Source: a virus (taxonomy: Duplodnaviria; Heunggongvirae; Uroviricota; Caudoviricetes). Taken from it: 64,000 nt of DNA. The notes beneath the pieces are model-generated. The model saw only the letters and a list, made by a program, of their open reading frames with translations, searched no databases and was not told the origin of the DNA. The stretch lies in the IMG/VR virus record IMGVR_UViG_3300021066_000001; one strand, 5' to 3'. The position numbers were made by a program, and so were the translations under genes. This document shows, in pieces, positions 1-64,000 of this stretch (positions within the stretch are counted from its first letter, which is position 1; each line of letters opens with the position of its first letter).

Positions 1-287
1 CCGTGATTGATCTCGACGACACCGTTGCCCGTCTTGCGGACGAGGCCGGCGGCGACGAACGCTTTGTAGTGCTTGGAGCGCCGATCCCTGAACTGGACAT
101 GCGCGTTTCCGCAGAGGTCGAGAAGCTCGCCGAGGACAGGGCCTTTGGGAGCGCCGGTGAGAATGTCGGCCTCACGCACTTGGAACTTGGGTCCGCGCGC
201 TTGGGCTTGAGCGAGCCAGAGTGCTCCAGCGGCGGTAGCCGCGGCGGTAGCTTCTTGGACGATCGCGACCGGATTGTAGCTGAGCAT
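1..287 (-). CDS. Hypothetical protein, 5' part only (runs off the window edge)
   Basis: Open frame MLSYNPVAIVQEATAAA... read manually on the minus strand, with phage-like codon usage and an upstream GGAGG and TATAAT. The plus-strand ORF 3..293 in the track is its shadow. Confidence 0.6.
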   Translation of the reverse strand, partial: MLSYNPVAIVQEATAAATAAGALWLAQAQARGPKFQVREADILTGAPKGPVLGELLDLCGNAHVQFRDRRSKHYKAFVAAGLVRKTGNGVVEINH

Positions 288-357
288 CTTTAACGCCTCC
301 GTAAAGTTGCTTGCAGTATGAGAATTATAACACAATTCTCACAAAATTTGCTAACTT

Positions 358-615
358 TTAAGAGAAAGAGGCTTCTTCGGTGACGCTCTCCCGATCCCTA
401 ATCGAGAGCTTTATCTGATCGGCTTCAGGATGCTCACGCCAGTTCTCGTAGAGAATTACCCGGGCTCGACGTGTGCCGATCAACCTGTGATCACCGTCAA
501 GAAACAGCCACTCAAGCGGTCCGAAGCCGTACTTCTTGGCGCAATAGCTCGCGTGGCCGTAGGTCTTGGCTGCGATGAGGATCTTTGAGGTGGGTTCTAG
601 AGAGCCACCACTCAC
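358..615 (-). CDS. Hypothetical protein
   Basis: 85-aa ORF translationally coupled to rplL (overlapping stop/start). Confidence 0.55.
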   Translation of the reverse strand: MSGGSLEPTSKILIAAKTYGHASYCAKKYGFGPLEWLFLDGDHRLIGTRRARVILYENWREHPEADQIKLSIRDRESVTEEASFS

Positions 616-1004
616 TTCATCTCCGCCTTTGCGCCGGCCTCGGTGAGCTTCGTGAGGGCGGCGGCCGCGACCACCTTGTCGACTCCCTCCTTGATCTGGA
701 TGGGAGCTTTCTCGACCAAGTTCTTTGAGTCAACGAGACCAAGATTCGTGAGCTCACGAACCGCCTTGATGACGTTGACCTTGTTCGGCCCGATCTCGAG
801 CAGCATGACGGTGAACTCGGTTTGCTCTGGCACGTCAGCGATGATCGGTTGCAAGATCGGCGCGTCGATGAACTTCGCCTCGCCTGAGATGCCGTGCTTC
901 TCCTCGAGCTCTCTCGTGAGCTGACACATCTCGAGAACGGTGAGGTTGGCGATCGCCTCGATCAGGTCTGGGCGGGAGGGGGCTTCGGTGACGGCGGCGG
1001 ACAT
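612..1004 (-). CDS. rplL: Ribosomal protein bL12 (L7/L12)
   Basis: N-terminal LIEAIANLTVLEMCQLTRELEEKHGIS and C-terminal QTEFTVML..IGPNKVNVIKAVRELTNLGLVDSKNLVEKAP..IKEGV...KLTEAGAKAE match the bL12 N- and C-domains. Confidence 0.92.
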   Translation of the reverse strand: MSAAVTEAPSRPDLIEAIANLTVLEMCQLTRELEEKHGISGEAKFIDAPILQPIIADVPEQTEFTVMLLEIGPNKVNVIKAVRELTNLGLVDSKNLVEKAPIQIKEGVDKVVAAAALTKLTEAGAKAEMK

Positions 1005-1402
1005 AGGAGACTTTCAAGGTTGAAGTAGAGACTCGTCGGCTCGGTGGTGTTCTTGACTCCAGAGCAAACAGGATGGTTGATCTTGGACCTGGTGATAAAC
1101 TCAGAGGTGACGTCCAGGATTGACGCGAACTCGGCGAACGGTGTTCCGCAATCCTTGCAGTAGAGGTGGGCCACTAGAACTTCACTCCGGTCACCAGCAC
1201 GTATACGATGAGAGCGAACGGAGCCCAAAACGCGAGCCACAAGATCACCTCGAACGTCTCCATCAGACTCCCATCCAGTCGATCAGGTGAGAAACTCGCG
1301 TTTGTCGTAAGCCATGTGAAAAGTGTACCCGGAAGTTCGTTACGCTTCGACCCCATGCTTAGAAGCAAGCGCTCTACTCTGAGCTACGGATACAGGGGAT
1401 CC

Positions 1403-1431
1403 ATTGTAACATGACGCTGCGACCAGGTAAA
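1403..1431 (-). promoter_or_regulatory. Early (sigma70/T4-early-like) promoter TTTACC-N17-TACAAT, overlapping a divergent TAAATA late promoter (1428-1433, +)
   Basis: Exact 17-nt spacer; the same motif recurs at many intergenic sites. Confidence 0.7.
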
Positions 1432-1438
1432 TAAAGCA

Positions 1439-1711
1439 ATGCGTCTCGACGAGATCTCAGTCCCCAAGCTCCTCTCAGAAATGGCACACACGAAGCGTCG
1501 TGAGGCCGCGATCTCCGCTGGGAATCTCCTAGCAGACGACTTCATCGCGTGGGCTAAGGATGTTTGGGAGCACAACCCGCTAGCTAAGAAGAAACACAAG
1601 GACTTCAAGGCCTTCGTCTCTTCGATCCACGACTGGCGAAGAGATTGGATTCAAGAGTTCGAGGGAGTCCTCGAGAAGACCTTTGACGTCGCCATCAGAA
1701 ACGTCAAGTAA
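1439..1711 (+). CDS. Small late protein with capsid-targeting-like N-terminus (MRLDEI)
   Basis: TAAATA 5 nt upstream of ATG; N-terminus resembles other late small proteins in the window. Confidence 0.6.
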   Translation: MRLDEISVPKLLSEMAHTKRREAAISAGNLLADDFIAWAKDVWEHNPLAKKKHKDFKAFVSSIHDWRRDWIQEFEGVLEKTFDVAIRNVK

Positions 1712-2090
1712 GCGTCCGTTGCCTAAGTTCTTCAGCCGTCATTCCGGCTCTCCCTGCCAGCCGCACTTCAGGCAGAACTCGTAGGAGCACTCGGGGGCGT
1801 ATCCGTCGCCGGCCCGGTGGGCGGTATCAAGCTCGCCGCCGCACTCGGGCACGGTGCAGCAACCGCAGGAACTTCCCCGAATGCCTGCCGCTCGATTTGG
1901 TCCAGAGTGGAGCGCTCCACTTCGAGTCCGGGGCGGGTTCCTGCGGCGCTACGTCACTGCCCGGGTAAGCATGAGCTAAGATAGCTTCTTGCAAGCATAT
2001 CTCTAGCATTGTCGAACCGTTAGGCGAGCCAACGACCCGATCCGCGGCAGCCGACGGATAGGTTGGTGATGTGGCAAGCCAAACTTAAGC

Positions 2091-2464
2091 GGTGGACCAG
2101 GCGGGAGTCGAACCCGCGTCCTGAAGTCTTCCGGCGCAAACTTCTACGAAGCGTATGAGGTTTCTTTGATCTCGGACCAGAGCGCTGTAGCCTCCAAATA
2201 GCTCTTCGATCCTAGCTCTAAATCTTCAGACGCTTAACGAGCCTTCAGCGTCCTATCCGGCATTGATGACGGAGATGATCAGACCCACCGGCGAGGGCCG
2301 AAGTCTCCGGGGACAGCCGGTTATTAAGCGGCGATGGCCCAGGTGGCGTCGTTAGACGCGCTTGCGTTGACGTTTAAGCGTCGTGGCAGGGATTAACGAC
2401 CGTGTCCACAAGGTCGGCTTCGCGATCTACGTCTTCTTACCCCAGTCGAAACCATGACTGGCCC
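2091..2464 (-). ncRNA. ssrA: tmRNA (one-piece); predicted tag (A)VNASASNDATWAIAA
   Basis: 5' GGGCCAGTCATGGTTTCGAC; 3' GAC-GCGGG-TTCGACT-CCCGC-CTGGTCC-ACC with G3-U70 and A73. Tag frame 2324-2371 follows UUAAAC and ends GCC GCT TAA TAA. TAAATA at 2473-2478. Confidence 0.92.
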
Positions 2465-2480
2465 CATGATGCTATTTACG

Positions 2481-2619
2481 GGAGACGGTGGTAGGACTCG
2501 AACCTACCTCGGTGGGTTGCGAGCGCGAGTTGCAGCGTAAACTACCTCTCGTGCCGCGGTCACCCTCACGGGCGCCAAGCCACCTTGCCTGCTGCGCGGT
2601 TTACGCCACCAGCACCGCC
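2481..2619 (-). ncRNA. tRNA-like RNA with expanded anticodon domain (Cys-type acceptor)
   Basis: Acceptor GGCGGTG/CACCGTC, U73, D-arm GGT-GGCGTAA-ACC, T-arm GTAGG-TTCGAGT-CCTAC, variable hairpin CTCG/CGAG; about 56 extra nt in the anticodon arm. Confidence 0.6.
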
Positions 2620-2923
2620 AAAATTTGTACTGCAAGCCGCCTGGCGTCGCCAGCGTCGTGTGGCCCATCCAGGCGTCGCGTTCTCGGGAGGTGTGCCCAG
2701 TACTCTACCGAGACGTCTAGCTCTTCCTACTCGCCGAGAGCCTCCTCACGCCAATTCTGCATTTCGGCGATCAGCGGAGATCAACTGCGATTACTGTCGG
2801 CGACCGCAACGGTTGATCAGAGCTCCCTGGAGGCTGTACCTCTTCCGCGTCGCGAGCTGACAACTCGTCGTCCGCCGCCCCTCGATGGGTGACATCTCTT
2901 GCAGATGATCAACCGATAGACGA

Positions 2924-2952
2924 ATTGTAACATGAGCGCTTGAGAAAGTAAA
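2924..2952 (-). promoter_or_regulatory. Early promoter TTTACT-N17-TACAAT driving the non-coding region upstream of tmRNA
   Basis: Consensus match with 17-nt spacer. Confidence 0.7.
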
Positions 2953-2958
2953 CCCTTC

Positions 2959-3408
2959 TCAGCGCTTCGAGAGCGCGTTGAAGAGCTTCTGCTCTTCGGC
3001 TGCCTTCGCTTGATTGCACGGTTGACACATCGGCTGGCAGTTGTCAAGCTCGTCTCGGCCACCGGTGCTTCGCTGGTGGATGTGATCGTGGGTGAAGAGC
3101 GTCTCGGTGCCGTCTGGGTTGGCTGCCCAGAGGTTGAGATGATAAGAACCATCTTGTCCGGGCGGTCTCTCGAGCGCAAAGTGGGTAGCCCTCTTTCCGC
3201 ACTCGACGCAGACCGTTCCCTTCAGAGCGAAGGTCAAGAGCCTGAGAGAGCCGATGCGCACCGAGACCCCGTCGATGTCTACCTTGGGTCCCTTGTCACG
3301 CCCGCGTCGCCGCTTGTGTGGCTCTCCCGTGCTCTCGTAGCTCTCACGAATCAAGCCAAGCGCTCGATTCAGATCGATCACCCTCAGCCGCTCATACCTC
3401 TGAGTCAC
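2959..3408 (-). CDS. HNH endonuclease
   Basis: CVECG...THDHIHQRSTGGRDELDNCQPMCQPCNQAK, an HNH/Zn motif. Confidence 0.85.
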   Translation of the reverse strand: MTQRYERLRVIDLNRALGLIRESYESTGEPHKRRRGRDKGPKVDIDGVSVRIGSLRLLTFALKGTVCVECGKRATHFALERPPGQDGSYHLNLWAANPDGTETLFTHDHIHQRSTGGRDELDNCQPMCQPCNQAKAAEEQKLFNALSKR

Positions 3409-4340
3409 CGTTGAACCTCCGGCACGTACCAGATCGTTCTCCCGCCCAGCTTTGCGGTCTGGACATTATAACCAAAGATGTCGATCTTGTAACCGTAGCA
3501 GAGCATCCGCTCGATGTACGAGAGCCCGCCTGCTCGCCGACCGAGGGAGCGAAGCTTGTCGATCAGGCCAGGGTGCCTCCCGAGCGTTATCGCGAGAAAC
3601 TCGGTCGTGTAGGTCATCGTACCCTCCTGGTGATACGAGACCTTGAGGACCGTCTCGACGGCCTTTACCAACAGGTCAAGCTCGTGGCTCGAGAGGTCAC
3701 TCACTAGCCTAAACGGAGAGATGCCTGCCGCGTAGAGCACCTCCGCGCGATAGATGTTGCCGATGCCCGCGATGAGTGACTGGTCTAAGAGCACTTCACC
3801 GATCGCCTTGTTAGGCTTCCTCTTGAGAGCCATGACCGCGCTGCCGTACGCGCAAGGCTCGTTGAAGAAGTCTACTCCTAACCCTTGCGCGACGCGCATC
3901 CCCTCGACGTCAGGCAAGACCTTGAGATTGCCGAAGTTTCTCGGGTCGGTGTAGAGAGCTAGAGAACCGTCCTCGGTCTCGAGCGCGAACCTGGCGTAGC
4001 TCTCGGCTCGCTTGACGACGTCACCGACCCTGAGCATCTTTCCCTGGTAGTACGCGACACCGTTGGTGTCGGTTGGAGAGAGCTGGCTCGCGGGCGGATA
4101 CCACCATCCTGACATCCCGAGGGTCGACAAGATCATCTTGTCGTTGAGCGTCTGGATGAAGATCACCTTCCCGATCGTGTAGACGTTGTTGATCTTGAGC
4201 GGGAGCTTGAGCTCGTTGAGCCCGAGGACCCCCAGCCGTTGAAGCTTTCCCGACAGCGCTGACGCCTTGACGACGACCTTGTCCTTGAGGATGCCGCGGA
4301 GAACGTCTCCGCAGCGCTTGACCTCGGGACCCTCAGGCAC
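3405..4340 (-). CDS. Fpg/Nei-family DNA glycosylase
   Basis: N-terminal PEGPEV, LGMSG, YTDPRNFG and the H2TH motif LLDQSLIAGIGNIYRAEVLY; no Cys zinc finger. Confidence 0.9.
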   Translation of the reverse strand: MPEGPEVKRCGDVLRGILKDKVVVKASALSGKLQRLGVLGLNELKLPLKINNVYTIGKVIFIQTLNDKMILSTLGMSGWWYPPASQLSPTDTNGVAYYQGKMLRVGDVVKRAESYARFALETEDGSLALYTDPRNFGNLKVLPDVEGMRVAQGLGVDFFNEPCAYGSAVMALKRKPNKAIGEVLLDQSLIAGIGNIYRAEVLYAAGISPFRLVSDLSSHELDLLVKAVETVLKVSYHQEGTMTYTTEFLAITLGRHPGLIDKLRSLGRRAGGLSYIERMLCYGYKIDIFGYNVQTAKLGGRTIWYVPEVQR

Positions 4341-4845
4341 GCGGCCTCCTCGGTTGCGGAAATGGCCAGCTTGGATCTAGAGGGAGACGACCTGACCGCT
4401 TCCTCAGCTCGTCAAGTCCGACGTACCTCATCGCCTCCTCGTGCTGCCGGGTGTTGTTACAGAGCGCGCAAGCCAGGACGAAGTCTTGCGCGGCCGAGTC
4501 CTTCTCCGGGTGATACTTGGAGAAGAGGTGGTCAACGGTCGCGATCAAGTTCGGGTCGCGGCCGCCGCGCTCGACCTTGCCGTGGTGAAACTTCTCGGAG
4601 GGCTTGAGCAGAAATGTTAGCTTGCCGCACCACTTGCATGTCCCCTCGACCTGTTGCCAGAGCTTGACGCGGAGCTGCGACTTGATGTTTGAGCCAGCGT
4701 ATTCGCGCAAGCAAGCGGCGATCGGGGGAAGCTCCTCAAGCTTCTTGATGATCGCCTTGTACTCCGACGAGTTCATCCACTCGCGGTACCTCTCGTCGCT
4801 TCGCCGGCGCTTCTCGGTGAGCGGCTCACGCTTGCGAAAGGTCAT
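4333..4845 (-). CDS. HNH endonuclease
   Basis: CKWCGK...ATVDHL...VLACALCNNTR. Confidence 0.8.
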   Translation of the reverse strand: MTFRKREPLTEKRRRSDERYREWMNSSEYKAIIKKLEELPPIAACLREYAGSNIKSQLRVKLWQQVEGTCKWCGKLTFLLKPSEKFHHGKVERGGRDPNLIATVDHLFSKYHPEKDSAAQDFVLACALCNNTRQHEEAMRYVGLDELRKRSGRLPLDPSWPFPQPRRPRA

Positions 4846-4852
4846 CGGTCTC

Positions 4853-5791
4853 CTAATCTCTTCGTGCGCCGACCGGCTCGTTCACCGCGGCGCGCCAAAA
4901 CTCGAGGGTCGTGTCGGTGATGACGTCGAGTCGCTCAGTTGCGATCTTCTCCAGGGTGTTAAGCAGCGCCAGCGCATGTACCGGAAGGCCGAGGAGCGTC
5001 AGAGAGCGCAGGATGCGCGTCAGTCGCAACAAGTTGTGGTTGCCTGGTCGCAACCAGTTCGAGGCACGTGCCTCGAAGCGGTAGTTCTCGACGTGGCCGG
5101 CATTGATGTTCGCGATCTGGTTCGGGATCAGCCACTTGTCAGTGACAAGCACCACCTCCGGGCGATCCTTGATCTCGCCCTTCCAAGGCTCGGACACTCT
5201 CCACTTGGGTCCGCCAAACGGGCGGATCACCTCTAGGCCGTAGAAGCGGAGGATGCGCTCAAGGGAGCGGATGAGTTTTCGGCGAAGCTCGCCGTTTTCA
5301 CGAAACACTCGACGGACATACGTCGTGACCAGGGGCGCGTCGGGGTTGAACTGACTGACCTCGTCGGTCGGAAACATCCACTGGATGTAGCAGTGCACCG
5401 TCTCGAGCCAGTCGAACTTGGCTCTCTGAACCGAGTTGATGTCGAACGTTCGAAACGGCGACGAAACGCTTCCCGGCGAATGCGACTCCGACTCACGATA
5501 CACGACCGGAAACTCCTCGCGATAGAAGTCGAGGACGTTGGCAGCGACGTGTTGGGAGCGCCAGATCCGCAGCGCTTCCTCGTAAGCCTGCGTAAGCTCG
5601 TGGCGCGGGCAAGAGCCTCCCAGATCCCACGCGCACTTCTGCCGAAGAATTGATCCGCAACCCTCAGAGCAGTTGGGGACGACTGGCTTGCCGCGCGGTC
5701 CAGCGACCTTGAACTCGTACTCCTCGCGCTTGATGATCTCGACGCGTACGATGTTACCAGACTTGTACGCCACCTTCGATGGTGCGGTCAT
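4853..5791 (-). CDS. Opioid-growth-factor-receptor (OGFr) conserved-region protein
   Basis: LETVHCYIQWMFP..E.SQFNPDAP and NHNLLRLTRILRSLTLLG motifs. Confidence 0.75.
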   Translation of the reverse strand: MTAPSKVAYKSGNIVRVEIIKREEYEFKVAGPRGKPVVPNCSEGCGSILRQKCAWDLGGSCPRHELTQAYEEALRIWRSQHVAANVLDFYREEFPVVYRESESHSPGSVSSPFRTFDINSVQRAKFDWLETVHCYIQWMFPTDEVSQFNPDAPLVTTYVRRVFRENGELRRKLIRSLERILRFYGLEVIRPFGGPKWRVSEPWKGEIKDRPEVVLVTDKWLIPNQIANINAGHVENYRFEARASNWLRPGNHNLLRLTRILRSLTLLGLPVHALALLNTLEKIATERLDVITDTTLEFWRAAVNEPVGARRD

Positions 5792-5839
5792 GTGCTTTCC
5801 TGAGCTAACCTAGGCTTTTGGGTTAATGGGTATCTACGG

Positions 5840-6418
5840 TCAATAAAAATCGCTGGGCTTGCCTCGTCTGGCTAACTTAGCCCTCGAGCGCTTGATCAAG
5901 ACCTCTGGGGTGATCGGGTCGCTCATCTGGTCGATCCTGATCCTCGCGCCGCGCGCTTGTCCGTTGACGTACTCCGCGACGACGACGTTCTCCTCGGCGG
6001 TGAAGATGCGCTGCGGTCGCTTCTCGCTCGGGTCGAAGAACTGGGTCGGACGTCCGAGCACTCGCTGGCGATGCTGCTCGGAGTGGCGCGCCTCCATCAC
6101 CTGTCGGCTCAGTCGCTTGAGCTCGCCCATCATGACGTTCGCCATCAGGTTGATCGCCAGCTTGTCGCACCTCGCTCTGATCATCTCGTCGTGGGCGCGC
6201 TTGACGTCACCCCGAAGGATCGTCACTAGAAACCCGATCGTGTGAGCCGTCAGCGTGCCGACGACGTTTGAGCGATAGAGCTCGGCGACGCGCTCCTGGA
6301 GCGTCGTGATCTGCTTGCCAACCTTACGCGCCAGGACCGGATCGTTGAGCTCGTTGAGCCTCGCCGCGAGATACATCGCCGCGGGCGTCTTGCCGTACGT
6401 GTGCCGGTCGTGGCTCAA
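5840..6418 (-). CDS. Hypothetical protein
   Basis: Open frame with a TTG start overlapping the upstream stop. Confidence 0.55.
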   Translation of the reverse strand: MSHDRHTYGKTPAAMYLAARLNELNDPVLARKVGKQITTLQERVAELYRSNVVGTLTAHTIGFLVTILRGDVKRAHDEMIRARCDKLAINLMANVMMGELKRLSRQVMEARHSEQHRQRVLGRPTQFFDPSEKRPQRIFTAEENVVVAEYVNGQARGARIRIDQMSDPITPEVLIKRSRAKLARRGKPSDFY

Positions 6419-6732
6419 GCCGCCTGGTCGTACTCTTGGGGGCCGCTCGGCATGACGATCATCGGCATGAGCAGGTTCATGAGTTGCTTGAACACCGAGA
6501 TCGCTTGCGCTTGGCTCCCCTTGAGGACGATGCGGAGCTCGCACGGTTCGCCCGTCTCCGCGTCGTCGATCGTCTCGATCTTGATCACGTAGCCCGCCCT
6601 CTCCGCCTCCTGGAGATACGTGGCGACGTGGTTGCCGACCGCGGCCTTGAAGTTGTCCTTGACGTAGAACCATAGTGACTGGCTGTGTTGAGCGAGCGTG
6701 TCACCCGCGAACTTGAAGTAGACCCTCTTCAT
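6415..6732 (-). CDS. Hypothetical protein (MKRVYFKF...)
   Basis: 3' part of track ORF 6415..7404; ATG overlaps the upstream stop. Confidence 0.55.
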   Translation of the reverse strand: MKRVYFKFAGDTLAQHSQSLWFYVKDNFKAAVGNHVATYLQEAERAGYVIKIETIDDAETGEPCELRIVLKGSQAQAISVFKQLMNLLMPMIVMPSGPQEYDQAA

Positions 6733-7739
6733 CAAAAGAGCAGATAGGGACGAACCAGATCCATGTGGTTCTGGGCCCAGTAGACACCGGCCCCGACCGC
6801 AACGGCGACGCACAGGCCGATTGCGGCGAACGCCGAGCGGCTCTGTACCGGCAGCTCGAACGGCTTCTCGAGCACCCAGAGCACGAACCAGGTCGCGGCC
6901 ATTCCGCGCAGCGGGCCGACGTCGTAGACCGTGCCGAGGTAGATGCCGAGGAGCGTCGCGACGAGCATGTAGAGGTTGCGGATGACGTAGGTGCCGTTCA
7001 ACCCGTCGGTGGTCCAACGCGACGCCATGATGAAGAGGCCGAGGTAGAGAACGAACGGTCCGATCCAGAGGAGGCCCGTCTCGAAGAGCTTCAAGACATC
7101 TGGACCGCCGTTGATGCGCAGCGCAGCACCGCAGATGGTGAGGACGGCCGCTGCTGCCGTACCCGAGAAGAGCTCCTCGTCGCCGTGAAACCCGATGCCC
7201 CAGCCGAAGCCGGGAAAGACGTGGAAGGCAAAGCCGAGAGCCGAGATCAGCGCGCCGACAGCGAAGAAGGCGACGACCGGATCCATGTACATCACCGCGG
7301 CCGCACTCCAGACGAGCGTGAGGGTGATGAAGTAGTTTCGCGGGTGACCCTTGATGTTGTGGATGAAGGAGGTGATCGGGATCATCGCCGCGATGCCTAG
7401 GCAACCGCCGAGCAGGGGCCAGAGACGGTTAGTCTCACCGACCTCGCCTGCAATGAGGATCGCTCCGATCGACGCGATCCAGCCTAGCGCCTCGTAAGCG
7501 GCGAGGGGGACCGCCATGAAGAGCTGGCGAAGCCACTTGACCCAGCTGAAGAGGAGGTAACCTGCGCAAGCGACTCCGCCGATGATCGCCGAGATCTTGA
7601 GGATCGAGAGAAAGTCGATGAAGCCAGCGACCTTCTGAAGCCCGGTGAGGGGCGGACAGTTGGGATCGCCAGCGGCGAGCGCGAAGACTGGCGCAAGCAA
7701 CGCCGCCATGAAGCAAAGGATGAATCCGATCAAGTGCAT
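6732..7739 (-). CDS. Multi-pass integral membrane protein
   Basis: About 10 hydrophobic segments in 335 aa. Confidence 0.75.
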   Translation of the reverse strand: MHLIGFILCFMAALLAPVFALAAGDPNCPPLTGLQKVAGFIDFLSILKISAIIGGVACAGYLLFSWVKWLRQLFMAVPLAAYEALGWIASIGAILIAGEVGETNRLWPLLGGCLGIAAMIPITSFIHNIKGHPRNYFITLTLVWSAAAVMYMDPVVAFFAVGALISALGFAFHVFPGFGWGIGFHGDEELFSGTAAAAVLTICGAALRINGGPDVLKLFETGLLWIGPFVLYLGLFIMASRWTTDGLNGTYVIRNLYMLVATLLGIYLGTVYDVGPLRGMAATWFVLWVLEKPFELPVQSRSAFAAIGLCVAVAVGAGVYWAQNHMDLVRPYLLF

Positions 7740-7749
7740 GAGAGCTCCT

Positions 7750-8067
7750 CTAGTGGGTTAGGCACTTGAGGTAGCCCTGCTTCAAGAACATCGCTCCAGC
7801 GAGAGCGACACCGTACACGGTGATCGGGCACTTGACTTCCTCAAGCTCGGACATTATATCATCCAAGCTGAGATCGGATCGTTTAAGTGAGTCGAGGCCG
7901 AGCAGATCGGCGATGATCTCCGCTCCGCCCTGCGAGTGTACCTGAGAGACGAGCTCTCGCAGAAACTCTCTCGCCTCGGTGCGCGTCGGGGTTCTGCGCG
8001 CTCTCGTGAGAGGCTTGGACTGGGAGTCGAGCACCTGAAAGATGACCTCGACGAGGTTAGTGTTCAT
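7750..8067 (-). CDS. Hypothetical protein
   Basis: ORF in a tightly coupled gene string. Confidence 0.5.
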   Translation of the reverse strand: MNTNLVEVIFQVLDSQSKPLTRARRTPTRTEAREFLRELVSQVHSQGGAEIIADLLGLDSLKRSDLSLDDIMSELEEVKCPITVYGVALAGAMFLKQGYLKCLTH

Positions 8068-8303
8068 AGCTGCGCGAGGTTTCGACGAGCTTGAATCTCT
8101 CGGCGAAGCTCTCTGATCTCAACCTCGCAGACGTTGATGTGGTTGGCCGACCAGGGAAGCTCGGATTGCGCCGCGTCGATCTCCCCCTCGAGGTCATTGA
8201 TGTGATCCTCGAGAATCTCGATCGTCAGCCTGTGCATCTTGCGATCTGCGCGGCGCTTCAGCCACGCGATGACCCAAGATCCGACCCCGAGAACGTACAT
8301 CAT
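8064..8303 (-). CDS. Hypothetical membrane/coiled-coil protein
   Basis: ORF with coupled start/stop overlaps. Confidence 0.5.
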   Translation of the reverse strand: MMYVLGVGSWVIAWLKRRADRKMHRLTIEILEDHINDLEGEIDAAQSELPWSANHINVCEVEIRELRREIQARRNLAQL

Positions 8304-8659
8304 CCTTCCCTCACGGCTCTCGCGAGCACGGCGTCTGTCGCGTCTTGGCTCAGCTTGACGAACGCCGCGTCGATGAACTCCTTGACGTCATCCGCGCTCT
8401 TGAAGACGAACCGCCCTCGGTGCGGAAGGTGATGATAGCGCGTCTGGAACTCGACCACGATGTGGTTGACGTTATAGACGGCGATGTACCCGTCCAGGTT
8501 GCGCGGGTACGAGAAGAGCGTCTGGTAAAAAGCCCCACCCCGACCTCTCGGCACCTTGGTGACGTCACCGCCGTAAGGATTGCAAAGCCGAGCCTCGGTC
8601 AGCTTGGCCGCGATGTCCTCGAGAAGCTCCCTGCGTCCTGACCTCGTCGTCGCTTCCAT
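8300..8659 (-). CDS. Hypothetical protein
   Basis: GGAGG RBS and an early promoter (TGTACT-N17-TAAAAT, about 8686-8714) upstream. Confidence 0.6.
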   Translation of the reverse strand: MEATTRSGRRELLEDIAAKLTEARLCNPYGGDVTKVPRGRGGAFYQTLFSYPRNLDGYIAVYNVNHIVVEFQTRYHHLPHRGRFVFKSADDVKEFIDAAFVKLSQDATDAVLARAVREG

Positions 8660-8725
8660 GTACGCGCCTCCGCGTAGAGATAGAGCATTTTAACTCATCT
8701 CTCGCGAAAAGTACACGGATTTAAC

Positions 8726-9769
8726 CTACTTCACCTTGATCTCCACCGCACTTAGGTGCTTGTCGATCTCTCGCTTGAGCGAGGAGGGCGAGCGGCCCGG
8801 AACCTGCACGTAGACATCCTGGCCTTGCTTCCGCGCGACGGCCTTGACGGTGTCGGTGTGAGTATGACCCATGTAGCGGATCATGCAATAAACCCTCTGA
8901 AAGCCGTCGAAAACGAGAGGGCGCTCGTCACCTCGAAAGTACCTGATGTCGAAGAACTGCTCGTAGCCCTCAAGCTCGCGCCGCCACTTGTCGAACAGGC
9001 CGACGACCGCGATCCGAGGTTTCCGGGTGAACTGGAGCTGGGGTACCTTCTCGGCCTTCAAGAAGGTATCGATCGCGGTCGTGAGCGGGCCAGTGTTCAC
9101 CTGGTAGGTTGACGGCTCAGACGGCTTGGGTCGCAACGCCTCGACCTCGGCGCGCAGTTTGGTGACGTCCTCGCGGAGCTCGTCAACGATGATGAGGGTG
9201 TCCCGAAGGATGCGCTCTTGCTCGTTGAGGGTCTCTTGAAAGACGTTACCGAGGCCGCGCAGGTAGTTAGCCATCATCATCTTGATTCCCGACTCGATCA
9301 GCTCGAGCGGAGATGCGGTGCCTTGTAGAGGTGCAGCATCTTTTCTCTCTACAGGTTGCTGCTGCTCTGGCTGTTTGGTCTCTGCGGGCTTCGTCTGCTC
9401 AATGAGGACTCCCTTTGGGGTGCGTGTCCCGTCGTAGATCTCCATGTTGTACTTGTGGCCGCGCTCGTTGAGGATCTTCCTCCAGGCGCCGACATCTTGC
9501 TCGCTCAAGTGCTCGCGGGTGCGGTTGCCGTCGAGCATGCGCTTCGAGACGAGCGACTCTTGTGCCTTGCGAAAGATCACGTGGGAGAAGTGATCTAGCG
9601 GAAACGCGTTCTCCCGAGCGAGCATGTTAAACATCTCGTCCTGGATCTTCTGAACCTCGGAGGGCACCCAAGTGACGCGAGGCTTTCGAGACAGAGAAGC
9701 TCTTCCGCCGGGTGCCCGCGCCACGTTCTCCATCGCTCGCGTCATCGCCAACCCCATCGTCGTCCCCAT
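8726..9769 (-). CDS. Coiled-coil protein with C-terminal DUF2325-like flavodoxin-type domain
   Basis: C-terminal IAVVG...YMGHTHT...SPSSLKREI resembles DUF2325. Confidence 0.55.
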   Translation of the reverse strand: MGTTMGLAMTRAMENVARAPGGRASLSRKPRVTWVPSEVQKIQDEMFNMLARENAFPLDHFSHVIFRKAQESLVSKRMLDGNRTREHLSEQDVGAWRKILNERGHKYNMEIYDGTRTPKGVLIEQTKPAETKQPEQQQPVERKDAAPLQGTASPLELIESGIKMMMANYLRGLGNVFQETLNEQERILRDTLIIVDELREDVTKLRAEVEALRPKPSEPSTYQVNTGPLTTAIDTFLKAEKVPQLQFTRKPRIAVVGLFDKWRRELEGYEQFFDIRYFRGDERPLVFDGFQRVYCMIRYMGHTHTDTVKAVARKQGQDVYVQVPGRSPSSLKREIDKHLSAVEIKVK

Positions 9770-9786
9770 CGTTCATTCTCCTTTAG

Positions 9787-10443
9787 TTACGCGTACTTCT
9801 CCCAGTCTTGGCCGTAGCGCTGCTTGAGTCGCTCGATCCAAGCGATCGTCTTGATCTTGACCATCCACTGCTGGTCGCGTCGATCGACGCCCTTGCACAT
9901 CAAACCCTCATCCAGCTTAAAGGCCTTGCCCCCGCTGATCACGTGTCCCTGCGCGACTTGCTCGATCAGCTCGCGATTGAGGTTTCCGTAATAGAGGCAA
10001 ACTGGCATCCACGGTTCGGCGCCCTCGCCCATGCCGTCAAAGATCCTAACCATGCGATTGGGTGGGATGAAACCCTTCTGGTGAATCCACACGTCGATGA
10101 GCTTGAGCTCCTTCGGCTCGTCAAGAACGTGGTTTCCCGCGAACGAGCTCGGCCCGAGGAACTCGGTGTAGACCGTGAACTCTTGGATGCCCTTGTGCTC
10201 CCTAGTGACGACTCGCTCGATCTGCTCGGCCATCGATCCGAGGAAGAGCGGGATCGCCTGGTTCCACGGTGACTCGTCAGCGCCGAAGAGCCGATTGCGA
10301 GTGCCGTGCTTGTAAAAGCCCTTCTTGCGCCGCCACTCCCACCTAAGATTCGAGCCGTCGTACTTGTAGAAGCCGTAGCACGGCTCGCCGAAGGGCACCT
10401 TTGACTTTTCCCTCCAGCTCGGGACGGAGGGAAATTCCTTCAC
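9787..10443 (-). CDS. RNA ligase-like nucleotidyltransferase (Rnl2-like)
   Basis: Motif I KYDGSN, VYTEF, LIDVW, EGLMCK and terminal KIKT. Confidence 0.7.
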   Translation of the reverse strand: MKEFPSVPSWREKSKVPFGEPCYGFYKYDGSNLRWEWRRKKGFYKHGTRNRLFGADESPWNQAIPLFLGSMAEQIERVVTREHKGIQEFTVYTEFLGPSSFAGNHVLDEPKELKLIDVWIHQKGFIPPNRMVRIFDGMGEGAEPWMPVCLYYGNLNRELIEQVAQGHVISGGKAFKLDEGLMCKGVDRRDQQWMVKIKTIAWIERLKQRYGQDWEKYA

Positions 10444-10829
10444 GCGATCACCTCGATCGGGCGATCCGACTGGATAGTTATTTGCCAGAGATCGATGAGC
10501 TTTTGGCGCTCATGCGTCGCGTTAGCCTCAAGGAGAGACATCTCATCGTCAGACGGACGTTGACCATCCTCAAGAGGGTAAACCTTTAACCTCTCATCCT
10601 TCGAGAGGGCATCCGTCTTTTTGAAGATCATCACGCGAGACTTATCCGTTTGCTTGATGAGCTCGTCGTCTCTAATGTACCGGTGAAGAGGAAGCTCTTT
10701 CCCGCCCTTGAAGATGACGGTGAATGCGACGGACGAGTGCTGCGGATAACCCATGATCGAGATGGTTAGCTTGTTGACCATGACGATCTCGCTGAGGCTG
10801 ATCAGGTTTCCCCAGAGCTGAACGATCAT
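10440..10829 (-). CDS. Hypothetical protein
   Basis: ATGA-coupled ORF. Confidence 0.5.
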   Translation of the reverse strand: MIVQLWGNLISLSEIVMVNKLTISIMGYPQHSSVAFTVIFKGGKELPLHRYIRDDELIKQTDKSRVMIFKKTDALSKDERLKVYPLEDGQRPSDDEMSLLEANATHERQKLIDLWQITIQSDRPIEVIA

Positions 10830-11392
10830 GCCCGCCCCATGCTCTCGAGAGCGACGAGAGCCGTCTCGCACGTGTGCTCGAGCGTCGTCTGGATCGGCGG
10901 GATGTGCGGGCACTCGGTCGCCACGTAGTGACGGATGTACCGCTCGTTGCCGAAGGGGTAACGTGGGCTGCTCTCGTCGATTCCGAGCACGACCTTCGCG
11001 CCGAAGTTGCTCAGCGCGGAGTACTTGCCGAACTCGAGGCGCGTCGTCTGGGCGTATGCCCGCTCAGGGGCCTTGCGCGCGATGACCGGGCACGCCATCC
11101 AGAAGAGGATGACGCCGTAACCGGTGCAGTGCTTGAGGTGGTTGAGCTCCCAATTGACTTGCTCGTAGTACATCTCGTCGGTGAACTCGACTACCGTCGG
11201 AGACTTTTCTTGCCGCGGGTTGAAGATAAAGATCGGCGACCTCGCCCTCTCTCGGAGGATGCGCACCGCGTCGAGCTGCCAGTTCGGCGCGTCGGTGATC
11301 GGACCAGCGAGAAAGATCGCGGGGTCGCTCGGCGAGAGGTCCTCGGAGTAGTAGGGAGCGGTCAAGACGCGAGTGCGGTCAAGTCGATTCAT
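10826..11392 (-). CDS. Nucleoside 2-deoxyribosyltransferase-like protein
   Basis: IFLAGPI...NWQ...IFNPR...EQVNWE and TTRLEFG. Confidence 0.75.
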   Translation of the reverse strand: MNRLDRTRVLTAPYYSEDLSPSDPAIFLAGPITDAPNWQLDAVRILRERARSPIFIFNPRQEKSPTVVEFTDEMYYEQVNWELNHLKHCTGYGVILFWMACPVIARKAPERAYAQTTRLEFGKYSALSNFGAKVVLGIDESSPRYPFGNERYIRHYVATECPHIPPIQTTLEHTCETALVALESMGRA

Positions 11393-11835
11393 AGAAGCTT
11401 GAGATGTCCCGTGAGAAGGTCAAAGAGGTCAAGCTTCTCGGAAGGGCCGAGAGCGAGACACGTGTAGGTAGGGACGCCGTTGAACTCGGTGAGCCCGTTG
11501 TCCTTGATGAGAGCGCCAGGCAACCTCCCGGACAAGAGCATCGGCTGAGCCGCCTTCCAGACGTCGAGCAGCTCTTGCTCGCTGTCGACTCCGACACAGA
11601 TCTTCTTGAAGCCTGTAGGCGGAACGTCGGCCCCGCCGACGAGCCATCGACGCACTCCCTCGTCAGTGAGGGGGATCTCAAAGCGAGCTTCACTGGTGTG
11701 AGACTGCGTCGCAGGAATGTATTGTCCGATCGCGAGAATCGCCGCCATCGACGCGTGAGCCCCTTGAGCGACCATCTTGCCCTTGCGCATGTTGAGATCT
11801 TTGCGCATCACGATGACCTGCTTAGGTTCGCTCAC
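11389..11835 (-). CDS. pth2: Peptidyl-tRNA hydrolase, Pth2 family
   Basis: KQVIVMRKDLNMRKGKMVAQGAHAS, KKIC..V, IKDNGLTEF..PTYTCLALGP. Confidence 0.92.
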   Translation of the reverse strand: MSEPKQVIVMRKDLNMRKGKMVAQGAHASMAAILAIGQYIPATQSHTSEARFEIPLTDEGVRRWLVGGADVPPTGFKKICVGVDSEQELLDVWKAAQPMLLSGRLPGALIKDNGLTEFNGVPTYTCLALGPSEKLDLFDLLTGHLKLL

Positions 11836-12031
11836 CTGCGCCTCTGCTCGGCGTCACACGGGTTGATCCTCGGGTCGTTGGCTGCCAGAGGAGTCGACTC
11901 AGGGTTGACGTGAAATTCGAGCGCAAGCTCTCCCCGACCGACTACGTGAATTGTCATGAACCCCGTCAGATCTTCAGGCTTCTCGCAGGGGAGGTCGAAA
12001 ACCTTGCCGTTGGGGAGGACGGTGGGCAAGC

Positions 12032-12268
12032 TCACTCCAAAACTAGCTCGCCGATCTCGTTGTACGGACGCGGCTTTCCGTTCTCGTCATAGACGAAGAG
12101 ATCTGATGGCCAGCTGCCCTTCTTGTCGGCTTGCTCGACGTAGCCAGCGTAATAGAGCCCGTGACCCAAGGCGCGACCATTGTAGAGGCAAGGACGTACA
12201 ACCTTGCCGTCTAGCATCCGCACGCGCTGCGTGCCCTTCTTCTTTGATCCAACCTTTGCGTCAGCCAT
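12032..12268 (-). CDS. Hypothetical protein
   Basis: 78-aa ORF with phage codon usage. Confidence 0.55.
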   Translation of the reverse strand: MADAKVGSKKKGTQRVRMLDGKVVRPCLYNGRALGHGLYYAGYVEQADKKGSWPSDLFVYDENGKPRPYNEIGELVLE

Positions 12269-12509
12269 CTTTGTCTAGCTCTTGTTTGCCTATTGCGAAC
12301 ATTGCTCCGAAGCCGAAGCAAGCCCCTGACCACAGCGCCGCGGGCACAGGTCCGAGAATTGCCCAGATCATGAGAGAGGTCAGCACCGAACCGACGACGC
12401 CGACCGCGAAGAGAAACCACGACACCGTGAAATCTTAACACCTCAGGAGAGAGATGTAAACTCTTGCTTTAGACTCTCCAGATCTGAGCGTAGAGTTTCG
12501 GTGGAATCG

Positions 12510-12968
12510 TCAGTAGCTATGCTTGAGGTAGGAGACTAGCTCGTCGAGAGTGATCGTCGTCGCGGATGACCAACCCCAGGCCCGAAACGGTCCTCTCTTT
12601 GCCCGATACATCTCGGCCAACGTCTCCAGGGTTTTCGGGTGCTCCTTCGGAAGCTTCACCTCTCGAAGCACCGCCTTGAGCATCTCGCGGATCTTTCGCT
12701 CACGAGGCGTCTTGGTGCCCTTGGCCTTCGCGGCCTCTGAAAAGAGCTTTCGGTAGTGAGGATCTTGCCTGAGGTCCTCCTCCGTACGACCGGTCTCTGC
12801 CATGGCGCGTCGGATCGCTTCGGACTCCCTCTTCATCGGTGCGTGGGGACCGTTTACGCCGAGAGGAACGGACTTGTACTCTCCGCCCTCGACCTCGTCA
12901 CCGCGGTATGCGAGCGGCGTGACGCGTGAGCTTCGCTTGACTGAGCGAATCAGATCTTGGTCACTCAT
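12510..12968 (-). CDS. Hypothetical basic protein
   Basis: 152-aa ORF downstream of an early promoter (about 13164-13192). Confidence 0.55.
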   Translation of the reverse strand: MSDQDLIRSVKRSSRVTPLAYRGDEVEGGEYKSVPLGVNGPHAPMKRESEAIRRAMAETGRTEEDLRQDPHYRKLFSEAAKAKGTKTPRERKIREMLKAVLREVKLPKEHPKTLETLAEMYRAKRGPFRAWGWSSATTITLDELVSYLKHSY

Positions 12969-13237
12969 CCGTCGTATTCCCTAGTCTGGCGCACGTTGAA
13001 GTACGCCGTCGAGATGACGTCGTCACCGAGCTTGAGATTGACAGTTCTCCCGTTCGGGTCGGTGAAACCGCCCGGCCCTTCCGTGATCTCGATGCTCAGG
13101 TTCTCCCTGAGAAACGCGTAAAGCTCTTCGGTAGTCACATCGCCTCCGATGTCTAGAGGATGATTATATCAAGTGTTGCGAGTCTTGTAAATGAAAACGG
13201 AGAGCGATCGCTCTCCGTCACCAAGCCGTCAATGCTG

Positions 13238-14155
13238 CTAGAACTTGTACGGCATCCTGTACTCGAACTTCACCGACTCTCCCTCTCGGATCTCCTTGAC
13301 CATGTCGATCAGGTCACCGACGTTCTGTGGGAGGCCACCCATGATCGGATGAGGCGACGGTTGCATGTACGGACCGTGCCCAGGCTTGTCCTCGGCGGCT
13401 TGTGACATCTTCTTCAGCTCGTCTCTGGTGTAGATCGCCTTCGACTCGCTGAGCTCCTTCGCCTTCGCCGCGGCTTGCTCAAGCGTCATGACGGAGTCGG
13501 CCAATCCCATCTTCACCACGTTTTTACCGAAGAAGATCTTCGCGCGCTTGATCTCGCGCCACGCTTCCTCGTTGATCTTGCTGCCCCGAGCGGCCTTGAC
13601 CACGCCGTAGAAGGTCTGGGCGAGCTCGTCCACGAGGCCCTGAATGTACTTCTTCTCCTCGTCGTCAGGTGCCCGAGTTGGGTTCCACACGTCCTTGAGA
13701 GATCCGCTCTTGTAAGTCTCGCTGTCGATCTTCGCCCACTCGAGCAAGCGGTGATATCTAGTCGCCGACACGATCACGCCGACGCTTCCGCCGATCGCTT
13801 CGGTGCGAACCCCGATGTACTTGACCGAGGTCGCCATCATCACGTACACTCCGCCCGACGCACAGATGTTGTTGCACCACGCGACGACCGGGACCTTGAT
13901 CTTGCCGAGCTCCTCGTGAACGGCCGCGGCTGAAACCGCGGAGCCTCCCGGGGAGTCGACGATCATGAGCACGGCCTTGATGCGCTGATTGTCGTTGATC
14001 TTCTCGACCTGATCCTTGACGGTTCGAGTCGTGTGATCACCGATGCCGCCCTCGATCTTGATCACCTCGAGGATGTCTGGTCTACCGGATTGCGCTTGTG
14101 CGGGGGCTGCGAGGAGGGAAAAGGCTGCTAGGAGTGCTGCGAGAACAAGTTTCAC
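13238..14155 (-). CDS. sppA: S49-family peptidase (SppA-like) with signal peptide
   Basis: VDSPGGSAV, ASGGVY, GGSVGV and YKSGSLKD motifs; hydrophobic N-terminus; TATAAATA at 14205-14212. Confidence 0.88.
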   Translation of the reverse strand: MKLVLAALLAAFSLLAAPAQAQSGRPDILEVIKIEGGIGDHTTRTVKDQVEKINDNQRIKAVLMIVDSPGGSAVSAAAVHEELGKIKVPVVAWCNNICASGGVYVMMATSVKYIGVRTEAIGGSVGVIVSATRYHRLLEWAKIDSETYKSGSLKDVWNPTRAPDDEEKKYIQGLVDELAQTFYGVVKAARGSKINEEAWREIKRAKIFFGKNVVKMGLADSVMTLEQAAAKAKELSESKAIYTRDELKKMSQAAEDKPGHGPYMQPSPHPIMGGLPQNVGDLIDMVKEIREGESVKFEYRMPYKF

Positions 14156-14204
14156 TCTGATCTCCGAGACTAGATATGCGTATGTGCACACCAGAACTTC
14201 TCGG

Positions 14205-14246
14205 TATTTATAGAGTCAGGACGTGCCTCCCTTGGCCAAATAAATA
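14205..14246. promoter_or_regulatory. Divergent T4-like late promoters (TATAAATA on - at 14205-14212; TAAATA on + at 14241-14246)
   Basis: Exact T4 late consensus TATAAATA on the minus strand. Confidence 0.65.
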
Positions 14247-14251
14247 TTGTG

Positions 14252-15715
14252 ATGAAGCTGCAAGCAGATGTGTTGATTCTGGGAGGAGGACCTGCTGGAT
14301 GTTGGGCCGCCCTGTCCGCCTTGAGTCACGGGGCCAAGGTCGTCATCGCTGATAAGGGCTTCGTCAGCACCAGCGGATCAATGGCTGCCGCGTCTTGCGG
14401 TACCGCTAGAAGCATCTCGTCATTCACCCCGTATGACGCCGCCGGAGGATATCTCGCCCGAAAGTACCGTCAATTCAAGATCATCCTCGAAGTAGCTAAA
14501 AATGAGCATAAGCTAGAGAGCTGGACCAAGCACTATCGTTACCTCCAGAGCTTAGAGGTCATGCGGATCTTTCGACGTCAGCTCTTAAAGTCGGGTGTCA
14601 AGATCTTAGATCACTCGCCAGCTCTAGAGCTGCTCGTCGATGAATCAGGAATAGTTTCAGGCGCGCGCGGACGTCAATCTCAACGAGAGTTCACGCCGTG
14701 GGAGGTGGAGGCGAAGGCGACCGTTCTAGCGACAGGCGGATGCTCTTGGCTAAGCTCGACCCTCGGGGGAAACACTAACACCGGCGACGGGCTCTTGATG
14801 GCCAGTGAGGTCGGAGCTGAGCTGTCGGGGATGGAGTTTGGAAACTTCTACAGCTACGCTCCGAAGGGAACGTCGATGACGAAGGGCTTGTACTACAAAT
14901 ACGCCACCTTCGTTGACGCCGACGGGCGCGAGATCTCCAGAACCGAGAAGTTTGAAGTTGCAGAAGCGCTGAGACGCGGTCCAGTGAGGTGTAAGCTCAA
15001 CAAGGCACCGACGCACCTCCGCAGCGTGATGAAGGTCATGCAACCTAACCTCTTTCTCGTGTTCGAGAAGCTCGGAATTGACCCCTTCACGGAGTGGTGG
15101 GAGATCGATTGCGTCCTAGAGGGCACCATGAGAGGGAGCGGAGGTATCCACGTCACCGACGAGTGCATGACCACAGCGATCGGGCTCTACGCCGCAGGAG
15201 ATGTCGCGTGCAGGACGCCTGTCGTCGGCGCGTGGCTGATTCCAGAGGCTTACATGACCTGGGTCGTCGGGAGCGGAAACATAGCTGGGAGGGGAGCAGC
15301 ATCCTTTGCTCGTGAACGCAGCCAGATCATCAACGCTACGTCTCGCGCAGCGGCAGGGTTAGGATCCGCGAGCTTCGACGCTCGCCGAGTGATCAAAGCA
15401 ACACAAGCTGAAATCCTTCCCCTAGATAAAACCATGTTCAGGACCCGAGAAAAGCTCTTAAGCTCTCTGAGGATTTTTGACGGCCTCTGGGAGCAGATAA
15501 GGAACGGGTCAGATCACTCTGCTCCGGTAAAATCTCGTGAAGCCGCCGCGATGATCATCGCGGCCCGTTGGGGAGCCACCGCCGCGTTAGAGCGAACGGA
15601 GACGCGCGGATATCACATCAGGCTCGACCATCCGCACCAGGATCCTGCCCAACATGACTACATCAACATCGGGGGGTTAGATTCTATCTGGGTACGTCGT
15701 GATCGAATTACTTAG
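14252..15715 (+). CDS. FAD-dependent oxidoreductase (SdhA/NadB/AprA superfamily)
   Basis: DVLILGGGPAG Rossmann motif, LATGG, GLYAAGD, C-terminal ETRGYHIRLDHP. Confidence 0.88.
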   Translation: MKLQADVLILGGGPAGCWAALSALSHGAKVVIADKGFVSTSGSMAAASCGTARSISSFTPYDAAGGYLARKYRQFKIILEVAKNEHKLESWTKHYRYLQSLEVMRIFRRQLLKSGVKILDHSPALELLVDESGIVSGARGRQSQREFTPWEVEAKATVLATGGCSWLSSTLGGNTNTGDGLLMASEVGAELSGMEFGNFYSYAPKGTSMTKGLYYKYATFVDADGREISRTEKFEVAEALRRGPVRCKLNKAPTHLRSVMKVMQPNLFLVFEKLGIDPFTEWWEIDCVLEGTMRGSGGIHVTDECMTTAIGLYAAGDVACRTPVVGAWLIPEAYMTWVVGSGNIAGRGAASFARERSQIINATSRAAAGLGSASFDARRVIKATQAEILPLDKTMFRTREKLLSSLRIFDGLWEQIRNGSDHSAPVKSREAAAMIIAARWGATAALERTETRGYHIRLDHPHQDPAQHDYINIGGLDSIWVRRDRIT

Positions 15716-16082
15716 CGCCGATCGGTGCATCTCGTGCGACAAGTGCGTCAAGGTGTGCCCCACCAACGTCTTCGACACGACTAAGACCATTCCGATCATC
15801 GCTAGGAAGGAAGATTGCCAAACGTGCTTCATCTGCGAGGTCTATTGTCCTGTCGACGCGATCTACGTAGCCCCATTTACGCATGAGATCGAGGTGGATG
15901 AACAGCAGCTCGCGAGAAACGGAAAGCTAGGAGCTTATCGGAGAGCTCTAGGTTGGAAGCGGGAGGGCGACAACATCGCAGCTAGAGTAGCTAAAGTTCA
16001 AGAGCTGCGAGAAAAAGCTCTAAGCTCTCCGGGCGCTGAGCATCTTGATGAACCTCGCCGGGATCCTACCTCTATAAGCTAG
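15699..16082 (+). CDS. 2x[4Fe-4S] ferredoxin (AprB-like)
   Basis: CISCDKCVKVCP and CQTCFICEVYCP; overlaps the flavoprotein stop. Confidence 0.88.
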   Translation: MIELLSADRCISCDKCVKVCPTNVFDTTKTIPIIARKEDCQTCFICEVYCPVDAIYVAPFTHEIEVDEQQLARNGKLGAYRRALGWKREGDNIAARVAKVQELREKALSSPGAEHLDEPRRDPTSIS

Positions 16083-16934
16083 CGAGCCGAGCTCCTGAAC
16101 CGATCTCTTCTGCATCTCGTGCTCCTTGTCCTTGTTCTTCGTTAGAAAGACCGCGAAGTGATCGTCGGGGCGGAGCTTGGCGGAGTCAGGTACCTCTACC
16201 TTGAGGATGACGTAACCATCATCGTTATCCTTCTCGGCCTGACGCTTGCCGTAGAACTCGGCGACCTTGGCGGTCGTTGCGAGGTAAACGTTCTCCTCAG
16301 AATAGCCCTTGACAAGATCGACGTAGATCTCGCCCGTGTTTCCTGGACGCAGACCCTCTCGAGAGATCTTCTCGTTCCAGCGCTTCTTCGAGGTTCCGTG
16401 ATACATGATTTGGCCGCCGCCTCCCATCATCGTTTGAACGGGGTCGGGGTGCTTGAGGAAGTCGCCCATCTTCATTCCATTGTATGGAGACGGGACACCC
16501 TTGAGCTTGAAGTCGTCCGTGACGCCATACTTGCGGAGGTTCTTGAACGCGGCCTGGATGTCCTTGACGTCGTTGATCGAGCGCTGGCGCATCTTGTCAC
16601 CAACAGACTCCTTGCTCACGGTGATGACCTTGTTCTTGAGGTCGACCTTGCCGCCGAAGTGATTCCAGAGGCTGGAGTCCATCTTGTAGTCCTTGATCTT
16701 GCCGGCCCGCTTAGCCTCGATCTGACCGGTCGCGACGACGCTCGAATAGACCGCATTGTCGGTGCTGTGGAGGATGAGATCACCCTTGTGATAGGTAAAA
16801 TGAAATCCCTCGGAGGGCGCCATGAATTGAGGATCTTCTCTGCGGGGCCAGTAGGCGAGGTCGTCGAAGCGATCCTCGTGCCGATAGTCCTTGACGGACT
16901 TGGCTTCAAGAAGAAATTGGCGGAAGGAGCTCAC
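16020..16934 (-). CDS. Putative virion-packaged ADP-ribosyltransferase-fold protein
   Basis: Leader MSSFRQFLLEA; C-terminal YHGT...GL...VYLAT...YG...ILKVEV resembles ART/Tpt1 folds; TAAATA at 16939-16944. Confidence 0.6.
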   Translation of the reverse strand: MSSFRQFLLEAKSVKDYRHEDRFDDLAYWPRREDPQFMAPSEGFHFTYHKGDLILHSTDNAVYSSVVATGQIEAKRAGKIKDYKMDSSLWNHFGGKVDLKNKVITVSKESVGDKMRQRSINDVKDIQAAFKNLRKYGVTDDFKLKGVPSPYNGMKMGDFLKHPDPVQTMMGGGGQIMYHGTSKKRWNEKISREGLRPGNTGEIYVDLVKGYSEENVYLATTAKVAEFYGKRQAEKDNDDGYVILKVEVPDSAKLRPDDHFAVFLTKNKDKEHEMQKRSVQELGSLAYRGRIPARFIKMLSARRA

Positions 16935-16951
16935 CGCCTATTTAACTTTTG

Positions 16952-17034
16952 TGGTGCCGACGGAGGGATTCGAACCCTCACGAGCCTGGGGTTTAAGCCC
17001 AGTGACTGTCCCAATTTGTCCTAGCCACGCCGGC
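16952..17034 (-). tRNA. Atypical tRNA, anticodon UAA (Leu), 5-nt insertion before the D-arm and short variable loop
   Basis: GCCGGCG/CGTCGGC-ACCA; AC arm CTGGG-CTTAAAC-CCCAG; variable region GCTCGT only. Confidence 0.75.
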
Positions 17035-17055
17035 GTGATTCGAAAGCAGTACCTC

Positions 17056-17274
17056 TGGTAGGGCAGGCGGGAGTCGAACCCGCAAACGCCTCCGACCTGA
17101 GTCATTACTTCAGGCAACGCCGCCGTTGGAAACCTGCTTCCCTGCTAACCCCTTGGCAGGAGCTTCGCCCGGTGCAATCTGTTAACCGTACTCGACGACG
17201 TTCTTGATGGAGACGCCCATTTTACTGGAGCTCGTCCGTGTTTTACAAGTGGCCTTCCTTCGGCCTTCTGCCCC
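17056..17274 (-). ncRNA. 219-nt tRNA-like / mini-tmRNA-like RNA containing ORF MGVSIKNVVEYG* (17182-17220)
   Basis: Acceptor GGGGCAG/CTGCCCT-ACCA, D-like GGCC-GAAGGAA-GGCC, and a T-arm identical to that of the tmRNA. Confidence 0.7.
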
Positions 17275-17353
17275 GGTGGATCGGAAGGGAATCGAACCCT
17301 CGTCGCGTTTCCCTTGGGAAGGGTCCCACGCAGTTGCCAAGAGCTGCCGACCC
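17275..17353 (-). ncRNA. tRNA-like RNA with Ala acceptor (G3-U70, A73) and UUCCCAA (Gly-type) loop
   Basis: GGGTCGG/CCGATCC-ACC; GAC-GAGGG-TTCGATT-CCCTT; arm GCGT..CCC-TTCCCAA-GGG..ACGC. Confidence 0.7.
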
Positions 17354-17360
17354 AGAACCA

Positions 17361-17476
17361 CACATCACCTAGCCGGTTTGGCGCGAGCGGGTGGGCTACA
17401 ACCGGAAATGCCACCGAGGAATCTCACCTCGGCTGCGCCCAGACGAGCTGGGACGACTCGCCACCATCGTGATGTG
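17361..17476 (-). ncRNA. Candidate structured spacer RNA closed by an 8-9 bp terminal stem
   Basis: CACATCAC/GTGATGTG termini; internal hairpins CCCAG/CTGGG and CCGAGG-TGAGATT-CCTCGG. Confidence 0.4.
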
Positions 17477-17478
17477 CT

Positions 17479-17553
17479 TGGCAAGGGATGAGGGAATCGA
17501 ACCCCCGACTCGGAGTTTGGAGCTCCGCGTAGTTACCACTACACCAATCCCCT
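17479..17553 (-). tRNA. tRNA-Trp(CCA)
   Basis: AC arm CGGAG-CTCCAAA-CTCCG, G73, encoded CCA. Confidence 0.93.
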
Positions 17554-17615
17554 ACTGAACTGCTCGGTACCCTTCGCCCGTTGCGGTACCGATGTATTTT
17601 AGCACTGGACACAGC

Positions 17616-17689
17616 TGGCGGGTCGTCAAGGAATCGAACCCTGACTAAGAGTTTTGGAGGCTCCTGTGCTGCCACTACACCAACGACCC
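17616..17689 (-). tRNA. tRNA-Trp(CCA), second copy
   Basis: GGGTCGT/ACGACCC-GCCA; loop CTCCAAA. Confidence 0.9.
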
Positions 17690-17712
17690 GAGATAAGACG
17701 ATGCGGCCAGTA

Positions 17713-17800
17713 CTTTCTGAGATAGGACTCGAACCTACAATTCCACCTACTGGCAGGCAGCGCGACATGACTCGCACAGGGATTAACCCAGGGATTGCCC
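17713..17800 (-). pseudogene. Degenerate tRNA-like element (T-arm intact, CAT in a 6-nt loop, no good acceptor)
   Basis: GTAGG-TTCGAGT-CCTAT T-arm, GCGA-GTCATG-TCGC hairpin and a variable hairpin; boundaries approximate. Confidence 0.35.
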
Positions 17801-17820
17801 ATTCCCCCACTCATCCGTCT

Positions 17821-17907
17821 TGGTGCCTACGGAGGGACTCGAACCCTCAATCCCGTTAGGGAACAACGCTCTCAACGTTGCGCGTATACCAGTTCCGCCA
17901 CGCAGGC
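17821..17907 (-). tRNA. tRNA-Leu(GAG)
   Basis: Canonical class II cloverleaf, CAACG-TTGAGAG-CGTTG, CCA. Confidence 0.95.
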
Positions 17908-17913
17908 AAGGTA

Positions 17914-18024
17914 GAGCAAGGTGAGGGAATTCCCTGCTAGGATCCTCGTTACCGCGATTCGATGCGTAGCCCGGTAGCAGCCGGTCACGCTCTTTGGTTC
18001 TCGCCGCGAAATTTCACCTTGCTC
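17914..18024 (-). ncRNA. Candidate structured spacer RNA closed by an 11-bp terminal stem
   Basis: GAGCAAGGTGA/TCACCTTGCTC perfect inverted repeat filling the gap between two tRNAs. Confidence 0.45.
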
Positions 18025-18120
18025 TGGCGGAGAGCGGCGGTCTCGATCCGCATCCAAGAGCTCGCGCTCCCAGACGATCCGCTTAGCAGGCGGTCCCAGG
18101 GCCTCCCCGGTTCACTCTCC
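18025..18120 (-). tRNA. tRNA-Ser(GCU), 8/4 acceptor/T-stem type
   Basis: GGAGAGTG/CGCTCTCC (8 bp), T-stem GCGG/CCGC (4 bp), loop CTGCTAA, G73. Confidence 0.88.
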
Positions 18121-18491
18121 ATCGTCAGTGCCGTCGAACATCGCCATCCTACCTCCGTCGGCGATCGTCGCTCTCATCTTCTCGACACAGTCACGAACGG
18201 CTGCTCTGACCGTTCGTCCGAACCCGACTACCTCGACGCTTCTCGTTTTGTTCGGAAATCCCTCAGCTGGTGCTGGAACTCGAGGGTGTCCAAAGACACC
18301 TCCAGTACTCCCCACCCAGAAAGCTTGAGGGGAGCGGATGCAACCTGTACTTGTTGATCGCGTTCAGCAGCTCGGTGTCGTTCATGATAAAGGCTCCTAA
18401 GTAGAGGTCGCTCGTCTGATGCAGCATGCAAAAGCTACGTCAAAAAGGTCATGAGTCTCCAAACGCCGTTGCCAGCGCCTGCTTGCTTCCT

Positions 18492-18579
18492 TGGCGGATG
18501 ACGGAGGTCCCGACCCCCAGCCCGTTTCCGAGTCCATCTGCTTTCGAGGCAGCGCTAGTCCCTGACTAGTTCGTCATCC
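18492..18579 (-). tRNA. tRNA-Ser(CGA), 8/4 type
   Basis: GGATGACG/CGTCATCC, GGGG/CCTC, loop CTCGAAA. Confidence 0.88.
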
Positions 18580-18752
18580 TTGGGTTCGATCCGGGTGACG
18601 ATGATCTCGTCATCGCTCACCCTCCTCGTCCTGATCGTGATTCCTCTGTTTCGAGCGATCGCGTGGTACCAGGACGAGTACTTCACCCTGCGAGACTCGT
18701 TTACCTGGATGCCCTGGATCAGCTCACCTGCTTCTCTAGACTTGAGGTTCAT
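18555..18752 (-). CDS. Small hypothetical protein (MNLKSREAGE...) inside the tRNA array
   Basis: AAGGAG RBS; the stop lies inside tRNA-Ser(CGA). Confidence 0.55.
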   Translation of the reverse strand: MNLKSREAGELIQGIQVNESRRVKYSSWYHAIARNRGITIRTRRVSDDEIIVTRIEPKDDELVRD

Positions 18753-18763
18753 GTCGTCTCCTT

Positions 18764-18847
18764 TGGTGCGAGCGGTGGGAGTCGAACCCACATACCTTGC
18801 GGCACGTGCTCCTAAGGCACGTGTGTATACCATTCCACCACGCTCGC
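18764..18847 (-). tRNA. tRNA-Leu(UAG)
   Basis: CGTGC-CTTAGGA-GCACG; canonical. Confidence 0.95.
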
Positions 18848-18851
18848 ATAC

Positions 18852-18944
18852 TGGCGGAAGACGGAGGAGATGATCCCCAATCACGGGTTGGCCGCGATCC
18901 CATCGCTTTCAAGGCGAGTCCGAGACCTTCTCGGTTCGTCTTCC
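18852..18944 (-). tRNA. tRNA-Ser(UGA), 8/4 type
   Basis: GGAAGACG/CGTCTTCC, GGGG-ATCATCT-CCTC, loop CTTGAAA. Confidence 0.88.
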
Positions 18945-18948
18945 ATGC

Positions 18949-19031
18949 TGGTCCCCTCGCTCGGATTCGAACCGAGAAAAGCCTAGACTCTCGATCTAGT
19001 AGGTGTACCAATTTCCATTTGCCACGAGGGG
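18949..19031 (-). tRNA. Atypical tRNA, anticodon GAG (Leu), insertion before the D-arm, short variable loop, C33
   Basis: CCCCTCG/CGAGGGG-ACCA; CTAGA-TCGAGAG-TCTAG; variable region GCTTTT. Confidence 0.75.
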
Positions 19032-19039
19032 TCTCGTGT

Positions 19040-19128
19040 TGGTGCCCTCGGTCGGAGTCGAACCGACAATACGCTTTCGCGGCTCCAGGTTCTGAGCCTG
19101 GCAACTTTACCAATTTGTCCACGAGGGC
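19040..19128 (-). tRNA. tRNA-Leu(CAG)
   Basis: CCAGG-CTCAGAA-CCTGG; canonical. Confidence 0.95.
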
Positions 19129-19146
19129 AGCGTTACTTCTACAACT

Positions 19147-19236
19147 TGGAGGAGAGCGGCGGTCCCGACCCGCGACCAGCTTACGCCAGCCCGACTGCTT
19201 TCCAGGCAGTGCCACACCCCGTGCGGTTCACTCTCC
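19147..19236 (-). tRNA. tRNA-Ser(GGA), 8/4 type, U73
   Basis: GGAGAGTG/CGCTCTCC-TCCA; ACTGC-CTGGAAA-GCAGT. Confidence 0.88.
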
Positions 19237-19240
19237 AATT

Positions 19241-19332
19241 TGGTGGGTCTGGGGTAGAATCGAACTCCGTGCCTCGCTGAGGAAGAGCTTTACAGGCTCC
19301 TGACAGGACCACCCGTCCTTATGACCAGACCC
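19241..19332 (-). tRNA. Atypical tRNA-Tyr(GUA) with 8-bp acceptor and remodelled D-arm
   Basis: GGGTCTGG/CCAGACCC-ACCA; D hairpin AGGAC-GGGTG-GTCCT; loop CTGTAAA; imperfect T-stem. Confidence 0.7.
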
Positions 19333-19337
19333 AATGT

Positions 19338-19425
19338 TGGTGGATGGTGATGGATTTGAACCACCGAAGCCCGTCAGGGCGCCTGGTTTACAGCCAGGTG
19401 CAATTGGCCACTCTGCCAACCATCC
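19338..19425 (-). tRNA. tRNA-Tyr(GUA)
   Basis: CCTGG-CTGTAAA-CCAGG; canonical. Confidence 0.95.
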
Positions 19426-19426
19426 T

Positions 19427-19513
19427 TGGTGCCAGACCCCGGGCTCGAACCGGGACACCCTCACGGGTACTAATTTTTGAGACTAGCGCGTCTGCCGATT
19501 CCGCCAGTCTGGC
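19427..19513 (-). tRNA. tRNA-Leu(CAA)
   Basis: CTAGT-CTCAAAA-ATTAG; canonical. Confidence 0.95.
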
Positions 19514-19530
19514 AAGGTACTGCTTCCGAA

Positions 19531-19582
19531 TTGTAAAAGAGCGCGTTGCAAAAACGACTAGGGCCTCACTTGGAGGCCCTAG
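19531..19582 (-). promoter_or_regulatory. boxB-like hairpin (19558-19582) and boxA-like antitermination element GCTCTTTTACAA (19531-19542)
   Basis: 10-bp hairpin CTAGGGCCTC/GAGGCCCTAG followed by a near match to the rrn boxA TGCTCTTTAACA. Confidence 0.6.
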
Positions 19583-19695
19583 GTCTAGAATCTGTCGACT
19601 TTTCGTCAGATCACATAGAGACTAGGGCCTCTCCCCGAGATACGAGGACAGGGACCAGCTCAAGCTAAGTGATAGGACGTTCGTCATGGTATGAT

Positions 19696-19724
19696 ACTAT
19701 ATATTAGTTCTCGACGGAAGTAAA
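19696..19724 (-). promoter_or_regulatory. Early promoter of the tRNA array, TTTACT-N17-TATAGT
   Basis: Consensus match with 17-nt spacer. Confidence 0.7.
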
Positions 19725-19763
19725 CAACTTTGTGTATCCGGATGGACTACCACCAGCCTGAGC

Positions 19764-20123
19764 CTATCCGTCGCACTTCTCGCAGCGGTTACCAGCAGCC
19801 ACCCCGTGCGGGCAACGACCCCTCTTCGACTGCTCGGTCTTGACGACCTGGAACTTCGTCACCTCGTAGTAACCGCCGTAGGCGTCATGCCTCCAGTGAT
19901 CACCTTCTCGCGTGAAAGCCATGACGATGTCATCATGATCTGGCTTGATGAAGAGACCTACCTCTCCATGATCGCCCTCCACGTCAACTTCGCCGCTATC
20001 GGCTAGCTTGGGATCGATCACCGTGCCAAAGTACTCCTTGTCGCCCTCCTCGGACGTCTCGAGGATGGTACCCTTTACTCGAGCACCGACCGGGAGCTCG
20101 CCTACGATCTCATCAATTCTCAT
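19764..20123 (-). CDS. Small late protein (MRIDEI leader)
   Basis: Last gene of the TAAATA-driven string 19764-20877. Confidence 0.55.
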   Translation of the reverse strand: MRIDEIVGELPVGARVKGTILETSEEGDKEYFGTVIDPKLADSGEVDVEGDHGEVGLFIKPDHDDIVMAFTREGDHWRHDAYGGYYEVTKFQVVKTEQSKRGRCPHGVAAGNRCEKCDG

Positions 20124-20545
20124 TTGGTCGCGCGCTTGATATCGGCTGCGTTGACGGGAGTGATCGAGATGATGTCGGTCGCCTTGACCGCGTCCTGGCT
20201 CTTCATCCAGCGCCCCTTGGATCCTGCTTGACCTAGCGGGTCAGCGTCATCCACCTTCCAAGCCTCAGGATCTGAAACGCGAAGCTTGACGATCGAGACC
20301 TTTCCGGTGCCGAAACCCTTGTTGAACTCCCAGTCCATCTTGCCTGCCCAGCGAAGCGCGTCGAGCTCGTTCTCGAAGGCGAAGATCGCGCCGTCGCCGT
20401 AGCGCTCCTTGCTCGCGGCCTTGACCCAGTTCGAGGCGTTGAACTTGGTGAGACCCTTCTCCTTGATCTGGTCAGCGTTCTTGGTGAGGGTCGCGTGGTA
20501 GTAAGCGTCGGCCGCAGCCTCCGCGAGAAAGTTCTTGAAGTTCAC
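20120..20545 (-). CDS. Putative virion-packaged ART-fold protein
   Basis: Leader MNFKNFLAEA; YYHAT...IKEKGL...GAIFAF...VSIVKL. Confidence 0.55.
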   Translation of the reverse strand: MNFKNFLAEAAADAYYHATLTKNADQIKEKGLTKFNASNWVKAASKERYGDGAIFAFENELDALRWAGKMDWEFNKGFGTGKVSIVKLRVSDPEAWKVDDADPLGQAGSKGRWMKSQDAVKATDIISITPVNAADIKRATK

Positions 20546-20877
20546 GGCAGTTGCTCGGTGATCTCTGCGATCAGATCATCATCGGTCACCCAAGACTTAA
20601 CTTGAGCGTCTGTGAACTCGTTAACCTCTTCAACCTTTCCGCTAGGGTCGGTCTTGAGGTAGAGGAAAACCTCATCTCCAGACTTCATGCTGACGTACTC
20701 GTAAGTGTACCAGCACTCGGTCTTCGGGTCGAAGAAGGCCTCGTCGGTCCATCCGTCTTCTGATTTGGGGAACTTTTTTGTGAGGTACTTCGCGACGGCT
20801 CTAAAGGCCTCGACGCCCTTCTTGATCAGCTCGTCGTGGTCGATCTTAGCCTCTCTCAGAAAGTTCTTGAATTCCAC
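20542..20877 (-). CDS. Small late protein (MEFKNFLREA leader)
   Basis: TAAATA at 20900-20905 and a GGAG RBS. Confidence 0.6.
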   Translation of the reverse strand: MEFKNFLREAKIDHDELIKKGVEAFRAVAKYLTKKFPKSEDGWTDEAFFDPKTECWYTYEYVSMKSGDEVFLYLKTDPSGKVEEVNEFTDAQVKSWVTDDDLIAEITEQLP

Positions 20878-20898
20878 GTGGTGATCTCCGATAAAGAG

Positions 20899-21444
20899 CT
20901 ATTTACGATGCCTGCGGCAGATCTGCAACAGGTGCGGCGTAGGATCGAGCAGCTGCTCGGGCGGCTTCGCCGGGGGCAGATTCCAGTCCAGACAGCTGCG
21001 CGAGCCCATGCGATGGAGCTCGAGGTGAAGCATGCTGGTCGGGCGCCCCTTGTCATGGCGAAGGACACGGATGACGTGTCCGACGACGTCACCTGCGAAG
21101 ATCACTCGCCCTTCTTGTACCGCAGGAGAGATCTCTCCGTAGACGACGACTCCAGACCGCCCCTCGACCATCACCGCCTTCGTGTCGAACCACCACGGTG
21201 ACCCTGCGGCTGGACCGGTCATCGGCAGCACTCTGACGACCGCACCTGACTCTACCGCGTAAACAGGCGTGCCCACTGGCGCGTAGAGGTCGACGCCCTC
21301 GTGGACGTGGTGCTTTCGGACGACTCCGAACGCTCCTGGATGACTCCCGACCGGAACGCCAGTCGTGTCCTTTGAGAAGATCTTGAAAGACTCGCCGTCG
21401 CTCGTCTCAACGAGCCTAAGCTTCAGCGGCTTACGCCAAGTCAT
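20899..21444 (-). CDS. M23-family metallopeptidase
   Basis: HEGVDLYAPVGTPVYAVESG (HxxxD) and MLHLEL (HxH-like). Confidence 0.85.
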   Translation of the reverse strand: MTWRKPLKLRLVETSDGESFKIFSKDTTGVPVGSHPGAFGVVRKHHVHEGVDLYAPVGTPVYAVESGAVVRVLPMTGPAAGSPWWFDTKAVMVEGRSGVVVYGEISPAVQEGRVIFAGDVVGHVIRVLRHDKGRPTSMLHLELHRMGSRSCLDWNLPPAKPPEQLLDPTPHLLQICRRHRK

Positions 21445-21690
21445 GAAGCCTAGCCAGACCTACCAAGGTGAGCCACCTGCCACGCCGTCCAAAGCTGATG
21501 CTTCAACGTCATGTCGCGCTCGCCTCCGAACAGGTCCATCTTGAACCACTGCTCGAAGCGTTCACGAGTGCGTTCTAGAGTTTCGAATTTCGGCGCCGCG
21601 GCGCGCCGGCGCACCGGCTTCTTCTTGAATATGAACTGGGCATCTGGGCCGCCGCCCGGCCTAGCGACAGGTGCTCCGCAGGTGGGACAC

Positions 21691-22041
21691 TTAGCCATCG
21701 CGAATGAGGGCTCGAATTCCATCAGCGAGCTGTGACGCGAGACTGCTCTGAGCTTGCCTGATGTTAGCCGCCTCAACGTCATGGCTCGCCCATTCTTCCG
21801 AGGCCGCCTTCCCTAGTCGCTCAGCGGCGTCACGACAGATCTTCTCAGCGGCCTTCAGCTTCTTCTCTGTCCGATTGTTCCAGAGCTCAACGTTGCGCTC
21901 GACCGTGTCACCGGGCTCAACGAGGAGAAGCAGAAACGCGGGACACTTCCGATTTGAGCAACCGATCATAGCTCCGTCGACGCTATCGGCCGGAACAAAT
22001 TCGGCGACTGACTCGCAGAAGGGGCAGGGCTTGAGGTTCAT
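21691..22041 (-). CDS. Lar-like (restriction alleviation) zinc-finger protein
   Basis: MNLKPCPFCES...IGCSNRKC...WNNR. Confidence 0.65.
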   Translation of the reverse strand: MNLKPCPFCESVAEFVPADSVDGAMIGCSNRKCPAFLLLLVEPGDTVERNVELWNNRTEKKLKAAEKICRDAAERLGKAASEEWASHDVEAANIRQAQSSLASQLADGIRALIRDG

Positions 22042-22358
22042 GCTAGACTAACGCTCAGCTCACGAGCCAGATCCGATCGACGGAGATGCCGCTTACCTGC
22101 ACGGCGGAGCTTACGCTCTAGCTGCCGACGCCCACGGCGCCCAGAGTTACCAGAGCCGAACCAACAACCTCGGGTACGTTCAACGCCCTTGAGCATCTCG
22201 ATCCTCGTTCAATCTCTTGCGAGCTTCTTGACGGGTCAGTCCCGTCAACCAGTGACGGTATCCCAAGATCGCCCCGTGCTTCACGCAGCGATGTAGCTTC
22301 GTGCGCTCGTCATACAAGCAAACATGCTTGTCACAGACTAACCAACCTGTCTGCTCTC

Positions 22359-22736
22359 TCAGCTTGCCCTCTTTCCGGTGGTCTTCCGGTAGTCGGCCTT
22401 CCCGCCGAAGCAGCCGAACACTGCGAGCGCGTCGTACTCACGGCCCGACGCCTCCTCGGCCTCGAAGGCCTCGTGGTCAACGAGGCGCAGGTACTGCTCG
22501 ACGTCGATGCAGTGCACCGTCCGCGGGCCGACGTACTCGTCCATGCCCCAGGCTCCGGTCAAGTAGCCGGTGTCGAAGTCCTCGGACGGAATCTCGATGA
22601 CCGCGATCTGGTCATAGTGCATGAAGCGCTGGTCACGGGCACACTTCTCCGCCAGAGCGACGGCGGCCTCGAGGGTAGAGCGACCGCCCAAAACGGCGTT
22701 GCTCTCGTACGGGTACCGGGCCTCAACAAAGAACAT
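22359..22736 (-). CDS. Hypothetical protein
   Basis: Downstream of an early promoter TGTACT-N17-TAAAAT (about 22772-22800). Confidence 0.55.
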   Translation of the reverse strand: MFFVEARYPYESNAVLGGRSTLEAAVALAEKCARDQRFMHYDQIAVIEIPSEDFDTGYLTGAWGMDEYVGPRTVHCIDVEQYLRLVDHEAFEAEEASGREYDALAVFGCFGGKADYRKTTGKRAS

Positions 22737-22811
22737 GCTTGGGAGATGACCTTGCTGGATGGGATAAGAGAATTTTAACTCAAACTCTCTCAGAAGTACA
22801 CTGCTTTTGAG

Positions 22812-23111
22812 TTAGTGCTTGCGAAAGCCTGCTAACTTGATGATCTTGCCGAGATGCTCCTCATGCCCGGCGTCTTGACAGAGCTGATAGATGATCGTGT
22901 AGTTCAGCTGACGCAAGTCATGCTTGTAGATCTCGTCGATCACGTCAGCCTTGACATCCTCGGGCAGGTCGCTCTTCTCGAGGGCGTTCTTGAACGCGTC
23001 TACGCCGATGAAGTAGTCTTGCGTGCCGTGGTGAAGCTCAGCCTTACGGGTGAGCTCTGGCTCGACGATCGCCTCTGAGAGAATCTCGAGCAACTCTTGC
23101 AAGAGCTTCAT
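22812..23111 (-). CDS. Small late protein (MKLLQELLEILSEA leader)
   Basis: Coupled late string downstream of the endolysin. Confidence 0.6.
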   Translation of the reverse strand: MKLLQELLEILSEAIVEPELTRKAELHHGTQDYFIGVDAFKNALEKSDLPEDVKADVIDEIYKHDLRQLNYTIIYQLCQDAGHEEHLGKIIKLAGFRKH

Positions 23112-23302
23112 CGCGCCATCTCCCCGGCCTTGACCAAGATCGTCCTCAAGTAGTCGGCCGCGTCATACATCCCGAGACGATTCGCGACGCCGTAGAGATC
23201 CTTGAGCTGGTCGTTCAGCGCGTCTTGCCGCTGCTTTTGCTGCGGGATCTGCTTCAGGACGGTCTCGCCGAACGTCTCTGCTAGAAAGCTCTTGAAGATC
23301 AT
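23108..23302 (-). CDS. Small late protein (MIFKSFLAET leader)
   Basis: Coupled late string. Confidence 0.6.
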   Translation of the reverse strand: MIFKSFLAETFGETVLKQIPQQKQRQDALNDQLKDLYGVANRLGMYDAADYLRTILVKAGEMAR

Positions 23303-23571
23303 AGCGGAATGAGTTTCGAAAGGTTAACCTCACCGAAGCCCTGGGTGAGCACGAACTCCTTCCCCGACTTCGTGGTGATCGTGACGGCGCCATAACTTCC
23401 AGCACGAGGATAGTGGGGCGAACCATACTTGACATTCGTGATCGTCTCACCCTCGAGCTCCTTGAAGTTGACCGCGTCAGGGCGAGCTCTAAGCTTCTCG
23501 GCGGGCTTATCTGGCTTCTTCTCCTCTACCTCGCGGAGATTGATCAGCTCTCGAAGTAAGTCCATGGTCAC
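23299..23571 (-). CDS. Small late protein (MDLLRELINLREV leader)
   Basis: Coupled late string. Confidence 0.55.
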   Translation of the reverse strand: MTMDLLRELINLREVEEKKPDKPAEKLRARPDAVNFKELEGETITNVKYGSPHYPRAGSYGAVTITTKSGKEFVLTQGFGEVNLSKLIPL

Positions 23572-23804
23572 CTCTTTCCTAGCTTGATAGGATCAGACGT
23601 GATCCCGTGCTTCACCTTGAGAGCCTCGAGGTCGTCACCGGTGTCGATCACTCGCTGAAGCTCGTTGCTGGCCACGGTCCACACGCCGTAACGGGGGATC
23701 GTGGTGATCACTTTGCCCTGGTGCTCCACGTCGGTGGCTACGCCGAAGTCGGTGATGACGAGCGGATCCCTTGCTTCTTGGATGACGAAGGCTTTGAAGT
23801 CCAT
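23568..23804 (-). CDS. Small late protein (MDFKAFVIQEA leader)
   Basis: Coupled late string. Confidence 0.6.
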   Translation of the reverse strand: MDFKAFVIQEARDPLVITDFGVATDVEHQGKVITTIPRYGVWTVASNELQRVIDTGDDLEALKVKHGITSDPIKLGKR

Positions 23805-24394
23805 TAAGTGACCTTCAGCTCCCGCTTGGCGCGCTCCCAGTACATCTTACGATCGTCAAGACCGTTCGTCCCGCCGTTGATGATCTTCGTGCACTTGAGA
23901 AAGTCATCGGCGTCAGCGCAAGCGTTGAGCTTCTTCCACTTCCAGAACCAACCCGCCGAGCGGCACGCGTGGAGGGGCTTCTCGAGCACCTCGGGGTTCG
24001 TGAGGAGAAAGTCAGGATCTCTGAAGAGCGCGATCGAGCACTCCTTGTAGTTCGCCGCGCCGGTGATCTGGATCAAGCCGCGCCCACGATACTTTTGACC
24101 GTCACCGTCCGCTCCAGGAGTGTTGCCTAGGTTCTCAGCCAGCTTTCCGGTGTCGTACGCGACGCCGTCGGCGAGCTCGGCCAGGTAGCGAAACTCTCCC
24201 GACTCGTGGGCGACCTGGGCGAGGAACATCGCGGCGCGCCGCGGAGTGTTGATCTCGAAGGCCTCAAGCGTGATGTTGAGCGGCTCAAGAAAAACCTCGA
24301 GGCGCGTCTTCGACTTCGGGTTCTTGGAGTCGATCCGCGTCTTGACGTTCGGCATCACCTTCAAGAGGATGTCAGCGGTAAGTAGGTCCGGCAT
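23804..24394 (-). CDS. Glycoside hydrolase family 19 endolysin
   Basis: AMFLAQVAHESG, DGQKYRGRGLIQITGAANY, SAGWFW, INGGTNGLDDR; TAAATA 5 nt upstream. Confidence 0.92.
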   Translation of the reverse strand: MPDLLTADILLKVMPNVKTRIDSKNPKSKTRLEVFLEPLNITLEAFEINTPRRAAMFLAQVAHESGEFRYLAELADGVAYDTGKLAENLGNTPGADGDGQKYRGRGLIQITGAANYKECSIALFRDPDFLLTNPEVLEKPLHACRSAGWFWKWKKLNACADADDFLKCTKIINGGTNGLDDRKMYWERAKRELKVT

Positions 24395-24398
24395 GAAC

Positions 24399-24872
24399 CT
24401 ATTTAGCTGGATCCTTGTCCTTCACTATAGAAAAAGTGACTTCGTCATCCCAGTTCTCTGGAGCGTTGGAGGAGACCTTGTATCCAGCTTGCTGGAGCTT
24501 GGGCTTGAACTTCTCTAGAAAGAGGGAGTAGAGCTTGTCCCTCTTGTCATGCTTATAACCGACGAAGCTAATCTCATCTGGTTTCACCTCATGAATGAAG
24601 TCCTCGATGACCTTGATGACCGTCGCGAAAACTTGTATCGCTTCTCTCTTCATGTTGTGCATGTTTAAGTAGAACGGCTCATCTTTGCCAGTCATCATCT
24701 TGATGATCTGTGCAAAGGAGACCTTCCAGCGATCGGTGTTAAGCCCCACGACACGAACTAGATCTACGATGAACTTTTTGCCGCCGATCTCAAACTCGGC
24801 ACCGCGCAAGACGTGCCCCTTGTGGGTCCAGCGCCAGGGCACCTTAGAGTCGAGTAGCTCATGCAGATGCAT
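24399..24872 (-). CDS. Late protein paralogous to the N-domain of 25349..26401
   Basis: MHLHELLDS..W.W...F.I.G / A..VFATV.K.I..FI.E.KP..ISF.G.K..KRDKLY shared by both. Confidence 0.65.
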   Translation of the reverse strand: MHLHELLDSKVPWRWTHKGHVLRGAEFEIGGKKFIVDLVRVVGLNTDRWKVSFAQIIKMMTGKDEPFYLNMHNMKREAIQVFATVIKVIEDFIHEVKPDEISFVGYKHDKRDKLYSLFLEKFKPKLQQAGYKVSSNAPENWDDEVTFSIVKDKDPAK

Positions 24873-25352
24873 CTAAAACGTCTTCTTGTAGTTGATGCCG
24901 ATGCCCTTGCCAGCGTTAGGAAGTCCTTGCACGGGATTCTTGCCGATGCGCACGCTGACCTCCTCGTCCTTGTCCTTCACCAGGGGCATGCTAAGCCCTC
25001 GGCTCTTGAAGGAGAACCCGCCGATCTTGTAGAGCTCCTTTATCTTACGAGCAAGCTCCTCGGCCGAGTCATTGGTCGGGAGGATCTTCTCGTTGGCCTT
25101 CTTGTTCATCTCACGGATCCACTCGAGGTCAGCCTTCGAGAGGTTAAGCTGCTGGATGACGGCCTCGGCCTTCTCTTGTTCCTCCGCCCTGATCGTGAAT
25201 GACGCCGTGCCGATCAGCAGCGCGGCGATCACCTGCATGATGCTCTTCTCGTCGAGCTGCTCCTCACAGATGTCACCGACGATGTCCTCAACCGCCTCGA
25301 CGACCTCAACTACCTCTTCACCGATCTCCTGGCAAAACTCCGTCAACTTCAC
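24873..25352 (-). CDS. Late protein (MKLTEFCQE leader)
   Basis: GTG start overlapping the upstream stop; internal QLDE followed by a hydrophobic helix. Confidence 0.55.
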   Translation of the reverse strand: MKLTEFCQEIGEEVVEVVEAVEDIVGDICEEQLDEKSIMQVIAALLIGTASFTIRAEEQEKAEAVIQQLNLSKADLEWIREMNKKANEKILPTNDSAEELARKIKELYKIGGFSFKSRGLSMPLVKDKDEEVSVRIGKNPVQGLPNAGKGIGINYKKTF

Positions 25353-26401
25353 GTGTAAAGCTCCCGCTCTCGATTCCACTTTTGAACGTAGTTCTCGTTT
25401 CGACGCCCCTGAAGCACGCCGGTGATCCCCACATTGTAAGCGTGGATGGTCTTGATCTTATCACCCTTGAAGCGATTGTACTTTTTCTTGAGAATGACGA
25501 CTCCGTGCTTGATCTGGCTCTCAACGTCACTCAGCTCAGACGGTGAGATCCCCCAGATCTCTGGACGCACCTGCATGAGACCGATCGCGGGGTCTTTTGG
25601 AAGGTTTGACTTGGCCTTCGGGTTGAAGCTGCTCTCGACCCCGATCGTCGCGAGGATGTCCTCGGCTCTCGGGAAGACCGGATCCTCATGCTTCTTGGCG
25701 AGCTTGACGATCTTGACGATCATCTTAGGATCAGCCTTCTGGTACTTTTGAGCGGCGGCCGCGGAGAGCTTCTGAAGCCGCTTCTGGTCAGGGATCAGCT
25801 TGACGATCTTGGTCTTCGCCGCGACTGGCTTCTTCTTGGCGGCCTCAACGTTGTCGACTCCACCGATCGCTGCTGCTCCGATGATCAACGCCGTGATGAG
25901 CTCCTTGACTCCCTCATCAAGATGACCTTCGCGAACAAGAGTGAAAACGTCAGCGGCCATAAAGCCGTTCTTCTCAAGATCATCTGGGCGATGCTCGATC
26001 TTGTATCCGAGCTTTTTGATGTCATTACCGATCGCTCTGATCAGAGTGAGATAGAGCTTGTCGCGCTTCTTTGCCTTATTCCCCGTGAACGAGATCCGGT
26101 TTGGACGCTTCTCCTCGATGAACTCTCGCACGATCTTCATCACCGTCGCGAAGACGGTGATCGCGCTACGATCCATCTTTCCTGTGTTACCGAAGGCTTT
26201 TCCGACGTCATCTGTTCGGTCAACAAACTCAAAGTCCCACCGGTTATTCTCGTTTTTAGGATCTGAAAAGATGTCTGGCCAAGCGTGGATCGCTAGCTCG
26301 AACTCTCGTCCATCAACCTTAAATGCGGCTTTCCAGACGTCGTTGTTCTGCTTGAGCCATTTCCACTCGGCCTCGGAGTCTAAGAGTTCACTGAGAAGCA
26401 T
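25349..26401 (-). CDS. Two-domain protein with C-terminal soluble lytic transglycosylase (SLT)
   Basis: ILATIGVESSFNPKA, AIGLMQV, AYNVG SLT motifs. Confidence 0.85.
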   Translation of the reverse strand: MLLSELLDSEAEWKWLKQNNDVWKAAFKVDGREFELAIHAWPDIFSDPKNENNRWDFEFVDRTDDVGKAFGNTGKMDRSAITVFATVMKIVREFIEEKRPNRISFTGNKAKKRDKLYLTLIRAIGNDIKKLGYKIEHRPDDLEKNGFMAADVFTLVREGHLDEGVKELITALIIGAAAIGGVDNVEAAKKKPVAAKTKIVKLIPDQKRLQKLSAAAAQKYQKADPKMIVKIVKLAKKHEDPVFPRAEDILATIGVESSFNPKAKSNLPKDPAIGLMQVRPEIWGISPSELSDVESQIKHGVVILKKKYNRFKGDKIKTIHAYNVGITGVLQGRRNENYVQKWNRERELYT

Positions 26402-26439
26402 GGAGTATTTAGCTCCATGAGGTCCAAGGTTACCTACCT

Positions 26440-26649
26440 CTACTTGATCTTGAGATCGTGCACCTCATCGTGGGTAAGCAGGAGGGCCTTGAGCCGCAGA
26501 GCTCCGATCATCCGGTTACGACGGCAGTGATCGCAGCTCCCGCCGTTGCGACAACCGCGAACGGTCGCCTTGATGCGATCGGCGCGGCGAGCACGATTGA
26601 AAACGCGCTTGAAGTCCTTGCGCTTCGGGTAGTAGTTGTCAAAGGCCAT
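26440..26649 (-). CDS. Small basic Cys-containing protein
   Basis: GCRNGGSCDHCRRNR; GGAGG RBS. Confidence 0.55.
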   Translation of the reverse strand: MAFDNYYPKRKDFKRVFNRARRADRIKATVRGCRNGGSCDHCRRNRMIGALRLKALLLTHDEVHDLKIK

Positions 26650-26666
26650 CCTTGCCTCCCTTGTAG

Positions 26667-26960
26667 TCAGTCCATCGGCTTGCGGAGCTCGGGGAAGAGC
26701 GGGAGGTCGTCGAGGTCGACGGCCTTGAGAATTTTAGTGCAGAACTCGCGAGAGAGGGCGCGAGCGGTCGCCTCGGGGAGGTGGAGACGGTAGTGGAAGT
26801 TGCCGCCGCCCTTGATGCTGACGGCGCGAGGGCCGCGGCGAGGGCGCTTGGGCGGGGCGGGGAACTCTTCGCCGCCGATGTCATACCAGCCGGTCGGACG
26901 GTAGCCGAACCCGAAGCGGCGGATCTTGGCCTTGAGGCCGTGGTGCAGAGTGCGAGACAT
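26667..26960 (-). CDS. Hypothetical basic protein
   Basis: GGAG RBS; strongly GC3-biased codons. Confidence 0.6.
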   Translation of the reverse strand: MSRTLHHGLKAKIRRFGFGYRPTGWYDIGGEEFPAPPKRPRRGPRAVSIKGGGNFHYRLHLPEATARALSREFCTKILKAVDLDDLPLFPELRKPMD

Positions 26961-27279
26961 TAGATCTCCTCGTTAAGGTATCTAATGCTTCATTCTCTGC
27001 TCCTTTCGCTCAAGATTCGTTGAAGTTAGAGAATCTTAACACAGATTCACGCGATTGTACACCAATTTGGAGTTTGGTGCCCTTGTTTCTGCGGTGAGTC
27101 AGTCCCTCACTGCGGTGATGAGCGTACCTCGTGTCAAGCTTGAACCTCTTGAACTTCGCTTTTGCTGGTCGCAACTCCGGCTCCCTGACGTATACGTCAG
27201 GGAGGTCACGAAGTGGCTTACCAATGAAGCGAGGCCGTGAGCTCGCGCCCACGGCCTCCAAGCCCGACTAGCGGGGATC

Positions 27280-27921
27280 TTACGCACGCATGCCCTTCAT
27301 CAGCTCCTCCGCGTACTTGAAGATCCTAGACTTCTCGTTCAAGACCAGGCCCAGCAAGAACTGCATCTGGTCGGCCTTGATCGAGCGATTCTTCAAGATC
27401 ATGTGCTCGGCGCGGCACGGCACGTACGGGACGTAGAGCGGGTCCATGCGGCCGGTACCCTGCGGGCCGACGTTGCCCTCCTTGAAACCGTGCAGCTTCT
27501 GGCCCGGCATCAAGTCTCCCTTGAGCATGTTGCAGCCGCGGCATGCCGTGACCACGTTCATCCACACGTCCCGGCCGCCCTTCGACGTCGGCACGATGTG
27601 GTCGCGGGTCAGGTCACCCGCGCGGAAGAGGCCACCGCAGTACGCGCACATGTGGCGGTCGCGCTGGAACAGCGACGCGTTCGTCAGCGCCGGGTCCTTG
27701 CGCTTGCGCGCTGACGGAGCTCCGTCGACGACGATGATCGAGCTGGTCTCCAGGCGAGACTGCTCGCCTGTCTTACCGTTGATGCCGCCGCGGTAGACGT
27801 AGATCGCTTCGCCCTTGCGCTCCAGGACGAGCTCTTTCGCCTCGAGGACCATAGCTTCCTCGACGCCGATCCACCGGTGCGGCTGGTAGTACTTGTCAAC
27901 TGCCAGGATGTGCGTGCTCAT
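27280..27921 (-). CDS. HNH endonuclease
   Basis: CAYCG...LTRDHIVPTSKGGRDVWMNVVTACRGCN. Confidence 0.9.
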   Translation of the reverse strand: MSTHILAVDKYYQPHRWIGVEEAMVLEAKELVLERKGEAIYVYRGGINGKTGEQSRLETSSIIVVDGAPSARKRKDPALTNASLFQRDRHMCAYCGGLFRAGDLTRDHIVPTSKGGRDVWMNVVTACRGCNMLKGDLMPGQKLHGFKEGNVGPQGTGRMDPLYVPYVPCRAEHMILKNRSIKADQMQFLLGLVLNEKSRIFKYAEELMKGMRA

Positions 27922-28044
27922 GTGTCTTCTTCCTTATGCCTCTCTTATTTATTGCAAAAAGTAAGGGCGACCGGTCGCCCGATCGCCCTCACCGACCCGG
28001 GAACCTTCTTCCCGGATCACGTCAGGTTGGGAGGCGATTTCAAC

Positions 28045-29196
28045 CTAACGCGTGGTGAGCCCCTTCTCCACCTTGTTGATCGCGGCTCGCACCGCTTGCC
28101 GGACCGACTTGGTCTGGAGCGACATCGACTTTGGCGCATCCAAGCCGTCGTCGGTTGCTTGATGCATTCCGACGATGTCCTCGAACTTGCCGTTTGCCGC
28201 CTGCTTCACCGGCACCATCCTACCGCGACGTTCGAGGATCAGCACCTTGCCGTCATCGGTCAGGAGCCCGTAGCTCTTGGCCAGGTTCTCCAAGCTTGGC
28301 CGGAGCCACCCGACCAGCTTGACGTCCGGCATCGCGTCTTGCTTCGTGTCCTCGTCGATGAAGGCGTCCTTAAATGCCTCCGCGACCGGGCCGTCATCGG
28401 TGTTTCGCGCGCCGGTGTACTCCCCGACCACGAAGTACTCGCTGGCCCGACCCTTCTGGAACTTGTAGTCCGTCGGGATCGCGAACACGTGCCGCGGGTT
28501 CACCTTGACGATCACGATCTTGCTGGCGCCGCCGGCGCCGAAGTGATCCAGGTACCCCTTCGAGCAAAAGTGCAAGCCGACCGAGCAGTGGTTCTCTCGG
28601 TTCGTGTCGACCTCCGACTGCTGCATCCTGACGACGTTGCCGGGCGAGTTGTCGATCGTCCCGGTGTGGCCGTCCATGAAGTTGCTCCGCACCTTCTTGT
28701 ACGCCAGGAAGCAACCGTCATACGTGATCGGCGCCTTGCCGGACATCAGCCACTCGTACAGCTCGTTGCGGATGTCCTTGACCTTGTTCTTGCGGATGTT
28801 CTGCATGAACCGCATCAGGGCGTCGCCGTACCGCGCGAACGCCTTGGACGGCTTCCCGAGGTCTTGGAGGATCCTCTCCGCGAGGGCGCCGTGCAGCTCC
28901 TGCTTGTGGCCGCGGTACTCCGAGTAAAAGAGCTTGCCCTTCTCCACGAAGACCCGGCAGTCCTTGAGCTTGTGGTCCTTCGGCTGGCCGAAGCTCTCGA
29001 CCAATCCGCCGACCGTCATGACCTTGTCCAGGTCCTTGAGCTTGGCTTCGAGGGCCTCGCCGCGTAGTCCCTTCAGACTACGGAGAACGTCCATGACGTA
29101 CGAAAAGTTCGGCTGGTCGTTCATCACGACAGCGTGCCGTCCGTTGCGGACCATCGCCACACCGGTGGTGTGGGTCACGAAGTGAAAGTCGGTCAA
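28045..29196 (-). CDS. rIIB: rIIB-like protein
   Basis: ITYDGCFLAYKKV...DGHTG..DNS.G.VV.M....VD.N....CSVGLHFC...Y; adjacent to rIIA. Confidence 0.88.
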   Translation of the reverse strand: MTDFHFVTHTTGVAMVRNGRHAVVMNDQPNFSYVMDVLRSLKGLRGEALEAKLKDLDKVMTVGGLVESFGQPKDHKLKDCRVFVEKGKLFYSEYRGHKQELHGALAERILQDLGKPSKAFARYGDALMRFMQNIRKNKVKDIRNELYEWLMSGKAPITYDGCFLAYKKVRSNFMDGHTGTIDNSPGNVVRMQQSEVDTNRENHCSVGLHFCSKGYLDHFGAGGASKIVIVKVNPRHVFAIPTDYKFQKGRASEYFVVGEYTGARNTDDGPVAEAFKDAFIDEDTKQDAMPDVKLVGWLRPSLENLAKSYGLLTDDGKVLILERRGRMVPVKQAANGKFEDIVGMHQATDDGLDAPKSMSLQTKSVRQAVRAAINKVEKGLTTR

Positions 29197-29255
29197 GTGG
29201 TAGCCTCCATTTGATGGTGCGATTATAACTTAGGAACGCCTCAAAGTAAACAACT

Positions 29256-31919
29256 CTAAGCGCTCGCCGTGTCGTCTGAGCCAACTTGCGCCGCTGGAGC
29301 GCTCGCCGCGCGCTGATCTACCAGATCAATGTAATCGAGGATCGCCTCGAAGATCGACTTGTCGTGCGTCGACAGGTAAACGCGATGAAGCAGCGGGTAT
29401 CGGCTCTCGATCACCTTCGTGATCGCAGCCGTCTCTCTGGCGCTGATCTGGATCGAGCTTCCGTTGAGGCGTTGGTTGAGGGCCTCGACCATGAAGTCGC
29501 GCTTGTCGTTCGACTGGTTCATGATCGTGAGAACCGTGTCGATGAAAGGGCTCGGGTTCGCCCAGCCCTCGAAGCGCGTTTTGTTCTTGGCGCACAGTCG
29601 CTCGTAGTTGCTATAGAAGCTGTTGATCTGGCCGATGTTTCGGATACAGATCGTCTTCGCGATTCGATTCCGGTAGTCCCCAGCCGCTTTGCTCATCTCA
29701 GCGGTGTACTTGATCATCAGGTCCTCGAACGGAACGAGGTTGACGCCCCGAGCCCCCAACCAGTTCTTCTGGCTCTCAGCGAGAGTAAAGACCTTGCAGC
29801 TCTTCGCCTCGTCAAAGACCCTGGTCAGCACGCCGAGATGATGGGCGAGGCTGAGAGCGTCGCTGTTGTTCGCCAGTGAGAGAGTACGATCGTCCGGGTT
29901 AACGCTCCGATCGAAGAACTGGCCAGCACCGCGCCCCTTGTAGCAATAGACGACCATCGGCATCGCCTGCATGGCGTCGAGGGAAAAGACCTCTTGCTTG
30001 TCAGTAAAGGTGACGTCGTTGAGATCGGCCGACTGGTTGTAGCCGAGGGAGATCGTCGTTGACTCTCTCGAGATAGCGATCTCGCGGGTCGATAGCTTGA
30101 ACTTCCCACGCTCCTTCGCCTCGCGATCGACGATCGCGCGATGGTCGGGGTATGACGAGAGCAGCTCGATCTCGGCGCCCTTCAAGCCAGTCTGGATCAG
30201 CACCTCGATCTGCTTCTTGACCTCGGCGACGTCAGTCACCTTTGGGTCGAAGGTGACGTAGATGAAGTGCGGCGACACGGCCTTGCTCGCGTACTCGATG
30301 TGGGTGAGAAGGGCCTTCATTCGAGCGTCGCCGGTGCTGACACAGTCGTTCAGGACGATCTTGACCTTCGCGACGCCGAAGCGCCCTTGCACCGGGATGC
30401 GATTGACGGTCGTGATGCTGAAGTTCTTTGCGTGTCGGATGACGTTCGCGAAGTCGGAGTCGTCCTTCTTGTTGACACGGTCGGTGCGCCACGGCATCGA
30501 GAAGCACTGTCCCTTAGCGATCTTCTTGTCCTTCGTCGGGATGACGCGATGGTCAGTCTCCGGAAAGAGCTCCTCTTCGCGCATCTCCTTGTTTAGCACG
30601 TAGTTGACCGTCGTCTTGTGCGTCAGCACAGTGCGGCGACCGCTGCGGCCCTTCGGCTCGAGACACATCAGCGTGAAGTTCTGGTGCCCGGTCGTGTGCC
30701 GGGTAACGATCTTACCCTGCAGGAGATCCTTGATCGAGAAGGTCGCGCCGTCGTACTTGACCGTCGCCGTCTCGAGGGGCTGCCCGAAGAGGAACTGGCA
30801 GTACTGGTCGTCAACGTCGGTCGAATTCGTCGTGATGTGCGACACGCTCTTCTGGAAGGTGCGGAACTTCTCGACCAGGTCGTGGATGAACTGGAGGTGC
30901 GAACGCCCCTTCTTGAAGACCGTCGCGTTGAACGTCTTGACGAGGTCCGCCTTGACGTCCTCGAAGCGCTCGACCAGGTTCTTGACCGTGATGTCATCGT
31001 ACGAGAGGGCTTCGCGGGAGGCTTGAAACGCGAGGGAGCCCATGTCGTAGACGATGACGAACGGATTGCGAACGATGACCTGCAGCTCCTTCGGGAGCTT
31101 CGGCAGGGAGTCGAACTCGATCGGGTAGGGCACGTTGCCCTGGATCGCGACGGCGCCGCGGAAGTCGCGGTCGTCGTCCTCTTTAGCCTCGAGAAACCAG
31201 TCGCTCCCGTTGAGAACCTTCTTGACCTTGGTCGAGGAGAAGAGGTCGTCGTTGACGCCCGAAACCTCTGGGAGCGCTCCGCCCCAGTAGCGGAAGAAGC
31301 GCTGAACCCGACTGCGGAAGACGTGGGTGTCATCCTTGCGCACCGCGAACTCGACCGTCAGGCCGAAGTCCTTGACCGCACGCTGCCCCTTCTCGTCACG
31401 GAGGCGGTTCGCCTCGGAGACGGGCATCTCGCTCGTCTTCGACATCGCCGGGATGCCGCGTTCGTTGAGGTAAATGAAGTAGGTGTATTCTGTCCCGTTC
31501 CAGCGATTCTTGATGATGAACGAGTTCTTGGTGTAAGCGAGAGGTGACTTGCAACCGAGGCCGAGCGCGCCGATCTGGTCGTTGGAGCTCGTCTTCGTCG
31601 ACTTGCCGTACGAGAGGTAGATGCTGGTGATCTGGGACGGATCGATCCCGGTACCCTCGTCGTCGACCGCGAACGACGGGTCGTTCCACGTCGGCATCTT
31701 GATGTGGATCGGAACGGACTTCTTGCCAGCCGCGACGTGGGCGTCGTAGGCGTTGCAGCAGACCTCACGGACAACGGCGAGGATCTTGTCCTTGTAGATG
31801 CCGTCCGAGAGGATCGAGAAGATCTTTGAGCTGACGTCGACGGTGGCTACCGTCGTGGTGCTAGCCGATCCGTCGAGATTGCTGTCAAACTGTGAGTCGT
31901 TGGTCTCGCGAAGCAACAT
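29256..31919 (-). CDS. rIIA: rIIA-like protein (N-terminal GHKL ATPase fold)
   Basis: ILSDGIYKDKILAVVREVCCNAYDAH, DEGTGI, YGKSTK...QIGALGLGCKSPLAY. Confidence 0.9.
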   Translation of the reverse strand: MLLRETNDSQFDSNLDGSASTTTVATVDVSSKIFSILSDGIYKDKILAVVREVCCNAYDAHVAAGKKSVPIHIKMPTWNDPSFAVDDEGTGIDPSQITSIYLSYGKSTKTSSNDQIGALGLGCKSPLAYTKNSFIIKNRWNGTEYTYFIYLNERGIPAMSKTSEMPVSEANRLRDEKGQRAVKDFGLTVEFAVRKDDTHVFRSRVQRFFRYWGGALPEVSGVNDDLFSSTKVKKVLNGSDWFLEAKEDDDRDFRGAVAIQGNVPYPIEFDSLPKLPKELQVIVRNPFVIVYDMGSLAFQASREALSYDDITVKNLVERFEDVKADLVKTFNATVFKKGRSHLQFIHDLVEKFRTFQKSVSHITTNSTDVDDQYCQFLFGQPLETATVKYDGATFSIKDLLQGKIVTRHTTGHQNFTLMCLEPKGRSGRRTVLTHKTTVNYVLNKEMREEELFPETDHRVIPTKDKKIAKGQCFSMPWRTDRVNKKDDSDFANVIRHAKNFSITTVNRIPVQGRFGVAKVKIVLNDCVSTGDARMKALLTHIEYASKAVSPHFIYVTFDPKVTDVAEVKKQIEVLIQTGLKGAEIELLSSYPDHRAIVDREAKERGKFKLSTREIAISRESTTISLGYNQSADLNDVTFTDKQEVFSLDAMQAMPMVVYCYKGRGAGQFFDRSVNPDDRTLSLANNSDALSLAHHLGVLTRVFDEAKSCKVFTLAESQKNWLGARGVNLVPFEDLMIKYTAEMSKAAGDYRNRIAKTICIRNIGQINSFYSNYERLCAKNKTRFEGWANPSPFIDTVLTIMNQSNDKRDFMVEALNQRLNGSSIQISARETAAITKVIESRYPLLHRVYLSTHDKSIFEAILDYIDLVDQRAASAPAAQVGSDDTASA

Positions 31920-31986
31920 TTACCCGCCTCCAGGTAAATTGACGATAGAGAATTATATCATCACTGGGGGCAAAAGTAAATGAAAG

Positions 31987-33516
31987 TTAAGCGCCAGCTA
32001 GGCTTCTTGAGTACTTTCCGAGCTCAGAGATGTTAACCGTCTCGAGATCACCCTCATCGGTGTAGTTGATCGTCTTGAGACTGACCGAGTACTCCCAGAG
32101 ATCGGCGACGTACTTCACCACCTTCTTAGCGTCTTGAAGATTGAGCGGACGCGCGTTCCTCTTGACGAAGTGCTCGAGGAGCAGCTTGCGTGACCCCTTC
32201 GAGTCGACGCCCGTGATCTGGATGTCAGGAGTTTGGTTCTCGACCGCATATTGAGCAGCTAGCTTGGCACGAAGCTCGCGAAAGCTCCGCTCATTGCTGA
32301 TCTCGGTCACCGTCAAGACGGGGGAGTAGAGCGACGGGTCATTGAAAGCGAACATCCGTAGGTCACGCGCAACCTTAGGAGAGAGGTACTGAAGGATGAA
32401 GGTTTCATCCTTGAAGTTAGCCATGGCGTAGTTGACCTGCTCGATCCAGTTTTGGCCGACGAGATCAGGAAAGTACAAGCGATCCTCATCCGTCGGGCTT
32501 TCGCACATCCGCTTGATGTCCATAAAGATCGAGAAGCCGAGCTTGTACGGGTTGAACCACGACAAGCGTCGCTGAGCCACGACGTTGTTGTGAACAGAGA
32601 AGAACTCGATCATCGAGCCACCGTCGATCAGTCCCTTGTCGTGGAGTCGATTGATGATGTAGTAGTGGCAGAAGGTCGCGTAACCCTCGTTGACAACTTG
32701 GGTCGGGCGCTGAGGCGAGAAGTACTGAGCGATCGTCCTGACGATCCTGATGATCTCACGCTTCCAGCCAGCGAGATGGGGAGCTTGCTTCTCGAGAAAG
32801 TAGAGGAGGTTTTCCTCCGGATCCGAGAGCATGTAGGACTCGTCTCTCTTCGCCTGCTCTGGCTTGCGACGCTTGCCGATCTTCTCCCAAACGTGATCGT
32901 AGTCCTGGAGCTCTTGCTCGAACTTTTGGAGCGCGCGCGTCTCCTCTTGCGCGGGACTGAGCTTGCGGGGCTTCTTGTACTTGTCGACTCCGTAACGCAT
33001 GATCGCGTGGCACGCGTCGATCACCACCTCGACCTCCGCAGCCCCGTACTTCTCCTCACACATCTTGACGTACTTCTTCGCGAACGAGAGGTAATCGACG
33101 ATCGCCGTCGCGTCGGTCTTGTCCTTGAAGAGAAAGTTGTTCTTGAAGACCGCGGAGTGGCCGACCGAGGCATGCGCCATCACCAGCGTCTGGATCAGGG
33201 CGTCGTTCTCCTCCATCAGGTAGGCGACGCAGGGGTCGGAGTTGATCACTAGCTCGTAGGCGAGGTTCATGTGACCCTTCTTGTAGGCCTTCTCGCTGTT
33301 GACGAACTCCTTGCCGAACGACCAGTGGTTGTAGTAGATCGGCATGCCGACCGACGTGTAAGAGTTCAGCATCTGCTTCGCGCTGACGATCTGGATCTCA
33401 GGCTCGTAGTAGTCGGCCTTGAGCTCCTCTCGCGCGACCCTTTCGATCTCCTCCCAGGCTCGCTTGAGGATGGCTTCAGTCCAGTTGTCGTCACACTTGA
33501 AGAGAAGCTTGCTCAT
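31987..33516 (-). CDS. spoVR: SpoVR/YcgB family protein
   Basis: GMPIYYNHWSFGK, LAYELVINSDPCVAYLMEEN, MAHASVGHSAVFKNN, VVNEGYATFCHY. Confidence 0.93.
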   Translation of the reverse strand: MSKLLFKCDDNWTEAILKRAWEEIERVAREELKADYYEPEIQIVSAKQMLNSYTSVGMPIYYNHWSFGKEFVNSEKAYKKGHMNLAYELVINSDPCVAYLMEENDALIQTLVMAHASVGHSAVFKNNFLFKDKTDATAIVDYLSFAKKYVKMCEEKYGAAEVEVVIDACHAIMRYGVDKYKKPRKLSPAQEETRALQKFEQELQDYDHVWEKIGKRRKPEQAKRDESYMLSDPEENLLYFLEKQAPHLAGWKREIIRIVRTIAQYFSPQRPTQVVNEGYATFCHYYIINRLHDKGLIDGGSMIEFFSVHNNVVAQRRLSWFNPYKLGFSIFMDIKRMCESPTDEDRLYFPDLVGQNWIEQVNYAMANFKDETFILQYLSPKVARDLRMFAFNDPSLYSPVLTVTEISNERSFRELRAKLAAQYAVENQTPDIQITGVDSKGSRKLLLEHFVKRNARPLNLQDAKKVVKYVADLWEYSVSLKTINYTDEGDLETVNISELGKYSRSLAGA

Positions 33517-33704
33517 CTGAACTTGATCTCCTTGACGACGTTGACTCCTAGCCTCTTCAACTTTTGAAACTGGGCCGCTCCTAGCTCACAAGTCACCGCC
33601 ACCTTATCTCCGTTCATGATCTCGAGATAGTAGTACATCTTAGAAGCTGGGTACTTGAACGGCTCATCGGTCGGGCCTTCTTCTCGCACCAATCTAAGCT
33701 TCAC
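33513..33704 (-). CDS. Small hypothetical protein
   Basis: Coupled ORF between yeaH and spoVR. Confidence 0.5.
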   Translation of the reverse strand: MKLRLVREEGPTDEPFKYPASKMYYYLEIMNGDKVAVTCELGAAQFQKLKRLGVNVVKEIKFR

Positions 33705-33928
33705 GCCGCGAATCCGTTCACCCTGACGATCAGGTCGAGGATCTCTTGCGAGTTCACCAGAACGTAGTTGCGCTCCTTGATGATCGAGAGGAGGATCGCT
33801 ACCCGATCGTCCATGATCAGCTCCTGGTTGCCGCCTGCGGTGTTCTGCTCGACGGACCAGAGCTGCCCCACCGCGACCGGGCGATTGACGTGTGACACGA
33901 ACTTCAAGTATCTGATCTCAACTCTCAC
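33701..33928 (-). CDS. Small hypothetical protein
   Basis: Coupled ORF between yeaH and spoVR. Confidence 0.5.
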   Translation of the reverse strand: MRVEIRYLKFVSHVNRPVAVGQLWSVEQNTAGGNQELIMDDRVAILLSIIKERNYVLVNSQEILDLIVRVNGFAA

Positions 33929-35307
33929 TTGCTACCTCTCTTCTGAAAGAGCTCCCGAAACACGTGCCAGATGTCCTTCTGGCTAAACACGCGCTTCATC
34001 TGGAGCTTGGGATTTTTCTGTGACACGATCTCGTACGAGCGCCACATCTTGTCGGTGTACGAGGACGGTACCGAGTTGTGGTCGTCGACCTGGATGTACG
34101 CAAAATAACGGATCTTAGGCAGGAGGTCGTCCTCGAGAATCTCGGTGCAGGTACCGTTGTCCTCCTCGGCGTTGTCTCCGTCCGAGATCTGCGCGATGTA
34201 GATGTTAGTCTGGGCCTCAAGCCCCTCGCTCTGGATGATCTCGGAGATCAGGTCGAGCGCGGTCGACACCGTCGTGCCGCCTGACGCGCGAGTGTCGAAG
34301 AACTCATCCTCCTCGACCTCACGAGCCTCGGTGGTGTGAATGATGTAGCGGTCGACGACCTTATCTTCACCGTATTGCTTCTTGAGGAAGTTGTACAGGA
34401 TCCAGAAGAAGGCGCGAGCAACCTGGCGCTCCTCCTCACCCATGCTTCCCGAGACGTCCATGATCATGAACATCGTCGCGTGGGAGATCGGGATGTCATG
34501 CCTCAGTGAGGCGCGGTACCTGAGATCCATCTGGTCGAAGATCGGCTCCTCGAGGACGCGCGCCGTGAGAAGCACGTGGACCGCTGACGTGAGCTCAAGC
34601 TCGCGGGAGAGGGAGGTGGCTGCAACGACGGCGAGCATCTCCGTCTTAACGTCAAAGTTCTCGGCGTCGTTGATCAGCTCCGAGGGAACGTCGACAAGAT
34701 TTGTCGCGCTCTTCAATGCGCCGATGAACTTTTCGAGGTCCTGAATGAAGTTGATGAGGGGGAGACGCCGAGTGAGCGACTCCTTGTACGACCTCAAGAG
34801 GTGCAGCCGATTTGGGGCGCCGTCCTTGGAGTAGCCCTTGTTTTCGACGATCGTCTCAGTCAGCTTCGAAACCTCGGTGACGTCAAGGTCAGGGAGCTCG
34901 AGATCCTCGAAGAGGTACTGCAAGAACTCCTCGCGCGTGAGCTCGACCTCGAGGCTCTCGTCGATCGTCTCGTCGCCGTCACCCGCCTGATCGTCGTCTC
35001 CGTCACCGTCCCCGTCGCCGTAGATCTCCTCCTTCGGGATGGTGTCTCCCTCGACCCACTTAACGTTGCCGGGCAGCACCCAGTCGACGTTGCCGCCGGG
35101 AGCGTGGTGAATCGTCGGTTCATGGATCGACTTGCGATCAATGTTGATGACGCCTCCAGCCCCGTCAAGCGTCTTGATCGACCTGCTTGCGATCAGCTTC
35201 CGAACTTGCTCCTTGACGGAGCCCTTGATTCTGCGTAGAAACCGCGCCCGGTTTTCGGTGGTCTTGTCACTAGTGACAGTCCGCCGATCAACGATGGTCA
35301 AGCCCAA
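33925..35307 (-). CDS. yeaH: YeaH/YhbH (DUF444) vWA-containing protein
   Basis: IVDRR....K...NRARFLRR, HEPTIHH, FEDLELP, MFMIMDVSGSM, SGGT.VS.AL, QISDGDN. Confidence 0.92.
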   Translation of the reverse strand: MGLTIVDRRTVTSDKTTENRARFLRRIKGSVKEQVRKLIASRSIKTLDGAGGVINIDRKSIHEPTIHHAPGGNVDWVLPGNVKWVEGDTIPKEEIYGDGDGDGDDDQAGDGDETIDESLEVELTREEFLQYLFEDLELPDLDVTEVSKLTETIVENKGYSKDGAPNRLHLLRSYKESLTRRLPLINFIQDLEKFIGALKSATNLVDVPSELINDAENFDVKTEMLAVVAATSLSRELELTSAVHVLLTARVLEEPIFDQMDLRYRASLRHDIPISHATMFMIMDVSGSMGEEERQVARAFFWILYNFLKKQYGEDKVVDRYIIHTTEAREVEEDEFFDTRASGGTTVSTALDLISEIIQSEGLEAQTNIYIAQISDGDNAEEDNGTCTEILEDDLLPKIRYFAYIQVDDHNSVPSSYTDKMWRSYEIVSQKNPKLQMKRVFSQKDIWHVFRELFQKRGSK

Positions 35308-35309
35308 GT

Positions 35310-36044
35310 CTACGCCCTAACCAAAAGCTCCTTCAAGTTGTCCAGACGGACTCCGTAGTGAAGCTTGTGCTGTTTCTCTTTACCCCAGAGGGAGTAAAAG
35401 TGAGCGTGCTCGATGTACCAAGCGTGGAGGCCGTTGCCGAACTCCTCGTTGGTCATGACGGGACGCCGCACCTCGATCTCAGCCTTCAGCCCCAGAAACT
35501 GCTTCCGGAGTACCGTCGGATCTTCCTCATAGGGTTGCATCAGATCCGCGTCGCGGATGATGCGCTCTAGAGGAGTTTCCGGCTCTCTGTCATACGGGTA
35601 TTTAGTCACCCGAATGAGCTCGCATGCTACTTCAAACTCTTCATCGGTGATGAAGCAATGATTGTTTCGCGCGTACTTCTTCGCCGTCGACAACCCGAAG
35701 ATCGCCTTTCTGATGTTGACCTTGTCCTCCTCGCGGCCCTCGGTGTGGTCAAAGTCGTGAAAGAGCCCCGCGAGGATGAGGATGCGTCGATTGTCGTCGA
35801 AGAGCCTCTCGTAAAAAGCTCCTTCAAAGCAATTCAGCACCAGGCAATACGTGTGGTACGCGTTATGGTAGGGCGCGAGGAGAGAGGGATTGTACTCGTC
35901 GAAAAAGTGAAAGAACGGCTCGAGCCCGGCTACCTGACACGCCCTGAGGGCTCCAAGACGCCCGAGCGTCATGGTGCGCATCTCCTTCAGCACCTGGAAG
36001 GTGGTAAGAGAGCCCTGGATCTCAGCTTCCATCTCCTCGTTCAT
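35310..36044 (-). CDS. HD-domain phosphohydrolase
   Basis: PYHNAYH, LFHDFDH, IIRDADL. Confidence 0.85.
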   Translation of the reverse strand: MNEEMEAEIQGSLTTFQVLKEMRTMTLGRLGALRACQVAGLEPFFHFFDEYNPSLLAPYHNAYHTYCLVLNCFEGAFYERLFDDNRRILILAGLFHDFDHTEGREEDKVNIRKAIFGLSTAKKYARNNHCFITDEEFEVACELIRVTKYPYDREPETPLERIIRDADLMQPYEEDPTVLRKQFLGLKAEIEVRRPVMTNEEFGNGLHAWYIEHAHFYSLWGKEKQHKLHYGVRLDNLKELLVRA

Positions 36045-36688
36045 GCTAGTACCTCAGCGACTTCCCCGGCGAGCTCGTACTGGTCCTTCGTCGCCCGAGC
36101 GATGACGAGCCAGTCTGAAATCGAGATCTCGCCGACACGCCACGGCATCAAGTCATGGCGGAGCATCATGAAGACGTGAATGAGACCCATGAACGCAAAC
36201 TCGTAAGCTTCTTGCGCGTTCTTGGTAGCGTTGCCAGCGACGTTGATCGTCACTAGCTCGCTAGTCAGCTTCTTGACGTCACAGAGGTTAGTGATGAATT
36301 GGGCCGCGGCCTGCGCGGTGATAGGGCAATTGTCGGCGCACCAGAAGCTCTTCAACGACTCTCCGGGCGACCTCGTATCCTTGATCGCAAAATAAGGTTT
36401 GTGCGCCTTGATGGCTGAATTGACGGTGAGAACGGTGCCGGGCGACGCCATGTTCCTCGAGAAGATGAGGGTGACGTCCGCGTCGTTAACGTTGGTGCGG
36501 GTTCGATCACGGTAGCCAGCTGGTCCCTCAACCAGGCCAAAGTTTCTCCCTAACTCAGGCTTGGGGCCGTCGAGGGTCATGAACTCTCCCGGGGCAGTGC
36601 CGCCGGTCTCGAGACCGAGAAGCTTACCGACCCAGAGCCCTGCTAGGTCCGCGCCGGTCTGTCCGCCAGAGATGACGCGAAAGTTCAT
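36041..36688 (-). CDS. SLOG/'molybdenum carrier'-like protein
   Basis: VISGGQTGAD, RTRTNVNDAD.T, INVAGN. Confidence 0.8.
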   Translation of the reverse strand: MNFRVISGGQTGADLAGLWVGKLLGLETGGTAPGEFMTLDGPKPELGRNFGLVEGPAGYRDRTRTNVNDADVTLIFSRNMASPGTVLTVNSAIKAHKPYFAIKDTRSPGESLKSFWCADNCPITAQAAAQFITNLCDVKKLTSELVTINVAGNATKNAQEAYEFAFMGLIHVFMMLRHDLMPWRVGEISISDWLVIARATKDQYELAGEVAEVLA

Positions 36689-36727
36689 TGAGCTATTTTA
36701 TCAGGAAACTGAGCTCAAGTAAAATCG

Positions 36728-37123
36728 TCACGTCTGGGCCTTGAGCTTCTCGAGAGCTTCTCCGTGAAGATCTGGAGGTGAAGCTTGGCGGGTCTCGATC
36801 GTGATCAACTTGAGAAGATCTGGGGACACCTCACGAGGTGCCGGATCTAGCTGCAGAGCATCGTGAAAATTCTTGAGGACTCGCCTGAAGATCTCATCTT
36901 GAATGTAGGCCTCTCGCTCATCCGAGGGGAGCGCGTTCCACTGCTTGACAGAGAGCCCGCTCTGTTTTTGCGCGCCGCAAACGATCTCACCGAGTTGCAC
37001 CGGATGCTCGCCGCCGACGTCGACGTGCGACGGTTGGATGTTCGAGCCTAGAAGCATCTCAAATTCTCTGAGGTCACTGTCCTCTAGATCAGTGACCTCA
37101 GAGGAGAGAGCTTCATCGTTCAC
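36728..37123 (-). CDS. Hypothetical protein
   Basis: GTG start overlapping the prkA stop. Confidence 0.5.
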   Translation of the reverse strand: MNDEALSSEVTDLEDSDLREFEMLLGSNIQPSHVDVGGEHPVQLGEIVCGAQKQSGLSVKQWNALPSDEREAYIQDEIFRRVLKNFHDALQLDPAPREVSPDLLKLITIETRQASPPDLHGEALEKLKAQT

Positions 37124-39045
37124 GAGGCCTTGCGATTCCGCATGAACCAGTCGCACAGGAAGCGCGTCTGCCGCTCGGTGTAACCGCGGGCCTTCATCTT
37201 GCCGACGAACTGATCGTGCTCCTTCTTCTCCTTGTCGGAGCGCTTCGGGCCGAAGGAGATGACCGGCAGGATCTCGTCGGTCGAGAGGAGGACCTTCTTC
37301 TCGATCACCTGGCGCATCTTCTCGTACTCGTTCCAGCGCGGCAGCTTGCCCTTGTTCGCCGCACGGTAGCGAATCACGAAGTTTGTGATGTCTTGACGAA
37401 AGTCCTTCGGGTTCGCGATGTCGGCTGGCTTCTCGATCTTCGACAGCTCAGCGTTGAGCACCTCGCGGTCCATCATCGTCCCGGTCGACGGGTCGCGGTA
37501 GTCTTGCTCCTGAACCCACGCGTCGGCGTAGTAGAAGTACGTGTCGAAGACGTTCTGGCAGAGCTCCGGGAAGCTGTCCAAAAATGACGCCCTGATGTCC
37601 TTCTCGAGCGACTCGAGGTACTTGTCGTGAAGGACGCCGTCAAGCACCTCCAAGAGCTCACCCTCGTTCTCGAACTCCTCCTCAGCGATGCTCTGCTTGA
37701 GGATGTACATCAGGTGAATCGGGTCAGCCGCGACCTCCTCCGTCGGGTAGTTGAAGGCTTTGGAGAGAACCTTGAACGCGAAGCGCGTCGACAGCCCGTT
37801 CATGCCCTCGTTCACTCCGGCGTCATCCTTATATTCTTGAAGAGGCTTCGCCTTCGGGTCATCGTTCTTGATGTTCTCGCCGTCATAGACCCGCATCTTC
37901 GAGTAGAGCGCCGAGTTCTCCGGATCGGCCAGGCGACTCATCACGCAGAACTCAGCCAAGAGGCGAAGAGTTCCGGGCGCGCAGGGTGCGCGAGAGAGCT
38001 CCGAGTTGTTGAGGAGCTTCTCGTAGATCTTGATCTCCTCGGTGCGGCGCTTGCAATACGGCACCTTGACGATGTAGACCCGATCGAGAAACGCCTCGTT
38101 GGTCTTGTCCTCCTTGAAGGCCTTCCACTCCGACTCGTTCGAGTGGGCGAGGATGATGCCGTCGAAGGGGATGCTACCGATCGGCTTAGTGCCAGCGTAG
38201 TAGCGATCCTGAGTCGCCGCGAGAATCGGATTGAGAATCTCAAGGTCCGCCTTGAACATCTCCATGAACTCCATGATGCCGCCGTTGCCGCGGCAGAGTC
38301 CGCCAGAGTAAGAGTAGGCGTATGGATGGTTCTGGGCTAACTTCCCGACCATCCGCATGTCGACCTCCCCCACCAGGGCCGAGATGTCTTGATTGTTGCG
38401 ATCGCCAGCCTCAACGCGCGAGATGCACTCCTGACGAAGACGCGACGGATACATCTTGCGCACGCGAAACTTCGAGATGTCACCGCCGTGCTCCTTCAGC
38501 TTCTCGAGCGCCCACGGGGAGGGAATCGTGCGGATCGCAGTGCGCGGAATCTTGAAGTCGCGCTCGAGCGCGCGGATGTAATCTTCCTTTTGCGCGAAGA
38601 GGCCGAGGGGATTTTCAAAGACCGGGGATCCGTCCAAGACGTAGACCGGAATGACCTCCATCAGCTCCTTTAGCTTTTCAGCGAGGGAAGACTTACCGCC
38701 TCCGACTGGACCGAGCAGGTAGAGCACTTGCTTGGCTTCCTCAAGCCCCTGGGCGGAGTGCTTGAAGTAGGAGACGATGTTCTCGATCGTCTCCTCCATC
38801 CCGTAAAAGTCACGAAAGGCCGGATAGATCTTGATGACCTTGTTGCTGAAGACCTTCGACATCCGCGGGTCGGAGCGGGTGTCGACCATCTCGGCCTCGC
38901 CGATCGCCTTGAGCATCCTCTGCGCGGGAGAGGCATAGGACATCGGATCGGTCTTGCAGACCTCGAGGTATTCCTCGAGCGAGATTGATTCTTTTTCTGC
39001 GTACTTCTCTTGATATTCCTTGGAGAACGACTCGAGAATGCCCAT
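37120..39045 (-). CDS. prkA: PrkA/YeaG family AAA+ serine kinase-like protein
   Basis: YLLGPVGGGKSSLAE, DNNQDIS-like motif, YSYSGGLCRGNGGIMEF.EMFKA, FDGIILAHSNESEW. Confidence 0.95.
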   Translation of the reverse strand: MGILESFSKEYQEKYAEKESISLEEYLEVCKTDPMSYASPAQRMLKAIGEAEMVDTRSDPRMSKVFSNKVIKIYPAFRDFYGMEETIENIVSYFKHSAQGLEEAKQVLYLLGPVGGGKSSLAEKLKELMEVIPVYVLDGSPVFENPLGLFAQKEDYIRALERDFKIPRTAIRTIPSPWALEKLKEHGGDISKFRVRKMYPSRLRQECISRVEAGDRNNQDISALVGEVDMRMVGKLAQNHPYAYSYSGGLCRGNGGIMEFMEMFKADLEILNPILAATQDRYYAGTKPIGSIPFDGIILAHSNESEWKAFKEDKTNEAFLDRVYIVKVPYCKRRTEEIKIYEKLLNNSELSRAPCAPGTLRLLAEFCVMSRLADPENSALYSKMRVYDGENIKNDDPKAKPLQEYKDDAGVNEGMNGLSTRFAFKVLSKAFNYPTEEVAADPIHLMYILKQSIAEEEFENEGELLEVLDGVLHDKYLESLEKDIRASFLDSFPELCQNVFDTYFYYADAWVQEQDYRDPSTGTMMDREVLNAELSKIEKPADIANPKDFRQDITNFVIRYRAANKGKLPRWNEYEKMRQVIEKKVLLSTDEILPVISFGPKRSDKEKKEHDQFVGKMKARGYTERQTRFLCDWFMRNRKAS

Positions 39046-39130
39046 CTTGCGTGTTGCTTTCCTGCTTTACTACATTGATCCCCAGCGAGGGGGATGCTGT
39101 GCTGCTGTCCTTGCGGTATTTACTACCGCT

Positions 39131-39601
39131 TCAAAGCGGAGTGTACGACTTCGCCTCTGCACCTTCTGCGCCAACAGGCCCACGCGGCCACTTGACCTGT
39201 GTCGGATCTGTCATCGTTATCTTGCCATTGACCTGCGCGCCTCTGTCGATCTGAATCGCCGCGCAGGTAACGTCCCCGTTGATTCGGGCACCGCTCTCAA
39301 GATTGAGTCCGGTGCCTGCGATGACCTCACCCTTCACAACTGCGTTGTCCTTGAGGAAGATGTGCTGAGCATGAACTGGCCCCTCGACGAGCCCGTCGCC
39401 CGCGATGACCACGGTGCCGTCGGTGCTCTTCACCGAGCCGTACATCTGTCCCTCGATCCTGATCGACTTGAGAAAGGTAATGTTACCGCGGAAGATGGTC
39501 CCGGCACCGATCAGCGTGGTGTAACCGTTGACGTTTGGCGTCTTGGATCCGTTATGGAGGAGTCTCCGCAAGCTAACTCCGCCGTCTCTGATGATTCCCA
39601 T
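39131..39601 (-). CDS. Bactofilin (polymer-forming cytoskeletal protein)
   Basis: TLIGAGT.F.GNI.F...IRIEG...G.V....V.I...G.V.G...A..I...A.V.G. Confidence 0.85.
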   Translation of the reverse strand: MGIIRDGGVSLRRLLHNGSKTPNVNGYTTLIGAGTIFRGNITFLKSIRIEGQMYGSVKSTDGTVVIAGDGLVEGPVHAQHIFLKDNAVVKGEVIAGTGLNLESGARINGDVTCAAIQIDRGAQVNGKITMTDPTQVKWPRGPVGAEGAEAKSYTPL

Positions 39602-39712
39602 TGAGAGAGATTGTATCCTACTTTTCTCATAGAGTAAATTCATTTTGGACCAGCTCCGCTGGAAAAGATTAAATAGAATGTCAAACGCACCATAGCCTGC
39701 AGAGGAGTCAAA

Positions 39713-39991
39713 ATGGTAGAGGAATTAATCAGCGCCCTGCTGATGCCTATCTTGCAGGCAGGACCTGCGGTTACAGCGATCTTGCTCTTGATCACTGCAG
39801 CTCTAGGGTACTTAAGCTGGAAACGTGAGGATGTGCATCGCCGTGAGAGAACGGAGCTGATGGACAAGCTCATGGAACAGCAAGAGGACATGCTAGAAGT
39901 GATCGAGAAGTATCAAGCTGGGCAGTTGACCGTGGTTCAAGCGATCAACGAGATCAAGGTTCTTGTCGCGGCGATCGGGGCTAAGATCTAA
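39713..39991 (+). CDS. Small membrane protein with coiled-coil tail (holin-like candidate)
   Basis: N-terminal hydrophobic segment; TAAATA at 39670-39675; GGAG RBS. Confidence 0.5.
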   Translation: MVEELISALLMPILQAGPAVTAILLLITAALGYLSWKREDVHRRERTELMDKLMEQQEDMLEVIEKYQAGQLTVVQAINEIKVLVAAIGAKI

Positions 39992-40007
39992 AGGGAGTAC
40001 AGAGAAA

Positions 40008-40688
40008 ATGTTCGCTTTCAGAGGATCTAAACCATCTCAGAAAGACGTCACCTTCGAGGTGATGAGCAAGAAGCGTGAGGAGATCAAGAGGAAGCTTGAG
40101 GAGGTTGAGAGAGTCAATTCCCAGCTCGAGATCGCCGTCTCTGAAACGAAGCAACTGTCCGTCGATCTGGTTGGGAAGCTCAAGAAGGAGCTGAAGGTCG
40201 CCAAGAAGTCACTTACCTCGATCACCAAGAAGCTACATGAGGGAGTTCTCCTGGTCGATCATCAAGGCAACGTCATTCAGCTAAACAAGACCGGAGAGAA
40301 GCTTCTCGGCATCGAGGAGGGGGCAGCGGTCGGAAAGCGGATCTGCGACGTGATCAATCAAGTGGCCGACGGGGAGAACGAGATTCGCTTTAGCCCCAGC
40401 TTCTTTGCCGAGCTCTCTCAAAAGATCATCGATCAAGCTTCCAAGTTTACCAACGGTAAGAAGTTCACGGAGTGCAATCGAGTCTTCAAGGAGGCGCTCC
40501 CGGGTGCCCTCGAGCCAGAGGTCGAGCTTCAGCTAGACGCTGACGTTTGCGGGCGCAAGGTCAAGCTGACGTTCATGTTCTCCCTTCTCGACAATGACCC
40601 CGAGTCGCTCAGCGACTTAACCTACGTCTTCCTCTTCCATCGAAACATCGGCATGCTCTCGCGCTTTTCAGACGTGCAAGCCGTCTAA
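40008..40688 (+). CDS. Coiled-coil + PAS-domain protein
   Basis: LHEGVLLVDHQGNVIQLNKTGEKLLGI....VGKRI, a PAS signature; no kinase domain. Confidence 0.75.
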   Translation: MFAFRGSKPSQKDVTFEVMSKKREEIKRKLEEVERVNSQLEIAVSETKQLSVDLVGKLKKELKVAKKSLTSITKKLHEGVLLVDHQGNVIQLNKTGEKLLGIEEGAAVGKRICDVINQVADGENEIRFSPSFFAELSQKIIDQASKFTNGKKFTECNRVFKEALPGALEPEVELQLDADVCGRKVKLTFMFSLLDNDPESLSDLTYVFLFHRNIGMLSRFSDVQAV

Positions 40689-40691
40689 ATG

Positions 40692-40717
40692 ACGAGGGCG
40701 CTCTTAGCGCCCTCGTG
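40692..40717. terminator. Probable bidirectional terminator hairpin between convergent genes
   Basis: ACGAGGGCGCT-CTT-AGCGCCCTCGT inverted repeat. Confidence 0.6.
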
Positions 40718-40740
40718 ACCATCGCGTAGCTCGCCCGGTC

Positions 40741-41340
40741 CTAGTGAACCGTGCCGCCCTTCTGGTCGCCGCCCTTCTGGTCTCCCTGCGGCTGAGCCGG
40801 CTGGGCCTGCTGATCGTCCTTCTTCGCCCGACGCGGACGCCGCCCTGACGGAGTCGGAACGACCGCGACCACGCTGCGGACCATGTTGCGGAGGGCGCGC
40901 GCCGCGCGCTTCTCGTTCACGCCGCGGAACAGCGGCAGCACGGTCTTCACCGCGCGCTCGATCCGGGGCTCCGGCTTGGCGCCGGCGTCCTTGAAAGCGC
41001 TGGAGATCATCGTTTCCTTCGCCTTGACCATGCGCTCCTTGGCGGTGTCGCGGTGCGCCTGGGTCGCCTTGTCGTAGTCCTCCTTCTGGAAGATCCGTAC
41101 GACCTGCATGCCGCGCGCCTTGAGCTCCTTGCGGAACTCGCGGCTGCCGGGCTTGGCCTTGATGTCCTTCAGCGCGGCGTCGTTGATCACGGCGGCGTTG
41201 CTGCCGATCACCACGTCCTTCATGAAGTCGCGCTTCAGGGGGCGCCCAGAGGGCTTGCGGGACACGGCGGACTTGCGACGGCCGCGCTTTCCGGCGGGCT
41301 TGTCGCTGGTGGGGGTTGCGGTTGCGGTTGCGGTTGTCAT
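40741..41340 (-). CDS. Lys/Arg-rich protein, putative nucleic-acid binding
   Basis: Very basic, with extreme GC3 bias and GGAG RBS; TATATAT N-terminus and QGDQKGG repeats. Confidence 0.6.
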   Translation of the reverse strand: MTTATATATPTSDKPAGKRGRRKSAVSRKPSGRPLKRDFMKDVVIGSNAAVINDAALKDIKAKPGSREFRKELKARGMQVVRIFQKEDYDKATQAHRDTAKERMVKAKETMISSAFKDAGAKPEPRIERAVKTVLPLFRGVNEKRAARALRNMVRSVVAVVPTPSGRRPRRAKKDDQQAQPAQPQGDQKGGDQKGGTVH

Positions 41341-41516
41341 CTCTGCTTCTCCTCGCAGTTTACAAAAAGACCGTATCGGACGGCCGGTTGCGCCGAAGGG
41401 CGAACTTGAGATAACTTTATACCTTTGAAAATGCAAAGTAAACCGGCATCGAGTCCAAAAACTCGATGCTGGCTCTCAAAACTAAGAGTATACTCAGATT
41501 TAGCGGAGAATCTAGT

Positions 41517-42029
41517 TCAATGCACCGCTACACCTCGAGCTTTCGCGGTGAAACCATGGCTTGACGCCATATTTTCACTTTTTGAATTCTTTTTAGCGAG
41601 GCCCGGCACACGCTCTTCGAGCTCCTCGATGCGCGCCATGACGACCTCACGAAACCCGAATTGCTTCGGGTGGTGAATCTCGTGAAGAACGTCGTGGAGA
41701 ATCCCCTGGTCACCGAGGATCCAATCCGCTACCTGCTGATTGTTCATCTGCCCGCTCCTAGCTACGATCCAGGAGAGAAATGCGATGCTGTGAGCACAAT
41801 CAGGCAAGAGTCGCGACCGATAGAGCACCGACGGAAGGTCCTTTGCCATCAGGGTCGGGCGTGCACCCGCCATGAGACCAGCGACCCTCTCGCCGATGTT
41901 GCGTGCCTTAACTAGCTGGTCGGCCTCTGATCTCGAGGCCGCAAAGACATACGACATGTATTCTGCGCCGCCGACGGCGTAGAACGTAGAGAAGCACTTC
42001 AAGATGGATCCCCCAAGCAAGTTCCTCAT
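41517..42029 (-). CDS. Hypothetical protein with structured 5' leader
   Basis: ORF about 115 nt downstream of an early promoter at 42150-42178. Confidence 0.55.
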   Translation of the reverse strand: MRNLLGGSILKCFSTFYAVGGAEYMSYVFAASRSEADQLVKARNIGERVAGLMAGARPTLMAKDLPSVLYRSRLLPDCAHSIAFLSWIVARSGQMNNQQVADWILGDQGILHDVLHEIHHPKQFGFREVVMARIEELEERVPGLAKKNSKSENMASSHGFTAKARGVAVH

Positions 42030-42322
42030 CCGTTACCAACCGCTTGACTTCGTCTTGTGTGCGCCCGGGGTAGGCTCCCCACCCGGGGTACTTCCTACGC
42101 CCTGGCGGTCACGTGGGTGTGACCGCCAGGTAACAGGTAGGTTAAGGGAATTGTATATCTGGAAAGGCCGCCTGTAAACAACCAATTACATATTGTAGTA
42201 CTTTGTACTACACGGCGAAAGTCGAACCTAAGGGGTACTTCTGGCGGAGAAGATGAAAAAGCGGGGCAGTTTAGGGGGTAAACTGCCCCGAACTCGGTTA
42301 GAGCCGAGCGTAAACTATTTGT

Positions 42323-42604
42323 TCACTCTGCCGGGACGATCGAGGTGACCACCCTCACCCTGACCATCTCACCGACCTTGAGCGGTCGCTTGGACTGTCC
42401 GTGTACTACGATCCGGTTGTACTCAGCGACGTACGCGTAGCCCATGACCGGCGGCGACTTTCCCGGCGGGGCCATCCCGTAGATCGGCGCGACTCGAGTG
42501 ACCCGCGCGTAATCGATCTTGTTCCCCGGCCCCTCTTGAAGAGATTGGCCCTGAGCTGCTGTCATGACCGACAAAAAGGCGGCTAGCACGATGAAGATCT
42601 TCAT
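42323..42604 (-). CDS. Small secreted protein
   Basis: Signal peptide MKIFIVLAAFLSVMTAAQG; early promoter upstream. Confidence 0.55.
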   Translation of the reverse strand: MKIFIVLAAFLSVMTAAQGQSLQEGPGNKIDYARVTRVAPIYGMAPPGKSPPVMGYAYVAEYNRIVVHGQSKRPLKVGEMVRVRVVTSIVPAE

Positions 42605-42656
42605 GAACCCATCGTATCACGCTCGTCACAAAAAGTAAACTAGTACTCAAAATTTC

Positions 42657-44381
42657 TTAAAAGACCAGGCGGGACTTGAACCAATCTGGCAGCTTTCTCT
42701 CCCACAAGCGGTAAAAGTGCTCGAACTTCTTGTCAAGGATGTAGGTCACGGAGGAGTCGTTGACGTGCCTGGTGCTCCGCCCAGCGGCCTGCATCACCGC
42801 TACCCACATCTTGTTAGCGTACCACTCGTCGTCGAGCTTGCTCTTGGCTCGCACTCTCAGGTCCCCCAGGTAGGGCCAGGGCAGCTTAACGATCACCTGA
42901 AACCGTGACAGATCATCAACGAGGTCAACACCCTCCATCATTGACGGTGAAACGAGGACGCTTCCGTACTTTTCGCCCTCAATCTCATGTTTTCTGAGAA
43001 GTTCTTCGTTGGTGAGCTTAACTCTACCCGGGTTCTTGCCAGCTCGGGCAAACAGGTCTAGTCGAAGCTCGACCATGTCCCGAAACAAGAGCCGCCGCTG
43101 GTTCTCGGGCGAGACGAGCTGAAAGAGCTTGGTGCCGATGTCGTAGGTGACGCTGTGGATGATGCCGCGCTGGCCGGGGTGGAGCTTGAGGATGTCGTCG
43201 ATGATCGGACCGAGCTTATGCATGTTCTCGTCCTTGACGTCCCTCGCCAGACTGATCACGGGCATGATGATGACCGGCGATTGAGCAGGGTCAAAGGGGG
43301 ATCCCGTCTCAAGGAAGAGGCAATCCTTTTCGTTGACACCGATCTCCTTACAGAACGCGTACTTTGAGCCCAAGGTCGCCGAGAGAAAGACGAACTTGTC
43401 GGCCAGGGTGCCAAAGTACTCCTTGAAGAGAAAGTCACCGTAGATCGGAGCTAGCTTCAAGACGTTCTTGTCAGGCACCTTCGACACGAGCCAACGGCTG
43501 CTCAGCTCATCGGGGGTGCTGTGCGTGTTGAAGAAGATCTTGAGCGGCTGGATCGCCTTGTCGAGCCGGTAGATCTTGGCGTTAAGTCGCTCGACCCTTT
43601 CGGCGGCCTTCTTCGTGATCCCTCTCGCCCACTCTCGAGGATCCATTCCGAGCATGCTAGCGGCAGGAAACTCACGCTCAAGCTTGAGCTGAAGCTCAAG
43701 CGCCTTCATCTTTAAGATGTCCTGGATCTCGACGACCTTGAGGTAGTCATCCTCAGGCACCCCAGTGAATTGAATCTTGTTGGTCGGGACGCCGAACTCC
43801 AGGTAGTAGTACTCGGGATCGACGTCTGACTCGGCGAAGGTGACGAGGTGGTTCTCGATGTTGTGCGCCTCGTCGATGATCAACACGTCACGCTTCACCC
43901 ACGGTGAGTCCTCGTCCTGAGCGAACCCGCAGTGCGTGCTGTAGAGCATGTAGACCGGGTTCGTGATCATCGCCCTAGCTTGGAGAGCCTTGTTCTTCTG
44001 GTTGTAGTAAGCGCAGATCGACCGCATCTTGCAGAACCCGACAAGCTCCTTGTTGGCCGAGCACGGCGCGGCGTCAACGGTGAAGTTGTGGTTGAGGTTG
44101 CACTGGTAGTTGCTGCGGCCCTTGAGATTGACGATCGCGTCCCAGGCGTGCTCGTACTGGGTCTGGAGCTGGAGGGTAGAGGTGAGGATGTACGCCGACC
44201 CCTTGACAGAGTCGGCGATCGCGGTAGCGATGTACGTCTTGCCCACCCCGGTGGGGAGACTGAGAGCGAAGTAGTTGTACTTGTCCCAGCTCGCGGCGAT
44301 CTGGTCGAGGATCTGCGTCTGCTGGTCACGTGCCGCCAACTGCTCGCGCTTGAAAAACTCTAAGGGGTGCTGCTTCAACAA
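42657..44381 (-). CDS. DinG/XPD-family SF2 helicase
   Basis: PTGVGKT, QYE...LKGRSNY.C, Fe-S-type Cys cluster, IIDEAH, SAT, EGVD, QAAGRSTRH. Confidence 0.88.
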   Translation of the reverse strand: MLKQHPLEFFKREQLAARDQQTQILDQIAASWDKYNYFALSLPTGVGKTYIATAIADSVKGSAYILTSTLQLQTQYEHAWDAIVNLKGRSNYQCNLNHNFTVDAAPCSANKELVGFCKMRSICAYYNQKNKALQARAMITNPVYMLYSTHCGFAQDEDSPWVKRDVLIIDEAHNIENHLVTFAESDVDPEYYYLEFGVPTNKIQFTGVPEDDYLKVVEIQDILKMKALELQLKLEREFPAASMLGMDPREWARGITKKAAERVERLNAKIYRLDKAIQPLKIFFNTHSTPDELSSRWLVSKVPDKNVLKLAPIYGDFLFKEYFGTLADKFVFLSATLGSKYAFCKEIGVNEKDCLFLETGSPFDPAQSPVIIMPVISLARDVKDENMHKLGPIIDDILKLHPGQRGIIHSVTYDIGTKLFQLVSPENQRRLLFRDMVELRLDLFARAGKNPGRVKLTNEELLRKHEIEGEKYGSVLVSPSMMEGVDLVDDLSRFQVIVKLPWPYLGDLRVRAKSKLDDEWYANKMWVAVMQAAGRSTRHVNDSSVTYILDKKFEHFYRLWERKLPDWFKSRLVF

Positions 44382-45087
44382 GGGGAGACCTCTCTAGGTG
44401 AGGAGGACATTGTATCCCCCTCACCTAGAGTTGAACATTTCACCACTTGAAGCCGACGGTGCTCTCGTCTTTGCGCTCTTGATATGGAGTGGTCGTGAAC
44501 TCGTCCTCGATCGGATACATGTTAGGGTGCCATGGCGTTCCGCTCGCCCGAGAGGCGTAGAGCCAATCTCCGATCTCACGATTCCTGCTGATGCATCGTC
44601 CCACGACGCATCCTGCGCGCTCGTCATACGTGACCGTGCTACAGTTACACTTCTTCAACTTGTCGCACCTAACGCTGTTCCCACCCAAACGAGACCAGCT
44701 GCAACGAGAAATGAGAGAGTGTACACGTTGAGGACAGCAGCGGCGGCTGTTACGAGAAAGATCTCGACATTCATCTGTCCGCTGAGGCCGTGAAGGATGA
44801 TGTAAGTCATGACACCGACTACGATCGTCGCGACTCCAGCACACACTAGCAGCGCAATGATGGCGGCGAGGCCAGTGAGCTCGACGGTCACTTGATGATC
44901 GCTCCAGGAGAGAGACACAAGAACGAGCCCCGGTCATGATGGGGGACACCGCCCTTGGCGACGCACTCGGCGGACAAGCGCTTGTCCCTCATGACCATCA
45001 GCGGAACCGTGATCAGAACGAAGAGAATCACGGCGATGATCAAGCAAGCGACCACGATGTCCGTGGCGCTCATGTCAGAATGCCAAC

Positions 45088-45636
45088 TCATGCAGCCTCC
45101 GGCTCAGGTTGAAGTTTTTCGCGCACCAGATCGGTGATCTCGTCGATCTTGTCCTGGATGTCGTAGAGCGCTTGCTTGTAAGTCAAGGCCGGGTAGGACG
45201 ACATGTCGACACGAGCCTCCTCAATGGCTTGAGTCGACAGCAACGCGTCGAAGCTGGCCTTGATCACCTGGCCGATCTGGTGAAGCTCGACGACTCTCTC
45301 GATCAGCTCGAGGTGAGCGTCCTTCGGCATCGTGTTTATCTGGTTGACCAGGGCGGCCGCGGTGCTGATCAGGCACTGGTTGATCGCGATCAGGATGGTC
45401 TTGTTGCTCTGAAATTGCTCACACTCTCTGATGATGTCTAGCATCTGGCCGTCGACCGAGACGATGTCTCGCTTGACGCAGTGCGCGATGATGAAGCTCT
45501 TGAGAGAGGTGCCTGGATTGTAGTAGATCTGGTCCTTCTCACGTCCCGAGAGGTCGTGGATGAGCCCGTAGAACCTCTCGGTCAGCGTGGCCGCCGAGAG
45601 AAGGTCAGCTACTCGATAAGATTTTTGCTCGATCAT
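45088..45636 (-). CDS. Hypothetical protein
   Basis: Helical ORF, 3' part of track ORF 45088..45906. Confidence 0.5.
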   Translation of the reverse strand: MIEQKSYRVADLLSAATLTERFYGLIHDLSGREKDQIYYNPGTSLKSFIIAHCVKRDIVSVDGQMLDIIRECEQFQSNKTILIAINQCLISTAAALVNQINTMPKDAHLELIERVVELHQIGQVIKASFDALLSTQAIEEARVDMSSYPALTYKQALYDIQDKIDEITDLVREKLQPEPEAA

Positions 45637-45730
45637 GAGATCAGGCGCACGATGACTTGAGCCGCCCAGAAGAGAACGGCTCCGAAGATCATGCCCATGC
45701 AGAACATGATCTCGTCCATGTGCCCTCTTT

Positions 45731-48223
45731 TCACCTTTGCTCGCGCGGCTTGACGCCCGCGAAGTTATTCGATTGGCCGTAGTTGTCGTTACGGCGCAGA
45801 CCAGCCAGCTTGGCCCGTGATTCGGAGTTGAGACGCTCGATCCAGTCCTCGAAGGTGAGCTTCTCGCCGAGGATGTTGGCCTGGCGCTTGACCGTCGCGA
45901 AGTCACCCGGCGTCAGGTACTGGATCGTCCCGACCTCGACGTCGATCTTGCCCCGCTCGGCTTCACTCAACTTCTCAAAGTCCCAGTCGAGCTCGCTGCA
46001 CAGCATCTTGACGCGCTGCTCCTGGCGAAGCGCGAGGAACTCGAGCTTGAACGTGAAGCGGCGCACCGCCGCCGCGTCGATCCCCTCGAAGAGGTTCGTC
46101 GCGAGGATGAAGATTCCCGGAAAGCGCTCCATCTTCTGAAGCAACTCGTTGACCTGCGTCACCTGCCAGGAGTGCTGCGCGCGGCTACGATCCTGGAGGA
46201 AGCTGTCGCCCTCGTCCAGGAGGAAGATCGCGCCCTCGGACTTCGCCTCGTCAAAGGCCTCGGCGATCTTCTTCTCGGTCTCCCCGAGCCACATGCTCAG
46301 GAGCTCGGAGGCCGGCTTGATCAAGAGCGGCTGGTCACACTGCATCGCGATGTACTCGGCGAGCTGCGTCTTCCCCGTGCCAGGCATTCCGTAGAAGCAG
46401 ATCGTGCCTTGCTTGGTGCGCTGGAGAGCCTTGATCAGCTGCGGGACGTTGACGTTGCCCCGGATGTTGAGAAAGTCGAGATTGTACTTCGTGACCGAGT
46501 CACGGAGGTCCTCCATCTTCTCGCGATCGAGGACGCGCTGGCTGTTCGAGATCAGATGAAGCAGGTTTGACTCTCCTGCCGCTCCCTGCTGATCCACGAG
46601 CTCGATCATTCGCGCTGCGCTCTTGATCTGCTCGGGGCTGAGCTCGACGTACCGTGAGAGCGTCTGCACCGCCTGCTCGGAGAAGCCGAGAGCCTTGATG
46701 ATGCGATCAACCTCGTCTCGACGGTCCTTGCGTGACCCTCCGCGGAGCTCGCAGTGAAACAAGAATCGACCCAGGTTCTCTTGCTCCATGTACGCGGTTG
46801 AGGAGGCGAGCCAAACGGTCGGGACAGGATTCTTCGTCAAGATCAGCTCGTCACTGTCCAGCTCATCCTTCTCCTTCGTCTTGAGACCGGCGTCGCCGAA
46901 AGCGTCCAGGAACCAGGCGGGCTTGCTGAAGCTCTTCGACAGGGCTGACTCGGTGTTCTCGACGACGAGCATCACCTTGTCGTCCTTGGCGACGTTGACC
47001 CGCTTGCCGACGATCTGCTGTGCGGCGTAACAGATCGCGGGAATGTCGTGGTCCTTCGCGTCACGAGTCCGAACCTGGTAACCCTCGACGCCCTCCTCCT
47101 CGAAGAGCTTAGACAGATATCCAAGCTTGTCTAGCTTCTTGCTACCGTAGAGGAAGACGTTGAGGGAGAACGCGTCAATGTCATCTACGTAGCTGTTCTC
47201 GCTGACGGCGACGATCTTCTCCATCAGCTTACGCACCTTCGCGCGCTGAACGGAGTAGTCGGCGTCGATCTCACCCGTGACGGTGTGTCGGACGAACTCC
47301 TTGAGAAGCTCCTCGTCGTGCTCGTTCAGCTTTGCGAGCGCGCCAGCAAAGTTCTTCTTCTTATCCTTGAGGGGCTCGACAAACCGAGCGTAGAACTCGC
47401 TCTCGGTCTTCGCCATGGTGGTGATCGCGAACGACCAAAACTCGCTCAGGCGACCGATCCTCTTGAAGTGCTGATCGTAGCTGATCATTCCCAGAGCTAG
47501 CGGCTTGCTCGTCTGAGGCAACAGCGCCGCGTCGACCTCACGATCGAAGACGTTACCGCCCAGCGCTAGCATCACCTTGATGCAGTTCGTGTAGCTAGCT
47601 TGGTTTCTCACTAGCTGATGGAGAAAGTCGCGGAAGATCATGAACCGCGTGTCGATCGCGAAGAGAAGGCTAACCTCGAGGAGACGCCCCTCTGATTGAG
47701 TCAGGCTCATCACCTTAGTGAGCCTGTTCAAGTTCTCAGTGATCGACGAGACCCCGCCGACGGGAGCTTGCGCCAGAAACGCTTCCATCATGCTCTGGAT
47801 GATGGCCCCAAAGAGCGAGATGCATCTCGTGAAGTCCTTCTCCATGGAGAGAATCCCACGATAGGTAGCCGTAGCGATGAAGAAGTCGCGAACGTACGTC
47901 GAGGTCACTTGCTCACCAAACTGCGAGCGAAGGTGATCGACGATCTTCATCATTCGCTCTTGGTCACGCTTCTTGACCGACGTGATGTCCTCAAGCTCGT
48001 CGGCCTTGAAGTGATCTCCGAGATGCCGCTCGAGGATCACCATCACGTCCTCGATTCCCGAGTCGTTCTGAGCTCCCTGAAGCATCGCCGTGAAGTACGT
48101 CCCGAAGAGATACTCGTCGCTCATGATCAGGTTGCACGCGTTGGCGTCCTTGACGAGCTCCGCCGGATACCGCAACAGGTGAACCGGAAACTGCTCCTTC
48201 CCCTTTCCCTTCGTCTTTCCCAT
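45731..48223 (-). CDS. Large AAA+ ATPase (degenerate first AAA module, intact C-terminal module)
   Basis: GMPGTGKT, FLLDEGDSFL, ATNL...D.AAVRRFTFKLEF. Confidence 0.88.
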   Translation of the reverse strand: MGKTKGKGKEQFPVHLLRYPAELVKDANACNLIMSDEYLFGTYFTAMLQGAQNDSGIEDVMVILERHLGDHFKADELEDITSVKKRDQERMMKIVDHLRSQFGEQVTSTYVRDFFIATATYRGILSMEKDFTRCISLFGAIIQSMMEAFLAQAPVGGVSSITENLNRLTKVMSLTQSEGRLLEVSLLFAIDTRFMIFRDFLHQLVRNQASYTNCIKVMLALGGNVFDREVDAALLPQTSKPLALGMISYDQHFKRIGRLSEFWSFAITTMAKTESEFYARFVEPLKDKKKNFAGALAKLNEHDEELLKEFVRHTVTGEIDADYSVQRAKVRKLMEKIVAVSENSYVDDIDAFSLNVFLYGSKKLDKLGYLSKLFEEEGVEGYQVRTRDAKDHDIPAICYAAQQIVGKRVNVAKDDKVMLVVENTESALSKSFSKPAWFLDAFGDAGLKTKEKDELDSDELILTKNPVPTVWLASSTAYMEQENLGRFLFHCELRGGSRKDRRDEVDRIIKALGFSEQAVQTLSRYVELSPEQIKSAARMIELVDQQGAAGESNLLHLISNSQRVLDREKMEDLRDSVTKYNLDFLNIRGNVNVPQLIKALQRTKQGTICFYGMPGTGKTQLAEYIAMQCDQPLLIKPASELLSMWLGETEKKIAEAFDEAKSEGAIFLLDEGDSFLQDRSRAQHSWQVTQVNELLQKMERFPGIFILATNLFEGIDAAAVRRFTFKLEFLALRQEQRVKMLCSELDWDFEKLSEAERGKIDVEVGTIQYLTPGDFATVKRQANILGEKLTFEDWIERLNSESRAKLAGLRRNDNYGQSNNFAGVKPREQR

Positions 48224-48235
48224 TACCCCACCGTG

Positions 48236-48742
48236 TTAGATGTTATACGCCAGGCGAAGAGCTTCGACCTGGTCGATCGTCTTCCAAACGTCGCCGTCGT
48301 GAAGAATTCCCAGACCTCCCTTGGAGATCCACTGCTCGATGTTCTCTAGAGAGTCGTCGATCAAGACCTTGTTCGGACCTGAGTGCTTCTGCTTGTCTCG
48401 CTTGGGAACGACGTGGCAAACCCACTCGGCGCCGAACTTGTCGCTGACCCACCTGAGCTTTTGGTCACGAAAAGCTTGCTTGACCGGCAGCCCGGTCAAG
48501 AAGCAAGGGTTGTACTGCTTGCAATATCGCCAGAGGACGTCGGCGTTCGGCATCAACTCGAGGTCGTAGAAGAAGTTGCGGTCGGCCATGACGACCTTCC
48601 ACAGCTCTCTCTGCGACACCTCTCGGCACTGTCGGCCGGTCAGCTTGAAGAAGCGACCCTCGAAGTCGGCGAATACTCCGTCGAGATCTAAGAAGAAGCC
48701 GTCAAACGGGGACCTAAGAACTTGCGGAATTTCTCGAAGCAT
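48236..48742 (-). CDS. HAD-family 5'(3')-deoxyribonucleotidase
   Basis: FLDLDGVFADF, FLTG, K..W, LIDD. Confidence 0.85.
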   Translation of the reverse strand: MLREIPQVLRSPFDGFFLDLDGVFADFEGRFFKLTGRQCREVSQRELWKVVMADRNFFYDLELMPNADVLWRYCKQYNPCFLTGLPVKQAFRDQKLRWVSDKFGAEWVCHVVPKRDKQKHSGPNKVLIDDSLENIEQWISKGGLGILHDGDVWKTIDQVEALRLAYNI

Positions 48743-48789
48743 CTGAGGTGAATTGTATCACCTCAAATGCTGAGAGTAAAACTAGATGC

Positions 48790-49212
48790 TTACTTTTTGA
48801 GGAGAATGACCTCTCCGTCCAGCTTCCAAGTTCCGCGGAACTTGTCCGTCTCTCCCTTGAGTCGCGTCAAGAGGTCATTGGACTCCTTCGGCTTGGTGGG
48901 CGGAACGAGGGAGTGGGTGATGTGGTAATAGCCGCCGTCGGGGCGAACAGCTTGCCCGTTGAGGGTGACCGCGAAGAGGTCGAGCTTGTCGCTCTTCGCG
49001 TACCCGACCACCTGCACGTCAGCGCCGCCCTTGAGAGCTCTCATGAAGAAGGCGAGCTTCTCATCGGTTAGGTTGAACTCGAGCGTGACGTGGTGACAGC
49101 GCACGTCAGGATAGAGCGGTGGCCACCGAGTGAGGAGGTCAGCCCGGCTCTTCTCGCTCAGCAAGAAGGCGAGATAGGTTCCGGGCTTGAAGCGCAGATC
49201 GTCGAGCTTCAC
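48790..49212 (-). CDS. 2H phosphoesterase (CPDase-like)
   Basis: Two HxT motifs: HHVTL and YHITHS, followed by KPKESNDLL. Confidence 0.7.
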   Translation of the reverse strand: MKLDDLRFKPGTYLAFLLSEKSRADLLTRWPPLYPDVRCHHVTLEFNLTDEKLAFFMRALKGGADVQVVGYAKSDKLDLFAVTLNGQAVRPDGGYYHITHSLVPPTKPKESNDLLTRLKGETDKFRGTWKLDGEVILLKK

Positions 49213-49571
49213 GGCGCGGTGATCTCGACATCTCCGCCTAGCGGCTCGGTTTGCACGACGATCCTCGCCAGAACCGTGTCGATCAGCTTCTCTGGCGCGC
49301 GCTCGCGCTTGACCTTCTTGAGCACCCTGAAGGCGCCCTTCGACGCGTCAGACAGGTCCGCCGATCGCTCGATCAAGCCGGCCATCAGCTCGTTTCGACG
49401 ACTCTTCGAGAGGTACCGGAAGTTGTTAGCCGAGTTGAGGGCGTCGATCTCGCTGACGATGTCGCTGTACTTCTTTAGGTTCGACTTCAAGTCCTCGAGA
49501 GCTTTCGCGACGGCCACTTGCGCGGCGTCGCCCGTGAGCTTCGGAGTGTGATTAACCTTCCTGGCCATCAA
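49209..49571 (-). CDS. Hypothetical protein
   Basis: Coupled helical ORF. Confidence 0.5.
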   Translation of the reverse strand: MMARKVNHTPKLTGDAAQVAVAKALEDLKSNLKKYSDIVSEIDALNSANNFRYLSKSRRNELMAGLIERSADLSDASKGAFRVLKKVKRERAPEKLIDTVLARIVVQTEPLGGDVEITAP

Positions 49572-50097
49572 CCTTCTCCTTCATGTAGTTTTCAAACGCT
49601 TGCAACGCAGGCAGCTCGCCGCGAGGGATCTCTCCCTTCTCACTCAAGCATAAGCCGTAGAGCTTCACCAACTTCGCGTACATCGACCGATTGTACTTCT
49701 CCATGATCGGGTTCTGGTACAAGATTCCGTTCACCACCGTTTGGTAGGGAATCCCGTAGTAGTCAGAGACAAAGCGCGCGATCGCTGCTGACCGACTAAT
49801 TCCGCCCTCGCAATGGACCACCAGCTCATTATAACTCTCATTCTCGCGCAAGAAGCGAAGAATTTGGTAGCCCTGCTCGTCGCTCATGAGCACCAGCGTG
49901 GTGCCGTCTGGATAGATGTGCGGGTGCTCGTCATCGTGAAACTCGAGACGAAGAATCTTTCCCCAGCACGCAGCGAGCTTAGCTGGCCTGCTCCAGTCAC
50001 CGTCTGGAGGGCTGGTGATCGAGATGAGAGGCACGTCGCCAGAGTTGATTCTCTCAACGTCTCGCCGAGACATGTAGATGACGCGCTGGTACATCAA
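49552..50097 (-). CDS. Dual-specificity/tyrosine phosphatase-like protein
   Basis: LISI, L.LEFHD, VVHCEGGISRSAAIA (HCx5R). Confidence 0.88.
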   Translation of the reverse strand: MMYQRVIYMSRRDVERINSGDVPLISITSPPDGDWSRPAKLAACWGKILRLEFHDDEHPHIYPDGTTLVLMSDEQGYQILRFLRENESYNELVVHCEGGISRSAAIARFVSDYYGIPYQTVVNGILYQNPIMEKYNRSMYAKLVKLYGLCLSEKGEIPRGELPALQAFENYMKEKVDGQEG

Positions 50098-50858
50098 TCC
50101 CCGCTGAACGATGAGGAGCTATCGCTCGAGGAAGAGCTAGAGTCGCTGCTGTACGAGCTAGAGCTGTCGTCGCTCGAGCTTGAGAAGGAGGGTCTTTGCT
50201 CTTCCTCCTGGCGATCGAATGACGTGATCGTGCTCTCTCGCGGAGCTTCTCTCTCGAGAGACGTGATGACCTCTTCGCTCGGCGCGCCCAGCGATGTAAT
50301 CACCTCAGGGCTCTCACGCGCCGCGGCGCTCGCGCTCATGAGATAAGCAGCTGTCGCGGCGGCCGCGCCGCCGCTCAAGAGAACGACGTCCTGGCGCTCT
50401 TCGGCGCGGCGAGCACGCTCCTCTGCTAGGCGGGCACGCTCCTCTGCTCTCCGCACGGCTTCAAACGTGCGCTCGCGGCGCACCCGCTCCTCCTCACGTA
50501 CGCGCGCGTCACGCGCGCGTTGCTCGTCAGCGACTCTCTTGATCCTGGCCAGCTCACGCTCTCGCTCTGCGTTTGTGCGGGCGATCTCGTTATCCATGGT
50601 CGCCGACGGAATGCGATTGCTGACGAACTCGTGGTTGAGAGGCTTTACGATCGTCACGGCAGCGGATGGGATCGTAACCTGGGTAAGAACGGCGTCCTTG
50701 TCGCTCGAGAGGCTCTTCGGCGGCTCGGTTCGGATGAAATCCATGTTGCTCGTCCAATCTGTCTCAGGCTGTTTCTTCCGAGGCCAAAAGATGACTAGAC
50801 TGCCCACGGCGGTGATCGCGATCACCGCCACGATGAATATGATCGTGCTCGTCGTCAT
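50094..50858 (-). CDS. Membrane-anchored protein with R/E coiled coil and Ser-rich tail
   Basis: N-terminal TM helix; C-terminal SSSDSSSSFSGD. Confidence 0.65.
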   Translation of the reverse strand: MTTSTIIFIVAVIAITAVGSLVIFWPRKKQPETDWTSNMDFIRTEPPKSLSSDKDAVLTQVTIPSAAVTIVKPLNHEFVSNRIPSATMDNEIARTNAERERELARIKRVADEQRARDARVREEERVRRERTFEAVRRAEERARLAEERARRAEERQDVVLLSGGAAAATAAYLMSASAAARESPEVITSLGAPSEEVITSLEREAPRESTITSFDRQEEEQRPSFSSSSDDSSSSYSSDSSSSSSDSSSSFSGD

Positions 50859-51482
50859 GCTCTTTCCTTCTTAGTCAAAAGTTTGTTTAGCTCCATGCCA
50901 GCGGCGACTCCTGCCTGAGCCGCGGCCTTGAACGGGTCCTCATCCTCGCCCACCCCGACGGCGAAGGTTTGATCCGAGATCATCACCGCCTTGACGCGCA
51001 CGCGATACTGTCCTGTGGCGATGCGCTTTAGCTCCATCACGTTGACGCTTGCCAATCTTAAATTCCTTCTTTAGCCAATCGATCTGGACACCCTCCCAGC
51101 CGTTGAGAGGGAAGACGCTTAAGCAGAGCGAGTCGTCACCCATCGATGACTCAGGAAAGGAGGCGACCGACGGGGTGTTCTTGAACCCGTTGCGTGAGAA
51201 GAACAAGCGGGCGCGAAAGGGAGAGTAATCGACGAAGAGGTCGTAGACACCGTGGAGCTGGATCTCCGAGTCCCGGACAAATTGGGCATGAAGCAGGGCT
51301 AGCTTAGCGCTAGACCGAGGCTCCTTGCCGTAGACCTTCCTGAGGAAGAGCCTACAAAAGTCCAAGAATGACGGCGTGACGCTCGTCAATGCCCACCCTC
51401 TTGTGCGGTTAACCTACACGAGAGGAGATTTTATACCAGCAGGTACCTAAAGTAAACTAAGATGACCGTCTAGTGACGATCT

Positions 51483-52043
51483 TCAGGCGGATTTTGCCGC
51501 TCGATCGAGCTCTTTGGAGACATCTTTCTTGCCAGACGTGCCAGACCGTACCTTGCTGAAGATCTGGTTGACCTGCGTCGCGAACTTAGAGAGGTCCTGG
51601 AGCGCGTCCTTGCGCTCAGTCTCGTCCTGAGACTTGAGGCGGTCAAGCTGCTCGCGTTGCTTCTTGAAGACGTTCGGTGCGATCCCCTTCAGGGCGGTGA
51701 TCACCGCCGCGGTCAGTTGTGGAAGCTTCTTGCCGTCACGGGGGATGCTGTCGAGGAACTTGGCGAACTCCTTGACGTTGTTCGGGTTGATGCCGATGTC
51801 CTCCTTCGAGATCGCCTTCCTGAAGTCGGCGTTACCGAGCACGCGCATTGCGGAGACGACGGAGGTCAAGCGATCAAGGTCAACCAGCGGCTCCTCGCCG
51901 TCATAGAGCTCCTCTGGCTTCTTGGCCTTGATCTTGGCGATCGTCATCGACAGGTAGTCAGAGATCGACTCTCCTAACATCTCGGCGGTGCGCTGGCGCA
52001 CCTCGAAGATGAGGAGCTCGGTGCTGAGATCGGTTAGCTTCAA
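51483..52043 (-). CDS. Late protein (MKLTDLSTE leader)
   Basis: Coupled to 52040..52276. Confidence 0.55.
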   Translation of the reverse strand: MKLTDLSTELLIFEVRQRTAEMLGESISDYLSMTIAKIKAKKPEELYDGEEPLVDLDRLTSVVSAMRVLGNADFRKAISKEDIGINPNNVKEFAKFLDSIPRDGKKLPQLTAAVITALKGIAPNVFKKQREQLDRLKSQDETERKDALQDLSKFATQVNQIFSKVRSGTSGKKDVSKELDRAAKSA

Positions 52044-52276
52044 GACGGCTTCCTACGAAGATGCTCGCTGAGCTTGAGGAGAGCAGCAATCGCCCCATTG
52101 TAGAGACGCTGTAACTTTCTCACATCTCCGTTGTAATATTCGTCACGAGTAGCTTTGTCGAGATCGTGTCTCCTAGCTTCTATCGCGAGCTCAGCTCGCC
52201 GAAGCTCGGCGGCCATCTCACCGACCTTGTCCGCCATCTGGTTCTGGCTCTCGGCCAGGTATCTCTTAAAGTCCAT
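52040..52276 (-). CDS. Small late protein (MDFKRYLAES leader)
   Basis: TAAATA at 52282-52287, 5 nt before ATG. Confidence 0.6.
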   Translation of the reverse strand: MDFKRYLAESQNQMADKVGEMAAELRRAELAIEARRHDLDKATRDEYYNGDVRKLQRLYNGAIAALLKLSEHLRRKPS

Positions 52277-52280
52277 TCGC

Positions 52281-52622
52281 TTATTTAGCCTTGTATTTCG
52301 AGATCGCGTCGATCTCTTGGGCGGTCAGCCCTGCCTTCTCGAGCGCGTACGCGAAGGGTCCCCAGACATCCTGAGACTCTCCCTTTCCGTTCCTGATCGG
52401 CTTAGTTCCCCAGGTCGCGGCAACCGCCTTCGCACGCCGGATCAGCTTGGTCTTGTCCTTGATGAGCTTAGACATCTTGACCGCTTCGGACTGAAAGGGC
52501 GCGTTGTTGCCGTGAAACGTGGGGCCGCGCATGCTTAAGCCCTCTGCACGCTCTAGATCCTTCGCGTCAGGCACGATCTGCTCGATGTCGGTGACCGACT
52601 CTGTGATCTCGCTTAGCTTCAC
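52281..52622 (-). CDS. Small late protein (MKLSEITES leader)
   Basis: GTG start overlapping the stop of the hexapeptide-repeat gene. Confidence 0.55.
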   Translation of the reverse strand: MKLSEITESVTDIEQIVPDAKDLERAEGLSMRGPTFHGNNAPFQSEAVKMSKLIKDKTKLIRRAKAVAATWGTKPIRNGKGESQDVWGPFAYALEKAGLTAQEIDAISKYKAK

Positions 52623-53665
52623 GTGAGCACCGTAACCCCTTCGACGACCTGTGACCCGGTCAGCTCGACGTTTCCACCCACCGACGCTGCACCCTGAACG
52701 GTGACAGTGTCGCGGATCTTGGCTTGGTTCTTGATGACTGCGGCTCCTAGGATCTTGCAAGCGCCTGAGATCAGAGCTGAGCCGCTCACCTTGGCCGCCC
52801 CGCCCACCGTCGCGGTGCCCTCGACGAGGGCGTTGTCAGAGACTTGAGCTGCGCCGAGAATGACCGTGCTGCCCTGGACGCGAGCTGACCCGTAGATCTT
52901 AGCCGCGCCTTGCACTCTCGCGAGCCCGCCGATCACCTCTGCGCTCCCCGAGATCTGTGACGTGCCCGAGACCTCAGCGGCGTTAACGGTCGCGTCCCCG
53001 GCGATCTTGGCTGAGCCGCTTACGGGCGTCGCTCCTAAGACCTCCGCATTTTCGGTGATGACCGCAGAGTCGGTGATCGTCGCGGTGCCGTGCACCGTCG
53101 CGAAGCCTGAGACCTTAGCCGATAAGTTGACGGTCGCGTCATCATAGACCTGGCCGTCGCCCTCGATGATCGCGGCGCCAGTGACGTCGGCGGTGTCATA
53201 CACTTGAGCCCGATCACGGACTAGCGCAGTTCCAGAGACCTTGGCGGTGCCGTAGACTTGAGCATCTCCAGACACGATCGGTCGCTCGATCGTGACCGCG
53301 GTCCAGGTAACCGTGCCGTCGATGACGGTCTGACCCAGCGTGGTCGGCCAGGTCGGCTCGCTCGTGCCCGTAGTGCCCGCTGTCGTGCACTTATAGTTGA
53401 ACTCGTTCTTGACCGTCGGGCGCACGAGCGCGTTCAAGCTCTTCGCGGTAGTTCCTGCCCACGCGGTGACGATCGTGCTGAAGACCTCGCACGAGTCGTA
53501 GAGCTTGGCGTTATCGCTGACCTTCGCTTGCCCGTAGACCTCGGCAGTGGCGGAAACGTAGACGGTTGAAGCGACTACAGCGGTGTCTTCTACCCAGCCC
53601 CCACCGTTGGAGTGTTGGGTAGCTGGTACGGCGCCGCGGCCGTCGCCGAAGTCATGAGTAGGCAT
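52619..53665 (-). CDS. Left-handed beta-helix (hexapeptide repeat) protein with inserted Trp/Thr-rich module
   Basis: Many AxVxGx/AxIxGx hexads; insertion YKCTTAGTTGTSEPTWPT...GTVTW; TAAATA 5 nt before ATG. Confidence 0.8.
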   Translation of the reverse strand: MPTHDFGDGRGAVPATQHSNGGGWVEDTAVVASTVYVSATAEVYGQAKVSDNAKLYDSCEVFSTIVTAWAGTTAKSLNALVRPTVKNEFNYKCTTAGTTGTSEPTWPTTLGQTVIDGTVTWTAVTIERPIVSGDAQVYGTAKVSGTALVRDRAQVYDTADVTGAAIIEGDGQVYDDATVNLSAKVSGFATVHGTATITDSAVITENAEVLGATPVSGSAKIAGDATVNAAEVSGTSQISGSAEVIGGLARVQGAAKIYGSARVQGSTVILGAAQVSDNALVEGTATVGGAAKVSGSALISGACKILGAAVIKNQAKIRDTVTVQGAASVGGNVELTGSQVVEGVTVLT

Positions 53666-53669
53666 GCCA

Positions 53670-54611
53670 CTATTTATGCGGCATCACGACGCCTGCCTCT
53701 ATCCCCCTCTTGAACTTCTCAACGTACTCGGGATCATACATCTCCCAGATCTTGTCGTAGCTCTCCCAGGCGTACTCTCTGAACCAGCCTGACGTGATGC
53801 TCGTGCAGACCTTCCGCAGCGCGATCTCAAAGCTTCGCTTGGGGTCAGTCTCAGGGAAGGGAATCTGAGACCGCTCGAGAGCTAGCACGTAAGTTTCCTC
53901 TAGCACCCCGTAGAGCCGAACGTGCTCTGGAGCCTCGAAGAACTTTTCCCTCGCGCAGTTGACCTCGGCTCCCTCCGCCTTGTAGAGCTGGTAGGCGGGG
54001 ACGTCGAGGTGCTTCATCGCCTCATGGATCGAGTCATGGTCGTAGACGTACTCGACGCCGTCGCCCTTGAAGAAGTCACCCTTGGTGACGTTCAGCTTCG
54101 GGTGCTGGTAGCTGTACGTCGCGCGCTCTCGCTCCTTGAAGAAGTCTCGATGCTGCGGCTGGATCTCCGCGCCGTGCCTTCGTAGGAGGTGGATGTCTCG
54201 CATCGTCTTGAGGAAGTGCGGCGAGTTCTTCAAGTAGCGATGCGTCATCTTCAAGAGGTAGAGCACGTGGATCGACGGGATGAGGACCTTGTCTTGTCGA
54301 ACCGTCTCGGGGTCGCTCTTGATCAGCTTCCAGAGAGCGTATGAGGTCGTCGACGCCTTGGGCCACGCTAGCTCGGCGTCGATGATCGTAAGACCGTTCC
54401 TCACACCATCGAGACTGCGCTTCTTGATGACGAGCTTATTGCCGCTCGAGGTGGGGTAGCAAGCTTCGATCGTGCCGAGCATGCGGTTAGCGAACTCGGT
54501 CACCTCCGAGTACGGTCCGACAACGTCCCAGTCAACCGGAACACGTCCGATCGTGAGAGCGTTGCCCCCGAGTCGTCTGACGAGCGCTTGACTCCCAAGC
54601 AGCGCGATCAT
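53670..54611 (-). CDS. Pol-beta-like nucleotidyltransferase-fold protein with C-terminal helical domain
   Basis: N-terminal LLGS...DWDVV (GS..DxD); C-terminal HVLYLLKMTHRY..NSPHF.KTMRD, YDHDSIH, ITSGWFR. Confidence 0.65.
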   Translation of the reverse strand: MIALLGSQALVRRLGGNALTIGRVPVDWDVVGPYSEVTEFANRMLGTIEACYPTSSGNKLVIKKRSLDGVRNGLTIIDAELAWPKASTTSYALWKLIKSDPETVRQDKVLIPSIHVLYLLKMTHRYLKNSPHFLKTMRDIHLLRRHGAEIQPQHRDFFKERERATYSYQHPKLNVTKGDFFKGDGVEYVYDHDSIHEAMKHLDVPAYQLYKAEGAEVNCAREKFFEAPEHVRLYGVLEETYVLALERSQIPFPETDPKRSFEIALRKVCTSITSGWFREYAWESYDKIWEMYDPEYVEKFKRGIEAGVVMPHK

Positions 54612-54612
54612 C

Positions 54613-54711
54613 TCAGGCTCTCCAACCGTTGATCATGAACTTGAGCACGATCAGGCCGACGATCACCGCGACCACGACCGCTCCGAGGATGCATCCGAGA
54701 ATGAAGCTCAT
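54613..54711 (-). CDS. 32-aa single-TM peptide (MSFILGCILGAVVVAVIVGLIVLKFMINGWRA)
   Basis: Read manually; below the ORF-track length cut-off; fills the gap between coupled genes. Confidence 0.45.
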   Translation of the reverse strand: MSFILGCILGAVVVAVIVGLIVLKFMINGWRA

Positions 54712-54938
54712 CAGCAGCTCCTCGAGCTGGCGCGCCAGCCGTTGTCAAGATCTTCCTCCTCGACGTATCCGCGCTCCTCCGCGACCTTGTCGGGATAGTA
54801 CGTGCCGCCCATTCCGTAGGCGAGGTCAAAACTGAAGGTGACGCCCGCCTCGTCCGCGATCGCCTCAGCCTCCTCGATGAGCTTCCGTGCCTCGTCGAGC
54901 TTCTTCTCGATCTCTTCTCTAGCTCGGGTCTCGTCCAT
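54711..54938 (-). CDS. Small helical protein ending WRASSRSC (paralog 1 of 3)
   Basis: EEIEKKLDEA..L..EAE.IA...GV.F motif. Confidence 0.7.
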   Translation of the reverse strand: MDETRAREEIEKKLDEARKLIEEAEAIADEAGVTFSFDLAYGMGGTYYPDKVAEERGYVEEEDLDNGWRASSRSC

Positions 54939-55117
54939 TAGAAGCAGCTATCCGAGGAAACCCAATAGTCGGTGAAGTTTTCCTCGTTGATCATGTCACC
55001 GAGCTGCGGGGAGAAGGACACTCCTGACTTTCTCGCCAGGTCCTCAGCTTCTCTGACGAGGGTCTGAGCCATCTTTAGCTTCTTCGAGATCTCCTCGAGG
55101 GCTTCTTGTTGAGTCAT
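54938..55117 (-). CDS. Small helical protein ending WVSSDSCF (paralog 2 of 3)
   Basis: QQEALEEISKKL..A..L..EAE.LA...GVSF. Confidence 0.7.
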   Translation of the reverse strand: MTQQEALEEISKKLKMAQTLVREAEDLARKSGVSFSPQLGDMINEENFTDYWVSSDSCF

Positions 55118-55118
55118 C

Positions 55119-55355
55119 TCAGCAGCCGATCGAGCTGGTGGACCACTCTTCGTCGTGGAAGAAGTCCGGGCCGACGACGCCGCGCACGCCACTGTTGAAC
55201 GGCAGGTTGTTTTTGCGCGCGATCTCCTCGGCTTCCTTGATCACGGCGTCGGCTTGCGCCAGCTTGTCCGAGATCTGCTTCAGCGCCTCTTGCTGCGACT
55301 CGGTGAGCTTCTCACCAGTTCTCTCCTCGTGCTCCTCGACGTCCCAGTACGGCAT
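55119..55355 (-). CDS. Small helical protein ending WSTSSIGC (paralog 3 of 3)
   Basis: QQEALKQISDKL..A..V..EAEEIA....PF. Confidence 0.7.
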   Translation of the reverse strand: MPYWDVEEHEERTGEKLTESQQEALKQISDKLAQADAVIKEAEEIARKNNLPFNSGVRGVVGPDFFHDEEWSTSSIGC

Positions 55356-55412
55356 GTGTTACCTCACTTCCAAATCTACCTTTGCTTGGTGATGCGTCGA
55401 TCGAGCGCTCGC

Positions 55413-55988
55413 TCAATCGATAAAGTTGAACCAACCGGTGATGATGTACTTGTGAGCGGTCGGTGAGGGGACGCCGCGATGAGTGAACGTCCAGTCGACT
55501 CCCCAGATGAGCGTCAACCCGATCTCGGGCTTGACCTTGACTCCTTGGTGATAGAACTCAGTCTCGCCCTCGTCGTGAATCGTGTTGAGGTACGTCATCC
55601 ACGCGAGATGTCGTCGACCCGCGGGCTCCGACGCCGCGAACCTCTCGGTGTGCCAGCCGTGGTACGCTTGCCCAGGCTTATAGTACTGCAGGTTAGCCGG
55701 TAACGCGAGGCCCCAGCTCGAGTAATAACCGCACATCGGGTACTTCTCGAGGTAGAGCTTGACCGTCGGCACGAGAATCTCGTTGAAGTACTCGATCACC
55801 TTGGGTTGCTGATCGCAGCTCAGCTCGGTAGACTCCTTGATCGCCGGGTCAAGCCCGCGGCTCATGAGCCCCGCCTTGTGCTCCTCTGAAGAGTCCCAGA
55901 ACAGGCCGATCAAGCTCGAGCAGATGTCAAGCCTCTCGGTGTACCATCCACCGATGAAGTTGTCACGCTCGTTAACCCTGTGGGGCAT
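55413..55988 (-). CDS. 2OG-Fe(II) oxygenase (prolyl-hydroxylase-like)
   Basis: YHGWHTE (HxE), MTYLN....GETEF, FTHRG, KYIITGW. Confidence 0.88.
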   Translation of the reverse strand: MPHRVNERDNFIGGWYTERLDICSSLIGLFWDSSEEHKAGLMSRGLDPAIKESTELSCDQQPKVIEYFNEILVPTVKLYLEKYPMCGYYSSWGLALPANLQYYKPGQAYHGWHTERFAASEPAGRRHLAWMTYLNTIHDEGETEFYHQGVKVKPEIGLTLIWGVDWTFTHRGVPSPTAHKYIITGWFNFID

Positions 55989-56338
55989 CACTTTTCTGGC
56001 TCCGGATCGCATTCACCCCAGTTAGGCTGCCATCTTCGCAAATCTCCTCGATCTGGATCATCCCACCACGGTTTCGTGGCTCTCGTCTTCAACTTCACTA
56101 GCGCGGCCATGCCCTCTTGGATCGTCTTGATCACCCTGGCGCCGGGCGGAATCTCATGCAAGAAGGGCCCGAGGTCGTTCAAGTACGCCAGATCGGCCTC
56201 GGAGACCCGAAGATAAGCGTCGAAGAGACTCGAGTAAAAGTAGAGCTGTCGCGGCTTGGCGATCGCCGCGATGTCTAGATCGTACGAGGCTTCTGGGACG
56301 ACTTGTGGTGGAGCCGACGGCTTCTTAGTCTGCTCCAC
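55988..56338 (-). CDS. Hypothetical protein
   Basis: Coupled ORF. Confidence 0.5.
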   Translation of the reverse strand: MEQTKKPSAPPQVVPEASYDLDIAAIAKPRQLYFYSSLFDAYLRVSEADLAYLNDLGPFLHEIPPGARVIKTIQEGMAALVKLKTRATKPWWDDPDRGDLRRWQPNWGECDPEPEK

Positions 56339-56972
56339 CGCTCGTCAACTTCAATCGGTTGGGCACGATCTCTCCGTGCATCCAGTGATCATCGGTTTGA
56401 ACGTGGTCGACCCGCACGTACTTGACCACCTTCAACCCGAACTGGTCGTACGGGATCTCACCTGCCACCCGCACGACGATGCCCTCTTGCCGCTTGAAAT
56501 CTAGCTCCGCGATCGTGTCCTTGATTCGCTGAAGGTTAAACTTGCCCCGCCAGAGCACTGGAACGGGAGTGATCCCGAGATCAACAAAGATGTGCTCAGT
56601 CGCGGCCCACGCGAGCGAGACGTTGCGGTCGTCCCACACCGAGAACCCCTCGAAGTAGCTTGTCAGGTCATCGTACGCGATCGAGTGCCTCGCGTAGAGG
56701 TTCTCACCGCAGATCCTCCAACCCTCCGGGATCTTGTATGCGAACTGCGCGTGAAAGGCGCGTAGCCAGTTTCTCGACGGGTGATTCTTCGAGTCGATCG
56801 ACCGGGCGTGGAAGTAATTGGTGTAGAGCGACGTGCACTCGCCGTCGCGCTTTTCGGAGACGACGACGTCGACTCCCTCGAACGCGGAGAGGTCACGCAA
56901 GATCTTGTCATCCGAGGTCGCGCCTGGGCTGAACGAGAAGTGCGGAGTACGAGGATATTTCCGCCAGCTCAT
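56325..56972 (-). CDS. RNA ligase family protein
   Basis: KYPRTPH...S.G.T.DD, SEKRDGE (motif I), CGENLYA.HSI.Y, EGIVVR, KYVR..H. Confidence 0.88.
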   Translation of the reverse strand: MSWRKYPRTPHFSFSPGATSDDKILRDLSAFEGVDVVVSEKRDGECTSLYTNYFHARSIDSKNHPSRNWLRAFHAQFAYKIPEGWRICGENLYARHSIAYDDLTSYFEGFSVWDDRNVSLAWAATEHIFVDLGITPVPVLWRGKFNLQRIKDTIAELDFKRQEGIVVRVAGEIPYDQFGLKVVKYVRVDHVQTDDHWMHGEIVPNRLKLTSGGAD

Positions 56973-57219
56973 GAATCTAGCTATATTGAGAGAACGCACG
57001 TTAAATTCAGGATGAAGGCGAATGGTAACATATATCCGTTCACCTGTAAACGGCTCAAGTCAAGAGGCTAACTTCTCAGCACTTTCCAGAAAACAATGCT
57101 CCGAGCAGGAGGATCTCTGCGAGGAGCTCGATCAGCCCGCAGATGACCAAGCCAGTGTCGAGCTCGCTGTTGATACGATCATTCAGCTCAAGGATGATGA
57201 GGGTGAGATACGAGAACAT

Positions 57220-57750
57220 CTAAGCCTCCGTGTAGGTGGTGTCAGGGGGAGTGAGTTGAAATGGCCAAGACACCTCGGCCTCCGTCGCGAAACGAAGCTG
57301 GTCCCTGTCGACGATCAGCGAGACGAAGCGAGGAAACCCTTTCGGATGCGGATCAAAGACGCCGCTACGAGTGTAGTCTCGACCGCCGTCGATCCACACC
57401 GATCCGTCATTCGACTCACGATAATCGTGGCGATAACGGCTCCAGATGACGTCACCATCATCTGCGACAACCGCGTCGATGCGCACCGTCGTGATGTCGA
57501 TCGCTTGGCAGATAAACATCTGGCTACCCTTGATGACGATGCCGAAGTAGTTGGTACACTCGGGTCGACCTCGAGGTGGGTTGGGCTGATAGAAGATCGC
57601 CGCTGGGTAGTCTGTCCACCCCCAGGCCCCCTTGACGCAGGAGTCGAGGATGAACTTAGAGCCTGGATACTTGACCGTCTCAAAGTAGGCGACCGCCTTG
57701 TCCGAGAGGACGTCACTGTTCTTGATGATGTGCACTGCTAGACCTTCCAC
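57220..57750 (-). CDS. Conserved phage hypothetical protein
   Basis: WSRYRHDY...IDGGRDY motif of a kind seen in phage hypotheticals. Confidence 0.6.
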   Translation of the reverse strand: MEGLAVHIIKNSDVLSDKAVAYFETVKYPGSKFILDSCVKGAWGWTDYPAAIFYQPNPPRGRPECTNYFGIVIKGSQMFICQAIDITTVRIDAVVADDGDVIWSRYRHDYRESNDGSVWIDGGRDYTRSGVFDPHPKGFPRFVSLIVDRDQLRFATEAEVSWPFQLTPPDTTYTEA

Positions 57751-57781
57751 GGCACCGCCCGCTAGGGCGGGTGACGCTAGA

Positions 57782-58933
57782 CTACCACCTCACCTGGTTT
57801 CTGGCGGGGCCAGTGGACATCAGGCTGCGGGGAATCTTGACGTCGAAGAACTCAGGGTCGAACGGCATGTGATCCGAGCACGTCATCGCGAGGTACGGGC
57901 GAATCTCGAGGTCACTCTGCTGCTCTGCCTGAGCTACATCTCCGTGTACCCTTGAGGCGACGGAGATCGGGCTGATCGGCGCGTAACGCATCGCGCCTTG
58001 GTACTGGTTGTGAACGTTAGTTTGATCGTCGACCTTGAAGGGCGGCGTCGGCCACTCCTTGTGAAGCCGACCTGCCCCGTGACGAGTGAGGTAGGGTCGC
58101 GTCACGTAGTGAACGTCGAGCTGCTTGAAGATCCCGACTCTCTCGGCGATCTCGACGACGTTCTTGAGGCCAGTGTTAGATCTCGTGACGTGGGGGAAGT
58201 CGTCACGATTGTTTTGGTCGAGAAGCAGCCCTTGTGCTCCCTCGAAGATGACGCCCTTAGCGCTCAGGATGACCTCCTCGCCCGCTAGGTTGACCTTGTC
58301 GGTGAAGTCGAGAGCCTCCTGGATCCACTTGTTCATTACTCCTAGCGAGTCAACCATCGACGAGAAGTAGCTCGTCGGCGTGATGCCGAGCTGAACCAGG
58401 CGGAGGGGCACCCACTGGGTCGCGATCATGTGGACCATGCGTTGGATCGTCGTGCGCTCGTTCTCGTCACGCACGAAGAGGTCCCCGACGCACAGCTTGT
58501 AGTCCGACGTCTCATGGCGATGAACGGTCTCGTTGATCCCGATCCCGCAGCTCCCGTGACGTGAGGCCCCACGCACCTCCTCGGCGAGCTGGTTGATCAG
58601 CATGTCGTAGATCGTCGTCACCGGGGCCTCCGGATTGACGTGGACCACCGGCATCCGATAGTCGGTCAGCAGCTCCTCGTGCTCCTTGTTGAAGAGCAGA
58701 GGGTTGACGATAAAGTGGTGGCTCAGGTACGTCGCGGCGCCTGCGAGGGTCCCGGCGCCGAAGTGATGAAAGACGTGCCGCCGACCGCAAGGAGTGACGA
58801 CGGTGTGACCGGCCTGCGCGCCGCCGTTGAAGCGCACGACCAGCTCAGCGCCGGTCAGCGACGTGAGAAAATCGGTGACGAGCCCCTTTCCCTCGTCGCC
58901 GTAGTTCGCTCCGATGACGACGCACGCTTTCAT
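57782..58933 (-). CDS. purA: Divergent adenylosuccinate synthetase-like protein
   Basis: GANYGDEGKG, RFNGGAQAGHTV, HGSCGIG, FEGAQGLLLDQ, YLTRHGAG. Confidence 0.88.
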   Translation of the reverse strand: MKACVVIGANYGDEGKGLVTDFLTSLTGAELVVRFNGGAQAGHTVVTPCGRRHVFHHFGAGTLAGAATYLSHHFIVNPLLFNKEHEELLTDYRMPVVHVNPEAPVTTIYDMLINQLAEEVRGASRHGSCGIGINETVHRHETSDYKLCVGDLFVRDENERTTIQRMVHMIATQWVPLRLVQLGITPTSYFSSMVDSLGVMNKWIQEALDFTDKVNLAGEEVILSAKGVIFEGAQGLLLDQNNRDDFPHVTRSNTGLKNVVEIAERVGIFKQLDVHYVTRPYLTRHGAGRLHKEWPTPPFKVDDQTNVHNQYQGAMRYAPISPISVASRVHGDVAQAEQQSDLEIRPYLAMTCSDHMPFDPEFFDVKIPRSLMSTGPARNQVRW

Positions 58934-59090
58934 AGCTTGGAGATGTAGCTGACCATCGACGAGGCGACTAAGAGCCCGATCACGGTCGCGATGACAGGGT
59001 CGCCCTTGTTGCGCAGAGCCATCAGGGTCGCCGGAAGTCCGCAGATGACGATCGTCAGGAGAAAGAAAATCGCCTTGGTGACTGGATCCA

Positions 59091-59315
59091 TCAGCCACCC
59101 TTCTTTATCGATCTCATGATCTGGTTCTCCTCGGGGTACGCGATCTTGTAACAGACGACGCCCGCCGAGATCTCCTTGTTAGGAAGAGAGCCCGACTGTA
59201 GACCCATCGCGGCGCACGCCGATTGAACCTGGGTGACCTCCTCAGGAGACATGTGAACCTGCTGAGGTCCCCCACAGCCGAGAAGCGGGAGCAAGAGAAG
59301 AAGCGCGAACCTCAC
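59091..59315 (-). CDS. Small lipoprotein
   Basis: Lipobox LLGC after a short hydrophobic signal. Confidence 0.6.
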   Translation of the reverse strand: MRFALLLLLPLLGCGGPQQVHMSPEEVTQVQSACAAMGLQSGSLPNKEISAGVVCYKIAYPEENQIMRSIKKGG

Positions 59316-60229
59316 AGCTTGACGGCGCCGAGCTTCTTCAGGTCCGCCGGAACGAGGCTACCGACCGCGCGCTTGACGACGATCGAGGTGTCCGGGTCCC
59401 AGCTGTCGACGACGGCGGCGACGTTGTCACCCTCCATCACCTGGATCGTCGAGACGATCACCTCGGCGATCTTGGTGTAGTCCTCGACGAGGAGCGCGCG
59501 TTGCCCGATCTCCTCCTGCCACCGCGGAAAGAAGCGCGAGCCGTGGTTGCCTTGAGCGGTGACGAGGTGGAAGCACTCGTACATCCGGCTCGCCATCTCG
59601 AGGCACTGCTTGTAGGAGAGCGACACTTGCGACTTGTAGCCGAACACCGTCTCGATGTGGTCGGGCGTCAGCGGAGACTTCGGCACCGACTCGTCGCCGA
59701 GCGTGAAGAGGTAGCCCTTCTTCTTGCGCTTCTCGATGCTGTCGATCGAGGTGTGCATCGCCGCGAAGTAGAGCGGAAGGTGGTACGACTCGTAATCGTT
59801 CCCGCCGCCGCCGCCGACGAGCCAGATGTCGGTCAGCTGGTCAACGATGCGGTTGTCGGCCTCGAACTGCGAGACCTGGAGCGGCGCTGGGTCTCGCGCC
59901 GCGACGTCACCGAAGCCCATGAACATCAGGTGCGGGTTCGTGACCGGCTTGCGGCTGAGGATCTCGTTGAAGAGGATGCCCAGGCCCTCGCGCGCGATCT
60001 TGTCGGAGATCGGGTTCATCGAGCCGGTGACGTCGAGGGCGACGATGATCGGCGTCGATTGCGGGTTGTCGACCGAGTCGCGGGACTCTCGCACCTTGAA
60101 GGTGCGGGGGTCGAGCTCGGGCTTGAGCGTCGAGCGCTTGTAGATGCCGCCGACACCCTTGGTGGTCTTGTGAGCCGTCGTGGTCCGGTAAGCGTCCCAC
60201 TCATGCGGATTGAAGGTTCCAGAACCCAT
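59312..60229 (-). CDS. vWA-domain protein
   Basis: MIDAS-like LDVTGSM; GGGGNDYESY; YLFTLGDE. Confidence 0.8.
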   Translation of the reverse strand: MGSGTFNPHEWDAYRTTTAHKTTKGVGGIYKRSTLKPELDPRTFKVRESRDSVDNPQSTPIIVALDVTGSMNPISDKIAREGLGILFNEILSRKPVTNPHLMFMGFGDVAARDPAPLQVSQFEADNRIVDQLTDIWLVGGGGGNDYESYHLPLYFAAMHTSIDSIEKRKKKGYLFTLGDESVPKSPLTPDHIETVFGYKSQVSLSYKQCLEMASRMYECFHLVTAQGNHGSRFFPRWQEEIGQRALLVEDYTKIAEVIVSTIQVMEGDNVAAVVDSWDPDTSIVVKRAVGSLVPADLKKLGAVKL

Positions 60230-60241
60230 GTTGCTTCTCCT

Positions 60242-61273
60242 TTACGGGTAGATGTCGCTAAACTTTGCGTCCAGCTCGACGTAGCGACGCTTGCCGAAGC
60301 TGTTGAGGATGGTCTCTTGCCACTTCTTGAACTCCTCGACGATGTTGTCGGAGCTCGGAGAGGTCGCCCACTCCTTGAGCGGGCGCGGAATCTTGGGATC
60401 GAAGTTCAGAGCTGAGCCCGCAGGGTCGCCGAACAGCTCTCTGCCGGTCGCCTTGATCAGCTCACCGTCGATGCGGTGGTTGGCGTCCTTGTAGGTCGTG
60501 ACGTCGATCGGCGAGTAGAGGACCGTGCGAGATGAGGCGTATCTCATCTTCTGCCCGCGGGGCGTCGCGTACCACCAGCCGGTCACCAGCGACTTGTGGT
60601 CGGGTGACACGAACATCGAGTCGGGCGACAGGTCGTTGTGAGTTAGCTTCATGATGTCGAGATAAGACCCGACGTTGTAGAACCTGGTGATGATCCACGC
60701 CGCTTGCACCGGGTCGAGCTTTCCACCCTTGTGCTCGATGACATCGCGAAGGAGGATCATGTCCGGCTCCTTGGCCAGGACGACAACTAGCTTGTCGGCT
60801 GTCTCGACGCTCGCCAGGATCTTCGGTAGAAATTTTCGAGCATGCTCCTCCATCTTGGCGTCCTTGAACTTAAAGCTCGCGACCGTTTGCTTCATGTTCT
60901 CGACGAGCGCGGCCGCGGCGGGTGACTTATCGAGGAGATAGGAGACCTGCTTGACCCCGATGTAGACGTCACCCAGCTCGAAGGTGCGGTGCTTCTTGAA
61001 CTTGAGGTCATACTCCTTCCCGTTCGTCGCCTTGATGCGCAGCGCGTACGGGTTGAACCAGATTCCGAGCTTGAGCTTCTCGCACCCCACGTCGTAGAGC
61101 TTGTTGACGTGAGTCATCACGTCACGATTGGCCTTGGGATTTTGGTCAGGATGCCAGATCTTAACGAGAGCGCGCCACTCTCTCTTCATCGTGTCGGCGT
61201 CATCGGTGAAGATCGCCTCAGGGCTCGTAGCGGAGAGGAGCTCGGCCTCCGTTAGCTTGTCCACAGGACGCAT
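60242..61273 (-). CDS. J-domain + protein-kinase-like fusion
   Basis: WRALVKIWHPDQN (HPD J motif); C-terminal THNDLSPDSMFV kinase-like catalytic loop, GWWY. Confidence 0.72.
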   Translation of the reverse strand: MRPVDKLTEAELLSATSPEAIFTDDADTMKREWRALVKIWHPDQNPKANRDVMTHVNKLYDVGCEKLKLGIWFNPYALRIKATNGKEYDLKFKKHRTFELGDVYIGVKQVSYLLDKSPAAAALVENMKQTVASFKFKDAKMEEHARKFLPKILASVETADKLVVVLAKEPDMILLRDVIEHKGGKLDPVQAAWIITRFYNVGSYLDIMKLTHNDLSPDSMFVSPDHKSLVTGWWYATPRGQKMRYASSRTVLYSPIDVTTYKDANHRIDGELIKATGRELFGDPAGSALNFDPKIPRPLKEWATSPSSDNIVEEFKKWQETILNSFGKRRYVELDAKFSDIYP

Positions 61274-61533
61274 CAGAAGTTTCGAGCTCGCTTCTCGTTG
61301 AGCTGCTCGACGAACGGAAGGGCCAGGTTGTACACCTCAATGACGCGATCAGCGAGCTCGCGCTTGTCGCTCTCGATCTTCTCGACGACCTCTCGAGCGT
61401 TCTCGGTGGGGGAGACGAAGATCGGGTAGTACTCGTTCGCAAAAGTGTCTTGCATCACCAGGACGTGGGTCGAGCCTCGCAGCTTTCCGCGCTCGAGCCA
61501 ACCGTGAATCTCTTCCATGGCGATGCCGCTCAT
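61273..61533 (-). CDS. Hypothetical protein
   Basis: Coupled ORF upstream of the J-kinase gene. Confidence 0.55.
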   Translation of the reverse strand: MSGIAMEEIHGWLERGKLRGSTHVLVMQDTFANEYYPIFVSPTENAREVVEKIESDKRELADRVIEVYNLALPFVEQLNEKRARNF

Positions 61534-61576
61534 ACTTTCAATGGTATCACAGATAAGCTTCGGGGTGAAACAAGAT

Positions 61577-61960
61577 CTACTGGTACGGACGTGTGTCGCG
61601 AGTCATCGTCGGCCACGTCATCGTCTTCTCGAGCTCGAGACAGCGCTTCCAACCGAGATAGCCAGGCTCGACGCACTTGCCGTCGATGAAGAACGCGCGG
61701 CCTGGGCGATAGAACAGGTTGTAAACGACGTGCTCAAGAAGAGCGCTAGACGGCACGCCGTTGTCCTTGTACAGCGGATGCTCAGGGGTGTGCGAGTTGT
61801 ATACGCCGCGAGTGTGATGGATCTTGGAGCCAGACAGCTTCAAGAGGCTCGCGAGGAGCGCGGTGCGCTCACGCACTAGCTCGGCGAGCTCTGGGGTCTG
61901 CGCGTGCTCGATCAAGTGCACGATCTGCTTCTCGACCTGTTCAGCTGGAGTGCGAATCAC
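61577..61960 (-). CDS. Hypothetical protein
   Basis: 127-aa ORF. Confidence 0.5.
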   Translation of the reverse strand: MIRTPAEQVEKQIVHLIEHAQTPELAELVRERTALLASLLKLSGSKIHHTRGVYNSHTPEHPLYKDNGVPSSALLEHVVYNLFYRPGRAFFIDGKCVEPGYLGWKRCLELEKTMTWPTMTRDTRPYQ

Positions 61961-62144
61961 TTGAGGTCCCGATCGTAGGTGATCGTGTAGGCGACTCCCT
62001 TGGCGTCGTAGTAAGTGCCTGACGTCTCGATGAAGTTGAACGGGATGAAGAACGCGTTCTGGTCGTTAGGGGGTTGCTCCTCTTGCTTGGGGGAATGACT
62101 CCCCTGCTTTCGCGCGAGAGCGGCTTGAAGCTGAGCGAGGGCGC

Positions 62145-62408
62145 TCACTCCCAGGGCTCCACGTGAGCGACTGGATTTTGGCACATCCGATTGTTCGCGA
62201 ACTTTTGGTCAACGAGCACGACTCTCCAACGCGTGCCGTCTGGGAGAACCACCAGATTACCGACCATGAGCGGGACGTACGTGCCGACGAGCTCCTGCTC
62301 GCCAGACGGGAGCTGAACCAGGTAGGAGAGGTACTCCTTGACTCGCTGTCGCTCGAGAAACTGGGTGAGCCTCTCCAGGAGCGCCTCGCTGATCTGACAG
62401 TACCTCAC
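62145..62408 (-). CDS. Hypothetical protein
   Basis: Coupled to the ligase stop. Confidence 0.5.
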   Translation of the reverse strand: MRYCQISEALLERLTQFLERQRVKEYLSYLVQLPSGEQELVGTYVPLMVGNLVVLPDGTRWRVVLVDQKFANNRMCQNPVAHVEPWE

Positions 62409-63733
62409 TTGTCGTCCCGGATCTGAACGAACACCGGCTCGCGCACCGCCCAGACTGTCGCGTTCTCGGCGAGGGACAGCTCCTTGCCCTCGATCTCAGC
62501 GGTCTTGCCGATCGGGGTGTCGACGCCCGACAGGATGGCGGCGAGGAACTCGACGCGTTGCTTGTCGGAGAGGCCGCCGCCGCAACGGGTCTTGATGTAC
62601 TTGCCCGACGCGGCGTCAACGCCCTCGAGCTCGAAGCCGCCCAACATCTTCTCGTACTTCGAGCCCGGATTGCCGTAGTACCAGCCAGTGATCTTCAGGT
62701 CGTACGAGTAGTACGGCTTGTACTTGATCCACAGGGGCGAGCGGTCCCAGACGTAGACACCGTTCGGGTCCTTGAGGATCAAGCCCTCCTGGCCGAGCTT
62801 CAGAACCTCCTTGTACCACGCGTTGAGCTCGGCCATCGTCTTGATGATCCGGTACTCAGACTTGATGATGTCCTTCGAGCCGAGCAGGCGGAGCACCTTC
62901 TCGAGGTGCGCGGAGCGCTCAGACTGGACCAGGTCGTACTTCTCGGCCTTCCACGCGGTGAGCGGGATCAGGTCGAACGCGTAGAACTTGAGGTCCTTCG
63001 AGCGGCTCTTGTCCTTGCCGCGGCTCTTGCTGGTCGAGCGGAAGTCGGCGCCCATCGCCTCGCCGTCGAGGACGAACGGGTAGCCGAGCATCTTCTCGAG
63101 CTCGGCGAGCTCGGCGTCCCAGCGGCCCTCCCATGACTCGATGACGCGGCCGCCGCGCGAGAGCGGGGTGACGCCGCCGTTCTCGACGAGGAGGTTGCCG
63201 CGATGGCCGTCGTACTTGACCTCGGCGATCAGGTGGTCCTTCCGCGCGCCGGTCGGCTTCCAGACGCCCTTGGCGTTCGGCTGCATGACGTCGAAGACGT
63301 CGGCGACGGTGTCCTGGTTGACCGCGAGGCCGAGGTTGTGGCACGGCACCTTGAGGCCGGGGTAGAGCTTCTCGAAGGTGGTCGACGACGCGCCGCAGTC
63401 GAGGTCCTTGATCAGGACGCGCTCGAGGACCGCGGCGGTACGCTGGGTGAAGAGGCCGAGGACGGCGGTGACGGCGGCGCGAGCGGCGTTGCCAGTGATC
63501 GTGCGCGCGTGGAGCTGATCGAGGAGCTTGAAGAACTCGCCGAGATCGGCGTCGACGGTCGCGTAAGCGACCGGCTTGTCGAACTTCTTGACATGGAAGC
63601 GACGGTACGGGTTGAGGGCCTCGACGACGAGGCGGACGCCGTTGCTGTCCATGCCGCTGAGCGCCGCGTGCTTCTCCTTGTGGGTCGAGTGTTGCTCGGC
63701 TGTCAGGATGGCGTCGGCGAAGGGTTTGGACAT
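62405..63733 (-). CDS. ATP-dependent DNA ligase
   Basis: EVKYDGHR, LSRGG, LDGEA, AFDLI, EGLILK, WIKYKP, and an OB domain; early promoter TGTACT-N17-TACAAT (about 63764-63792). Confidence 0.93.
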   Translation of the reverse strand: MSKPFADAILTAEQHSTHKEKHAALSGMDSNGVRLVVEALNPYRRFHVKKFDKPVAYATVDADLGEFFKLLDQLHARTITGNAARAAVTAVLGLFTQRTAAVLERVLIKDLDCGASSTTFEKLYPGLKVPCHNLGLAVNQDTVADVFDVMQPNAKGVWKPTGARKDHLIAEVKYDGHRGNLLVENGGVTPLSRGGRVIESWEGRWDAELAELEKMLGYPFVLDGEAMGADFRSTSKSRGKDKSRSKDLKFYAFDLIPLTAWKAEKYDLVQSERSAHLEKVLRLLGSKDIIKSEYRIIKTMAELNAWYKEVLKLGQEGLILKDPNGVYVWDRSPLWIKYKPYYSYDLKITGWYYGNPGSKYEKMLGGFELEGVDAASGKYIKTRCGGGLSDKQRVEFLAAILSGVDTPIGKTAEIEGKELSLAENATVWAVREPVFVQIRDDK

Positions 63734-64000
63734 TTAATGCCTCAACGATTGACGATATGAGAATTGTATCAAAAAGCTCTCAAAAAGTACACACTTCTAG
63801 AGAATTTTGTCGTTCTTCATCACGGTTTTAAGACTGATGAGAAACGTTGTCCCTTCGTCATCGATGGGCGTCGGTTTTCCTGGTGACACCTCGTACGCGA
63901 GCGTGTAACCCAAGCTCGCTGAGCGGACGACCTTCTCGCCGATCGGTAGCTCGCGCTGCGTCGAGATGAAGTTGAAAAACGCGTCAAGCACCCGTTGGCG

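Follow-up and report, generated by a model that had tools for sequence, protein, structure and literature searches.

A putative rRNA-operon-like frame behind a codon-matched attenuator at the tRNA array of an uncultivated giant phage

Introduction

Why should an array of phage tRNA genes be headed by a boxA-like sequence and closed at both ends by complementary strands, when boxA and leader-trailer helices are usually regarded as devices of ribosome biogenesis? The locus that raises this question lies on the − strand of a 64-kb stretch of DNA (the window, to which all positions refer as a whole) from an uncultivated, T4-like giant phage. The initial annotation described it as built like an rRNA (rrn) operon, with boxB, boxA and a long-range stem. 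Here we examined its sequences, alternative folds, codon matching, conservation and covariation, all of which were directly observed or computed. The results indicate that the array is probably a single early transcription unit with four serial cis elements: a promoter with a leader ORF, a trp-type attenuator, boxA and a leader-trailer helix.

Results

Organization of the array

The elements of the locus are given below in transcript order, each followed by the approach that identified it.

19696..19724, − strand: early promoter (TTTACT, 17 nt, TATAGT); consensus scan
19622..19687, − strand: leaderless 21-codon leader ORF including the TAG stop; codon/anticodon coverage
19619..19631, − strand: region 2, the first copy of the terminator 3' arm; RNAfold alternative fold
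19550..19582, − strand: intrinsic terminator of the attenuator; terminator scan and leader MFE
19531..19542, − strand: boxA (GCTCTTTTACAA); pattern match and homologues in G001 and G011
19514..19531, − strand: helix 5' strand; inverted repeat, MFE, pair probabilities and covariation
17056..19513, − strand: enclosed RNA array; ARAGORN and Rfam
17038..17055, − strand: helix 3' strand; inverted repeat, MFE, pair probabilities and covariation
16952..17034, − strand: aberrant Leu(UAA)-like tRNA gene outside the clamp; Rfam and relaxed ARAGORN

Within the array, ARAGORN and Rfam assigned tRNAs for Leu-CAA, Tyr, Ser-GGA, Leu-CAG, Ser-TGA, Leu-TAG, Ser-CGA, Ser-GCT and Leu-GAG together with two for Trp, and the array also holds several aberrant tRNA-like genes and a 219-nt tmRNA-like gene. 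The latter had been taken for the terminal gene set by the clamp. This view had to be given up, as a further tRNA-like gene (17034-16952) lies beyond the helix, starting 3 nt past it (4 nt past the 16-nt strand). It scored 28.2 bits in Rfam against a tRNA gathering score of 29, and ARAGORN called it only at a relaxed threshold. Among cultured phages, neither the array nor its neighbor genes had a relative. Relatives of the array-adjacent gene (16020-16934) were detected at 40-56% identity, none of them beside tRNA genes, and IMG/VR searches with a flavoprotein gene and with a tRNA-Leu 28-mer gave no matches.

A leader ORF matched to the array and an attenuator behind it

Early promoter sites occur 11 times in the window, against 0.17 expected, and all of them are on the − strand. 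The ATG of the leader ORF is located only 8 nt past the −10 element, making its mRNA leaderless; at four other early promoters an ATG is found at +6 to +9 and opens ORFs of 93-215 codons. The leader ORF contains 5 Leu, 6 Ser, 1 Trp and 1 Tyr codons, so that 13 of its 20 codons are cognate to array tRNAs (P ~1.3e-5), and it covers all 10 anticodon classes of the array (10/10, P ~5e-7). It ranks best in array-codon match among the 474 short ORFs of the window. The sole Leu codon missing from it is TTA, and the aberrant Leu(UAA)-like gene is the one that lies beyond the clamp. The leaders of five arrays in relatives likewise track the content of their own arrays.

The initial annotation had noticed a 10-bp hairpin upstream of the array and called it boxB. 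The hairpin (19582-19558) is indeed present, with a 10-bp stem, a 5-nt loop and a U-tract. It is followed by boxA; yet boxB in rrn or lambda is an antitermination hairpin and not a terminator, and the identity with boxB was not sustained. The hairpin carries a U-tract and competes with a second copy of its 3' arm, located upstream and overlapping the leader stop, and for these reasons we assign it as the terminator of an attenuator. That copy, region 2, pairs with 19582-19573 to form an antiterminator, and the leader stop codon (19624-19622) falls inside it. In the MFE structure of the complete leader, the terminator was formed alongside 1:2 pairing. When region 1 was left out, RNAfold returned 2:3 pairing at −35.5 kcal/mol and the terminator was absent. 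The leader thus combines a codon-enriched short ORF with mutually exclusive terminator and antiterminator folds and a stop codon so placed that a ribosome finishing there would mask region 2. Read-through, the regulatory output, would then depend on how much charged tRNA is available.

boxA at the head of the array

The 12-mer at 19542-19531, earlier noted as boxA-like, holds up as boxA by its match to the consensus, its conservation at the array head in relatives and its likeness to rrn spacers. It agrees at 10/11 positions with the gamma-proteobacterial consensus GYTCTTTAANA. It departs at position 8, where T stands in place of A; C4 and T6, whose intactness has served as a criterion for this consensus (PMC5725501), are kept. 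GCTCTTTTACAA is the sole exact pattern match in the 64 kb. Other boxA-like 12-mers of the window carry one mismatch, and the single one inspected sits within a coding region. Positioned after the terminator hairpin, boxA lies 154 nt past the −10 element and 17 nt ahead of the first tRNA, with a spacing of 0 nt to the helix. The order on the transcript is promoter, boxA and long untranslated RNA, and this position is kept in relatives. As side observations, boxA-like sites are frequent among cultured phages, and the motif GCAGTAC, common to the array leader and the tmRNA leader, is mildly enriched (9 occurrences versus 3.85 expected).

A leader-trailer helix encloses the array

The leader at 19530-19515 had been reported as complementary to the trailer at 17054-17039, and all 16 of 16 positions do pair, one of them as G-U. 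The helix grows to 18 bp through A19531-T17038 and a wobble between T19514 and G17055. The 16-nt strands lie, as described, 1 nt from RNA genes, namely the start of tRNA-Leu(CAA) at 19513 and the CCA end of the tmRNA-like gene at 17056. The enclosed RNA has a complementary strand on either side, and the 5' one follows boxA directly. The helix, with a duplex energy of −28.7 kcal/mol, is contained in the MFE structure of the full 2751-nt transcript, and ensemble pairing probabilities of 16 of its pairs range from 0.94 to 1.0. An equally strong helix anywhere in the 2751-nt transcript was obtained in 3 of 60 dinucleotide shuffles (p ~0.05). Against shuffles alone the helix is therefore marginal, barely above chance; we accept it nevertheless because the comparison with relatives settles the question.

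Covariation in related phages

Relatives were located via PrkA and via the leader motif. Two distant IMG/VR relatives, G001 (349 kb) and G011 (336 kb), each possess one boxA at the equivalent array head, where the motif has its single occurrence in the genome. The G001 boxA is perfect (11/11 to consensus), and that of G011 is a 10/11 variant departing at position 5. In G001, a 14-bp helix begins within boxA and its partner strand lies 11 nt past the last tRNA, 9.46 kb away; in G011, an 18-bp helix spans 8.4 kb. The 5' strand is found ~250 and ~75 nt ahead of the first tRNA in the two relatives, indicating that adjacency to gene ends is not conserved.

Compensatory changes had been proposed as a check of the complementarity, and both relatives provided them. 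When the three phages were aligned in the boxA register, positions 12-24 (13 positions) were paired in all of them (39/39 cells), with no broken pair. Over the five pairs at positions 20-24, both sides differ in all three phages and pairing is kept. This finding bears on a reading at the DNA level, in which the strands would be recombinase inversion sites, termini of a mobile tRNA cassette or remnants of a rearrangement, with no RNA role. The helix strands do form the top inverted repeat of the region (17-nt, one mismatch), which bounds a discrete 2.46-kb block; tRNA arrays are mobile among genomes, and the G011 array has a homing endonuclease gene at its end. Protein-binding sites, however, would stay conserved, whereas the distal halves of these strands are wholly different and still complementary. 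Moreover, all four wobbles, the only non-Watson-Crick pairs in the three-phage alignment, are G-U on the sense (transcribed) strand and A-C on the other, the 5' strand joins boxA just as it does in bacterial 23S leaders, and the enclosed block varies from 2.5 to 8.4 and 9.5 kb. As an invertible segment or transposon the locus also fares poorly: the repeat is not conserved, target-site duplications are absent at the flanks, and no recombinase was found among the neighboring genes scanned. We consider a purely DNA-level repeat highly improbable.

The relatives also bear on whether the 12-mer instead belongs to a second promoter, with TACAAT read across its last bases and the next base, and the complementarity arose by chance. 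Both the recurrence of TACAATTCG at the −10 element of the tmRNA promoter and the shuffle value of the helix would agree with such a reading. By contrast, no −35 element is present at 16-18 nt, where 11/11 early promoters have TTTACT, and the homologous bases in G001 are AACAAT, which is no −10 element, though its boxA is perfect. Chance complementarity would also have to recur in register in two other genomes. As the −35 element is absent and the −10 element is not kept in relatives, the second-promoter reading was dropped; it has very little probability left.

The design of boxA with a helix is carried by three genomes only (the window phage, G001 and G011), and since these are mutually related, some of their common features are inherited and not independent. 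The boxA motif was absent from G002 and G007, both of which are fragments. Class-I arrays of relatives possess attenuators with no boxA behind them. In a different phage family, a promoter and boxA directly precede 23-25 tRNAs, and no partner strand was seen in the loci examined.

Is the helix a processing site?

The three phage helices (18, 14 and 18 bp) fall short of the 25-40 bp of the enterobacterial 16S helix and of the 27 bp of the E. coli 23S helix. Because 14-18 bp is below the enterobacterial 16S range, cleavage by RNase III is uncertain. Such a short helix would suit an alternative in which helix and boxA are real RNA elements and the helix is no RNase III site, serving as an end clamp or as a signal for release of boxA-Nus. 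In the first version, it would shield the 5' and 3' ends of the precursor from RNase E and exonucleases; in the second, it would cause the boxA-Nus complex to be released where the unit ends. The strands of the relatives, which are not beside RNA gene ends, point the same way, as does the E. coli 16S leader-trailer helix, which serves assembly independently of RNase III (PMC10250234). Nevertheless, all well-studied leader-trailer helices are RNase III substrates, and the window helix lies within 1 nt of both gene ends, fitting a processing site. We judge the end clamp or release signal to be unlikely on this evidence, and host RNase III most likely cuts the helix. Genes for RNase III and NusB were not found in the relatives examined (G001 and G002), so that host factors would be needed.

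Discussion

Relation to rrn operons and other boxA systems

The comparison of the locus with rrn operons stands in part: its boxB component fell away, and boxA with a co-varying leader-trailer helix remained, closest to the 23S frame. The analogy holds because the long-range helix co-varies in three phages. The circularisable precursor also suggested in the initial annotation gained no support from the analysis. In beta/gamma-proteobacterial rrn operons, the motif lies in the 16S-23S spacer (ITS), 110-180 nt before 23S, and in Gallaecimonas, Thiomonas and one Burkholderiales MAG, pairing with the 23S trailer was seen for the bases behind the spacer boxA. Up to 24 of 29 positions are identical between the window leader and rrn spacers. 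The ITS boxA and 23S helix thus resemble the phage frame both in the nearly identical boxA with the bases next to it and in the arrangement, where the 5' strand starts in or right after boxA and its complement lies just past the enclosed RNA. Unlike the 23S frame, the phage copy sits downstream of an attenuator, it encloses tRNA and tRNA-like genes over 2.5-9.5 kb and not 23S rRNA, and its helix is a single 14-18 bp stem and not a long composite.

In the model proposed for rrn, the 5' strand is anchored by boxA, the helix outweighs its sequence, and the RNase III site is within the helix (PMC10250234). The E. coli 16S helix shares with the phage the order promoter, boxA, 5' strand, cargo and 3' strand, as well as a co-varying helix beside a conserved boxA (PMC10250234), and the boxA-anchored looping model of E. 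coli rrn would suit the phage array equally. Differences lie in the boxC sequence, which the phage lacks, its shorter helix, the absence of ribosome assembly, and a boxA-helix spacing of 0 nt as against 18-19 nt in E. coli 16S. Lambda nut sites and the suhB leader also place boxA on a non-rRNA transcript, where it recruits Nus factors, and the suhB boxA represses and does not protect (PMC5725501). Lambda, however, needs N and a boxB hairpin, neither of which is evident in the phage locus, and the boxA of lambda nut or suhB is not coupled to a long-range helix as in the phage array.

The trpL, ilvGMEDA and thr leaders are multivalent leader-peptide attenuators of amino-acid operons. Their likeness to the phage leader extends to a short ORF rich in regulatory codons, the exclusive 1:2, 2:3 and 3:4 pairings and a U-tract terminator ahead of the regulated genes. 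Unlike them, the phage attenuator regulates tRNA genes instead of biosynthetic enzymes, and its leader offers about one codon per tRNA isoacceptor on a leaderless mRNA with boxA behind. The T4 tRNA cluster comprises co-transcribed tRNAs and small stable RNAs that are processed by host nucleases, and it has been invaded by a GIY-YIG endonuclease gene. The phage array is likewise a cluster of co-transcribed tRNAs and small stable RNAs, and G011 shows the same GIY-YIG invasion. For T4, neither a boxA nor a bracketing helix nor a leader-peptide attenuator is known to us. Our literature search returned no description of phage tRNA genes with boxA, with a leader-trailer helix or under leader-peptide attenuation.

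A model for the array

We propose that the early promoter would yield a leaderless mRNA in whose 21-codon test ORF every tRNA species of the array is represented by a codon. A ribosome stalled on the test codons would let region 2 pair with the 5' arm of the terminator, so that RNA polymerase reads through, whereas fast translation to the stop codon inside region 2 would allow the terminator to form. Polymerase that has read through would transcribe a boxA copied from, or mimicking, the spacer boxA of the host rrn. Host NusB/NusE(S10) and partners may load there and would render the polymerase Rho-resistant across 2.5 kb of untranslated RNA. In the manner proposed for rrn, the polymerase would retain boxA, and with it the 5' strand at its RNA exit, up to the point where the trailer appears; the 18-bp helix, its 3' strand lying just past the last enclosed gene, would then close the array into a single domain. 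A cut by RNase III would detach it from the attenuator leader and from downstream RNA, after which RNase P and 3' nucleases would free the individual RNAs.

Under tRNA shortage, for instance after Leu, Ser and Tyr tRNAs have been depleted by host or defence nucleases, the attenuator would open, the boxA-loaded polymerase would carry the 5' strand, and closure by the trailer would release the whole array. That a giant-phage clade moved the host rrn 23S frame onto its tRNA arrays, behind a codon-sampling leader, to give a self-regulating, Rho-proof and self-excising module is a proposal to which we give even chances.

Implications

In three giant phages, boxA and a helix bracket tRNA arrays of 2.5 to 9.5 kb, suggesting that the antitermination and RNA-looping machinery of rrn may serve more generally in making long untranslated RNA operons and that ~30 nt of sequence may be enough for a phage to hijack it. 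With boxA as the anchor of the helix and a different cargo, the arrays offer a natural way to test the polymerase-as-chaperone model free of ribosome assembly. The near-identity to beta/gamma-proteobacterial spacers gives a clue to the host of an uncultivated phage. The boxA frame and the codon-matched attenuator also offer a testable account of how phage tRNA genes are controlled, for which there has so far been little mechanistic data: the phage appears to borrow the host rRNA machinery to produce its own tRNAs on demand.

The tRNA array and its clamp

The window derives from an uncultivated T4-like giant phage (own contig 395,730 bp; GC about 58%) that carries rIIA and PrkA-YeaH-SpoVR genes, and no close relative was found among the cultured phages searched. 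Its tRNA array is organized as follows.

19513-17056, minus strand: tRNA array of tRNA, tRNA-like and tmRNA-like genes
within the array, minus strand: tRNA-Leu genes, anticodons CAA, CAG, UAG and GAG
within the array, minus strand: tRNA-Ser genes, anticodons GGA, UGA, CGA and GCU
within the array, minus strand: tRNA-Tyr, anticodon GTA, and two tRNA-Trp genes
within the array, minus strand: several aberrant tRNA-like genes
within the array, minus strand: tmRNA-like gene, 219 nt
17034-16952, minus strand: aberrant Leu(UAA)-like tRNA gene, beyond the 3' strand of the clamp

The leader of this array pairs with its trailer exactly where the initial annotation had placed the two strands (19530-19515 with 17054-17039), with 16 of 16 positions paired, one of them as G-U, and each strand lying 1 nt from a gene end. 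Addition of A19531-T17038 and the wobble T19514-G17055 extends the helix to 18 bp, which is shorter than rrn helices. No inverted repeat in the region is stronger, and the minimum-energy fold of the full 2751-nt transcript contains the helix; in the ensemble computed for the read-through transcript, 16 of its pairs have probabilities of 0.94-1.0. The initial observation is confirmed. An equally strong helix appeared somewhere in such a transcript in 3 of 60 dinucleotide shuffles; therefore, the window by itself leaves the question unsettled, and it is the comparison with relatives that settles it. The proposal that the clamp marks the terminal gene of the array is not borne out, because the Leu(UAA)-like gene comes after the clamp; the protein gene beyond that begins at 16934.

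GCAGTAC is found just 5' of the first RNA gene in both RNA clusters of the window (2627-2633 and 19517-19523, minus strand) and, in the related fragment G002, also 3' of an attenuator terminator. It is mildly enriched in the window (9 observed versus 3.85 expected).

Conservation of the helix in related phages

Relatives were collected by a PrkA search, which gave, at 50-59% identity, contigs from IMG/VR that belong to the same broad clade, and G011 (336,116 bp, 98% complete) was reached by way of a conserved leader-peptide motif. In G001 (349,660 bp, 97% complete, 49 tRNA genes), a perfect boxA heads the array carrying its Leu, Ser and Tyr tRNAs, and the genome has a single copy of the extended motif (boxA with the seven bases after it). 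Fourteen nucleotides starting within this boxA pair with a strand 9.46 kb downstream, 11 nt past the last tRNA of the array. In G011, a boxA variant that is the sole such site in the genome lies 83 nt 5' of the first tRNA in the equivalent array, and an 18-nt stretch starting within it has its partner strand 8.4 kb downstream, directly after a GIY-YIG endonuclease gene. This homing-endonuclease-like ORF (L227 rc 9134-9748) separates the last tRNA from the 3' strand of the helix, an insertion that recalls segB of the T4 tRNA cluster.

We aligned the window phage, G001 and G011 in a register set by boxA position. Positions 12-24 are paired in every one of them (39 of 39 cells). The pair at position 15 is C-G, T-A and C-G, positions 20-24 hold three unrelated sequences, every one matched by its own complement, and all four wobbles are G-U on the transcribed strand. 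Compensatory changes, for which related phages had been proposed as the place to look, are present, both relatives keeping the pairing while the sequence differs. Judged from the alignment, the pattern has the look of a conserved RNA helix; it does not resemble that of a protein-binding inverted repeat. Fusion of the helix to boxA is conserved across the three phages, and proximity to tRNA ends varies. The alternative that the window's boxA sequence belongs to a promoter was tested and rejected: no -35 element is present at 16-18 nt, and in G001 the corresponding bases do not form a -10 element.

Resemblance to the bacterial 16S-23S spacer

A search of species-representative genomes with the extended motif gave 67 places, mostly in beta- and gamma-proteobacteria. 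Nine of ten motif loci sent to Rfam contain an rRNA operon, with the motif within the 16S-23S spacer, 110-180 nt 5' of 23S and after the spacer tRNAs wherever these are visible; the tenth contains a tRNA only. The bases directly 3' of boxA pair with the 23S trailer in Gallaecimonas, Thiomonas and a Burkholderiales MAG, forming the base of the 23S leader-trailer helix. Identity between the window leader and these spacers reaches 24 of 29 positions. Thus, the phage array occupies the position that 23S rRNA has in a host operon. The spacer match and the three-phage covariation support the rrn-like reading of the initial annotation and narrow it to the 23S spacer frame. The sequences point to a beta- or gamma-proteobacterial host.

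In the rrn model, NusB holds boxA on the polymerase, and the 5' strand is thereby retained at the RNA exit up to the moment the trailer emerges; helix structure counts more than sequence, and the RNase III cut site lies within the helix (PMC10250234). RNase III and NusB genes were looked for in G001 and G002 and neither is encoded; both functions would be supplied by host factors. For the phage array, we infer RNase III cleavage of the helix and Nus loading at boxA. A circular precursor of the array, also suggested initially, is not supported.

In loci from an unrelated family of uncultivated phages (L044, L046, L053, L074, L075, L080 and L085), a sigma-70-like promoter precedes a perfect boxA that is trailed by the same bases, and tRNA-Gln comes within 10 nt. 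This tRNA-Gln heads an array of 23-25 tRNAs where the locus spans the whole array. Among cultured phages, boxA with these following bases is common and mostly unannotated; many T7-like phages of Pseudomonas, Erwinia and Klebsiella carry it close to their left end, and it also occurs in Vibrio phages.

A codon-matched attenuator upstream of boxA

The hairpin at 19582-19558, taken initially for boxB, has a U-tract after it and is scored as an intrinsic terminator. Upstream of it lies a phage early promoter, one of 11 copies versus 0.17 expected by chance; promoter and leader ORF together span 19724-19622 on the minus strand.

19687-19622, minus strand: leaderless leader ORF, 21 codons, ATG 8 nt after the promoter's -10 element
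36695, 39610, 42611 and 48752, minus strand: ends of the -10 elements of four other early promoters

At these four promoters, an ATG at +6 to +9 after the -10 element opens an ORF of 93-215 codons; therefore, leaderless mRNAs seem regular among the early genes of this phage.

Array tRNAs read 13 of 20 codons of the leader ORF, whose codons cover 10 of 10 anticodon classes of the array (under phage codon usage, P about 5e-7 for coverage and 1.3e-5 for the count), ranking it first among 474 short ATG ORFs of the window. TTA is missing from it, and the cognate tRNA-like gene lies outside the clamp. Its stop codon sits inside region 2, an upstream copy of the 3' arm of the terminator. In the fold of the complete leader, a 1:2 pairing forms along with the terminator; when region 1 is masked, region 2 pairs with the 5' arm of the terminator instead. 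Promoter, leader ORF and alternative folds constitute a trp-type attenuator, and with the U-tract these features replace the boxB reading.

The same device is present on five arrays in G001, G002, G007 (like G002, a fragment) and G011, each leader being composed of the amino acids that its own array serves. One kind of leader has Asn, Phe, Thr, Lys, Arg, Glu, His, Trp, Gln, Asp and Ile, and the other Ala, Leu, Thr, Val, Cys, Pro, Gly, Ser and Tyr.

Several further features were observed. Weak ARAGORN calls among the tRNA-like genes, Gly(CCC) and Thr(CGU), have cognate GGG and ACG codons in the leader ORF. A 39-codon ORF between Ser(CGA) and Ser(GCU) (window 18266-18385, minus strand) covers 9 of 10 anticodon classes and ranks second of the 474, with no terminator seen 3' of it. 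Two adjacent CUA-anticodon tRNAs, of the amber suppressor type, adjoin the phage tmRNA in G001 (L038 rc 1732-1890); the stop of the window's leader ORF is TAG. Between attenuator and boxA-helix, G001 (L035 rc 1270-1760) and G011 (L227 rc 1020-1210) have 2-3 promoter-like modules in tandem, and in each phage a small hairpin and a further boxA-like sequence, GTTCTTTAAAA or GCTCTTTCAAAA, come after at least one of them. The arrangement resembles rrn leaders with their tandem promoters and boxB-boxA.

The literature searched yielded no published description of a codon-matched attenuator, or of boxA with a leader-trailer helix, at phage tRNA arrays. In the window the terminator comes first and boxA lies downstream; therefore, conversion would occur only for polymerases passing the switch. 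The control elements of the array are variants of known devices.

What the first reader, a model, noticed from the sequence alone, without database searches (positions are those of the whole stretch)
17275..17353. 79-nt tRNA-like RNA combining a full alanine identity set with a glycine-type anticodon loop
Seen: acceptor GGGTCGG/CCGATCC gives G1-C72, G2-C71, G3-U70 and A73. There is no proper 4-bp D-stem, and a GAC linker precedes the T-arm exactly as in the tmRNA. The central arm is GCGT-GGGA-CCC-[TTCCCAA]-GGG-AA-ACGC. It abuts the 219-nt element with zero spacer (ACC|GGGGCAG). Established: G3-U70 is sufficient for AlaRS charging, and UUCCCAA is the loop of tRNA-Gly(CCC). Inference: either a 'TLD-only' tmRNA mimic (an Ala donor with no message) or an Ala-charged reader of GGG codons, i.e. 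a missense tRNA. The zero-spacer tandem suggests co-processing and a joint function with the mini-tmRNA.
Basis: partly seen in the sequence, partly recalled or inferred. Interest (0 to 1): 0.76.

Follow-up and report, generated by a model that had tools for sequence, protein, structure and literature searches.

The report
Orphan alanine-type tRNA-like phage gene
A 79-base gene in a giant phage's tRNA cluster keeps the amino-acid-accepting half of an alanine tRNA intact but has a rebuilt, non-standard lower half. It is most likely a non-decoding tRNA look-alike or relic, not a mini-tmRNA or a codon-reassigning tRNA.

Summary
The sequence features are real. On the minus strand, 17353-17275 has a perfect 7-bp acceptor stem (G3:U70, A73, CC), a perfect T arm, no usable D stem, and a bulged central hairpin ending in UUCCCAA. 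It abuts the next RNA gene with no spacer.

It lies in a same-strand array of about 15 tRNA-like genes in a ~396-kb phage. Its upper half is tRNA-Ala-like: 34 of 38 positions match a phage tRNA-Ala. G3:U70 occurs in 5/5 tRNA-Ala and 1/122 other tRNAs in the loci I held.

The "tmRNA-like" GAC linker is not diagnostic, because the same 20-mer occurs in true tRNA-Gly genes. Rfam's tmRNA model and a model built from the known TLD-only tmRNA of phage DS6A score the element no better than ordinary tRNAs.

I found no homologue in related phages, IMG/VR, GTDB genomes or GenBank phages. Conservation and expression could not be tested.

Best reading, at about 0.5: a tRNA-Ala-derived RNA that is cut out of the array transcript, can probably be charged with alanine, and does not decode. 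It is a relic or a processing punctuation mark. A TLD-only mimic (~0.12) and a GGG-to-Ala decoder (~0.07) remain possible.

The scan has noted similar crippled alanine-type tRNA-like genes in other phage genomes; those notes are unverified.

The parts
17347..17353 (-). Acceptor stem, 5' strand (GGGUCGG; element positions 1-7).
   Evidence: Sequence. All 7 pairs form with 17278-17284, with pair probabilities 0.52-1.0.
17333..17346 (-). Unpaired D-region remnant (CAGCUCUUGGCAAC). It keeps the xA-GCUC 5' strand of a tRNA-Ala D stem and a GG, but has no partner strand, no U8 and no A14.
   Evidence: Alignment to phage tRNA-Ala genes. The ARAGORN drawing has only 2 of 4 D-stem pairs.
17304..17332 (-). 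Central bulged hairpin: outer helix UGCGU/ACGCG (5 bp), a 4x2 internal loop (GGGA/AA), inner helix CCC/GGG, and the 7-nt loop UUCCCAA at 17314-17320. It is about 10 stacked layers long, the length of a D stem plus an anticodon stem.
   Evidence: Constrained fold, -28.3 kcal/mol. The loop is identical to that of E. coli tRNA-Gly(CCC). A competing hairpin, UGGGA-CCCU-UCCCA, is favoured in the unconstrained ensemble.
17302..17303 (-). Two-base linker (AC of 'GAC') before the T stem.
   Evidence: Sequence. The same context occurs in tRNA-Gly genes and in tmRNAs.
17285..17301 (-). T arm, GAGGG-UUCGAUU-CCCUU, with a canonical T loop.
   Evidence: Sequence. It is identical to the T arm of Rhodococcus phage Dorin tRNA-Ala(UGC) and of E. 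coli tRNA-Gly(CCC).
17275..17284 (-). Acceptor stem 3' strand (CCGAUCC, with U70), discriminator A73 and CC. The terminal A is not encoded.
   Evidence: Sequence. This is the only gene of the array without an encoded CCA, the same as the phage's own tmRNA.
17056..17274 (-). Adjacent 219-nt RNA gene with its own closed acceptor stem and T arm. Cleavage at its 5' end would create the 3' end of the 79-nt RNA.
   Evidence: Sequence. Weak tmRNA-model hit at its 3' part, 21.2 bits. No homologue seen.
17039..17054 (-). Trailer strand of a 16-bp long-range stem that pairs with the leader at 19515-19530. The stem brackets the transcription/processing unit that contains the element.
   Evidence: All 16 positions pair, one as G-U.
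19515..19530 (-). Leader strand of the same 16-bp stem, 1 nt upstream of the first tRNA, Leu(CAA).
19696..19724 (-). Promoter-like site (TTTACT-17-TATAGT) upstream of the array. It is a consensus match only.

Best explanation
The element is a diverged copy of a tRNA-Ala gene embedded in the phage's tRNA array. Its aminoacyl-acceptor half (acceptor stem with G3:U70 and A73, plus the T arm) is intact. Its D arm and anticodon arm have been rebuilt into one long bulged hairpin.

Inferred life cycle:
1. It is transcribed with the array from the promoter-like site near 19.7 kb.
2. RNase P cuts at its own 5' end. RNase P cutting at the 5' end of the abutting 219-nt RNA leaves ...ACC-OH at its 3' end.
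3. The CCA-adding enzyme adds the last A.
4. Host AlaRS charges it, since AlaRS needs only the G3:U70 acceptor helix.

It most likely does not decode. It lacks the D stem and the U8/A14 core, and only three canonical pairs flank the loop. I read it as a crippled tRNA-Ala paralogue: a relic whose intact upper half at most serves as a processing punctuation mark between the neighbouring structured RNAs. I do not read it as a dedicated tmRNA-type device.

Shown here: the anatomy, the tRNA-Ala-type upper half, the array context, and the failure to find homologues in the collections searched. Inferred: transcription, processing, charging and non-decoding.
For: - The anatomy was read directly from the sequence.
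- The upper half (first 13 nt, T arm, 3' acceptor strand and discriminator) matches Rhodococcus phage Dorin tRNA-Ala(UGC) at 34 of 38 positions. The next best of 171 tRNA-like sequences is 28 of 38, shared by three sequences, one of them another tRNA-Ala. The 3' 27 nt are 26/27 identical.
- The best non-self hits of a covariance model of the element are tRNA-Ala genes, at 33.8 and 30.5 bits.
- G3:U70 is found in 5/5 tRNA-Ala and only 1/122 other tRNAs in the loci held, so it is more likely ancestral than accidental.
- All 12 pairs of the acceptor and T stems are intact. The D stem has 2 of 4 pairs and the stem next to the loop 3 of 5.
- ARAGORN accepts it only at 95% of its threshold. No Rfam tRNA match was listed; because only the best match of a clan is kept, any tRNA-model score was below the tmRNA model's 23.9 bits.
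- It lies in a same-strand run of 15 tRNA-like genes bracketed by a verified 16-bp leader/trailer stem.
- Searches that found no homologue:
  - the arrays of the related phages G001 and RsoM2USA, and the metagenomic arrays L040 and L042;
  - three IMG/VR pattern scans;
  - a pattern scan of 185,579 species genomes;
  - GenBank phages.
- That G3:U70 in an acceptor/T minihelix suffices for AlaRS is established knowledge (Hou & Schimmel 1988; Francklyn & Schimmel 1989). Natural G3:U70 tRNAs with non-Ala anticodons, re-fitted with an amber anticodon, read the amber codon efficiently in E. coli in a test of AlaRS charging (PMC5389517).
Against: - Twelve of 12 upper-half pairs are intact while the lower half is rebuilt. 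That pattern is also what selection for a chargeable, non-decoding RNA would produce.
- The central arm has about 10 layers, the length of a normal D-plus-anticodon stack, and ends in a well-formed 7-nt loop with U33 and A37. This looks designed rather than decayed.
- Other irregular tRNAs of the same array are clearly functional. The Leu tRNA lacking a variable arm at 16952-17034 has a homologue in G001 with compensatory stem changes. An odd shape alone therefore does not mean a dead gene.
- A first-stage note, which I could not check, reports a second Ala-acceptor mimic elsewhere in the same genome.
- Failing to find homologues is weak evidence. The nearest relatives are distant (41-64% protein identity), and the most similar array, L042, is cut off just where a homologue might lie.
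Confidence: 0.5

Rival explanations
1. A TLD-only tmRNA mimic, as in mycobacteriophage DS6A. It would be an alanine-accepting tRNA-like domain without a message that binds SmpB (and EF-Tu), either modulating or blocking host trans-translation or working with the phage's own tmRNA.
For: - The layout is TLD-like: acceptor with G3:U70 and A73, unpaired D region with GG, one long hairpin in the place of P2, a GAC linker, and a T arm.
- Rfam's tmRNA model is the best-scoring family, at 23.9 bits, E = 4e-7.
- Like the phage's tmRNA, and unlike the 14 other array genes, it ends ACC|G without an encoded A.
- A TLD-only phage tmRNA is documented, and a similar molecule inhibits tmRNA (PMC4131195, PMC11915505).
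- The phage carries a tmRNA and a Pth2 gene nearby.
Against: - The tmRNA model aligns only the acceptor and T arm. The conserved D-loop analogue and the G.A-closed P2 are not matched, whereas DS6A aligns there and scores 34.7-43.2 bits.
- A DS6A-derived covariance model gives 23.9 bits, no better than ordinary Leu tRNAs at 25.7-30.6 bits.
- Class II tRNAs get similar tmRNA-model scores, 23.2-27.7 bits.
- The upper half is nearest to a tRNA-Ala.
- The GAC linker also occurs in tRNA-Gly genes.
Confidence: 0.12
2. A processing punctuation element, in the manner of mascRNA. The intact upper half would exist to recruit RNase P (and RNase Z or the CCA enzyme), so that the flanking structured RNAs (the ~110-nt closed-stem RNA upstream and the 219-nt RNA downstream) get exact ends. 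The released 79-mer would be a by-product.
For: - It sits between two non-tRNA structured RNAs, with a 0-nt spacer downstream and a short spacer upstream.
- The whole unit is bracketed by a 16-bp processing-type stem.
- There is a weak mascRNA-menRNA match, 18.4 bits, E = 2.5.
- Only the half that RNase P recognises is preserved.
Against: - The 219-nt RNA has its own acceptor/T module, so it does not need the element to be cut at its 5' end.
- A punctuation role does not require G3:U70, A73 or a well-formed 7-nt loop.
- No conserved family was found.
Confidence: 0.15
3. A working but rewired tRNA that reads GGG. The long central arm would replace the D-plus-anticodon stack, presenting a CCC anticodon at the normal distance. 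The tRNA would be charged with alanine, giving Gly-to-Ala recoding or mistranslation, or with glycine by an unusual enzyme.
For: - The loop UUCCCAA equals the tRNA-Gly(CCC) loop, with U33 and A37.
- ARAGORN calls it tRNA-Gly(ccc) at 95% of threshold.
- The central arm is about 10 layers long.
- Natural G3:U70 tRNAs with non-Ala anticodons exist and can be used in translation (PMC5389517).
- Other non-cloverleaf tRNAs in this array are conserved.
Against: - There is no D stem, U8 or A14. Only 3 canonical pairs flank the loop, followed by a 4x2 internal loop.
- A competing tetraloop hairpin would destroy the anticodon loop.
- GGG supplies 18% of the phage's own Gly codons, so Ala insertion would damage phage proteins.
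- The glycine identity elements U73, C2:G71 and G3:C70 are absent.
- A pattern scan for CCC-loop plus Ala-type 3' end found no such family in IMG/VR or in 185,579 species genomes.
- The loop is one substitution away from an Ala(CGC)-type loop (own knowledge), so CCC may be a mutation.
Confidence: 0.07
4. A decoy or sponge for a host factor that acts on tRNA acceptor ends or on tRNA-Ala, for example a tRNA-cleaving or tRNA-modifying defence nuclease, or AlaRS itself.
For: - tRNA-targeting defences are widespread, and phage tRNAs are known to counter them (PMC10264068, PMC11555353).
- A bacterial Schlafen nuclease cuts anticodon arms and may prefer a phage tRNA-Ala(UGC) (PMC13056530). Cas12a3 cuts tRNA 3' tails (PMC12851939).
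- The array is dominated by class II tRNAs and remodelled variants, which suggests an arms race.
Against: Nothing ties this particular element to any defence system. There is no conserved family, and the host is unknown. This is pure inference.
Confidence: 0.06

Closest known systems
Phage and bacterial tRNA-Ala, e.g. Rhodococcus phage Dorin tRNA-Ala(UGC), PQ114736.1 87993-88066
   Same: The acceptor stem is GGGYYGG/CCGRUCC with G3:U70 and A73. Both have xA-GCUC at positions 8-13 and an identical T arm, GAGGG-UUCGAUU-CCCUU. In all, 34 of 38 upper-half positions match.
   Different: There is no 3' strand for the D stem. The anticodon arm is replaced by a longer bulged hairpin with a CCC loop instead of NGC. 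The region between positions 14 and 52 is 4 nt longer. A76 is not encoded.
TLD-only ('CDS-less') tmRNA of mycobacteriophage DS6A (JN698994.1 28478-28560; PMC4131195, PMC11915505)
   Same: Similar size (79 against 83 nt). Both have G3:U70 and A73, no D stem, a single central hairpin and a short linker to the T arm, and both are phage-borne.
   Different: DS6A keeps the tmRNA D-loop analogue (..UGGUGGUCGAC) and P2 register, and scores 34.7-43.2 bits on RF00023. The element scores 23.9 bits with that region unaligned, and a DS6A-based model scores it like any tRNA.
Irregular and allo-tRNAs with G3:U70 and non-alanine anticodons (Mukai et al., PMC5389517)
   Same: Both carry the alanine acceptor identity on a tRNA whose anticodon is not an alanine anticodon. 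Both occur in polycistrons of irregular tRNAs, some of which are charged but not used in translation.
   Different: Allo-tRNAs have 8/4 or 9/3 acceptor/T branches, intact D and anticodon arms and long variable arms. This element is 7/5 with a lost D stem.
tRNA-Gly(CCC), e.g. E. coli glyU
   Same: The anticodon loop UUCCCAA is identical, and so is the 20-mer ACGAGGGUUCGAUUCCCUUC.
   Different: The glycine acceptor identity (U73, C2:G71, G3:C70) is absent. D and anticodon stems are not conserved. Overall identity is only 53 of 79, no better than to other tRNAs.
tRNA-like processing elements (mascRNA/MALAT1 type, Rfam RF01684)
   Same: Both are tRNA-shaped modules with a good upper half and a defective lower half. 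Each is placed so that RNase P cleavage defines the ends of neighbouring RNAs.
   Different: That family is eukaryotic and the Rfam match is weak (18.4 bits against a 42.5-bit gathering score). No evidence that the neighbours depend on the element.

Membership tests
Canonical tRNA (Rfam RF00005 / ARAGORN) | 7-bp acceptor stem and 5-bp T stem with a UUCRANY T loop at the standard spacing | tested here: met
   Sequence; pairs counted.
Canonical tRNA (Rfam RF00005 / ARAGORN) | 3-4-bp D stem with the U8/A14 core | tested here: not met
   The best D stem has 2 of 4 Watson-Crick pairs. Position 8 is C and position 14 is U.
Canonical tRNA (Rfam RF00005 / ARAGORN) | 5-bp anticodon stem closing a 7-nt loop with U33 and R37 | tested here: inconclusive
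   The loop is canonical (UUCCCAA), but only 3 canonical pairs flank it, followed by G.A/A.A. A competing tetraloop hairpin is favoured.
Canonical tRNA (Rfam RF00005 / ARAGORN) | Score at or above the curated or default detection thresholds | tested here: not met
   There was no RF00005 hit at the gathering score, and none is listed at E<=10. Only the best of a clan is kept, so any such hit scored below the tmRNA model's 23.9 bits. ARAGORN calls it only at 95% of its default threshold or lower.
tRNA-Ala (AlaRS substrate) | G3:U70 wobble pair with A73 and G1-C72/G2-C71 on an accessible acceptor helix | tested here: met
   Sequence. G3:U70 is Ala-specific in the local tRNA set, 5/5 against 1/122. 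Actual charging is not testable here.
tRNA-Ala (decoder) | NGC anticodon | tested here: not met
   The loop carries CCC.
tRNA-Gly (GlyRS substrate, bacterial type) | U73, C2:G71 and G3:C70, plus C35 and C36 | tested here: not met
   The element has A73, G2:C71 and G3:U70. Only C35 and C36 are present. The identity rules are from established knowledge.
tmRNA tRNA-like domain / TLD-only tmRNA (RF00023; DS6A type) | G3:U70 acceptor with A73, a T arm, and no D stem | tested here: met
tmRNA tRNA-like domain / TLD-only tmRNA (RF00023; DS6A type) | Conserved D-loop analogue (..GGnUUCGAC) leading into a G.A-closed P2 helix | tested here: not met
   The Rfam alignment leaves this region unaligned in the element but aligns it in DS6A.
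tmRNA tRNA-like domain / TLD-only tmRNA (RF00023; DS6A type) | Scores above ordinary tRNAs on tmRNA or TLD-only models | tested here: not met
   On RF00023 the element scores 23.9 bits (gathering score 47), and class II tRNAs score 23.2-27.7. On the DS6A-derived model R2 it scores 23.9 bits, against 25.7-30.6 for Leu tRNAs.
tmRNA tRNA-like domain / TLD-only tmRNA (RF00023; DS6A type) | Binds SmpB | not testable with these tools
   Needs a binding assay.
Permuted (two-piece) tmRNA acceptor piece | The 3' acceptor strand pairs with the 5' end of the downstream coding piece, not with its own 5' end | tested here: not met
   The element closes on itself at 7 of 7 pairs; by my own pairing of the sequence, pairing with GGGGCAG of the next gene would give 5 of 7. 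ARAGORN and RF04321 find permuted tmRNAs in relatives (G001 and Pseudomonas phage SM1) but not here.

The most novel reading that the evidence does not exclude
The element is a functional, alanine-charged tRNA without a D arm. Its single 10-layer arm presents a CCC triplet. It would either insert Ala at GGG, or enter ribosomes as an anticodon-bearing, message-less TLD that works with the abutting 219-nt tmRNA-like RNA. That would be a phage-made, non-cloverleaf adaptor used in bacterial translation.
Probability: 0.08. Interest if true: 0.8.

Novelty: new member of a known kind. Interest (0 to 1): 0.3.

Why it matters
If it is only a crippled tRNA-Ala copy, the practical lesson is about annotation. 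Giant-phage tRNA arrays contain many genes that standard finders miss, and alanine-type relics look deceptively functional because AlaRS ignores the anticodon.

If it is instead kept by selection, it would add to a small set of message-less, alanine-accepting tRNA mimics: the DS6A TLD-only tmRNA and the organellar CDS-less tmRNAs. It would also raise the question of what a phage gains from an Ala-charged RNA that does not decode. The options include SmpB or AlaRS titration, a decoy for tRNA-targeting defence, or a donor for a non-ribosomal reaction. The surrounding array may be the more rewarding subject: it is enriched in class II tRNAs and holds conserved Leu tRNAs that lack the variable arm.

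Tried and rejected
1. Synteny through the neighbouring 304-aa ORF (16020-16934). Its relatives, at 40-56% identity, sit in T4-like or other large phages with no tRNA array beside them. Dead end.
2. Related phages. The IMG/VR contig G001 (64% identity in the helicase) and Ralstonia phage RsoM2USA (41%) both have tRNA arrays but no homologue of the element.
3. One metagenome scan with a tRNA-Leu(CAG) D-arm word brought two related arrays, L040 and L042. Neither has the element, and L042 ends at tRNA-Trp, just before the place where it might lie.
4. Pattern scans:
   - T arm plus Ala-type end in IMG/VR found only tmRNA 3' ends.
   - CCC loop plus Ala-type end found two tmRNA-like 3' fragments in IMG/VR and one chimeric tRNA-Gly(CCC) in an Acidimicrobiales MAG among 185,579 species genomes.
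   - D-remnant plus Ala-type end found nothing.
   - One viral scan was wasted on a mis-spaced pattern.
5. A second assembly of the same phage (395,674 bp) is identical over 8.9 kb, so it offers no population variation. The JGI copy could not be fetched.
6. Two-piece tmRNA idea (79-nt as acceptor piece, 219-nt as coding piece). Rejected, because each RNA closes its own acceptor stem and no permuted-tmRNA model hits here.
7. The 'rewired' phage tRNA-Arg(UCU) family noted earlier by the scan. I looked at the Felix O1 copy. It has a 7-nt 5' connector and a 23-nt variable region, which is a different architecture.
8. Orthology with other irregular tRNA-like genes. Neither the irregular 80-nt Ala-like gene of G001 (L007:1069-1148) nor the 78-nt anticodon-less tRNA-like RNA of RsoM2USA shows anything beyond generic upper-half similarity.
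9. Global alignment to 116 tRNAs does not resolve the ancestry of the lower half; the best matches are 50-56 identities with Gly, Trp, Ala, Cys and Leu tRNAs.
10. Tools not available.
Full report
**The observation.** On the minus strand, 17353-17275 reads as follows. It starts with a 7-bp acceptor stem, GGGUCGG/CCGAUCC, with G1-C72, G2-C71, G3-U70 and U4-A69. Next comes a 14-15-nt unpaired stretch, CAGCUCUUGGCAAC(U). A central hairpin follows: GCGU-GGGA-CCC-[UUCCCAA]-GGG-AA-ACGC. After a GAC linker there is a perfect T arm, GAGGG-UUCGAUU-CCCUU, then A73 and CC. The next base is G1 of the neighbouring 219-nt RNA, so there is no spacer and the terminal A is not encoded.

The element is not a chance pattern.
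- Rfam's tmRNA model hits exactly these coordinates at 23.9 bits, E = 4e-7 in a 2.8-kb search.
- ARAGORN, silent at default settings, calls it tRNA-Gly(ccc) at 95% of its threshold. Even at the looser 90% setting, shuffled copies of the window give only 1.6 calls per 64 kb.

**Context.** The window belongs to a phage of about 396 kb. It carries rIIA/rIIB, a PurZ-like gene, a helicase, Pth2 and a standard tmRNA at 2091-2464. Its nearest cultured relative is Ralstonia phage RsoM2USA, at 41% identity in the helicase. The nearest IMG/VR contig, here called G001, is at 64% identity.

At 90% of ARAGORN's threshold, the region 19513-16952 resolves into 15 contiguous same-strand tRNA-like genes: Leu x5-6, Ser x4, Tyr, Trp x2, this element, part of the 219-nt RNA, and a Leu-like gene. 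A promoter-like site lies upstream. A 16-bp leader/trailer stem (19530-19515 with 17054-17039, all positions pairing) brackets the unit that contains the element. Spacers of 1, 4, 4 and 8 nt occur elsewhere in the array, and a 0-nt spacer occurs in a related array. Abutment to the next gene is therefore ordinary here.

**What it derives from.**
- A covariance model of the element (R1) finds tRNA-Ala genes as its best non-self matches, at 33.8 and 30.5 bits.
- BLAST against GenBank phages finds 26/27 identity between its 3' end and the tRNA-Ala(UGC) of Rhodococcus phage Dorin.
- The full alignment to that gene shows the same T arm, the same xA-GCUC at positions 8-13, and an acceptor stem that differs by one compensatory pair and one U.G-to-C:G change.
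- Over the 38 upper-half positions, Dorin tRNA-Ala matches 34. The next best of 171 tRNA-like sequences held is 28.
- G3:U70 occurs in 5 of 5 tRNA-Ala and 1 of 122 other tRNAs in the loci held.

I conclude that the upper half is of tRNA-Ala type, and that the alanine identity set is more likely inherited than a lucky C-to-U change.

The lower half cannot be traced. Global identity to Gly, Trp, Ala, Cys and Leu tRNAs is all 50-56 positions. The loop UUCCCAA equals the E. coli tRNA-Gly(CCC) loop, and the 20-mer ACGAGGGUUCGAUUCCCUUC is identical to that tRNA. GACGAGGG...CCCUU is also present in the tRNA-Gly(UCC) of RsoM2USA. The 'GAC linker exactly as in tmRNA' is therefore equally a tRNA feature. 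From my own knowledge, the loop is one substitution away from an Ala(CGC)-type loop, UUCGCAA.

**Fold.** The unconstrained minimum-energy fold is -29.7 kcal/mol, with z = -0.94 against shuffles. It keeps the acceptor stem but forms a competing hairpin, UGGGA-CCCU-UCCCA, and mispairs the T region. With acceptor and T arm enforced, as tertiary contacts do in real tRNAs, the best fold is -28.3 kcal/mol. It has a 5-bp outer helix U22-U26/A46-G50, a 4x2 internal loop, and the CCC/GGG helix. That arm is about 10 layers long, as long as a normal D-stem-plus-anticodon-stem stack.

The canonical core is gone. Position 8 is C and position 14 is U, and the best D stem has 2 of 4 pairs. So the top half is perfect (12 of 12 pairs) and the bottom half is non-canonical.

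**Is it a TLD-only tmRNA?** That kind exists. [quoted passage not shown] I located the DS6A gene at 28478-28560.

On Rfam's tmRNA model, DS6A scores 34.7-43.2 bits, with its D-loop analogue and P2 aligned. The element scores 23.9 bits with only acceptor and T arm aligned. Ordinary class II tRNAs reach the same level, 23.2-27.7 bits. A model built from DS6A (R2) scores the element 23.9 bits, below ordinary Leu tRNAs at 25.7-30.6 bits.

The element therefore works architecturally like a TLD, but it fails the sequence tests for membership. One small link remains. It is the only gene of the array without an encoded CCA, ending ACC|G exactly as the phage's tmRNA does.

The two-piece tmRNA idea arose because relatives (G001 and Pseudomonas phage SM1) carry permuted tmRNAs. 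RsoM2USA has a sequence that reads like a permuted acceptor piece, although no model called it. I rejected the idea because the element closes its own acceptor stem 7/7 and no permuted model hits here.

**Is it a GGG-reading missense tRNA?** The geometry does not exclude it, and natural G3:U70 tRNAs with non-Ala anticodons exist and are used in translation (PMC5389517). Several points count against it:
- the lost core, and only three canonical pairs next to the loop;
- the competing hairpin;
- the absence of glycine identity elements;
- GGG supplies 18% of the phage's own glycine codons, 12.4 per 1000, so Ala insertion would hurt the phage itself;
- a pattern for 'CCC loop plus Ala-type 3' end' finds no such family in IMG/VR (two tmRNA-like fragments) or in one genome for each of 185,579 species (one chimeric gene).

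**Conservation.** I found no homologue anywhere I could look.
- The arrays of G001 and RsoM2USA.
- Two related metagenomic arrays. One of them is cut off at tRNA-Trp, just before the place where a homologue might lie.
- GenBank phages.
- IMG/VR patterns.
- A second assembly of the same phage, which is identical.

Expression data were not available.

In fairness to a functional reading, other irregular tRNAs of this array are conserved. The Leu tRNA lacking a variable arm at 16952-17034 has a G001 homologue with compensatory anticodon-stem changes and more copies elsewhere.

**Verdict.** This is a real tRNA-superfamily gene, of tRNA-Ala type in its acceptor half, with a rebuilt lower half. The most likely life cycle is inferred from established RNase P, CCA-enzyme and AlaRS rules: it is co-transcribed with the array, cut out by RNase P at its own 5' end and at the 5' end of the next gene, completed with A76, and alanylated. 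It does not decode.

I put about 0.5 on this 'crippled tRNA-Ala paralogue, relic or mere punctuation' reading. The rivals get 0.15 for a dedicated punctuation role, 0.12 for a TLD-only-type SmpB/tmRNA modulator, 0.07 for a GGG decoder and 0.06 for a defence decoy.

The scan has flagged comparable crippled alanine-type tRNA-like genes in several other phage genomes. Those are unverified notes. The recurrence may partly reflect that AlaRS ignores the anticodon, so Ala-type relics always look 'chargeable'.

Noticed in passing
window 16952-17034 and 18949-19031 (minus); L004:1495-1574 and 2557-2639, L007:1445-1524 (G001); L039:640-722: A family of irregular Leu-anticodon tRNAs that ARAGORN misses. 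They have about 5 extra nt before the D arm and no long variable arm. The family is conserved between this phage, the IMG/VR relative G001 and a metagenome contig, with compensatory anticodon-stem changes (CUGGG/CCCAG against UCAGG/CCUGA). They are probably functional non-canonical tRNAs.
   Followed up: partly
window 16952-19513 (minus): At 90% of ARAGORN's threshold the array is 15 contiguous tRNA-like genes. Almost all are class II tRNAs (Leu, Ser, Tyr) plus two Trp. Four Ser tRNAs fall just below the default threshold. The related array L042 has the same class II plus Trp make-up. This may reflect a counter-measure to a nuclease that targets class II tRNAs.
   Followed up: partly
L004:1579-1971 (IMG/VR contig IMGVR_UViG_3300012005_000004, about 66.1-66.5 kb): An RNase P RNA-like sequence (bacterial type A model, 72.9 bits against a gathering score of 100, E = 1e-20) lies directly after the last tRNA of the related phage's array. 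This is a possible phage-encoded RNase P RNA. No counterpart was detected in this window.
   Followed up: no
window 2091-2464; L006:1437-1766 (G001); RsoM2USA about 331.86 kb; L057 (Pseudomonas phage SM1): This phage has a standard one-piece tmRNA. G001 and Pseudomonas phage SM1 carry circularly permuted (two-piece) tmRNA genes, and RsoM2USA has a sequence that reads like a permuted acceptor piece. In the GenBank records (RsoM2USA, SM1) these stretches carry no annotation.
   Followed up: partly
RsoM2USA MG752970.1 110100-110177 (minus) = L010:12101-12178: An unannotated 78-nt tRNA-like RNA lies inside the RsoM2USA tRNA array. It has a 7-bp acceptor (A3:U70, A73, CCA), a T arm and no D arm. 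A single 11-bp AU-rich bulged hairpin stands in place of the anticodon arm. The architecture is TLD-like, as in the element studied, but there is no sequence homology beyond the upper half.
   Followed up: partly
L007:1069-1148 (G001): An irregular 80-nt Ala-like tRNA gene in the related phage. The acceptor is GGUUCCG/CGGAUCC with a U3.U70 mismatch, and the 3' end is ACC|U. The D arm is intact but lacks GG. The anticodon arm is extended to 4+3 bp with a bulge and a 6-nt loop containing UUUGC. Rfam's tRNA model gives 28.4 bits.
   Followed up: partly
window 17354-17478 and 17690-17820 (minus): Two RNAs of roughly 110-125 nt with closed terminal stems fill the spacers between tRNAs. The second encloses an inner 7-bp stem plus a T-arm-like module (GUAGG-UUCGAGU-CCUAU), which is reminiscent of Y-RNA-like (YrlA) designs. 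Neither was analysed further.
   Followed up: no
window 16020-16934 (minus): The 304-aa ORF just downstream of the array has no Pfam hit itself. One relative (P0037, on a 440-kb phage-like contig) carries a weak RNA 2'-phosphotransferase (PF01885, Tpt1/KptA) hit. The family is widespread in T4-like phages, next to the Mre11/Rad50-like genes.
   Followed up: partly
L057:480-551 (Pseudomonas phage SM1): A canonical tRNA-Arg(UCU) with G3:U70 and A73. It is the only non-Ala tRNA among 122 in the held loci with the alanine identity pair.
   Followed up: no
L038:5820-6010 (metagenome contig OCZT010017347.1, GC 27%): A tRNA-Leu-like gene whose two halves are separated by an insert of roughly 110 nt after the anticodon region, possibly an intron. 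ARAGORN does not call it.
   Followed up: no
L062:7431-7474 (Acidimicrobiales MAG DASZDK010000053.1): A chimeric tRNA-Gly(CCC)-like sequence whose 3' acceptor strand (CACCUCC-ACCA) is tmRNA/Ala-like and mismatches its own 5' strand. It looks like an integration-site junction.
   Followed up: no
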